Shown: positions 1-64,000 of the stretch, in pieces
Layout: each line of letters starts with the position of its first letter
How positions within the stretch are numbered: the first letter of the stretch is position 1
Assembly (NCBI GenBank): GCA_011109175.1
Contig: RDEW01000018.1
Coordinates: 555,304 to 619,303, forward strand
DNA from: Dicyema japonicum
Taxonomy: Eukaryota > Animalia > Dicyemida
Direction of reading: 5' to 3'
DNA length: 64,000 bases
The notes under the pieces: generated by a model
What the model saw: only the letters and a program-made list of their open reading frames with translations
Database searches by the model: none
Told to the model about the DNA's origin: nothing
Program-made: the position numbers and the translations under genes

Positions 1-2400
1 TCAGTACTATTGGGACAATCCTCACTTTCGCATGGTGTATTGATTCCAGTTCTTTCGATAAAAGGTCATACTTTCTCAAATTTTCGAATTCTACTTGTTG
101 GAGATTTTGGGTTGATGTTATACCCACTTCGACCAACAGTATTTGATTTTTTTATCGTAGATAAATAAATCTGGCTTGTTGTGTTCAATGTTTACATCGG
201 TTTTGATGAAAGTATCAACTCTTATCTCTACCGAATCATTCATCAAAATTGTTTGCACTGAGTGGGTTTTTAATCTTGTTTTGTTTTTGAGACCGTATTC
301 TTTACAAAAATAGAAGTGAAGGCACCGTACGACTTTATTATGTTTTCTGACGTAATCTCCGTGCAACATTTTGCCAAATCTTATAGCACAATGATCGACG
401 GTTTACTTCCATTTTTACACAAGGTGCAAATCCTGTTCACTTCTCCAAAGAAGAGATTTCTGTCCTGGTCTAAACAGAACAAGGCTTCCGATTTTGGAGA
501 ATTGTTATCCACAGAGATGAAAATTCAGTGTTTCCAAATTCTTCCAATAGGTTTTTTTACACTTGTGAATGAAAACTTTTCATACTTATTTGTTTCTTTA
601 AGTTTTCTTTTTGTAGGTCAATCAAAAATTTACTATCCAGGATAAATGTATTGTCAACAGAGTACTTCTCCCGCAAAAATTCTTCAATGGTAGCCATATG
701 TTTTACTTAAGGTTTCGGCGTAAAGAATAGCGGAACTTCTTCTGCAACAAGTACTTCTTCCTTTCAAATTGTTCAGAAAACCAAACAACATTCTCTCACT
801 GAGGAAAGAGATCGAGCACATTCCTCTCCTAGCATGTTTCGAGGTAGGTACAGTCTCTCTTTGCAAGCTGGTTTAAGGTGTATATGATATTTATTCAGCA
901 AACTACGGATAGAAGTATCAATCTTCTCAAATTCATTCGGTTCCAAATCAATTAATCCGATATAGTAATTGTATAAAGATAATGCATGTTCGTTAATTGC
1001 TTTAAAAAGGTTGACCGAGTTCAATTTAGTGTTTGCTATTTTTTTCTATTCTTTGGCATACTTCAGAAAATATTGTTTTAAGCATGTCTGTCTTGTTAAT
1101 TTGCCCAGATGGGCCTTCCAATACACCCAAATACTTATATCCATCAATTCCAGTTTTTTTCGAGACCAACAGATTTGAAATATAAATTGACTTGTTCCAT
1201 AATCTTAACAATAACTTCATCGTTCGAAATAAGTTTTAGGTCGTCTATGAATAAAAGATGATTAGTTGAAACGATGAAATTGACTGATCATTACTGGTAA
1301 TTGAAACTTTTGGATATCTGTTATTAAGGAATCGACTAAGTGGATCCAACACTAGCACAAATATCATAGGAGACAAACTATCTCCCTGTAAAATTACTCT
1401 TTGTAATTTGATGGTGCGTATATTTTCTTTATTCAAAAAAAGCTTGTGTTTCCAATTTTAAATAAGTATTTTAATTGCGTTAACAATCCACAATGGAATG
1501 TCAGAGTTTTCAAGGACATCGAAGAGAAAATCATAATTTACTGAGTCGAAAGCCATTTTAACGTCAATCCATGCAGCATAAAGTCAAAATCTGTTAGTTT
1601 TGTTAAGTGACTTATTCACCAGAGCCTGTTCCTTAGCACCTTGGGATCTCCTCCTAGTGCCCATTTGGTTTTCAGTAACTAGATCAAATGCTTCCGCATA
1701 GTCAGTTAGCTTCATATTAATGCATTTCGTCATGAGTTTTTATAACGATGGCATGCATGTAATCGGGTGGAAATCTTTTGGAGACTCAGGGGCAGTGCAT
1801 TTTGGGATCAAGTAAGTGAGTCCAGTGAAAAACCACTCTCCGGGCAAAGACGTGAACTTTTTAACACGAAAGTTGAAGACTCCATCGCAGCCTGGGGTCT
1901 TCCAGTTAGGCAGATATTTAATTGTTTTATTAAACTCATTTCTATTAAATCCAACGGGTACATTCTCGACGCCGGTTATTCTTTTTTCAATATCTACCCT
2001 CTCTATACATACATATTTCTTTTTGCAAACGTCTTCCCAAAAGTCTGCACATTTTTTATTATCAATAGACTCACTAACATTATTTGCCGTAGGGGATAGA
2101 TTTCTTTAAAATGATCTTCGATTTAATTCGAAGTTTAGATTATCAAGGCGGAATTTCTTACGGGACTCAGATACACACTTTTTCTTTTCGATAATTTTAT
2201 CTTCAATGTACGAAATAATCCTCCCTCTTTCACCATGATTTTTTTGTATCCTACTAAGGATAACACGTGGCAGGCCATAGGTTTTTCCTCTGATGACAAG
2301 TCTTCATAAAAATTTTTTAATTAGCAAAAAAAGGATTTCCACTTTTCGATTTTTACTTTTTCTAATCCGGTATCTCATTCCATTTTGATGGCTCATTTTT
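1..2400 (-). mobile_element. Degenerate RLE-type non-LTR retrotransposon (R4/Dong/NeSL-like), runs off the window start
   Basis: Across frames: IKYLPNWKTPGCDGVFNF, WIDVKMAFDSV, ILQGDSLSP (RT); HLKPACKERLYLPR; TVDH..GKMLHGDYVRKHNKVVRCLH (zinc knuckle); KPDLFIYDK..VEVGIT..RKYDLL (RLE). Many stops and frameshifts. Confidence 0.9.
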
Positions 2401-2467
2401 TTCACTGAAATAGTTTGATATGTAACTTGACCAGCATAAATAAAAGTAGAAATTTGATCCATAGAAA

Positions 2468-2800
2468 TTATAAAGTTGTTTTTAACCCTCTTGACATAAG
2501 GAATCTTTTTTGTTTGGGGTCTCGAGCTTTGTTCAATTGCTCGGCAATTATCAATTGTTCATAAATGTGCGTCGGCAGTGATTCGTAAAATTTAGGATCC
2601 AGGGACGGTGAAGACACATCAGGCTTTAGAATCTTGAGGTAACCTTGTTTATTTCCTCTCAAACTTAGTCTTGAACCCCTCCAAGAAAATATCCCATCCA
2701 CCTCTGGAGACACGACCTAGTCTAGAGCGCGTGCTTTTCAATAACTGAGGCAGCTCATTGATTTCGACAATCAGCTGTTAATGAAGAAATAATTGCCGTT
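2468..2800 (-). CDS. Unassigned ORF fragment with a UBM-like motif (LDPKFYESLPTHIYEQL)
   Basis: Motif resembles the ubiquitin-binding UBM (DP.v...LP..i..el); no other domain recognised. Confidence 0.25.
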
Positions 2801-3066
2801 GAACCGGAAATTTCGTGTTGTTTTGCTGAGGACGAATCTTAGAATCATCCGCGTCGGAAAACATGTCGGACAAGCTCGATGGCCGTTCGATTTGGGTTTT
2901 CTTTACTCAATTTCGGCACAGAAGTCCGCATTATCCGATGAATTTAGATGGTTCTTATCAACAACAACCATTAACCAGCAACGTGGTATATATAATAATC
3001 TACAAAAAGTCCAAAACATAGAGCTCAGAACAATATTGGATGTATCAAATCAACTCCTATTTTTTT

Positions 3067-3140
3067 ACCCCAAGATCACCGGATTAGAAAAAGTTAAAAG
3101 TTAATTACTAACTAAGTGATCCCGGTTTTTCGGGTTCCGG
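3067..3140 (-). mobile_element. LINE 3' tail with terminal hairpin
   Basis: Reverse complement reads gggatcacttagttag...gtgatcttgggg plus an A-rich tail, as in other LINE ends here. Confidence 0.7.
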
Positions 3141-3149
3141 CTCTCGTTC

Positions 3150-3680
3150 GGGTCCTCGAATATCCAACAGAATTGGTAAAAAACCCTATTGATCATCCTC
3201 ACTGGAAATCAAAAATCCTTCCAATTGGAGATCGCTTGAAAATAAGAGCTGCAGCCCAGACCATCTCTTTCACTCGCTATGCAAATCCAAAAACAAAGGA
3301 AAATTATGACAGCCTACGAGAACCATCTGAAGACTCGATGATAATAAATTACTACATTGGCCCCATCTTCCAATAGACAAGTCGGAATCCTCTCTTCCGT
3401 GGGACATCCGGGTAAACCTGGCTCACTAACCTCTCTACCGACGTACGTATGTAAACTGGATGATTTAAAAAATGTCCTCTGTTCCTTTTGCAACCTTTAC
3501 GAGTTGATAACAAATCACCTTGAATGTCCTGAATTGGTAACTTCTTCTACAATGCCTAGACTGACGATCTATGGGAGCGACCTGCATTGGTGCGTCTCTT
3601 AATAGCTGCTAGCCTTCTGCAAAGTAAGTAGGCCGGGTTACTTAACTAACCATCTCCGATTTGTATGTGACTTTCCCGTT
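3150..3680 (+). mobile_element. LINE ORF2 C-terminal fragment with zinc knuckle
   Basis: PIDHPHWKSKILPIGDRLKIRAA; CSFCNLYELITNHLECP; ends gggttacttaactaa...gtgactt. Confidence 0.65.
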
Positions 3681-3929
3681 CCTTTTGTCACAGCCATTCT
3701 TAATAATGTCAAATAGATCACACTCGAAACGACAAGCTGCCAGTGGACGAAGTTTTTGAGTTAAATGACTCTTAATGAACTAAGCAGAGTTAGTCTATAA
3801 GAGACCAAAACTTTGGATAGATGGATATTTATTTTATTATTGGAACTTTAAAAAATTATTTTTTATAAAAAATAAGTAAAATCTAGATTAATTAACTAAA
3901 GTTAAATTGTGTTAAAAATTAATATATCT

Positions 3930-4421
3930 CAGCGTTTGCAACTTTTCGTCAACAACCGAATTTAAGAGTTCATTTCCGAGTCCTCCGTTTGTCGAGATGC
4001 TATAAATAATACCAGTTCTCACGGAAATCGATATTTCCGGCCTTCCACCGTAAAATATATTTCCACGTCTTTCACCTGCCATTCAGTGAAAGAAGTACCA
4101 GAGGAGAATATAAATTCACAGAAAAGTAAAAATACACATTCACCGTGGCCTTCACGATTGGGAATCGTCTTGTTGGTGTACTCCACATAACCCTAAATTG
4201 GAAGGTTTCGTGGTATTCCGATCTTTCTTTTTTGATAAAATCCACGCAGTGAAGCCATTCTGGTCCACATGTCCATGTCTACCGTATTCGGATAGAAGGA
4301 ACCTTCAAGTAGTCTGTGATTAATTCCTCCGCTTTCTCGACAGTAAAGTTTTCACGTGTCAAGTGAAATGATTTTTGATTTTCTTATGATTTATATCAAT
4401 CAGAAAACCAGAAACAGCCAT
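3930..4421 (-). CDS. AKAP14: A-kinase anchor protein 14 (AKAP28 family), multi-exon; 3' end approximate
   Basis: Spliced translation MAVSGF...ELITDYLK|TWTCGPEWLHCVDFIKKERSEYHETFQFRVMWSTPTRRFPIVKATVNVYF...|VKDVEIYFTVEGRKYRFP matches the family motif W...WLHCVDF...WS.PTRR.PI..AT; introns of 22-24 nt. Confidence 0.8.
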
Positions 4422-4514
4422 GAATCTAATTTTGATGTTATCTTGGGAACAATTTGAAGTTTTAAATAAAATTTATTTTTAATTCATTAATATTACGATT
4501 TTTTTATATAAAAA

Positions 4515-4612
4515 TTAGTGGTACCTCTTCTATGACAGGTGAATGACGTGGAAACATACATCACGATGAAAGGTCGGAAATGTAGATTTCCGTGAGAACT
4601 GGTAGTGCAGTG
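4515..4612 (+). pseudogene. Inverted, diverged partial copy of an AKAP14 intron-exon-intron segment
   Basis: caggtgaatgacgtggaaacatac...gatttccgtgagaactgg matches the reverse complement of about 4012-4085. Confidence 0.7.
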
Positions 4613-5429
4613 GTTATTTCTGTCGCGACTGACTATTGTTCGATTCCTTGCTTGGTCGGGGGAATCATTTTTTTTCTTTGCCTCTTTCAACACCTAAAAC
4701 ACATCATGTGTTTTACCTATCCAAGGAGACTCTTAGTGCCTGGCCTGCATACAAAAAGGATCTCACTCTTCCCTACTCCACTTGAAGGGTTCCCACAATA
4801 TTTCCAGTTTTTCCTTCTGTCGTATACAGATTAATTACTCTTGATCACTCTACATAACTGGAAGCCTCTGGTCTGGCACATCACTTGCACGAATACCTTT
4901 GTCGCAGCCAATATCCACCTGAGCGTATCCAGATTCTGCTCGGCAACTATGAAAGCCGAAAAAGAGTATGTGACTTACCCGATGGAGTGATTTTTACTAC
5001 TCTAGCTGTTTGACTTTCGGTGCCGTAGGATCCTCGACTTTGACTCGACTTGGGAGTCAGATATCTCCGCGTTCGTTGTTATTCTTTCCCCTAAAGTGAT
5101 TTTCCACTAGTCAGGAATATTTACTTGTACTCATTTCTTCACGTAAGAATATCAAAATTTTGACTTCTCCTAACCCGAGGACCTGCCCATTTGGTCCCTA
5201 ATGCCAAATTGATCCCCGAAATCTAATTCTAACATAATATAAAAATCCACCGCTTCTAAGATGGGAACCAGGCCTTTGTGATCTCCAACCGTCAGTATAT
5301 ATCATTTTTACATTATCCTGAGCCACGTATGAAAATTGTCTTTTGCCTGTTAATCGCTATTTTATAAACGCGCAAATTTACTATTTTATAAAAATTATAA
5401 AAAAAAAACGATTTATTACGTAACAAAAC

Positions 5430-6170
5430 AAACAAAAAATAAATGCATATTAATTTATCTAACAACTTCGATGTGCCTCCTCACAGTCACTGTTGATCAT
5501 TCTGCTACAATGTGTAGCCAAATGATCCACTGATTTCTTAGCCTTCTTGCAATCCTTTCTTAGCGAAATGTACGATTTTCTTTCCAATTGAGTCAAAATT
5601 GAAAAAGCATACTTTCACTTTTATGGACAATCGAAGTAAACTCCCTTCCTCGTTTAGTTGGACTAATATATAATCTTTCCTTGTTTGGGAGCTTCAGGTG
5701 AATTTTATACTCTGACAAGACACGTCGAATATCTAAGATGTGAAGAGCATTCCTTGGTTCTCCCTCATCGATTAGCTATGATAACTGTTCTTTACTTAAA
5801 ATAAAGTGTTTCCTGTCTGGGAGGAGGTATAGCTAATATGGCTCTTCCATTACCAAAACAAAAATTTGGGTAGACAATTAGTCACCTTGCAGTATTCTAC
5901 TTCCTGAGACATTGGAGACTGGATGTCCATAGTAATTTCGGAAGCCCTTCTATTGGCTAGCTTGATTTGCATGGAATGTGTCCAAGAGATAAAATGATCC
6001 TATAGCACAGGCATATGAAATGCATGTTTCGACGTACTGCAAGTAGATGGAGTTCAAGACTTTTATAACTTTCATAATTCTTTAATAATTTTAAAAAAAC
6101 AAATTCCTCGCTAAAATTCAATCTAAACGTTAAGCCAGAGTAAAGCGACCAGTTATGGAAATGCCTCAAA
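5430..6170 (-). mobile_element. Patchwork of an RLE retrotransposon fragment (5430-5745), a SINE-A tail on + (5745-5850) and a LINE thumb fragment (5860-6170)
   Basis: HLKLPNKERLYISP and VDHLATHCSRM; SINE tail motif aactgttctttacttaaaataaagtgt; QYVETCISYACA. Confidence 0.7.
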
Positions 6171-6197
6171 CAGGACTATTGACTGCGAAGGTACACA

Positions 6198-6635
6198 CTG
6201 AACATTAACATACGAAAGCACATTAATCGCGAAAAATTGTACGTGAGCGTGTCATTCTGTTTGACGAATTTATATTTTTTGAAAACAAATTTATTATAGA
6301 AATGAACAAAAACGGTTCCCATTCAAAATTGCTTCTTTCAAAATGGCCTCCGATAAATTTTTTCAGGTTTTGGATAAGTTCATCAATAAAGGTATTTTAC
6401 CAAGGTCCTTGACATCTTTAGGTAAAAAAGTCATCTTTTTTAAATCTTATAAAAATTGATTTTAAGGAGTTAAAGTGGAGTTATTTTATTTGTGGAGTTA
6501 AAGTGGTCACTAAATCCACAGTGAACATTAACATAAGAAAGCACATTAATCGCGAAGAATTGTGCGTGTCATTCTGTGTTTGACGAGTTTATATTTTTTG
6601 AACACAAATTTATTATAGAAATGAACAAAAACTAT
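6198..6635 (+). repeat. Direct repeat of about 125 bp (6198-6325 and 6518-6635)
   Basis: tgaacattaacata.gaaagcacattaatcgcgaa...tttattatagaaatgaacaaaaac occurs twice. Confidence 0.85.
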
Positions 6636-6954
6636 TAAAGTAGCTGATCTCGAGTGAATGAATTCCATCTTAAGATTTGTATGGAAATGCACCTAATCAC
6701 CATCTCTCTTCTCGGCTCTTCATCCACATTTTTGTTATAACGACCCAAATGCGAGTTCGTGTGTCAGATGAACCCTAGTTTTTCTCCCAGTCTACATGCA
6801 ATAAAAGAGACCAACAATAATATGATAACACTACAAAGCGTCTATAAGAAAACCAACTTGGACCAATTTGACTAATAAACCAAATCCTATAATTTTACTA
6901 TAAATTTGGAATTTAAGAGAATAACGTTAAATAAGCTAATGTTAAAGATAATTT

Positions 6955-8506
6955 CTAATTAACCCACTGACGAATGATTTCGATTTCACGTCTCCTTGTG
7001 GCTGTGAGATTTGAGGAATCATTTGGAGATGACCTTCTCAAATCGACATGATGAGCTCCCCCTTCTATCAAAAGACTAAATATGTCATTGTTTATGTCCT
7101 CGCGACATTACCACCATACCAGGGATCAAGCTCTCCGTTGCTGAATATAATTTTGCTCATGGAATTTGTAAGGTTGTTCTCACGAGTAGCATGATTCGGT
7201 CGAAAGTCAACTCCATATGTGCTCATGCATATCTCTTGATATTGAGAAACGTTAAATGTGTAAGATGAACATGTTCGTGGGACTTTCGTTCGAACACAGG
7301 TAGTTCCCTAATTCCGTGCATGACTAAACTATTTTACTAATTTACTTGGTAATCCCAGAAATGATCCGTTTCTGAGGATCCGTAGACATTATACAGATCA
7401 TAGCAGTCTCCACTGTTTCCGGAGTAATTAAAGTAAAAATTAAAAGTTTTCCTGATTCCTTCTACTAATGTATCCTCCGTCATGTTTGGGGTCGAGAAGA
7501 ATCTCGCAATAACCTAAGAGTAAAAAACTAAGGGATCACTGAGACTGGATAGGTGGGAAGAGAAACGAATAGATTTGACGGAGTTGGATAATTCACCATC
7601 GCCGTGTTTATGAGGATTAACTCAAAGTAGCTCAATTTATCCAAAAAAATGTCGGTTTCACATGTTTCAATTGAATTCCATAAACCTCATTTCATAAAAC
7701 CAAAGACCACCTTCATCGGATTCCATCAACTCCCAAACTCGCTTAATATTTATCGGGCAAATTCCTCTGCCCTTCTGAATGCAGATGACGTCTTTTCAAA
7801 TAGCATTCCACAATTATCATTTCCATCAAAATTAAATAATGGAGCAGATGATGCGATCGCTCTGAATTTTTGATCAAAACAATAACCCAGAGATCCATTC
7901 TGGGTACTGCATTCTCATCCAGGCGGCAAGCATTCCTCCGTACGAACCTCCAAAGGTCACAATCTTGGTGTTCGGATTAAAGAGGGAACTAATAAGATCA
8001 ACAAAGTCTGCCATTGCTTGTTTCGTGGTTAAATAAATAAGCTGACTGACCTGAAGATTATATTAAAATCGACTTGTGATATATTTCTGTAGGGCTGTGA
8101 GTCTCCGTAATACCTATGTTCCGCGAAAATAACAATAGCGTTGAACGCGGGGCAATCTCCCAAACAAATCCCTATAATACTTTGGGCATAAAAACCGTTT
8201 TCAGAAAAATCTTCGATTCTTTCATCATTTCCAGATAGAAAAATACCGGTCCACCAGGTTTGTAGTGTTTATCAGAATAAATGTATTTCAAATTAAATTT
8301 ATAACTATTTGTGGAGTTAAAGTGGTCAAGCTAAAATACTCTAAAAATCCTTACATTTGTCTTGAACCACCTTATTTCGTAATCTAAGTTATATCCAGTG
8401 CCAGTAGTGGAACTTGGAAGTTGTAGTTTTCAGTCGACGTTTCATCAATTTGATACGAACTTGAAACAACAAAGAATGCCAAAAGTAATAGATTCATTTC
8501 TAGCAT
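6955..8506 (-). CDS. Peptidase S28 (lysosomal Pro-X carboxypeptidase / DPP2-like) with signal peptide, multi-exon
   Basis: LDHF, GGPVFFY, FAEHRYYGDS, TFGGSYGGMLAAWMRMQYP, AIASSAP, WDYQ|SCTE, IIFSNGELDPW, GAHHVDLR; introns of 22-26 nt; a few 1-nt frameshifts. PRCP versus DPP7 not resolved. Confidence 0.92.
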
Positions 8507-8899
8507 AATTGATAACATTTTATTTTGTTTTTTGGTTTACCACACTGAAATAAATAAAAAAACAAAATTTTGTTAAATTAATATTTATTTCATTACGACT
8601 CTTCCATTTGTTATTCTGAAATCCTTTTTAGTATCGATTTTGGAATGGTTAAGAATCGCTTAGAAAGAAAATCCTTGACACATTCCACGTGGATCAATCC
8701 GAAATTTGTCGGATTAGGTTGTTAACCCTCAATGATGTATAGTTGATCGAAAAACCTTTTAGATTTTGTTAAGCAATGACTTCATAAAAGTTGAAGATAA
8801 TTGGTTGATAAAAAGGGGATTATAGATCTGAATGCATAACCAAGAAAGTACTGCCATCTATAAGAATGAGAGACATCTGATTAAAATAAAACATAAATC

Positions 8900-9350
8900 G
8901 AATAAAATAAGACAATTAAAGGTCAAATGAGACACATATTGATCGAAATGAGGCATTCATATTTCGACTTGAGACAGATTCTGCTCAAAATAAGAATATG
9001 TCTATCAAAATGAGAGGCAACACAATAAATCTTGATACCTAACTTCAAAATATAAAAGTTTTTTTGAAAGTTTTTTTGAAAGTTTTTTAAAAAGTTTTAT
9101 GGTTATTTTGGAGCGTTATTTATAAAAGTGACTGAACCCATAAATTGAAGCCACTTATGATTTCAAAATCTAAAGTACCCAGATGTTTTAAAAATTATAA
9201 TTATGAATGTTTGGTAAATTATTTTCACTCTAATAGAGCATGGACGACCAGTTTTAATTTTAATCATTGGTTAATAAATTTGGCTAACGAATTGTTCCAT
9301 CAAAAAAGGGGATTTTACTACATTTATGAAAAAAAATTATATTTATGAAA
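8900..9350 (+). mobile_element. pogo/Tigger (DDE_1) transposase remnant
   Basis: KPLMISKSKVPRCFKN..NYFHSNRAWTTS..FNHWL; near-identical to the copy at 46300-46830 (-). Confidence 0.8.
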
Positions 9351-9539
9351 ATGAAAACGCAATTTATAATAATGAAAAACCCTTTAAGAATTAGTAAATC
9401 TTTAAAGTCCTAATATTCTTCTAATTATGAATATCAATAGTAGGTCCTACCGATCTGATGCCACTGTTCTGTGAGACCACAACCTTATGGTAGGAATAAA
9501 AGGCAATACTTGAAAATTCTGCACGGATTGTTGAGCTCT

Positions 9540-9910
9540 TCTGAAATGCGAGAAGAAACTGAACGTATTGAAAAGTTATCATGTTTCTCATATGCGTGCG
9601 CCTCGTGGAACCGTATATATCTTGGACAAATATGAGGAAAATTAAGGAAATGCAAAAGAAGGCTTACAGAGTAACGGAGCGTTGGATTTGTGAAGATCAC
9701 CGAACCGGACCTACGCCTCTGGAGGCCCTTATGAGACTAGACTTTAGATCACGGAAGGTGGCCCAAAAAATTCAAGCAGCCGTCCTGTACGTTCATGCGC
9801 AGGCACGAAGGAAGAACACCGGGCAAAGATGAGGTCACTGTTAGAATGCATCGGGATCACGTGATAATTAATTTGGTTTTACCGTGGTCTTGGGTTAAAT
9901 AAATAAAAAA
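9540..9910 (+). mobile_element. 5'-truncated LINE 3' end
   Basis: CFSYACASW...RPVRSCAGTKEEHRAKMRSLLECIGIT plus hairpin tail; matches 48300-48670 and 49935-50270. Confidence 0.85.
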
Positions 9911-9934
9911 AGAGTATGGCAACGTCTTTCTTCG

Positions 9935-10285
9935 AAGGTCTTGGCGGAAAGAAGTGTCTGATGACGTCGGATCTGACTGTCGTGGGTTCGAATACGAAAG
10001 ATGGATTTTTCAATGAAGGTCAATTCTCGTCAACCAGACCCCAACCGTAAGAAGACGAGTCCTTCTGGCATAACACAGTTGCTGATATGGATCTTCATAC
10101 CTTCTCCGTAACAAACTCCACTGGTGAAGATTGCCATCATGAAAACTTTTCCGTCTTACGAATGAAGTGAGTCAGCGATAGTAGTACGTGTGATAAAAAT
10201 GGAAGAGGGTGGACCTACTTATTCACTTCTTTTCGGAAGAAGTCTGTAATGGACTATAGGAAGATTGATTTGGCCGCAGCAGCGA
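9935..10285 (+). mobile_element. tRNA-derived SINE family B
   Basis: B box gggttcgaatac; body colinear with 42395-42720 and 18700-18922. Confidence 0.65.
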
Positions 10286-10574
10286 CGTTCTCCCATGGGT
10301 TCCTTGGATTAATTAATTATGACTGTTTGTGCTGGGCTAATATATAAAATAGCTCATCCATAACATCATTTATTGGTCAAGTTGTACTAGTTTCTGTAAT
10401 TACCACGTGGTTATTCTTTTACAAGAGGATACCCAATGCAAACTGTCATCGGCTCCCAACTGAGATACAGGTCATGCTTGATTAAGTTGATAAGCCTGTC
10501 AACTGGTTAGTGGTGTCGCTCGCGTTACATTTAGTCTTCGATTCTACGTGGTCTAAAAATAGCTTTTATTTCCT

Positions 10575-10860
10575 AAAAGCGTCATTGGATCTACTTAACT
10601 CAGAAAACGCTGAATGCTTGGATGGCACCAAAGAGGACCGTTCTTCCCTACTCCAGTAAGTGGAAACTGGAAACAATTAGACCAAGCGAATATTGAACCC
10701 ACAAAACCAAATCACTAAGAATCCTTAGCACACACGTTATTTATGTAAAGAACAGTTATAATAACTAATCGTACATGGAGAACCAAAGAATGCTCTTCTT
10801 TTTTCTTTTTGTTGTGTGTGAATCCTTCATAGACGATTCAGTTCCGCAGTGAAATGTTTA
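10575..10860. mobile_element. Pseudoknot-SINE fragment (+, 10579-10680) and SINE-A fragment (-, 10730-10860)
   Basis: gcgtcattggatct...ggcaccaaagaggacc; then aagaacagtt..ctaatcgta..gttccgcagtga. Confidence 0.6.
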
Positions 10861-11516
10861 ATTCCTATCTTTAATGCTTCAGAAATTCCTAATTCCGCAA
10901 CAACCAAATAGCGTGTGCCTGTGCGACTAAAATTCAGTTATGAGAACTATACGTGTTTGGCTGCATCGAACCAAGATGAGACCTCCGTGGAGCTTGCTGG
11001 GATCACGTGAGTAGATAGTTTGGTATTATCTAGGCCTTTGTATTCTTCATATCACTAAACAGAATTCCTTGAAACCTACTCAAACACGAGGTAGCGACAA
11101 TGAACAGGTCAATAATAGATGCTCACCTTCCTCGCCTCTTCCCTCTTTGGAATAACTGAGTCTGCCAGAACTCTATCTTTTAAACTAGTGATCCTGGGGC
11201 AATCAGTAATGACGCTCATCTGCGCCTGGATCCTGATCGATTCAGTATGAATAGCCACAACGATGGTGGTCAGCATCCCAATAACAATGCAGTGGGTTCG
11301 ATTCTTCCACTAGAAGTTACGCCTTTCCATTAATAAGCTAGCCATCATGTGATCCATCTATCCGGAAACACCCAGAACACAATCAAAGAAATTACTCGTC
11401 TTTTCCCATTGGGTCATTCCTTTGATGACTTCCCACAGCATTAATGTACTTCCAAAGCCTAGTGGAGACAGGGTTCACTTGACTGATGGTTCCAACCATA
11501 ATGACAATTAATGAAA

Positions 11517-11902
11517 TCACAATTTATTGTAATTAACGGCATCAAAGACTTTGCGGGCCTTTTTAAGTTGATGGTGCATGTGGAGGAGTTCGCGGATTCG
11601 GGAGTATTTAATATGGTCGTTACGGACAACGAATAGTATGTCGTCGACAGTGATTTTACCATGTGTCCCGAATTTGTAGGCTCTGTCAGTCTGTCGTGTA
11701 AAATTTTCTAATTACCACGTTTTTTATGAATGACAACACGAGATTCTCGAGGATACTGATGGATTCAGGATTGGAGGCTTTCTCATCGCCGAATGCGTAC
11801 ATCATTTGACGAACTATGAATTATATAAAGACTATTACGCTCTTTAACAAACATCCCGGAAATCCTTCCCTGGTACTGGTCCGCGTTGTCATCATCTCCA
11901 GA
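11517..11902 (-). CDS. TAF13: Transcription initiation factor TFIID subunit 13; start codon not resolved
   Basis: MFVKE|LRQMMYAFGDEKASNPESISILENLVLSFIKN|TDRAYKFGTHGKITVDDILFVVRNDHIKYSRIRELLHMHHQLKKARKVFDAVNY; introns of 25 and 28 nt. Confidence 0.92.
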
Positions 11903-12104
11903 CTAGAAACATTAAAATTAGTTAGTTAGTTGTTACACTAACAAAACATTAAAATAAAAGAAATTAATTAGGACAACAAACAACCATAACTTAAAATTTA
12001 AATTTAATATTATTTTTTCAAAAAATTTATAAAGAATATAATATTATTATGACGGTGGTTTTCTGGATCAATAAATTTAATTTAAAAGGTCCATTGGTGC
12101 TACC

Positions 12105-12300
12105 AGGTGGCGTAGTGTACCGATAGCTGGGCAAGAAACCTAATGGCCCTCGATTCGAATCTCGCTGCTGTACGATGCTTTGGGTTAACGATTGACACCA
12201 TCATCAGTTATCATTTCCCTACGGAACCGGATCGTCTACTTGAGGACTAAAGCTCAACATAAAGAAAAAAGGTTTCTGCTTTTTCTCTGCTCGAGGTTTC
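12105..12300 (+). mobile_element. tRNA-derived SINE family A
   Basis: A box tggcgtagtg, B box gattcgaatc, then gctgctg...cggaaccggatcgtcta as in the other copies. Confidence 0.75.
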
Positions 12301-12789
12301 TGCCATTTATGAGTTCGGCACCTAAAAGAACTCTTTGAAATATTAAATAAAACAGAGAGGTCATGTCTTTTAGCTTGATTTATTATATTAAAGTCTCCTT
12401 ACTAATATAGGCCATACTGGCAGACCCTCAGTTCCTCCTTAGTACACCCAGCCATTTATATAAAACAGTAATACTAAATATTAAAAGGTACTTCATTTAT
12501 GAGTGTTGTGGACATCTCCCACCTTTTATGCCTGCCCCGACCACCTGGTATCGTCGTAAAGGATCTTTGGGACCGACTTTCATTGGCAGCGTGCAGACTT
12601 CCTGAATGTTTTTGAAGTCGGGGTTAATTTATAAGTGGAGTAAGGTTGTGAAATAGTCTGTAAACGAAAAGTCGTGTCAAGTACAGGAATCACGTGGCTT
12701 AATGATTGAACTAATCGTTAAAGATTGTATTTCTTCACGAGATCAATAACTTTTCAGAGATACTCATTGGAGATCTAAGGGTCCTCTTT

Positions 12790-13520
12790 GGTCAGTTCTA
12801 TTTTGGAAATTGTAACCTCTGTTAATCACGTGATGGAAAAGCACTTTAGAGCAACCAAAAATATCGAAGTAAATCGAAAACAACCCCTATTTTTGAAAGC
12901 GAGTGATCGAAAAGGAATAAAATCATTACGGAAGATTTGGAGGATCTATGTAATAAAGCGGGTAACACTGAAGTTAAAGAAAACTTCATCTGCAATATTG
13001 TCTTTATTTCACGAATATCACACAATAAAAGTTCAGTGTTACGGTTAATTGCACGAATAACGCACTTTACTTGAGTAATTATGAGATAGCAATAAATGAC
13101 ACAGAAAATCACGGTTGACTGAATCATTGCATTCTTAACGTTGATCCAAGTTGTATTATTCCCATACTCATTGTTTATGCACGGATTGATCAAGGCTCGC
13201 TCTTTGGTGCCTTGATACCTCCTCTTCGCTCACATCTGATTGTCAGAGACAAGACCGAATGATTTCAGATAATCAGTAAGTTTGGAATTATAAAAACTCT
13301 TCTTTTCCCACTTAACACACGCTGAGCATCACCGGAAAGACTTTGATAAAATCTCCTGTTTAATTCGAACCCATAATTATCTCCCTGAATGCTCTCCTAG
13401 ATTCAATTGTGAATTTTTTTTCGAGTACTCTAATTCTGTCTGTAATGACTACAACTACTCTGGTAAATTCCCCCTTTCATGATTTCTTATGTAGTCATTA
13501 AGGAAAAAATATTTTCCATT
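12790..13520 (-). mobile_element. Internally deleted RLE retrotransposon remnant, same family as 1-2400
   Basis: FELNRRFYQSL; LTDYLKSFGLVSDNQM.AKRRYQGTKERALIN..TWINVKNA. Confidence 0.7.
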
Positions 13521-13618
13521 ACTTGATGTTGGTAACTCCCACGTTGAACTATAAAATATTCAAAAATTAATATTATTTTAAGTGAAAATCATGAAAAATC
13601 ATGAGAAAATTAAAATTC

Positions 13619-14367
13619 CTATTTTTTCAATTTCTTAACGGTGCCATTATGGTCGGCAAAAACAACCACGTCTGCCATCCCCAGAAACAAGCCGGTCCCC
13701 ACAACTCCAGGAATCCTCAACAGTTGGAACTCCACATCCTCCCACTTCACATCAATCTCCTCCGGGAATACCCAATCGATGATATAATTCCCATTATCAG
13801 TCACCAGTGGACCACATTTTGCCTTTCCGGCACTTCTCAATGAAACAGACCCCCCAAATCTCTCCCTGATTTGCCGTGATACCAAATCCGCACAAAAACT
13901 GAGAACCTCAATCGGAATTCCTCTCTTCCAATAATCCCCCAGATTATCCACACATTTTCGATCGTCAGCCACAATCACGAAGAGGTTAGAGACGGATGCT
14001 ACTACCTTTTCTTGCACGTGGCAACCACCACCACCTTTGATAAGATTCAATTGGCTATCACATTCGTCGCAACCATCAAAACAAACGTCAATTCGGTCAA
14101 CGTGGTTAATGTCGCGGACTGGGAGACCAAAACGCACAGCAATCCGCGATGCCTCCACCGATGTTGGGTACACATCAATGTTCTCCACGAGGCCTGAGGA
14201 CAGGAGCTCAGCTATATACTCGATCACATAGTAGGATGTGGTCCCCGAACCGAGTCCAACCTTTGAGTTTGACTAAAATTTGGTTTATTTTTTACTTTCA
14301 AGTATTCCTTTACTGCGGTTTTGGAAGCGAGCTTTTTAGCATACTCGTGATCACTATTAGAGAGCAT
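13619..14367 (-). CDS. RPIA: Ribose-5-phosphate isomerase A, 2 exons
   Basis: MLSNSDHEYAKKLASKTAVKEYLK|VGLGSGTT, DVCFDGCDECD, LIKGGGGCHVQEKVVA, PLVTDNGNYIID, IPGVVGTGLF. The intron acceptor is ambiguous. Confidence 0.97.
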
Positions 14368-15539
14368 TTTATTTTATTTTTTAAATATAATTTTGCAAAA
14401 AAATAATTTATTTTATATTAATTTTATAAAAATTATTTTTTCAATTTAAATATATTTTTTTAAAAACGAAATGTTATTAGGCATTAATAATTTCAGGCAT
14501 GTGAAACAAATTGAGAATTACTTCATGTGTTTATGAAAGAATCATCATTTTATTCCGATTTTTCGACAGGGCTAAGCATTTCGGATGTTGTCACAGAAAT
14601 CGGTTGGAAGCAAAATCTGTTCGTCTCCCGGTATATTCCTTATAAAAAACCCAATTTTACTAAATTATAATTTTAGCGTGGAATATTATCAATAATTCTG
14701 AATATAAATCTTAAATAGATTTAAATCTAAATTCGATAATATAAAGCCTTGTTTATCAATATTACCAATCTAATCAACTTTTTACTGGTTTTACTATTCG
14801 TTGATTCTTATGGTGGTCAAGTGCTTGTAGATTTGAACTGTTGGTGTGACTCTGGTGTACTATGTCGTTGTACACTAAATGTCTTTATTTCATCAAAGTA
14901 GTGTAAAGTCTCATTCCTCTTTTTTCTCTTATGTGCGGATAAAAGAGATTTTGGAAACATCATATATGAAAAGTTCCAAACTAAGAAATCCCGTTTGGCC
15001 AAAAATTGGAATCATAGCAACTATTCGAGGAACAAGGTAGTTAGGATATTAATTCTTGTATGTTCATAATCCAACTGGCTCTGAATAATAATCAGAAAAT
15101 TCATAATTTATTTGGAAATTCAACAACAGCCTGCCACCAAGGAGTAGTAATGTTTCCATTATTAAACTTCATGTTAGGCAGAACTTTCAGTACTTTACAA
15201 GTTCACAGACCATGAAAGTATGTCGTAATACACAAGACCACACATGTAGCCGTGATACAGCTAACTACCACATCTAATCCTAAGTCTAATAATTAAATAC
15301 TGAGGTCTGAATTTTATATAAACAAATCTACTAAGAATTCGATCAGCACCGTGAGTTGACTATGTACAGAAATGCAAAACTTCAAGACCAAGATTCCACA
15401 TGCAGTCGGGAAATGGCTAACCACCCCATCTAATGAATATTCCAAGGTCACCATTAAGGATGACTAGGTCACTTCATGGGACGAGACAGATATACTCGCA
15501 CAAAAATCGTATTAGATAGGACTAAGCAAAAATATCAAG

Positions 15540-16718
15540 TTAAAGCACCCTTTCAGCATATCTAGTGATAGTAAGTATTAGTAAGAGAACAGGGAGATGT
15601 GCCAGAGAAAAGAAAAACAGCTTTCTGGAAGTCTCTCGGTTTGGATTGTTATAAAATCGCAGACACGAGTAAATCAGGTACAAATTAAGCGGAAAACTCA
15701 ACATACTGAAATATAAATTCCCACATCCCAGCAAAGGTCCACCCAGGCTGATCAGAGTCAGATACAAGCTGTGCCTCAGAGAAGCTCCCTTACAGATATC
15801 GGGGTACAGAAAGGAAGTCAATCTGTACCCAGCTAGCGAGTACTCCTGCCTGTAGTTCCAACTGAGAGAGTTGAAGTGAGGAATCTGCCAGCAGTACAAA
15901 ATCCCAGCGAGCACCAAACAACCTAAAATGCTTTCAAAATCCTAACCAGGATCAAACTGTCCCGTTGCCGCATGCCAGCCAATAATTGGGGGGACGGCTC
16001 CGACAAAAGATCCAAGCCACGTGTTCGCGACGTTGTACCGCTTCATTGGTGTGTAAATGAACGAATATAGGACAATGTTTCCCAGAGCAAGCAGGGCAGT
16101 CGTATAGCTAACAAAATAGCTGAGGACTAAGAGTCCCCCGAAGGCTGTCGCAACGGCAAAGGTCAATGCATCCTCAATACTAAGAATAAACTGAGGGGAC
16201 TCAACGATATAGCTGAGCGGACGAGCACTCTGTCTTTGGTTCTGCTCATCTGGGAGTCGAAAGGGACCTCCAGAATCTAAAAGCGATAACTCGGCGGAAA
16301 ACCTGGTTTAATGTCGCGGCGGAGGCAGAGGTGAGGCCGGTCCCCAGTGAGGAGAGCGCGACCAAAAAGGGATCTATTCCATCACACGCGACGAGGTACC
16401 CGACAAATTGGGTCATTACGACAAAACCTGTAAAATATCAAAATTACTGAAAATACTGGTTAATTTGATTTTGCTCAATTTTAATAATATTTTTCCATTT
16501 ATTTTTTTGTCTGTCGAACCCTCATAGATAGCGAGTTGATCGTTGTTTAAAGTAATGTCACGTGGCTTGTCTAAGGACTGCAAAAGTGCAGCAATTTGTC
16601 GGTCCCTAACTGTGAAATTTTCCTTTAGAGTCTCGTCGATGAATCTATTTTCTAATTGTACTTGTCTCATCCTGCTGGACATTCTGGAATTTAGTAAAAA
16701 ACGTGTATATTTTAACAT
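15540..16718 (-). CDS. COX10: Protoheme IX farnesyltransferase (heme O synthase), 5 exons
   Basis: KLSKIKLT|GFVVMT..SAATLNQ|ILEVPFDSQMSRTKDRVLVR..YTPMKRYNVANTWLGSFVGAVPPIIGW..WQIPHFNSLSW..EYSLAGY; introns of 24-29 nt (e.g. 16277-16302). Confidence 0.96.
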
Positions 16719-16884
16719 TGATCGTTTAAAAACATCTAATTTTCTTTAGCACAAATTTACCACAAAATCACCACAAAGGAGAAAGATTAATTTCCATAAA
16801 TTTAAATATTCAAATAGAATGTAAATCGTTTAACAATTGTTTTCAAAAAATAATTATTCTTAATTTTTTTTTACAAATAACCTA

Positions 16885-17340
16885 GGGTACCTTCTGGATG
16901 ATGAATGTGCTCTTATCTCATTACGATTCAGATATAATGTCTGTATGCCACATCCATGCCAATGCGGGGATCAGATTCACTGTTTTTGCCTGCACCCACT
17001 CTCCTGCAGGATAAATACGGGTAGATCTCCCAGACACATATCCTTGAACGAGGTCGTTATACAAGTTTTGGATGCTGTCGGGCACCCTTCTATATTCGAA
17101 CCAGTCGGTCTTTGCTGACATGACAGTAAAGCACCTGATGGGATGACCATCTTCCCTTTTGAAGGCGTGAAACCTCTTGTCTGGGACGTCACCCACACCG
17201 ATAACGCTTAACAGTGTACGAAGAAACTTATAAGAAAATGCCCAACATCCATTGGACTCCGAAACCAATTTTATAACTCATTTGTGAAGCATGTGATGAC
17301 ATACAACAGTTCAAAATCCCAGCGTTCTATGGGAAGGTTA
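16885..17340 (+). mobile_element. CRE-clade retrotransposon zinc-finger/RLE fragment (absent from the ORF track)
   Basis: VCMPHPCQCGDQIHCFCLHPLSCRINTGRSPRHISLNEVV..GHPSIFEPVGLC*HDSKAPDGMTIFPFEGVKPLVWDVT. Confidence 0.85.
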
Positions 17341-18224
17341 TCAAACCAACAACTGAATATGGTAGAATTACTCCATTGAAATCGCCCTAATAATTAGGGC
17401 GATTTTTGTCAATAAAGTCAAAAATTTATATATTTTTTAAAATTGTCTAAAACTTATAAAAATGTGATTTTTAATCAAAAATATTATATAAATCAAAAGT
17501 TATAAAGTCAAAAAAGTAAAAATTTTGGGTAATGTCAAAAAAGGTCAAAATTTAATTTGTTAGGTCAATAAAGTCAAAATTTTATTGATTTATAATTTTT
17601 TATTGCTTTTGAATAAAATACTAGCGTGTCATCAACTGTTATGCCGCATTCTAATCAGGAAGGTCGTTGAAAAGATTAAGACTGTTATCAGAAAACATCC
17701 TGGTGAATTTTCTATCAACTCACGAATTTTCTAACAACAGCTTTTTATTGAGTCTATTATCTAAGAAACATTTCAAACTAACAAGTTTATCATTTTTATT
17801 AGTATTTCACAAGGGCTACTGTAAAAATATCTGATTTTCTTATTCCATTCACCGACTCTACGATCAATGAGGTCACATGCTTAGTCAAATATGATTTTCC
17901 TGGCATAAGTTGAACAGTAAATTTTACAAAACATTTTTGAGGGTATTAGGATACCGTTTTACTTTCTATTATGAAAAAGTGTAGAAAATTTATGCCGAAG
18001 GTAACTTGACCGAAGCTATTTTTAGTTTTTTAATGCATTATTTATTGTTGGAAAAGTTGTTTGATCTACGAAATCGATATAAATTTATGTGAATAAAATA
18101 ATAAATTTCTTGCATAAAAACAGAAAATTTTATTAAAGTTGACTTTCAATCCAAAATAATTCCGGTCAGAAGGGGAAAATTGTCTTGAAATTGTTGAATA
18201 TTATTTTTATTTAGGAAAGAAGAG

Positions 18225-18330
18225 AGTAATGGTCATATAGCGGCTGCCCTGACTGCGTGGCTATTCTCTATCAGGATGGCGAGCAAGATTCGCTCAAATA
18301 AGTAAAAAATAAGTATAATTTTGATGGAAA
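18225..18330 (-). mobile_element. CRE-like 3' end
   Basis: YLFERILLAILIENSHAVRAAAI* resembles the CRE C-terminus (L.QRI.IAI.RGNA). Confidence 0.5.
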
Positions 18331-18430
18331 TATAAAGATGGCTGGAAAGTAATCTATTAAAATGAACTACGGAGTAATTTATCGACTTCTGAAATGTATT
18401 CTCACAAGCTTCTGAAATGTATTCCACCTA

Positions 18431-18690
18431 TTGTTGACGAAAACAAAGTCTCCTACCGCGGAAAGTTCGCGTCCATTTGGCGCGCTTACTTTGTGGTCAT
18501 CACTTGAATTTACATTCATATCTTTACAGGATTGGACAATCGTCCTCTCCACTATGCAATCGTGTTTTCTTTATGCCAGAAGACGGGTCACCTCTTCTCT
18601 TGTCCTGGTTCACCTTAGTTCTCTACAGAACCTGTCAGATCTCTGGGAGCGTCCGCCGTGACTGAAACGTTTTTATTACCCCCGGTTTCT
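18431..18690 (+). mobile_element. LINE C-terminal zinc-knuckle fragment
   Basis: ARLLCGHHLNLHSYLYRIGQSSSPLC..DLWERP. Confidence 0.75.
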
Positions 18691-18701
18691 TTCACTTGAA
18701 G

Positions 18702-18922
18702 AGTATTTCTGGCGCGACATAAATTTTGAAAAGGATTTTCTATCTTTTCCCTGACCAACTCCATTGGTGAAGGTTACCATTATGAAAACTCTTCCACTCA
18801 AGAATGAGACGATTCCGTGACGGTGTGACGAAAACGGAAGAGGGTGGACTTACTTATCCGCTTCTCTTCAGAAGAGGAAGCCTGTAATGGACTATTAGAG
18901 GATGGATTTGGTCGTTTTCCTT
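18702..18922 (+). mobile_element. 5'-truncated SINE-B copy
   Basis: Colinear with the other SINE-B copies; flanked by direct repeat ttcacttgaa (possible TSD). Confidence 0.55.
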
Positions 18923-20334
18923 CACTTGAAAATACTGGGGAAAATAAATTAGGGGACAGAAGATGTCATAGTAACATTCAAGAGTCCATTTCAAATTTTA
19001 CAAAAAATACTTTAAAAAATACTATTTGTCCCCACTAAATTAAAGTGCTGGAGTGTTGATTTCTTTAACGGAATCCCTACCGCCTTATAATGAATCTAAG
19101 AATTGCCTCCAGTTCTAACCTGAACTAGAAAAGGTTATCTTCGTAGTGGAAGTGTCTTGAAGCGACAAAAGGATTATTATTTATCTTTTATCATTTCGGT
19201 AGATCTTTCAAACCTTTCTTAGATAAGATAAAATGACTACAAATGGCTAACTAAATTGTGAAATCCAGGGACGTTGCCTTAGAACACTGAAGATCGGATT
19301 TTTACTACGATATAGAAGCTGGGGACATGATATGTATTCCAGAACATAAGAATTTCAGTCTGAACAGAATATCACTTAAATCCCAAACTGCGCACTTACA
19401 AGACAGAATTATCAATATTTGACTTAAGAAAAATCAATTTTCTATTTATCTTTACTTTGAAAAAAAATTTTTCGGATCACACCAATCCTACAACTCATAA
19501 ACCAAATGCGATTCATTCCAGTAAACAATCTTGAATAAAAAGCAAATCCAAGCTCTTCGTCTCTGTAGACAGCAAATAGAAACATCCTATTTTCTAGGTT
19601 ATATCAGAGTATCTGTCAAGTCTTTGATATTCCTCTAGCATTATGTAAGGGGCTTCAACCAAGTGTTTCTCTTGTGTCTTTCCTTTTTATGAATTTCCCT
19701 AAATTGATTTTAAGACAAGAGGGACGTCAGCACCTCAAAAATAAAATCAATACCAATTGAAATATAGTGTACTTATAAGATATTTGAGTTGTCGAGAAAG
19801 GGGAAATTGATCTTGAGTGGCTAGTCAATCAATCCTCTCCCTTCTCAGAAAATGTATACTCGCAGTTTAAAGTAGACTAGCAAAAGTCACCGGTTCTTGT
19901 ACATACTCAACTCTGGCTTTAGGAATTGGCTGTGTAAGGAGACAACCCATTCTTATAATCGTAGATGCCTGACAAGGTTGGGTTTTCTAGACTAGCTGAA
20001 TAGTCAATGCAAGGCCTGGGTAATTTTAGTAATTATGAACTGGAAAATTAAAACATGACCAATATGGTAAGTCGATTAAGCAATTATCAAGCTATACAGT
20101 AGAATTATGATATTAATAACTGACATTCTTGATAATCACTTTATTATAAACAGGATCCTTTATGGTTGTCTTCAATATTAATTAAACGTGTTGAATATCG
20201 AGTGACATTAACATCTGCTCCATTTATGACGCACGCATAAAATTTAAATTCACTTATTAATTATTAGTGATTTATCACGTGACTCTTCCAAAATTCTACA
20301 ATTCGTTATCTCAGTTATATCTCCCAACATTTTT

Positions 20335-20540
20335 AAGCCGCGTGACGCTATGTGGTGCTATGTGGCTAATTGGTTGTAAATTTCTTTTTTTTTTCTGATA
20401 GCGTCATTAGATCGCCTTACTCAGAAGACGCCCAATACCTGGTCGGCATTCAAAACGATCCAACTATTCTTTCCAGCGGAAGACAATTTTGTTACCTGGC
20501 GACGAGTTCCGGGTGGCATTGCAGTTTATTTCAAACTGGA
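20335..20540 (+). mobile_element. Pseudoknot-SINE (leader plus HDV-like fold)
   Basis: gcgtgacgctatgtggtgctatgtggct leader; GCGTC..GATCG..GACGCC..CGATC. Confidence 0.75.
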
Positions 20541-21091
20541 AAAAATATGATTTATGGCATACTTATCATATGGCCTTAAACGAAATGAGGTTTTCTCAAA
20601 TATTTATAAGCCACTGATATTGGAACCGGTTCTGTTCTATGATAAATTCTAACAAACTACAATATTCTGAGAGACTAACGATTCTCTCAATAAAATAATT
20701 CCAAGAACCACTGTAAAACCAAAATAACTAATCACGTGGTCCCAAATCGTTTGAGTAACCCCCATCCATCCCTTGAGCCCACACAAGCCCAAATAGCCGA
20801 AGAACCGAATTAACATGTTGCTGGTAGAATACTCGAAATATTAAGTTTTGTAGAAAAAATTATTTTTTAAAGTCCACGCAAATGTGGTTTGGCAATTTAG
20901 ACCAATTAGCGTGTCAGTCATTTCATGGTGACTTTTATCGACTTTTTGTTGACGTGGAGACAACTTTGAGTTTTATTTATTTTAAACTGAATTATTGTTT
21001 TTAATGTGGCGAACACAAATTTAAATATATTTTTAAAATATTCTAATTTTGTTTAATGTTCCTTACTTTAGCTTCTTAGTGGGAATTAAGC

Positions 21092-23771
<2,680 letters not shown>

Positions 23772-24929
23772 TATGAGTGATCCTGCTATTTTATAAAATT
23801 ATCTTTTTGTGTACATTGTCTCGTGAGTGTTTTGTAAGGAGGTTTATTAGCATGTAGTTCATTAACTCTTTGTTTTATTGTGCGGTTTAATGAGTGCTAC
23901 GGATTAATTGACCATTTGTGGTGATGAAATTAATCGATTTTTTATTTTTAGTTTATTTAGGAGTAGATTACAACATTTCCCCTGCAAGTGACACGAGCTT
24001 ATGGAGTGTCGGTGGGATCCCTGGGAAAACGGTGAGAAGGTGGGAAAGAGGATTTGGGATAACAGAGAGTCCGGTAGTTTGATGGACAATTTGAACTCTG
24101 AAATATTGAGGACATCAACTAACCGAGATCACTGTTGGATGAATGCAGGATCATTGAAAGATTTCCAAATAGTGTGATTTTTCATCGAATCAAGCCATTC
24201 GTTTTATTTATTTCCGTACGATTTACTCTGTTAGAGGCAGAACTGATTGGATGATTTTGGCATTTATACACCATTTCACATTCAAAATGTAACAAAACAA
24301 TCTTTAAAATCCAACTTGAAAGGATGTAGTGGCTGTTTCCCCTGACAACTGCCATCGGTGTCCCGATGCTCATTACTCACTTCGATATCATTGACTCAAG
24401 CGCTCTTAGAAAAGCGCTTTCGATATCATTATTCTCATTTTGAATGTGAAATGGTATCGTTCAATTTTCAGATTATACAGTAAAACATTGAACACGAGGT
24501 TATTTATGCTGCCATTATAAAGATAAATTAATGGTCAACAGTTCATTTTGATTCTGTCACTGTCGAAAGTGTGGGGTTGGAAATTTCTTGCTCGCCCATT
24601 ATCGATGATTTATGTTAGTGAATCTTATTTTCTTCGTTAAATTCAAGTAAACCTGGTGCGTCTCCGCTGCAATCACCACGTGGGTCTCGATGCCTACCTA
24701 TACAAGACGGGAAAGACAAAGTCGCCACATCGTTCTTCATGTACACTCGATGACCAAGGGACAGATCGCCTGTTCTCGTGTCCTTGAATTCTGAGAGGGA
24801 ACAGCCATGCAGTGAGGGTGGCAGCTAACTAATGTTTTGTTCTTATCATTTTTAATAAAAAATTTATATAGTACCTAAAAAGCATTATAGCATTTATAAA
24901 CCGCAGAGCACTTAAAAAGTTTTAATTTT

Positions 24930-25140
24930 TGAAAAAACAAAAAAAATAAACATTAATATTAAAAGAAAAAAAAACCAAAGATTTTTAGGTAAGAGGCCAG
25001 GATTGCGAAGGCGTTCCCGCTGATCACCGCCATTTCGAGCTTCCATCACAATCCTTCGCAGGGCTCGCATCTCTTCGAATATCGTAATTATTATTATAGG
25101 CACGTACGCGATGCCAAGATCATGACAAAGCATGTGCAAC
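24930..25140 (-). mobile_element. CRE-like 3' end
   Basis: EMAVISGNAFAILASYLK followed by a T/A-rich tail. Confidence 0.5.
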
Positions 25141-25169
25141 ACGAAAAGTTAACAATCTTATGACATCGC

Positions 25170-26930
25170 TTATCTTTTTCGATCCTTTGCCATGTTCCGT
25201 AGCATATCTAGACCATCCTCATATTTAAGGCACTTTCCAATCCTGCTGATATCTTCATTTAGGATTACCGGCAGTGTAGTCCTCGGCCGGCCGCGGAAAC
25301 ACGAAACCTCTAAGACAAAATACTCCTCCATTGCTATGTTGGCAGGGGTCCCCATATCGTGGCGGAGTATATCTCCAAACAGCCTCCATTTTGAATCAGT
25401 AATATCACATGATATTGGCTCAGTTCCTGTTCTCTTGTAAAAGATTTCGGACGGCATTTTGAAAAAGCTTCGGGAAGAAAGGAGTGCTCAGAGATGATTT
25501 GTGAAAAAATTCAACTTTTCGAGTTCCTGCCCTGTACATGCCCATGTACCGGCATTATATAATAGGATTGGCCTCACTAGGGCATTGTATAGTCTCATTC
25601 GAGTTTTAGAGTCAAGCTTTTGCAGAAGCTAGGTCTTCTTCATTTTGTTGAAAGCGACGTTAGCTAGTGTCTTCCTTCGTGTTATATCTTCGGTGTCACC
25701 GGAAAAGGGATCCTAGTTTTTTTGATCTACACCAGTGCTCCTCGGTCCTTTCCTCACTTCTTTTTAGCTCCGTGATTTCGGTTTCGTTTGTGTTTACTTT
25801 TAATGACCATTCAGCCATTTTATCAGGCATTTTCTCCAAAAGTGCAATTGACCTTCTTTGTTATTCGAAATAAAGTCCACGTCATCAGCATATGCTATTA
25901 TGCTCGTTCCTTCTCCGATATGAGGCTTCAAGTCTCGTAGAGCTGCCTCCAGATAAATAATAAACAAAATCGGGAATAAAGGATCTCCTTGAGGGGTACC
26001 AATTGTCGTTTCAAGTGTCCTCGATAGAGCTTTCCCAGTCCTGGCCATCCTAACCGTTGAGCCCTCCAAGAAGTGCTCCAGTATTTGCAGCAGCTTATTC
26101 CTGTTGACTTTGAATTTCAATCCCCAGAATGGTTTGAACAGTCGCACTTTTCCGTTTGTGGCTCCATATAACATCTGACGTTGATCTCTTTTTGCGGAAG
26201 CCACTTTGATAAGCCGACAGGTAAGACTCTAAGCGTCCCTCCATTCTTTAAAGCGCAATATTGGCTAGTATCTTCCGCAATGTGTTGGTTAAGACCACTG
26301 GACTTAGGTTCTCAACTTTCCCCGCTTTTTTGTTTGGCTTCTGTACTGGTATCAATAGTCCTTCTCCTAGTGGCAAGGTGGTTTTTTTACTGTACGTTTA
26401 GTTTAAATTTCAGACAATTATCGTGTATAGTCTTTGCGTTCCATATTTGAAAAATTCACAATTTAAGCCATCTGGGCCGGGACTCTTATTGTCTTTCAGA
26501 TTGAAACTTGCTGTCATCATTTCTTTCAAAGTAATTTCTTTGTATAATTTTCCCTGTTCCGTGTTAATTGTGAGTTTTTTTGATATTTTTTATACGAATT
26601 GTGCTTCATAATAGTCTGCTATAAGTTCTGCAACTTCTGTTGGTTAGCAATATGTTTTCCTTCTTCATCTCGTAAAGTCAGTTTTCCTTGGTAGTTTTCC
26701 GATTTGTCCGACAGCTTCATAAAACTTCGCATTGTCTCTAAGGCTTTCGATTTTCTCCATTTTAGTTATTGTAATATATCGTAATAGTTTGTTGATTTTA
26801 TATTTCCTGTTCAATTATGTAATTTCATTATTTTTTGTCTCTGCGTAAAATATTTTTTTACTTGCGCACAAAATTCAAATATCCTTTTATTTTTATGTAA
26901 TGTAAATTTTTCTGCTGCGACTCTAATCAA
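25170..26930 (-). mobile_element. RTE-clade LINE, RT half
   Basis: GTPQGDPLFPILFIIYLE, YADDVDFIS, YNALVRPILLYNAGTW, KWRLFGDILRH, FRGRPRTTLP. Confidence 0.88.
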
Positions 26931-26994
26931 CTGATTTAATCCAGAATGGAGCTCTTCGAGTCGAGTATAAATGTGATAATGAATTGATTTTTTA

Positions 26995-27620
26995 AAGCCT
27001 TTTCACGAGAGTCATAATATGTCACATGGGCGGCCCGTAACGCATGGGCAGCCTGTTACATTTTTTCGACCTTGAAAAGGTCTTTTGATTATCCGACATT
27101 TAATTTTGTATATCCGATTTATATCGTGAATTTGATAGATAAAAAATTCGAAAGGAGAAATATCGACTGTATTAATGAGTAGACTAAAAAAAGTTACTTA
27201 AATTTAATTTTTTGCGGTTAATAAATCATTTATAAAATTAATTGAAGTTAATCTTGGTTCAAAGTTAGTTATGGACTCTCTCTTAAACCAATGTAACAGG
27301 CAGCCCATAGGTATCGCTTGGCCATATTTATAGCTCCGCATAGGAAGGAAACACACTTTATTTAAGTAAAGAACAGTTGATTTTAACTAATCGTAGAACC
27401 AAGGAATGGTCTTCACTTCTTTTTTCTTTTTCTTGTGTGTGGGTCCTTTCTAGACAATCCAGTTCCGCAGTGAGTATCCACTGATGACTGCGTCACTCGT
27501 TAAACCCTTTTAGCATTGTAGATGCGTGGAACCTTCCACCAGGTGAACAGCAGCGAGAATCAACACGTAACCTAGGTCATTTTAGCCTGACACCTAACCA
27601 CTACGCCACCGGCTGAATAG
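26995..27620 (-). mobile_element. tRNA-SINE family A, interrupted by an insert of about 300 bp with a 19-bp inverted repeat
   Basis: Tail aaagccttttcacgagag, body and head match 51744-52064; extra segment about 27026-27323. Confidence 0.75.
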
Positions 27621-28439
27621 CGTTTGTATAATTCCATAACGTTAAAAAAACTAATTATATCACATACGGCGTCTTACTTTTCGAAATAGTATTTTACAGC
27701 AGCAAACCAACTACACCATCTAAAAATTATTCCAGTTAATGCCTGTAGTAGCAACATCTGAGGACATCTGATATCTCTGAAAAGATATCTAGATTTATTC
27801 ATTGTTGATGAATTGTAAAGCATACATCTTAGATACATATTGATTTACTATTCTTTGATATGACAGTAAATCTATCACGTTTTATTGATTACGGTTAAAA
27901 AATTATAGCATTTATTATTTTATAACATTTGTAGCATTTATAAGACAGAAAATAAATAAATTAAAAATTATACTTTTAAATTATTCAGAAAAATTAAAAA
28001 AAATTATTCAGATTAAAATATGATCAAAAATATTTATTTCATAATATCATTTAAATGGCTCTATTGATCAGTTTTGAAGAAAACACCTCGATCTATAGTT
28101 CTTTAGCAGAAATTCGAGAACCATCCGGAAAATCGTGGGATCTCTGACAGATCAGTCTAAGAGAATCCGGAAGTTACTAAAAGCTGAGATTACTTAGTTG
28201 GCTTTTACATTTTCCTTATTTTTTGGGTTTCATATTCTCCTCAAGAAAGATATATCTAAAATCCTCCATAAGACTAACTCACACAATGTCGCATCAGATG
28301 GTTCCCTGTATACAAAAGTTCGCGTATCAAATGTCTCATGAGTCAAAGAAGGGGTACGAGAGGTTTGATCCACATCGAAGAGATGAAGACATCATACCTA
28401 GTAAAGAATCCCTTTATGCTCTTTTCATTCTTTAATTCT

Positions 28440-28660
28440 TAATAGGCGTTATGTGATCCCCCTATCCAAAGAGACAACCAATGTCTGGTCGACATACAAA
28501 AAAAGATTTTATTTTTCCCTATCCACCGGATGGGTTTCGTAATGGGGATATAGTGGATGAGATGCTCGGAAAGGATACGTTACACTCTTACGGTGGAACT
28601 GGGATCACTTAGTTAGTCATGGACTCTCTCTTAAACCAGGTGATCCTGGTACAATTATAA
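28440..28660 (+). mobile_element. LINE 3' tail with hairpin
   Basis: ctgggatcacttagttag...ggtgatcctgg. Confidence 0.6.
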
Positions 28661-28849
28661 TTCACATTCCAATTAAAAACTTATATTCTTCCCGTCGCTT
28701 GTGCCACCCCCGGATGATCCGGTCTGTTATTCTTTTCCACGCACTTTTCGAGATTGCGATTTTAGGAGGCTGTCTATATCAGGCATGTCAAATACATAAC
28801 ATAACATTTTTTTATTAAAAACAAAGACATAGCGATAATTATGGGGGAT

Positions 28850-41977: not shown

Positions 41978-42394
41978 CTCATTTAAAATTATCATTTATT
42001 GACGATTACTTTAAAATTCATTAAAATTCTAAATCATAGCGTCAGAGGGAAACTTAATGGAAGATATCAGAGCCAGGAGAAAGAAGGTTTTCTATGCCCT
42101 CACTTGCCTGCAAATGTTTCTTTTTTTAACTGGTTCACCAAGGGTGGAATATTTTAATCGATGAGCAAAAAATAGATTTTATGAGCAAAGATAATCTTGT
42201 ACTTTCCAACTTCATATCTTGTTGAAAAAGGATACAGCTCACTTGATTATTTATTGAGAAGCGAGCGAAATAAATTAAATTATGAAATGATATTCGAAAT
42301 TTTTGTATGTGCGGAGATATCTCAAAATGAGAGGACTTAAATTATTACTTATTTATTAAAATAATTTTACAATGTGGCGAACAATTACATTGGC

Positions 42395-42722
42395 CTTCTA
42401 GCTGAACGTCTGAAGGTTGTGGGTTCAAATCCCAAAGATGGAATTTTTAGTTAAGGTCGATTCTTGTCAAACAGATCCCACCCGTGAGGCGACGAGTCTT
42501 TCTGTCACACTCAGTTGTTAAAAGGGATCTTCCTACCTTTCTCCTTGAGCAAATTCTCTGAAGATTGCATTATGAAAACTAATCCGCTAATGAATGAAGT
42601 GATGTTCGGGACCGTAGGACGTGGAACAAAAAATGAAAGAGGGAGGATTTACTTCTCCACCTCTCTTCGGAAGCGGAAGCCTGTACTGAAGTATTGGAAG
42701 ATGGATTTCATGCGTTTGCCAT
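42395..42722 (+). mobile_element. tRNA-derived SINE family B
   Basis: gtgggttcaaatccc T-arm; colinear with 9935-10285. Confidence 0.65.
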
Positions 42723-42729
42723 TTTTTGT

Positions 42730-43510
42730 GGTTGGCTGTTTGTGTTTATTTCGCAGGAGATTTTGTCGTAGGAGATTTTGCGCTATCAAAAGAACTGTTA
42801 TTCGTCAAGTTGTAAATGACTGCAATGTTTGCAGTGCCTTTCAAGCAGTCCCTCTATCGAAAATGATGGTTTCGGATGACAAGAGTGGATAAAGCACATT
42901 CGAAAGGCTGTGTTTTTATACAAGCAAACGCCTCACTCATCCATAGGTAAATTTGTGCTTTTATTTTTTTGTAGGTGTTAGTCCGTTTCTGAGATATCGA
43001 GGGATTCCGGGCTACAAACCATTGTGAAAAATACTAGACGGTGAAGACAACACCGCTTAACGGAGCCAGACAGTGAAGACAGCTCCGAAATATATAGTAA
43101 AAATTTTTGTCTATAATTATACAAAAGGTGATTTGATTTTCCTCGTGTAGACTTGAATTCTCCTTATTATAACAGGATGAATAAAAAGATGGGAGTGCAT
43201 GGATCGAAATATGAATTTAACATTGGAGATAGTGTATTCAATTTATAATTACTTGAAAGGTTCGTATTCTGAAGGACTATGGGACCAATCCTTCACTACG
43301 TCTTCAAAGGTTTGAGCATCCCTATGGAGATGCTGTCACTATTGTTGCAAAATTGTCTAACAATTTTGTCAATGTTAAAGATAGTGAGGGTATCGTGAAG
43401 AAGGTGCATTCTAAACGCCTTAAAAAGATAATTATCAATAATTAGTTAATGTTTGCTTTGGATTAATTGATTATTTTATTTTCTGACAATGATTTACATT
43501 GATTTCAGCT
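42730..43510 (+). mobile_element. Gypsy/Ginger-like integrase remnant
   Basis: VIRQVVNDCNVC; KYEFNIGDSV; FEHPYGDAVTIVAKLSNNFVNV..VHSKRLK. Confidence 0.6.
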
Positions 43511-43619
43511 ATCAAGGTAACGTCTGTGGCTATATTATTACGATTGACTATACAGGAACTTGGAAATTAGGTCAACATGATATTATTAATATAATTTATG
43601 AAATATCCATTAAAATTAA

Positions 43620-44118
43620 TTAAGAATCTTTATTTCTGGCTGCTCGATTAATGATGACTATTTCTCGAATCATTAAACCACTCGTGATTACAATTGAAAC
43701 AGTTAAACCCAATAATGATGCCTAAAAAATATAATTAAATTACTGCAATAATAATTGCTAAAGGGTTCAGTTCATCAGATACTTTTTTAGACGTAATTGC
43801 CCAAATGGAAGCGAAAATATCAAATATGAAACATATCAAAAATAAAATTGTAGCCTAGATTTTATATTACTAAAACTGCTATCAATATTCCTTTTCTCTT
43901 ACTTCCAGTAAACACGAAGATTTGAATAATCGTAAAGGGAAGTGAAATCCCAAACTGAATAATTATAATAATTGAAGCAATGCTAACATTCTCGTAAAGG
44001 GCAATAACACAAGGTATAAGAATTATCTGTAAAACCTAAAACTTAAAAAATATAATACATTTATTAAGATCAGGAAAATGCCCAGAGCTGATATTAATTT
44101 ACTCCACAATATTTCCAT
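43620..44118 (-). CDS. Unknown small four-TM membrane protein, 4 exons (paralog 1)
   Basis: MEILWSKLISALGIFLILIN|VLQIILIPCVIALYENVSIASIIIIIQFGISLPFTIIQIFVFTGSKRKGILIA|ATILFLICFIFDIFASIWAIT..|ASLLGLTVSIVITSGLMIREIVIINRAARNKDS*; GT-AG micro-introns; at least one frameshift. Confidence 0.55.
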
Positions 44119-44399
44119 GTTATATAAAAAAATAATATAAATTAGAATATAAGTTTTATATATAAAAAATTTGTTTTATTAAGATATTAAATTTATTTTA
44201 ATCTTAATTTTTAATATCAAAAAAACACTAAACTGTATCCGGTCAGGGTCTCATCAAGACTGCGGGCTCGCAGGTTCTCATCCCAGCGGTGTCATTCTTC
44301 ACTTACCAAACTGGTTTGGAATGTCAATAATTGAAGTTGCTTGAATTTTACTTTAATACCTGGAAGTTAATAAAAAGGAATTGGCATGGAAAGTAAACA

Positions 44400-44770
44400 G
44401 GGGGATTAGAATTTCGCTATCTTAATCTCCTTATAACTTATAGTTAGCTAACGATCTCTTTTCCTAATAAAGCTGCGTCTTGTTGACCGAACATATGTTC
44501 TCTCTTAAAATTTTCTTTTTTTCGATAATTTTTTGAGCGTTTCAATAGCTCACTCAATATTGCATAAAATTACAGTATAATAAGATTCTTCATAGTGTGA
44601 TAGGCGATCCGATACAGTTCATCAGGATCAGTGAGCTGCTTCCAAGTTAAACAAACATATTCTTCAATATGCTTGCTCCTAGCACAGCAAAGTTTATCAG
44701 GCTGATCGGGCAGCTTGATAGTCACTCTTAGCTTAAATATCACCATTGCCGCTATTCTTCTTACCATTGC
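44400..44770 (-). mobile_element. Probable RLE retrotransposon N-terminal remnant
   Basis: LTDPDELYRIAY; LKNYRKKKILREHMF. Confidence 0.4.
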
Positions 44771-44859
44771 CTATCCAGGAACTTGGAAATTTGGTCAATA
44801 TGATATTATTAATATAATTTTTTAAAACTAGACAAACTGAAATATCCATTAAAATTAAT

Positions 44860-45690
44860 TAAGAATCATTAATTACTGACTACTTCTCGATTAATGATGA
44901 CTATTTCTCGAATCATCAAACCACTCAAGGATCCAATTAAAACAGTTACAACCGTTACTGATACCTAAAAATAAATAATTAAATTACTGTAATAAATATT
45001 ATAAATCCATATATAATCTACTGAAAGCATAATTAACGTGACAGATGAGACAACATCACATACGAAAAATATCAAAATTACAGTTTTCTAGATTTTATAT
45101 TATTAAAACTGCTATCAATGTTTTTTATCGTATTTTCATTGAACTTGACGATGTAAACAATCGCAAAGACAATTAAAGTCAAAAAACTGAATAATTGTAA
45201 AAACTGAAGGAAACGTAGAATTTTGGGAAGCGATAAAGAATGACAGAGGAATTATTTCTAAACCCTAAAACTTAATAGAACTAAGCATATAATAGCTGCG
45301 TGGCGCCATGTGGTGTTTCGTGGCTAGTTGGTTGAAATTTTTGTTTGATCGTCTGTTCCTCCTCTCTCTTCCTATTAGAGTGGCGTCATGTGATCCACCT
45401 GTCTTGGTAGCGCTCAGTGCCAGGCCGGCACGAAAAAGGATCATTTGCTCTCCCCCACTCCATTGAAGAGGTTTCCACAACTGCAAGTATGGACGTCTTT
45501 TACCCTTTATGCTGATTCTGGATGGACTCTGTTTCTGTAGAAGTGGAAACTGGATACACTTAATTAGTTGTTTACTTTAACTTCTTTCTCGGTGTATCCG
45601 GGTTAAAAAATAAATAATGTGGTCAACCAATTCAAAAAATTCAAAAGGATTGGCAACGCCTAGAGGGCTTATAATCCAAAAATGAAAAAT
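44860..45690 (-). pseudogene. Paralog 2 of the four-TM gene, with a SINE in or near intron 1; status uncertain
   Basis: About 500 bp colinear with 43545-44045; same last exon (..SGLMIREIVIINRE..*); exon-1-like sequence near 45630-45690. Confidence 0.5.
45293..45617 (+). mobile_element. Pseudoknot-SINE, full length
   Basis: Leader, fold at 45382-45442, 3' hairpin ggatacac..gtgtatcc, A-rich tail. Confidence 0.9.
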
Positions 45691-45799
45691 GAAATCTCAA
45701 AATCTCAGTTTTGTTTTCAGTTCTAGTACCTCATCAATTATTTCGTCTTCTTTTTCAGAATTCATAATTTCGTCTTCATCAATGAATTTTTTTTTCAGA

Positions 45800-46830
45800 A
45801 TTCTCCGATAGCACAATTTCGTCATGTTTATTAAGTATCGCTTCATTTTCATGGTATTGAATATCAAGGAATATTTCTACGTCCAGAGCGTCCAAAATGC
45901 CAGTTTTCCTAAAAATTTCAGTAATATTATTGCCTCAATCATTTGGAATGACCTCGATATCTTGTTTACGTAATTTATTGAAACAAGTTATAATTGTTTC
46001 AATTGCTACATCTTCCCATGCCATCCGTAGGAAAAAAATCATATCTTTTAAATTTAACTTTTTATAAGATTCATAAACTGAATTTTTTGTCTTCCAATAG
46101 TTGTGTCAGATATAACAATTTATGTTCATTAAAATAAGCTTTGAATGTATTAATGATTCCAATATCCATAAGTTGTATAAAGGCTGTATTATTTTTAGCA
46201 AAAAATAATATCTGAATGTTCTCCAATTTGGATTTTGTACAATGAGCAGGACAATTTTTCATTTTTTGATGGAACAATTCGTTATTTAATTTTATTAACT
46301 AATGATTAAAAATAAAACTGATCATACATGCTCTATCAGAGTGATAATAATTTATCGAACATTCATAATTATAATTTTTAAAACATCTGGGTACTTTAGA
46401 TTTTGAAATCATAACTGGCTTTAATTTATGGGTTTCAGTCACTTTTATAAATAACACTCCAAAATTTTTTTTTTTTTTTTTTTTTAAAGAACAAAAATTT
46501 ATTAACAATAAAATATTATTTATTAACTATGAGGGAGAGCGGCTGCTGACATCACGGAGTAAGCGTTTCCGCGAATAACAGCGATACCAATTCTTTGCCT
46601 CAGCCAGACCGCTTCCCGCAATATAAATAACACTCCAAAATAACCATAAAATTTTTTAAAAAACTTTCAAAAAAACTTTTATATTTGAAGTTAGGTATCA
46701 AGATTTATTGTGTTGCCTCTCATTTTGATAGACATATTCCTTATTTTGACCAGGATCTGTCTCAATTCGAAATATGAATGTCTCATTTCGATCAATATGT
46801 GTCTCATTTGACCTTTAAATGTCTCTTTGA
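45800..46830 (-). mobile_element. pogo/Tigger (DDE_1) remnant carrying a CRE insertion
   Basis: LKPVMISKSKVPRCFKN; NCPAH..LENIQILFFAKNNTAFIQLMDIGIINTFKAYF. Confidence 0.85.
46465..46622 (-). mobile_element. 5'-truncated CRE insertion with poly(A) and 18-bp TSD
   Basis: ataaataacactccaaaa at 46447-46464 and 46623-46640; LREAVWLRQRIGIAVIRGNAYSV. Confidence 0.9.
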
Positions 46831-46999
46831 ATTTTTTATATCCACCAAATCGTGTTTTGCATATGCTCTAGGACGGAATCAGTTTATCTCGCCCATATTT
46901 TAAATTTCGTATCTTTATAATGTTTAGAAATTTCTCCAAGGTGATCTACAAATTCTTTATAATTTTCTTTATAATGTGATCTACATAAAAAGATGATAG

Positions 47000-48670
47000 A
47001 CTGAAGAATTGTTACTTGGACAGCTTCAAATTCTTAGAAAAGGCGATCAAATACTTTACTTGCACAATCCTAGAATCAAGATCATTGGCTATTCCCAAGC
47101 ATCGTCTAAAATCCTATAATGGTATAGGGAAGTCGGCATTACTTAAAGAAAAAAACCACTTCAAAAAATCTAATTGGATCTCATTAGAAACGAAAACTCC
47201 GGATCAGAGCTCTTGATAAAATTCTACACAAAAATTTCGTACAAAGAACACACGCAGAAACTGAAGAAGGATTCTAACCAGTTTATTTCTCGGATGAAGA
47301 CGTGAAGAATGCGCTGCGTTTTACAAGAACAACGTACTCTGCCGTCCCGACAACATTCCAGTAGTGTTATTGAAGAACCTTGGAGATATGGGAGTCGGTC
47401 TAAAACTATTCAATTAATTGTAATGTAATACCGTTGTTATGGAAGCAAGCCAACGTCCGACCTATACTGAACCCTGGAAATCCTAAGGAAGATCCGGCAT
47501 CATTTAGACCTGTGTCATTGGTATGTTCCGCATCGAAAATCCTGGAGAGGCTTGTGCTTGGGAGAATCGAAACTTTCTTACCAGAAAAGGATTATCAACA
47601 TGGATTCAAGAGCGATTGTTCTACATCAACGTACTTACAGAAATTAACCAACTTCATTAGTGATGGTTTTCAAACAAACCAAGGAATTGAAAACAGTCTT
47701 ATGTTCATTGATATTAACTAGGCATTTGATTCTATTTCGAGAAAAATATTATCAAAGAAAATTTTCCAGTCGGAGATCCCGGGGAAGCTTAAACTTGGAT
47801 AACAAATTTCTTAAGTGGACGAAGGAGGACGTGTATGCCTCGGAGGACTGAAATCAGTCTCACGTTTTCTCCCAAACGGTGTCCCCCAAGGATCTCCTTT
47901 ATCCCCGCCTTATTCAATTTATACCTGGCAGACCTCCGACACCGGAATCCAATAACGATGTTCTACTCACATATGCGGACGACATTGTTTTGGCCTCGCG
48001 TGATCGGGATATCCAAAATGCTACAGAAAGATTACAAATTAACCTGGACCGACTCAACGCCTGGGTAATGAAGAACCGACTCACGATAAATTCCAGAAAG
48101 TCTCATGTTTACTTCGGACAAAAGGTTGGGGAAGATGACTGTCAAGTTAAAATTGGACAACATTGAAATCCCCTTCACCAAATGTCAGAAGATTCTGGTC
48201 ATGACACTGGATATGAACTTATGTTTGTCACCACACGTGGCAAACATTGTTCTGAAGTGCGAGAAGAATCAATGTATTGAAATATTTATCTGGAATATGG
48301 AAGACAAGTACCCACCCGGTTTTTATGAATATCTACAAACAATACCATGCTTCTCGTACGCGTGTGCTTCGTGGGGACATTCATTATCATGGACGAACAC
48401 TAAGAAAATCGAGGACGTTCAAAAAGAAGGCCTTCAGAGACGGAGCGGTGGTCTTGTGGGAGACACAGAACCGGACGACTACTCTGGAGGCCCTCATAAA
48501 CAAAACTCCGGCATGCGGGAAGGTGGCCCTGCAAATAGTCAGCCGCCCAGTACGAGCTTGTGTGGGCACGTGTGAAGTACCGGGAAAGGATGAGGATTTT
48601 GGCTGGCGCATCGGGATCACGTGATAGTTAGTTTTGGTTTTACCGTAGTCTTGGGTGTTAAATAAATAAA
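47000..48670 (+). mobile_element. Degenerate LINE (RT to 3' hairpin)
   Basis: WKQANVRPILNPG, FRPVSLVCSASKILERL, GVPQG, TYADD, SYACASW. Confidence 0.9.
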
Positions 48671-48679
48671 TAAACGTCC

Positions 48680-49470
48680 GTTCGATTTGGTGGCGTTAGA
48701 ACTCTCTCGAGTTGGTAAAAATGTTGATAAGAAAAAAGGAGAAGGGTCTTTTGCGTTACCAGATGGTATTAATATAATGTTTGCCATATCCGAGAGCGTT
48801 GATGCAGCTGACCCAAAAGAATCGAGAAGGAAGGTAGTCCTGCAGGTACGTAGCAGGCTATCTCGAATGCCCTGGAATGGTTGGCCATACTTGGCAGAGC
48901 TCTGCAGTGGCAGATTCAGTACTGCTATACCTGTAAGTGAACTCAAGAAAATGGCTGTAGAAAAGAGGCTACTGGTCTATAGGGGTGGGGATCAGATGAC
49001 CACAACTGTCAAATAGAGCACGAGCACCAGAGCTGTGATACGTTGCAGCTCATGCATGTTTCTCGATGAGGTCTTCGCGCGGAATCTCGCTGCGGCAAGA
49101 GATATCCCACTTGAGGACCGTAGATTTACCCGCAAGATCCCTCATTGTAAGGTAAACGGAGTAGTGTTAGCCAGTATCAATAAGTCTGTGGCTTATGCGG
49201 TGGAGTCTAAGCCAGTAGGGTCATTGGGTAACATCTCCTTAGTGCTGTATGCAGCACAGATCACCTATGAGGAATTGACGGACAAGCCCAGACCACCCAG
49301 TAAATGGAGAGAGCAGATCTGTGCCAAGATTGCTTGGAGACAGACTGAGCTGGAAGCACTGGAGAGCCACATAAGTAATGTGGCGAAAGAGGTTAGAGCA
49401 GTAGTTCTCAAGAATTTTGACCCAGGGGCCAAGTCAATAAATTATTTTATTTGTAAATTTTTTTTAAACT
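48680..49470 (+). mobile_element. Probable N-terminal region of an RLE retrotransposon ORF
   Basis: RRFTRKI..LASINK..LGNISLVLYAAQITYEELT.K..W..QI..KI resembles the pre-RT region of R4-like elements; no host domain recognised. Confidence 0.5.
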
Positions 49471-49609
49471 TAATTAATATAAAAAAAGAGCAAGAGTAAA
49501 TTTATAAATTATTAATCAATTAGCTCTTAAAAAAAGCTGGTACAATAGAAGTGTTATAATTATTCGTTAACCAATTTTTTTAAAGCACTACCGGGTTGTC
49601 ATATGCACG

Positions 49610-49910
49610 TAAGATGCCTAGGGTATCGCTCGTGCAGAACACATACTTTATTTAAGTAAAGAACATAACTAATCGTAGAGGAAGAACCAAGGAATGCTCT
49701 TCACTTCTTTGTTTTTTTTCTTGTGTGTATGTCATTTTGACTATCCAGTTCCGCAGTGAATCTCCACGGATGACGGCGTCACTCGTCAAGCCCTTTCCGC
49801 ATCGTAGATGTGTGGAACCTTTCACCAGGTGAACAACAGCGAGATTCGAACCCGTGAATAAAGGCACTTTAGCCCGACACCTAACCACTATGTCACCCGG
49901 CTGGTCAACC
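49610..49910 (-). mobile_element. tRNA-SINE family A
   Basis: Head gccgggtgacatagtggttaggtgtcgggc..gggttcgaatctcgctg. Confidence 0.85.
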
Positions 49911-51724
49911 AATCTAAAATATTGAACAATTTTTATTTAACCCAAGACCACGGTAAAACCAAACTAATTATCACGTGATCCCGATGCATTCTAACAGAGA
50001 CCTCATCTTTGCTCTGTGTTCTTCCTTCGTGCACGCGCATGAACGTACAGGACGGGTGCCTGAATTTTTAAGATCACCTTCCCGTGATCTGGAGTCTAGT
50101 CTCATAAGGGCCTCCAGAAACGTAGGTCCGGTTCGGTGATCTTCACAAATCCAACGCTCCATTATTCTGTAAGCTTTCTTTTGCATTTTTTCAATTTTCC
50201 TCATATTTGTCCAAGATATGGACGGTCTCCACGAAACGCATGCAAATGAGAAACATGCCTCGATGTACTGTTTGTGCACGTTCATCAAGACTGAATGAGT
50301 ACCACTCTTTCATATTCATGATAAACTTTACAATACGTTATGCTTCTCACATTTCAATAGAATGTTATTCTACGTGTGGTGTCAAACAGAGATTCATATC
50401 AACTGTCACACCCAAGATCCTTTGACATCTGTTGAAAGGGATGCCAACCTTGTTTAACTTCAAGGTGACTGTTATTTTTCCTAATCTTTTGTAAGAGGTA
50501 AATAGTGACGTAGATGACTTCTCTCCATTCACCATGAGCCGGTTTTCCATTATCCAGGCATTAACTCTATCTAGGTAAATTTGTATTCTTTTTGTGGCCT
50601 TCTGGATGTCCTGATCTCGCGAAGCCAACACAATATCATCCGCATAGGAAAGTAGAACATCAATATCAGATTCAAGAGTCGGGGAGAGAGGTTAAGCAGA
50701 GCAAAAGATAAAGGAGATCCTTGAGGGACTCCGTTGGAGAGGAGCCGTGAGATTGATTTCAGACCTCCGAAGCAAACACGTCCCCTTAGGAAGTTAGTGA
50801 TCCAAAGCTTTAACTTCCCTGGGATCTCTGATTGAAATATTTTTCTCGATGGAATCTTCCTCGAGACTGATTCAAGAGCTTTATGTATGTCAATCGAGCA
50901 GAGCACTGTTTTAAACTATCTCTGGTTGGTTATGAATCCGACTCGAATGAAGTCGTCAATGTTTGTATGTAGACGTGGATCTGTCATTTTTGAATCCATG
51001 TTGAAAAGGCCTCTCTGGTAAAAATTCTTTTATTCTCCAGAGCACAAGCCTCTCCAGGATTTTTGACATGGAACATAGTAGTGACACCGGTCTAAAAGAC
51101 GCTGGGTCATCTCTCGGTCTTCCTGGTTTTAGTATTGGCCGTATTATTGCCTGTTTCCATAATAATGGTATCACATTCTGGTTAATCGAGTAGTTGAAAA
51201 CCGACATTAGGAAAGTGACTTCCTCGTCTCCAAGATGTTTTAATAAAATAACAGGAATGTTGTCTGGTCCCTGGGAGTATGTCGTTTTTGCGGCATGTAT
51301 TGTATCCCTCACCTCTCTCCGTAAAGAAAAGTGACTCTGATAGTCTCTTTAGTTTCCTGCGTGATAGTAGTGTATCAGACTTCATGTGCTCCTTGTGTGA
51401 AATTTTAGTATAGAATTTTATCAAGTTATTCACATATTTTTGAACATAATCCTCTTCTGTTGAAATTTCATCGCCTTTTGCCACATTTCGAATAGCTTTC
51501 CACACATCTCCCGTAGTGCGATCTCTATTTACCATTGTAAGCACACGATTCCACTTCAACCTCTGGGCTTTGAGCTCTGGACTTTATTTCATTATTCAAT
51601 GTTCTGATCCGGAGTTTCATATCCAAGGTTATCTGGCTAGATTTTTTAAGCTGATTTCTTTCTTTAATCAAGGCTGTCTTCCCTCGATCACTCGACGAAT
51701 TTAAGTAATGTTTGTGTATAGCTC

Positions 51725-52064
51725 TAATAATAATAATAATAATAAAGCCTTTTCACGAGAGCCATAGTATTTTATAGCTCCGCATAGGCAGGACACACAC
51801 TTTATTTAAGTAAAGAACAGTTAATTTTAACTAATCGTAGAACCAAAAAATGATCTTCACTTCTTTTTTTTCTTTTTCTTGTGTGAGTGTCCTTTCTAGA
51901 CAATCCGGTTCCGCAGTGAATATCCACTGATGACGGCGTCACTCGTCAAACCCTTTCTGCATCGTAGATGCGTGGAACCTTCCACCAGGTGAACAGCAGC
52001 GAGATTCGAACCCGTAGCCTAAGCCACTTAAGCCCGACACCTAACCACTAAGCCACCCGGCTGG
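51725..52064 (-). mobile_element. tRNA-SINE family A, full length with (TTA)n tail
   Basis: A box TGGCTTAGTGG, B box GGTTCGAATC; the tail reads (aat)n on +. Confidence 0.9.
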
Positions 52065-52065
52065 T

Positions 52066-52138
52066 GGTCCTCGACCGGATTCGAACCGGCAACATAGTGA
52101 CTTTTAACCACTGCTCTAAACATTGGAGTTACAAGGAC
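52066..52138 (-). tRNA. tRNA-like sequence or pseudogene with anticodon loop TTAAAAG (nominal AAA)
   Basis: Acceptor GTCCTTG/CGAGGAC, T-arm GCCGG-TTCGAAT-CCGGT, imperfect D-arm; abuts the SINE-A head. Confidence 0.5.
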
Positions 52139-53035
52139 CATATAGCTCTGCTTCCAAGATTATTTGGGTAAAGTAGCTGATGGCAGTCTCGAGGGAACTG
52201 AAGCTATCCAAGTAACGATTATTCATCTTATCTTCTGAGATTTCGCGATACAATTTCCAGTTAGCACCTTTGTAATTGTAGCTGCTAGGAATTCTCCTCA
52301 CGTTGGCCTCTCTTTTGATCTTCACCGCAATTAAATTATGGTCGCTTCTTGTTCGTAGAGGACTGACCAATCAATTTTTGATGAAAGCGACGATGAGCAG
52401 AGTAATACATCGGGTGAGGTAGGTTTATCTGTTTCTCTCAGTGGTGTCCTTGTATTTCTCGATGGATCATTCAATATCGTTAGGGAGTCCGTTTGCGATA
52501 ATAATAGTTTCCCTCTCATGCCAGCTAGTTGAGTTGACAGTCATAAGGGATGCTTCTCATTCAAATCCCCACAGATCATGATCTCATCGAAGGAAGACAA
52601 TCTTGATAGGTTTGGCATAACATAGCTCTTCGGGCAGGAACCAGGAGGCGGAACGTGGATATTCATTAGGCATAGTCTTCCTTCCGTTGTCCCGAGCGAG
52701 ATTCCAATTATTTCTGTTACATCATCATCCCCAACAAGTTTCCTCACTTACGATTAAATCTTATTAATAAAAATATTACCAAATTAATTTAAAATTTAAA
52801 TAAACTGTCTCTTGCTATGGTTATGATTGTTAATTAAACGAGTAGAACTTAATATCAAAAATACTTAACAACAGACAGGGAAGATTTATTTATTTGACGT
52901 TTACGCTTGTTAACTTGTTTTACTGGCGTTACTGCATATGGCATGAATTTTATGATTTATACACATCATTGGAAGATTTAAATAATGTTTAATTATTTAA
53001 ATTTGTTAGTATTTGAATTTAAAGTTTTTAAATTT

Positions 53036-55585
53036 TTATTTATTTAAGAGATTTTCAATCCTTTCTGTCACCCTCTCTAATAAATTCAAGGCGGGCTTTT
53101 TAGAAACATTCTTTTTTAGTTTTGGTGTTATTTCCTTTTCGTGAATGTCCGTTGTGCTGAATAGTGACTTAAAATTTACCAGCTTTGAGGACGAATAAGG
53201 GAGACTGATGGGGTTAGGTTGCCGACATGCCTTAAACTAGAATACTTAAAAGTAGTCACTCGCTCTCCTTGGGTGTTTTGTCGGCCACAAAAGTCAGATT
53301 TGTGTTCAGTATTGGGGAGGAGAAAGAATTAGACCATCTAGGTTGGCATTTCATACTGAATGACACGTGTCTAAATGATGAAAAGAGTTCAGATTTTGTT
53401 GTTTTCCATTTCTTCCAATTCCCAGTCAAATCATAATCTGAATTTTCTGCCTGCAAGCCTAGAAAAGGGTTTTGTAGTCGTTCTAGCGTTGTCTCTTCGA
53501 AGGGATATGGTTTGATCAGAGGAATTCTTCCAATCTCAACATTCTTCAATAATTCACACAATTACGTGCTGATAGTCCGTCCACTTGGGGTTGTCCGGCA
53601 CAAGTGAACAAATTTGCTTTTTTATTCCTTCAGTCTTAACTTGCTCATATTCCTCCAAATTCTAAAACTGATATAAAATATTACATTCTTAGGTGTGGGG
53701 GGAATAATATTTGTGTTTAGGGAGTCATCTAATATCAGGGGAATATCCCACGTGTATTTTAGCAGTTTGTGTTGCACAGGAATCTACCATATATAGTGAG
53801 CAAACCTTCAAATCGAGATATGGTATCATTTTAATCATACCAACTTTGGGGGTAAGGTTAAGTTCCTTTGATATTGGTGGTTTCTGTCAATTACAAAATA
53901 AATAACCATTTCTATAATCTCTGAGTAAAACACGGGAAATTTTGGGGGGAAAATATAATTTGGAGTAACTGCGAAACTTTCAGCCAAATTATCAAAGATA
54001 GTCGAGGGTACATTTCCGCCAACAATGTTAGCCGCCTTCTCCAATTCTACCCCATTTTTGACCATCTTCCTCAATATTAGTAACTTCCTCAGAATAGCCT
54101 CCGCCCTGTTTCTTTCTATCACTCTTCTAGCTGCTTGCACGAATCTGTATCGTTGTTGGAATCTCAAACTCCAGCAGTCATTTAAAATCTCATCAAAAAT
54201 GGGTTCCTTGTGACGAACATTGACTGGACGGATAACCTTGTCCATTAATACGCTTGTTTTTTTGCGAGTAGATAATTCTCCAATATTTTCCCTTAAACGA
54301 TAATTTTTCTAAAATAAGTCACAATAAGGCCTTAAACTCTAGCACATTAATTTCCTGTTTGTGACAAAACTCCTTCCATTTTGATTGCGTCAAGTACTTG
54401 TTGCCGATTTTAATCATCCATTTTAAGCGACTATTCTTTTCCAGTTCTTCGTGTTGTCGAAGGAGTTTTAGAAAAGCCATCTTTTTTGACGACTCCTCTA
54501 AATTTTATGTTACCATTCACCTGCTTTAGTATTGCCACTACTGCTTATTTTCTCATAAATCAGTTTGGCTGTGAGTTGGGGGTTGCAGGTGAGCTTAAGT
54601 TTTTTTTGTATTTCATTTATTTTCATCTTCTTTCTACTCTTGACCATTATTATTTGATTTACCAGTTTGGAATTGTAAACACTACTAAATTGTTTGCAAA
54701 AAAAGTGCTTTTTCTCGTCCACCTGTTCACAGACATCACAAACGTCACTCAATATTGAATTCATAATACCCGACTGAGTTCACAGGGTTTCCCATAAATG
54801 TGCACATCATCGTTGAGTTCTTTTCATATTGGGGCAATTCTAGAGAAAGTTTAGCAACTGCAGTTGTCAGGTCACGTGGAGAAAAACGAATTGAAAAAGT
54901 GATAGTTTCATTTGCCTTAATGGTCCCTAAAATGTTGATTACCAAGAAAACCAAATGATGGTGAAAAACTGAATGCTGGATGAAGTTCTACAGCGTTAAT
55001 TTCAAACTGCAAATCCAAGGGAGTCGGGTTCCTCAATGGAATGACCTTTTCCGTGCTGGAATATTACCCTCTCATAACCTTGAACCAATTTGAGTTTTGG
55101 GGAATGTCCTGATGCCACGAAATGACTCAAATTTGACAGTGGGATGGCAGTGGATAGGGATTATAATGTTTTCGTCCTTTACATAACACCAAAAGGGGAC
55201 CTCACAGAATATACGGATTGCGTCATAGTGGTACTTCCACTCTTTCGGGTGGAAATGTACACTGATTGTGAGGACCGACCCAGGTATTATTTTTTTCTGT
55301 TTATATACGACAAACTACATTTTTATTGTATTCAATAGAGAATTCAGCAGTCAGTGGTTCCAGCACGTGGTAAACTTGGGTGGTTGATGAAATGTTTATA
55401 ATTTTAACTTTCTTTAAAATTCTCTGATTAACGGCAAATTCATTAATATCCAATATTTGGGGGGTTGCTTTCAAAATACGATTCCCGCCGACAGCAGAAT
55501 AAATTTCTATAATAATGTCAAACTAACGTGTTTCTAGTAAATGGTGGGGGACGTTGGTTATTATGTTCTGTGTTTTAACGTCCAT
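53036..55585 (-). CDS. CFAP221: Cilia- and flagella-associated protein 221 (PCDP1), many tiny introns
   Basis: VPHHLLET|.IYSAVGGNRILKATP..KIIPGSVLTISVHFHPKEWKYHYDAIRIFCE|DENIIIPIHCHP..GTIKANE..RFVQAARRVI matches the CFAP221 N-terminus as recalled; 21-nt intron at 55507-55527. Confidence 0.88.
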
Positions 55586-55699
55586 TGTTACTAGGATATA
55601 TTTATTTTTTAATTTATTGACAATTATAAAAAATTAACATTAAATTACATAATTAATGATTGAACTTGAAGGAAGTCCAATTAAATATTTAGTAAGTAT

Positions 55700-56017
55700 T
55701 AGCCGCGTGTGGTGCTTCGTGGCTAATCGGTTGAAGTTTCTGTTTTGTTCGTCTGTTCCTCCTCTCTCTTCCTATTAGAGTGGGGTCATGTGATCCACCT
55801 GTCTAGGTGGCGCCCAGTGCCAGGCCGGCACGAAAAAGGATCATTTGCTCTCCCCACTCCACTGGAGGAGTTTCCACAAGTGCAACTATGGACGTCATTT
55901 ACCCTTTATGCTGATTCCGGATGGACTCTGTTTATGTAGAAGTGGAAACTGGATACACTTAATTAGTTGTTTACTTTAACTTCTTTCTCGGTGTATCCGG
56001 GGTTAATAAATAAATAA
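55700..56017 (+). mobile_element. Pseudoknot-SINE, full length
   Basis: Fold at 55782-55842; 3' hairpin; (taaa)n tail. Confidence 0.9.
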
Positions 56018-56049
56018 CTTGAAGGAAGTGGCGTCAAGTGGGAACTCCT

Positions 56050-57555
56050 GATGGTTTTTTTTAACCAGAAAACCACAGTCATAACCAAAAAAATTCAGGT
56101 GATCCCGGCCTCTCAATAATCTTCGCATCTTTTCTCGGTGCTCCGACTGCGTTCCTGCGCATTTCCGATGTGGACGGGGTCCGCATACTCGAGTCCTTCG
56201 CAGGGGCACTGTTCCAGTCTCCTCTATCATATTTTCAAGGTTTCTGGGCAGTATTTCCGCACGGGAAGATAGTAGGTTTGCTGCCTTCACTTGAATGTTG
56301 CGGATCTTGTCCAAATTCGTTGCAGAAAGATTAGATCCCCAGATATTACATGCGTATCCTATTGTAGACTCTGTGAACTCGTTGTATATGACATCCAGTC
56401 CACTCAGATATTTTGTCTCATAGGTTTTTCAAGGACGCCTTCAGGAAGTTGATTTTCCTCGTACAAGTCAATAACATATTTTCGATGTTTTGTAAAGGTT
56501 AAGAAGGTTTCAAAGGTAACTCCCAGGATTTTCTGGAATTTGTATTGCGGGATATTTTTCCCATCCAGTGTGACGTCAATTGATACTTTCCCTAGTCTTC
56601 TGTTTGTCGTGAATAGGGTCAACACTGACTTCTTCGGGCTAGCAGTCAATTAATTTTCCCAAAGCCATAAACTTAGTTTATTCAGATTGTCCTCTTCTCG
56701 TTGCTTCGATAATACTCACATCCCTCGAAGCAATGACTATATCATCCGCATACGTTAATAATATGTCACCGTCAGGATTATATCTGGCGTCACCAGAGAT
56801 GGTAAACCACATTAAGCACGTTAGCACATTCAACTATATATTACTGTCCTACATGGATGATATAGTTGTTGCATTAAGGGATTTGATTATTATCGACCCC
56901 AAGATTACAGGAAAGTCTGAATAATCTGAGTTTGTGGCTTTATGGAATTCAATTGAGAGCTAGTCCAGAGGAGTCAGTTTTGACCTTTTTCACGTCAAAC
57001 AGAAGACTGGAGAAATTTTTAATTGACGTCAAGTAAGAAGGGAAAACTATCCCGCAAAACAAAACCCAGAAGATCCTCTGAGTTACCTTCGAAATCTGAA
57101 CCTTTCCAACCCATGTTGAAAGGTATTAACGGATTGTATGAGGAAGATTAACTTCATGAAAATTTTTCTGGGAAATCTAAGAGACTACAAAGGCCTAAAT
57201 GAATTATATACCCTCTACAAGCAGCACGTGGAATCTACAATTAGTTATTCATGTGATGCTTGGGGGACAAACCTTGTCGTGACGAACCTGATCAAGATCC
57301 ATAACATTCAGTCAAGGGTGGCGAAAGTACTAAAGAAGTCTTCCTACGGGGAAATTCTGCCCAGAAACTTTGAGAATGTGGTTAATTCAACTGGGGCAAT
57401 TTTTTGGCGGAAGATTTGTGTGCGTGAACCCCACCCTTATCGAAAATGTGCCGGAACACAGTTTAAACACCAAGAAAAAATGTGAAGACTGCTGAGGGAG
57501 GTCGGGATCATCTAAATTTTTTCATTCTGGTTATGAAAGTGGTTTTCTGGTTTTA
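56050..57555. mobile_element. Two LINE 3' fragments head-to-head (- 56050-56770; + 56830-57555)
   Basis: Both begin just before Y(A/M)DD and end with RP(H/Y)RKCAGTQ..H.EKM plus hairpin. Confidence 0.85.
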
Positions 57556-57599
57556 TAAATTTAGTTGAATAACCCACCAGCAATGAGAATGATTGACTG

Positions 57600-57885
57600 A
57601 ATCATGTGGCAACCTGATTGAATATTTCTCTTCCTTCCTGTGGCATCATTGGATCCATTTACTAGGAGACGCCCAATGCCTGGCCGGCATTCAAAGGATT
57701 CATTTATTCATTCCACCAGGAGATAATTTCGCTCCCAGGCGACGAGTTCTGGAATTGACCTAAGCTCCCCAGACAACGCTTTCTGGATCATGTACTTGGG
57801 TAAGGGTCTGTTGGAATGCGTCAGGATCAAGGAATTATTTAGTTTGGTTTTACCCTTGGTCTTTGGAATAATTTAATTTATTCAA
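57600..57885 (+). mobile_element. Pseudoknot-SINE (subfamily 2) with 3' hairpin
   Basis: GGCATC..GGATCC..GACGCC..GGATTC; tail ggatcaagg/ccttggtct. Confidence 0.75.
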
Positions 57886-58049
57886 AAAACCGACCTTCTT
57901 GGATGAACGAAACTAAGAAAGTGACAGATCTATTTATGTTACCGGTATTTGCTGCGTCCTACTTAGTAGCCGCTTGTCTCCTACAACTAGGTGAGGCCAG
58001 AGTAACTTAACTAACTTAAAAAAGGATAGTACGTAGTCTCGACACGTTT

Positions 58050-60590
58050 CAGAGAGGCTTCAAACTGGCACAGTGTTCCATCCCTGCGCACGCAAAAGCT
58101 CGATAAGACAGAGAACTACAAAATCATGATGTAATGGTCACTCTGCACCGTTAAAACAAATTAGGGTTATCAGGGTATTAATTTATACGCTTTTATCCAA
58201 GTTGTCAGCAAATGAACTAAAGTGCATCCAGTCAGCAAATTTGTAGTTACAATGTCACGAACTCTATCCCAACAAAAGTGTCTTCTTGATCTTCAACAGT
58301 ATATAAGTGTGGTCACTTCACATGTCGTAAACCAAGTAATGAATGGAAAGGAAAATAGAGTGTAATATCCAATAAGGTTGGTAGGACGTCCTTGTGTTTT
58401 TGATGAATCAGTAATGACCGTCAGTATACCCGTCTGTGACATCAGTAATTTTCGCTTGTGTTTGAGGGTAAACTTGATAGTCATGAGGAGTTTTTTGCAT
58501 TCTAGTCCCTTTTGTCCAAATCAGATACGACAGATAAATATTTCTTTGTGCATAAATCGAATGAGAGCGCATAGAATTTCACAATGTACATTTTCCCTTT
58601 TGTGGTTTCATTTAATAGCCCAATAATGATGTGATCCACCTGTCCTAGAGACCCCCAGTGTCTGGCGAGTATCCAAAAAAATCTATCTCTTCCCTACTCG
58701 TTCCCACAATGGCGGATATGGATATTTGTGGTGCTTGGGAAGGATGAGTCTTAACCTGACCATAGGACGTGGTGCTTGGGAAAAACAAGTCTTAACACCA
58801 TGGGAAGTGGCATCACTAAGTTAGCTGAAGACTCTCTTTCTTTTTAACTTAGTGGAGGTAATGAATATTTATTTATTTACATAACTATTTAGGTTCCCCT
58901 TATCGCTCTTGCGTTCTGTGTCCATCGAAGGACCCCACTGCTTTCTGGAACTTTCTCCGCTTTTGTCTACATGGAAAGTAATGGAGAACGGATGTCTAAG
59001 GAAGGTTTTCAGAACCATTCGGATAAGCATAGTAGATAGCTCTTGACAGAACTGGAAGAATCCATTCACTCCTTCGCATCGACGACTTTGAAATGACAGT
59101 TTCAAGAATATGATCTGTTCGAATTCGTAAAAGACGTAGTTTTCTCATGTAAGGATCTGATTTTGTCCATCAACGAAGAGAATGCACACCTCCATGAAGC
59201 ACAGGCATGTTCTATATAAGGTACAATGGTTTGCCGGTATAATTTACGTAAGCGATCTTCCACTAGGTACGGGCTCTTCGGGGCGTTAACTATTTATTTA
59301 GAACCCCGGAATCACCGTGAAAGAAAGACAGAAAAAACGTCAAACATTAGGTGATCAACTACGCCATCCAACGTCTGTGGTTTTCCATTGTTCCCACTAC
59401 CGTACGAAAGAGCCTTCTCTCATTCCTGGAGAGATCCGATTGGGGAGGGGAACTTTTTAATCAATCGGTTTTCTTTTTCCTTGGAGATGAACAAGCGAAT
59501 CGGTTTCCATCTTCCTCACAGACGCGGAAGAATCCGCGACTACGGGTTGTAGCTTCCGCTAGTAGGGGAGTGAATAATGATCCATTATGAGGACCAACAT
59601 ACGAATGACGTTGAATATTATATAAGAATTTTTATTTTTAATCATTCATTTTTTAAAACCCCAAGACCACCAAGAAAGAAAGAATTAACTTGCTAAATTA
59701 AGTAATCCCAGCCCAACATCTTTCGAATTCACTTCGAATGCTCCGCCAGTGAACCAACAGCGTTTCTGAAGTTTCTTCTTTTATTTCTGCAGAGGAATTC
59801 TATCGGAGTGCACTTTTTTAATGCCGATCTGAATTCTTCCGCATGAACCACCCTCTCTCTGAATGGGTTTCCTAGCTCATTGCACATACGTAGGAAGCCC
59901 AAGCCATTTCTCACCGTCGCCTTGTCTGAAAGCAGACTGAGGACGGATGTGGAGTCTGATTATATATGCCTCATGATCTTCCGTCTGAGAGAGTTTATAC
60001 GCTCCACCCTCGTAAAAGGAATGGCTAATCTCTAGGAAGAACAGGCATATTCAATCGTCGGCGCAATAACTTGGAGATATACCTTGCTGATCCAAGCAGT
60101 AGGATGGAAGGGGCTCTTCTTTACGATGGCTTTTAGACGTTCCATTTTCGAAGACCCTTGGTTAACACCTCCTCCGTGTGACTGGCAAACGTCATCAGAG
60201 AGTCGAAAGTTACTCCAAGGATCTTCTGGATTTGTGTATAAAAGATGGGAATGTTTCCGAGGAATATCTCAAGTCTATTTTTAAATCTTCTGTTTGTAGT
60301 AAATATGGTAACTGAGACTTGGATGCAGACACAAACAGCAAATTCATGGATAGCCAGTCACACACCTGGTTGAGGTGTGACTGAACCACCGTCACAGCCC
60401 TGGAGGGAGATTTGTCCCTTGCAGCGATAATCAGGTCGTCCGCATAAAATAAAAACATGGTGTCCTGATCATTGATAGTAGGTAAATCGTGTAGAAATAA
60501 GTTTAATAAGAGAGGAGTCAAAGGGGAGCCTTGTGGGACCATATTAAAGAGTAGTCTTGATTTTGAAGTAATTTTTCCAATCCGGACTTC
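58050..60590. mobile_element. Cluster of LINE remnants on - (endonuclease 58050-58600; thumb 58860-59270; tail 59300-59360; RT to tail 59645-60590) and a decayed pseudoknot-SINE on + (58626-58860)
   Basis: PYIEHACASW; VPQGSPLTPLLLNLFLHDLP..FYADD; hairpin tails. Confidence 0.75.
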
Positions 60591-60703
60591 AAAATTTAAT
60601 TATTTAATCATATATTTTGAAAAATAGTAACGGAATAATAAAATTATATTAAATTATAAATATTAATTTGAAATTTAACATAATTGACAATAGTTGAGCG
60701 CTA

Positions 60704-63452
<2,749 letters not shown>

Positions 63453-64000
63453 TTTTGTAATTACAAATGGGTTTTTTATTATTAATTACTAAAACCATAT
63501 GTTTGGAATTGCTATTTATATGGTGGTTCACATGCCTGAGAGTGAATTTCTCTAAATGTTTGTATGGGGATGCTGAACCAGATGTGTAGTTCGCTCACTG
63601 CCGGCTATTGTTTTCTTTCACGTTATAATGTCTATAGTTTGGTATTTCTGAGTATGACTATTATTAAACGCTTTCTAACTATTGATCCCTACTATGATGG
63701 CAACGCAGATCAATTGGAAGAGCCTCTATGATTCATGCACGTCATCATGGTTTTTGAGAGTAACTAGACGTCCTATTCTCTTAAGAAAAGACAGTGATTT
63801 TTTAGCTTATGTCTCGACAACAATAGCTGATGCATGAGTATTTCGTTTTTATCTCTTTTAGCCCTCTCAGCGTTTTCTCATAGGCTTCCCGACCAACATC
63901 GTAACTTTCTAATCATTAACATTAGAATAAGGTAAATATATTTTTGAATAAAAGAACATTTTAAAACTCGAAATGAGGTCGGATTTTCAGTATTTTATAG

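What the first reader, a model, noticed from the sequence alone, without database searches (positions are those of the whole stretch)
45382..45442. Short retroelement family with a covarying pseudoknot of HDV-ribozyme topology but a non-canonical core
About 9 dispersed copies (4715, 10579, 20400, 32601 on -, 37234, 45382, 55782, 57642, 58626) share a module of about 60 nt. The 32601 copy reads GGCGUC-AU-GUGAUCC-ACC-UGUCUA-GGU-GACGCC-CA-GUGCC-AGGCC-GGCAC-GAAAAA-GGAUCAU. The helix order P1-P2-P3-P3'-P1'-P4-P4'-P2' is that of HDV-like ribozymes. Pairing is kept by compensatory or wobble changes, e.g. P2 GAUCG/CGAUC at 20400 versus GAUCC/GGAUC, and P4 AUGCC/GGCAU versus GUGCC/GGCAC. The elements are about 250-330 bp, have no tRNA head, carry a LINE-type 3' hairpin, and one has a 9-bp TSD. 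HDV-like ribozymes are established at the 5' ends of R2, RTE and L1Tc/ingi elements and their short derivatives. Here P1 is 6 bp, L3 lacks the usual UCCUCG-like motif, and J4/2 is CGAAAAA or UCAAA. This could be a variant ribozyme, a catalytically dead relic, or a new structured RNA (inference).
Basis: partly seen in the sequence, partly recalled or inferred. Interest (0 to 1): 0.8.

Follow-up and report, generated by a model that had tools for sequence, protein, structure and literature searches.

The report
LINE-derived HDV-shaped pseudoknot inside SINEs
A 63-base RNA knot with the helix order of hepatitis-delta-type ribozymes, which in this genome's LINEs wraps the start codon, is also kept in the middle of several abundant short repeat families. 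The fold is real, but copies were made from uncut RNA, so it probably serves as a structural signal rather than a working ribozyme.

Summary
All nine listed copies exist, and I found more. They share a 63-nt module (45382-45444 in the named copy) whose helices P1, P2, P3 and P4 follow the HDV order. Pairing reaches 78-80% of cells against 31-45% when partners are slid, and compensatory changes exceed shuffles. This includes P2, which the alignment model did not contain.

- **Position in the short elements.** The module lies about 88 nt inside them, not at their 5' end.
- **Position in the LINEs.** The same module sits near the 5' end of APE-type LINEs. Its invariant J1/2 "AU" plus G is the first AUG there, in frame with a 2A peptide and the endonuclease.
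- **Heads.** The young families start with a copy of the LINE's first 25 nt. Older families have tRNA-type A and B boxes.

The evidence goes against a 5'-end-defining ribozyme:
- LINE A copies start 11-12 nt upstream of the predicted cut.
- Of 470 exact genomic copies, 83% keep the 5 nt upstream of the cut site and 78% the 5 nt downstream of the word.
- L3 varies freely, no Rfam model matches, and G1 mostly pairs with C.

No RNA runs exist, so cleavage is untested. This scan had already found the module on other DNA of this genome. Verdict: a new variant of a known kind, of moderate interest.

The parts
45293..45617 (+). Complete copy of the young SINE-like family F1 (about 325 bp): LINE-like head, CT-rich linker, module, body, 3' hairpin, A/T-rich tail
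   Evidence: Alignment of 30 genomic copies defines both ends. BLAST within the window finds the two sister copies.
45293..45325 (+). Head. Its first 25 nt are colinear with the first 25 nt of LINE A (19/25 identical, core 15/16). It folds as its own hairpin.
   Evidence: No tRNA was found by Rfam or ARAGORN.
45340..45381 (+). CT-rich linker between head and module. It is also present upstream of the module in the older families.
45382..45444 (+). The module: P1 45382-87, J1/2 45388-89, P2 45390-96, P3 45397-99, L3 45400-05, P3' 45406-08, P1' 45409-14, J1/4 45415-16, P4 45417-21 with 45427-31, J4/2 45432-37, P2' 45438-44
   Evidence: Read directly. CM hit of 81 bits, E 2.6e-20. Pair counts.
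45552..45617 (+). 3' hairpin (45552-59 pairs with 45591-99) and A/T-rich tail
   Evidence: Whole-element fold; alignment
32424..32686 (-). F1 copy truncated at its 5' end inside the linker. Module at 32599-32661.
55729..56017 (+). F1 copy. Module at 55782-55844, with one P1 mismatch.
37160..37437 (+). Family F2 copy flanked by a 10-bp TSD (37150-59 and 37438-47). Module at 37234-37297. It has the same head type but a different body and tail.
20400..20461 (+). F2-type module. Its P2 double change GAUCG/CGAUC is unique to this copy.
57642..57704 (+). F2-type module
10578..10642 (+). Module of an older family, with a B-box-like motif about 41 nt upstream
4601..4765 (+). Older SINE copy: tRNA-like head with A- and B-box-like motifs (about 4601-4655), linker, and decayed module from 4700
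   Evidence: Rfam and ARAGORN do not call a tRNA here.
28445..28509 (+). Decayed older module copy
   Evidence: 69 bits
58623..58686 (+). Decayed older module copy
   Evidence: 53.5 bits

Best explanation
**What it is.** The 63-nt module is the 5'-terminal RNA domain of a group of APE-type, single-ORF LINEs with an N-terminal 2A peptide. It folds into a nested pseudoknot with the helix order and dimensions of HDV-like ribozymes.

**In the LINEs.** It begins about 12 nt from the element's first base and encloses the first AUG. J1/2 'AU' plus the first G of P2 form that codon, so the fold overlaps the first 20 or so codons.

**In the SINEs.** SINE lineages captured about 100 nt of this LINE 5' region as a central domain. 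Older families placed it behind a tRNA-type head. The young, very abundant families F1 and F2 placed it behind a head that copies the LINE's own first 25 nt.

**How it works.**
- Shown: the fold is kept by compensating changes, and copies were made from RNA that still carried the sequence upstream of the predicted cut.
- Inferred: the module acts as a structural cis-signal, not as a 5'-end-trimming ribozyme. It may be a docking site for the LINE protein, or for the ribosome translating it, and the SINE RNA imitates it to get copied. Any self-cleavage is weak, lost or conditional.
For: **The fold is real.**
- 78-80% of cells pair against 31-45% when partners are slid, and double changes exceed shuffles.
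- P2 was not in the model used for alignment, yet it changes in step between lineages: GUGAUCC/GGAUCAU in F1, UUGGAUCC/GGAUCCAA in F2, GGUCC/GGACC in LINE A and GUGGUUC/GAACCAU in LINE B.
- The P2 changes between LINE A and LINE B alter amino acids, so selection acts on the RNA.
- The P1+P3 and P4 hairpins appear in the minimum-energy fold of the module alone and of the whole element.

**LINE origin.**
- The module is followed in frame by a 2A motif and an endonuclease-like sequence in L048 and L033.
- Exo_endo_phos_2 scores 28.7 bits downstream in L033, and there is a weak RVT_1 match in L048.
- The SINE head is colinear with the LINE's 5' terminus.

**The template RNA was not cut.**
- Eight LINE A copies begin 11-12 nt upstream of G1.
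- All aligned F1 copies keep the linker, and truncations fall elsewhere.
- Of 470 exact copies, 389 keep the 5 nt upstream of G1 and 366 keep the 5 nt downstream of the word.

**The core is not conserved.** L3 is two freely varying codons in the LINEs and differs between SINE families.
Against: **No direct data.** No RNA or biochemical data exist, so cleavage is neither shown nor excluded. A partly active ribozyme whose uncut fraction is the retrotransposition template would leave the same genomic traces.

**Features that still fit a ribozyme.**
- The dimensions (J1/2 2 nt, P3 3 bp, L3 6-7 nt, J1/4 2 nt, A-rich J4/2) match real HDV-like ribozymes closely.
- A C precedes the A-run of J4/2 in most lineages.
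- A subset of F1 copies has a G-U first pair.

**Limits of the sample.**
- For LINE B, 27 of 39 alignments start only 3 nt upstream of G1. This could mean a 5' end near the predicted cut.
- The docking role is pure inference.
- Independent compensatory events are few, and the sequences are related.
- Only 350 kb of the genome could be read.
Confidence: 0.55

Rival explanations
1. The module is an active, non-canonical HDV-like ribozyme. It cuts at G1 in part of the transcripts. This could free LINE RNA from read-through transcripts and leave a 6-nt leader before the AUG for cap-independent translation. Uncut molecules would be the ones copied.
For: - The topology and helix and junction lengths match HDV-like ribozymes.
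- A C followed by A-rich J4/2 occurs in most lineages, and F2 reads C+AAAA before P2'.
- A U-A pair that could form P1.1 is possible in 34 of 39 distinct rows.
- L1TcRz works with a one-pair P1.1 and is inhibited by flanking sequence (PMC3185411).
- R2 ribozymes tolerate wide variation (PMC3774820).
- LINE B alignments mostly begin 3 nt from G1.
Against: - L3 lacks any conserved C or G core and varies as free codons.
- G1 pairs with C in most lineages.
- In F1 and LINE A the only candidate C is the closing base of P4.
- No Rfam HDV-type model matches even at E up to 10.
- LINE A and all SINE copies retain upstream sequence.
Confidence: 0.2
2. The conserved element works mainly as DNA. It would be an internal promoter at the LINE's 5' end, like Pr77 of L1Tc or the proposed 'LINE promoter' heads of mollusc LP-SINEs, and the RNA fold would be secondary.
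For: - The young SINEs begin with a copy of the LINE's first 25 nt followed by a CT-rich stretch. This is the same layout as the LP-SINEs of Matetovici et al. 2016 (PMC4758252).
- In L1Tc the same 77 nt are both promoter and ribozyme (PMC3383444).
Against: - Compensatory changes in P2 and P4 are expected for RNA, not for a protein-binding DNA site.
- In SINEs the complete module lies about 88 nt inside the element, behind another head.

This reading does not exclude the best explanation.
Confidence: 0.12
3. In the SINEs the module is a passenger. It would be inherited from the LINE fragment that founded the superfamily and kept only by descent, with no role in SINE RNA.
For: - Individual genomic copies decay freely.
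- Sequence relatedness inflates shuffle tests.
Against: - The module is the most conserved block across SINE families whose heads, bodies and tails differ.
- Family-level differences keep pairing: F1 against F2 in P2 and P4, and the two commonest F1 polymorphisms are U-A/U-G and G-C/G-U.
Confidence: 0.1

Closest known systems
L1Tc / NARTc Pr77-L1TcRz 'dual system' of trypanosomes (HDV-like ribozyme plus internal promoter in the first 77 nt; PMC3185411, PMC3383444)
   Same: - An HDV-type fold lies at the 5' end of a single-ORF APE LINE whose protein starts with a 2A peptide.
- The same block is shared with short non-autonomous partners (NARTc, RIME, SIDER).
- P1.1 is minimal.
   Different: - There the ribozyme cuts exactly at +1 of the element, and activity was shown. 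Here LINE A starts 11-12 nt upstream and SINEs 50-90 nt upstream of the predicted site.
- Here the AUG lies inside the fold and the L3 core is not conserved.
- The clade of these LINEs was not determined, and no sequence comparison with Pr77 was possible.
HDV-like ribozymes of R2, R4, RTE and LOA elements (Eickbush 2010/2013, PMC3774820; Ruminski 2011, as cited in PMC5786205)
   Same: A nested double pseudoknot at LINE 5' ends. P4 and J1/2 are variable. A link with translation initiation has been proposed.
   Different: - R2 keeps P1.1, P3 and L3 nearly invariant, with a catalytic C and four other fixed bases. Here L3 varies.
- No Rfam HDV-family model matches.
- Cleavage does not define copy ends.
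LP-SINEs of gastropods and bivalves (Matetovici et al. 2016, PMC4758252)
   Same: - Short retroposons whose head is the first ~70 bp of a LINE 5' UTR, followed by a CT-rich stretch.
- They share body or tail with tRNA-derived SINEs.
- They have TSDs and 3' simple repeats.
   Different: - Their head was read as a promoter and no RNA fold was proposed.
- Here only about 25 nt of the LINE terminus form the head, and the full module lies internally.
- Their sequences are only in figures, so homology could not be tested.
SINE central conserved domains and LINE-derived SINE bodies (CORE, V, Deu, Ceph and others; Kojima 2018, PMC5786205)
   Same: A conserved central block is shared by SINE families with different heads and tails. 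Kojima showed that some such bodies come from LINE 5' regions.
   Different: - Kojima found contributions from RTE and Vingi only. He argued that 5'-terminal ribozymes should keep LINE termini out of SINE bodies.
- Here a terminal, ribozyme-shaped domain is the body.
- None of the motifs quoted for the Ceph domain occurs in it.
Schistosome Sm-alpha SINE-like elements with a hammerhead ribozyme (from my own knowledge, not checked here)
   Same: A self-cleaving-ribozyme-type fold carried inside an abundant short retroposon.
   Different: It is a different ribozyme class with a canonical, active core. Here the core is non-canonical and activity is unknown.

Membership tests
HDV-like self-cleaving ribozymes | Nested double pseudoknot with order P1-P2-P3-P3'-P1'-P4-P4'-P2' (PMC4908430) | tested here: met
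   Pair counts and controls. P2 covaries although it was not in the alignment model. Helix and junction lengths are close to HDV.
HDV-like self-cleaving ribozymes | P1.1: one or two pairs between L3 and J1/4 | tested here: inconclusive
   A U-A pair is possible in 34 of 39 rows but never varies. The second pair forms in 20 rows only.
HDV-like self-cleaving ribozymes | Conserved L3 active-site bases (metal-binding C, G of the reverse wobble) | tested here: not met
   L3 reads differently in each lineage. In the LINEs it is two varying codons.
HDV-like self-cleaving ribozymes | Catalytic C in J4/2 a few bases before P2' | tested here: inconclusive
   A C precedes 3-6 purines in most lineages. 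In F1 and LINE A the only C is the last base of P4.
HDV-like self-cleaving ribozymes | G-U wobble as the first pair of P1 | tested here: inconclusive
   G-C in 22 distinct rows and G-U in 10.
HDV-like self-cleaving ribozymes | Match to curated covariance models (HDV, CPEB3, drz families in Rfam) | tested here: not met
   No hit at gathering score, nor at E up to 10 on two families. These models do not encode pseudoknots.
HDV-like self-cleaving ribozymes | Self-cleavage 5' of the first base of P1 | not testable with these tools
   No RNA runs are held for this organism. Genomic copies derive from uncut RNA.
LINE 5'-end ribozyme that defines the element's 5' terminus (R2, L1Tc type) | Full-length copies start at the cleavage site | tested here: not met
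   LINE A copies start at -11/-12. LINE B is ambiguous at -3. SINE copies carry 50-90 nt upstream.
SINE / non-autonomous LINE-dependent retroposon | Short, abundant, flanked by TSDs, with a 3' hairpin and simple-repeat tail | tested here: met
   At least 470 copies. TSDs of 10-14 bp. Hairpin and tail.
SINE / non-autonomous LINE-dependent retroposon | Pol III head derived from tRNA, 7SL or 5S | tested here: inconclusive
   Older copies show A- and B-box motifs by eye, but Rfam and ARAGORN find no tRNA. The F1 and F2 heads are LINE-like instead.
SINE / non-autonomous LINE-dependent retroposon | 3' tail shared with a partner LINE | tested here: inconclusive
   No LINE 3' end matching the F1 tail was found in the 350 kb available.
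LP-SINEs (LINE-promoter-headed SINEs) | Head copied from the extreme 5' end of a LINE, followed by a CT-rich region, with the body shared with tRNA-SINEs | tested here: met
   19 of 25 identity from nt 1, the linker, and the shared module and downstream hairpin.
LP-SINEs (LINE-promoter-headed SINEs) | Homology to the 68-70 bp 5' domain of Nimb-17_LMi, I-3_DR and RTE-9_CPB | not testable with these tools
   Those sequences are held only as figures.

The most novel reading that the evidence does not exclude
An HDV-type double pseudoknot may have been converted from a self-cutting ribozyme into a non-cutting platform that wraps the LINE's start codon. It would mark the RNA for the LINE's own protein or for the translating ribosome. 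Several SINE families would owe their success to carrying this platform as their central domain. That would give a mechanistic role to a SINE 'conserved central domain' and provide a natural example of a ribozyme fold reused for recognition.
Probability: 0.3. Interest if true: 0.7.

Novelty: new variant of a known kind. Interest (0 to 1): 0.5.

Why it matters
**SINE central domains.** Their function has been an open question since the 1990s. Here one such domain can be traced to a defined, structured RNA at a LINE's translation start, with a fold that can be mutated and restored. That makes the question testable.

**A stated expectation.** It also runs against the expectation that ribozyme-bearing LINE termini cannot become SINE bodies (PMC5786205).

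**Either outcome is informative.**
- If the fold no longer cuts, it shows how a ribozyme scaffold can be reused.
- If it does cut, it widens the sequence space of HDV-like ribozymes and places one inside a pol III-type or LINE-promoter-type short element.

Tried and rejected
- **Rfam.** Run on the whole window at gathering score and at E up to 10 on four stretches. It found only one true tRNA gene and one weak tRNA-like hit, with no ribozyme family.
- **ARAGORN.** It found no tRNA in any SINE head.
- **Sequencing runs.** Only four DNA runs of one study are held, kept as contigs, and none is RNA. I therefore did not use read laying, because contigs cannot show RNA ends.
- **More genome sequence.** Later genome searches gave tables only.
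- **LINE clade.** Pfam on the decayed L048 ORF pieces gave only a weak RVT_1 match, so the clade stays open. The earlier notes' 'Ingi-like' and 'cephalopod' labels were not verified. An Atlas look-up of an MCM exon gave no useful taxon.
- **Literature.** Searching for four module words found nothing.
- **Partner LINE.** A search for one sharing the F1 tail found none in the sample.
- **Rejected as evidence.** The apparent compensatory P1 at L036:6392 is an inverted F1 tail nested in another copy. The GAUCG/CGAUC pair at 20400 is a single-copy event.
- **A DPE-type promoter reading of the module.** The spacing does not fit, and the copies start upstream.
- **Not used.** Complex prediction and the structure tools, because no protein-binding claim rests on a testable pair here.

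Full report
**What is there.** It lies inside a 325-bp element (45293-45617) that has two sister copies in the window, 32424-32686 on the minus strand and 55729-56017, at 93-94% identity. The other listed places (4700, 10578, 20400, 37234, 57642, 58623) share only the module and some flanking sequence, and belong to diverged families. A profile and a covariance model found further decayed copies at 28445 and 11336. The window is part of a 67.5-Mb assembly. There, an 18-nt word of the young family occurs 470 times, against 0 for the reversed control. A BLAST first look gave 1201 candidates. This scan had already noted the module at eight or more other places of the same genome. I treated those notes as leads only.

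**Is the fold real?**
- I built a covariance model containing only P1, P3 and P4, so that P2 would not be fitted. I aligned every hit in the 350 kb I could read.
- On 46 distinct sequences, 80.1% of cells pair, against 35-45% when partners are slid by 1-3 columns. Cells changed on both sides number 54, against 25.2 +/- 5.5 in shuffles (0 of 500 shuffles reach it).
- On a stricter set of 31 sequences the figures are 78.4% paired against 31-42% slid, and 29 double changes against 14.9 +/- 4.4 (2 of 500).
- P2 pairs in 72-75% of cells, and 4-5 of its 7 pairs change on both sides. This is an underestimate, because the model shifts P2' by one column in family F2.
- The clearest events are between lineages. 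P2 reads GUGAUCC/GGAUCAU in F1, UUGGAUCC/GGAUCCAA in F2, GGUCC/GGACC in LINE A and GUGGUUC/GAACCAU in LINE B. P4 reads GUGCC/GGCAC in F1 and AUGCC/GGCAU in F2 and the older families.
- The two commonest polymorphisms within F1 keep pairing (U-A/U-G and G-C/G-U).
- Two apparent examples do not count. A 'compensated' P1 at L036:6392 is an inverted SINE tail nested in another copy.
- P3 is weaker in the older families (two pairs). P1.1 can be drawn as one invariant U-A pair.
- The sequences are related and the independent events are few. The fold is therefore well supported but not proven.
- Minimum-energy folding recovers P1+P3 and P4 in the module alone and in the whole element.

**Where the module sits.**
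- In the short elements it is internal. An alignment of 30 F1 copies shows a shared head of about 33 nt and a CT-rich linker before G1. Truncated copies break at various points upstream, never at G1.
- Older families have A- and B-box-like motifs 40-110 nt upstream, although neither ARAGORN nor Rfam calls a tRNA there.
- TSDs of 10-14 bp are clear in several copies.

**The LINE connection.**
- The module also occurs at L048:270-335 and L048:4957-5020. Weaker copies lie at L033:2826-2886, L046:8843-8919 and L023:1112-1189, all on the minus strand.
- There, the invariant J1/2 'AU' plus the next G is an AUG. In L048 (LINE A) it opens a frame that runs through a 2A motif about 50 codons later and into an endonuclease-like sequence. 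In L033 the frame after the AUG is broken by one stop, then carries a decayed 2A motif and the endonuclease-like sequence.
- Pfam finds Exo_endo_phos_2 at 28.7 bits just downstream in L033 and a weak RVT_1 in L048. All these copies are broken by stops and frameshifts.
- No AUG lies between the LINE's first base and this one. The fold therefore encloses the start codon and the first 20 or so codons.
- N-terminal 2A peptides are known in single-ORF APE LINEs of the Ingi, CR1, L2, Rex1 and Crack clades, including molluscs (PMC3708506). I could not place these LINEs in a clade.
- The changes in P2 between LINE A and LINE B alter the encoded residues, which points to selection on the RNA.
- Homology between LINE and SINE continues about 30 nt past the module, into a further hairpin.
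- The first 25 nt of the F1 head are colinear with the first 25 nt of LINE A (19 of 25 identical, core 15 of 16).

**Does it cut?** I could not test this, because no RNA run is available. The indirect evidence goes against a ribozyme that sets the 5' end.
- With a query reaching 100 nt upstream, eight LINE A copies begin 11-12 nt before G1. This is exactly where an unrelated repeat ends in L048.
- For LINE B, 27 of 39 alignments begin 3 nt before G1. The L048 copy of LINE B has a rearranged leader, so this result is ambiguous.
- Genome-wide, 389 of the 470 exact F1 words (83%) keep the 5 nt upstream of G1, and 366 (78%) keep the 5 nt downstream of the word. Conservation does not drop at the predicted site.
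- In the core, L3 differs in every lineage and G1 pairs with C more often than with U. The candidate C of J4/2 sits 3-6 bases from P2' and is the closing base of P4 in F1 and LINE A. No Rfam model matches.
- In favour of a ribozyme ancestry, the helix and junction lengths are almost those of HDV. L1TcRz works with a one-pair P1.1 and is damped by flanking sequence (PMC3185411).

**Reading.**
- The best-supported account is that this is the 5' RNA domain of a LINE group, of HDV-ribozyme shape and probably ribozyme descent. SINEs captured it and keep it for its structure.
- I infer, without direct evidence, that it helps the RNA to be chosen by the LINE's protein or by the ribosome that makes it.
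- A residual or conditional ribozyme (0.2), a DNA-level promoter (0.12) and a mere passenger (0.1) remain open.

**Comparison with what is known.**
- The nearest system is the Pr77/L1TcRz block of L1Tc and NARTc, which is also linked to a 2A peptide. It differs in that it cuts at +1.
- The young families match the 'LP-SINE' layout described in gastropods and bivalves, where a conserved ~70-bp LINE 5' domain was read as a promoter (PMC4758252). I could not test whether that domain is this module.
- Kojima (PMC5786205) reported LINE 5' parts in SINE bodies only for RTE and Vingi. He expected terminal ribozymes to be excluded, so this case is an exception or an extension.

**Limits.** Only 350 kb of the genome was readable. 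The organism and the LINE clade are unverified, the partner LINE for the tails was not found, and nothing is known about expression.

Noticed in passing
L027, L031, L017, L003, L009, L013, L026 (F1 copies); window 37160-37180: Between the 5' TSD and the conserved start of the element lie 3-21 nt that differ from copy to copy. Their origin is unexplained. They could be untemplated addition, template jumps, or transcription starting in the parent's flank.
   Followed up: partly
L048:258-5130: Two decayed LINE copies of different families lie in tandem. Each starts with a similar 12-20-nt leader before the module, and an F1 SINE is inserted in reverse between them (about 4560-4895).
   Followed up: partly
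L048:276-446; L033:2618-2812 (-): 2A-type 'skipping' motifs lie about 50 codons after the AUG that sits inside the module. The motif is intact in L048 LINE A and decayed in L033 and LINE B.
   Followed up: partly
window 34107-34179 (-): A well-formed tRNA-Lys (UUU) gene, 72 bits.
   Followed up: no
window 52062-52139 (-): A weak tRNA-like sequence (34 bits, anticodon AAA). It is possibly a pseudogene or the head of another SINE family. No module lies next to it.
   Followed up: no
window 61225-62913 (+): Exons of an MCM-family replication helicase (MCM P-loop by Atlas features).
   Followed up: partly
L031:4138-4228 (-) and L031 about 5774-6025 (-): At 4138-4228 an F1-type copy appears to join the head directly to the 3' part of the module. 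At about 5774-6025 a short (about 255 bp) F1 copy is flanked by a 13-bp TSD.
   Followed up: no
L046:8843-8960 (-): A LINE-B-type module is preceded by sequence resembling the F1 SINE linker. It is possibly a recombinant or intermediate form.
   Followed up: no
window 37400-37437 and 57900-57930: Family F2 ends in a tail different from F1's (…GGTCTTTGGAATAA plus A/T repeats). The two young families may therefore use different partner LINEs.
   Followed up: no
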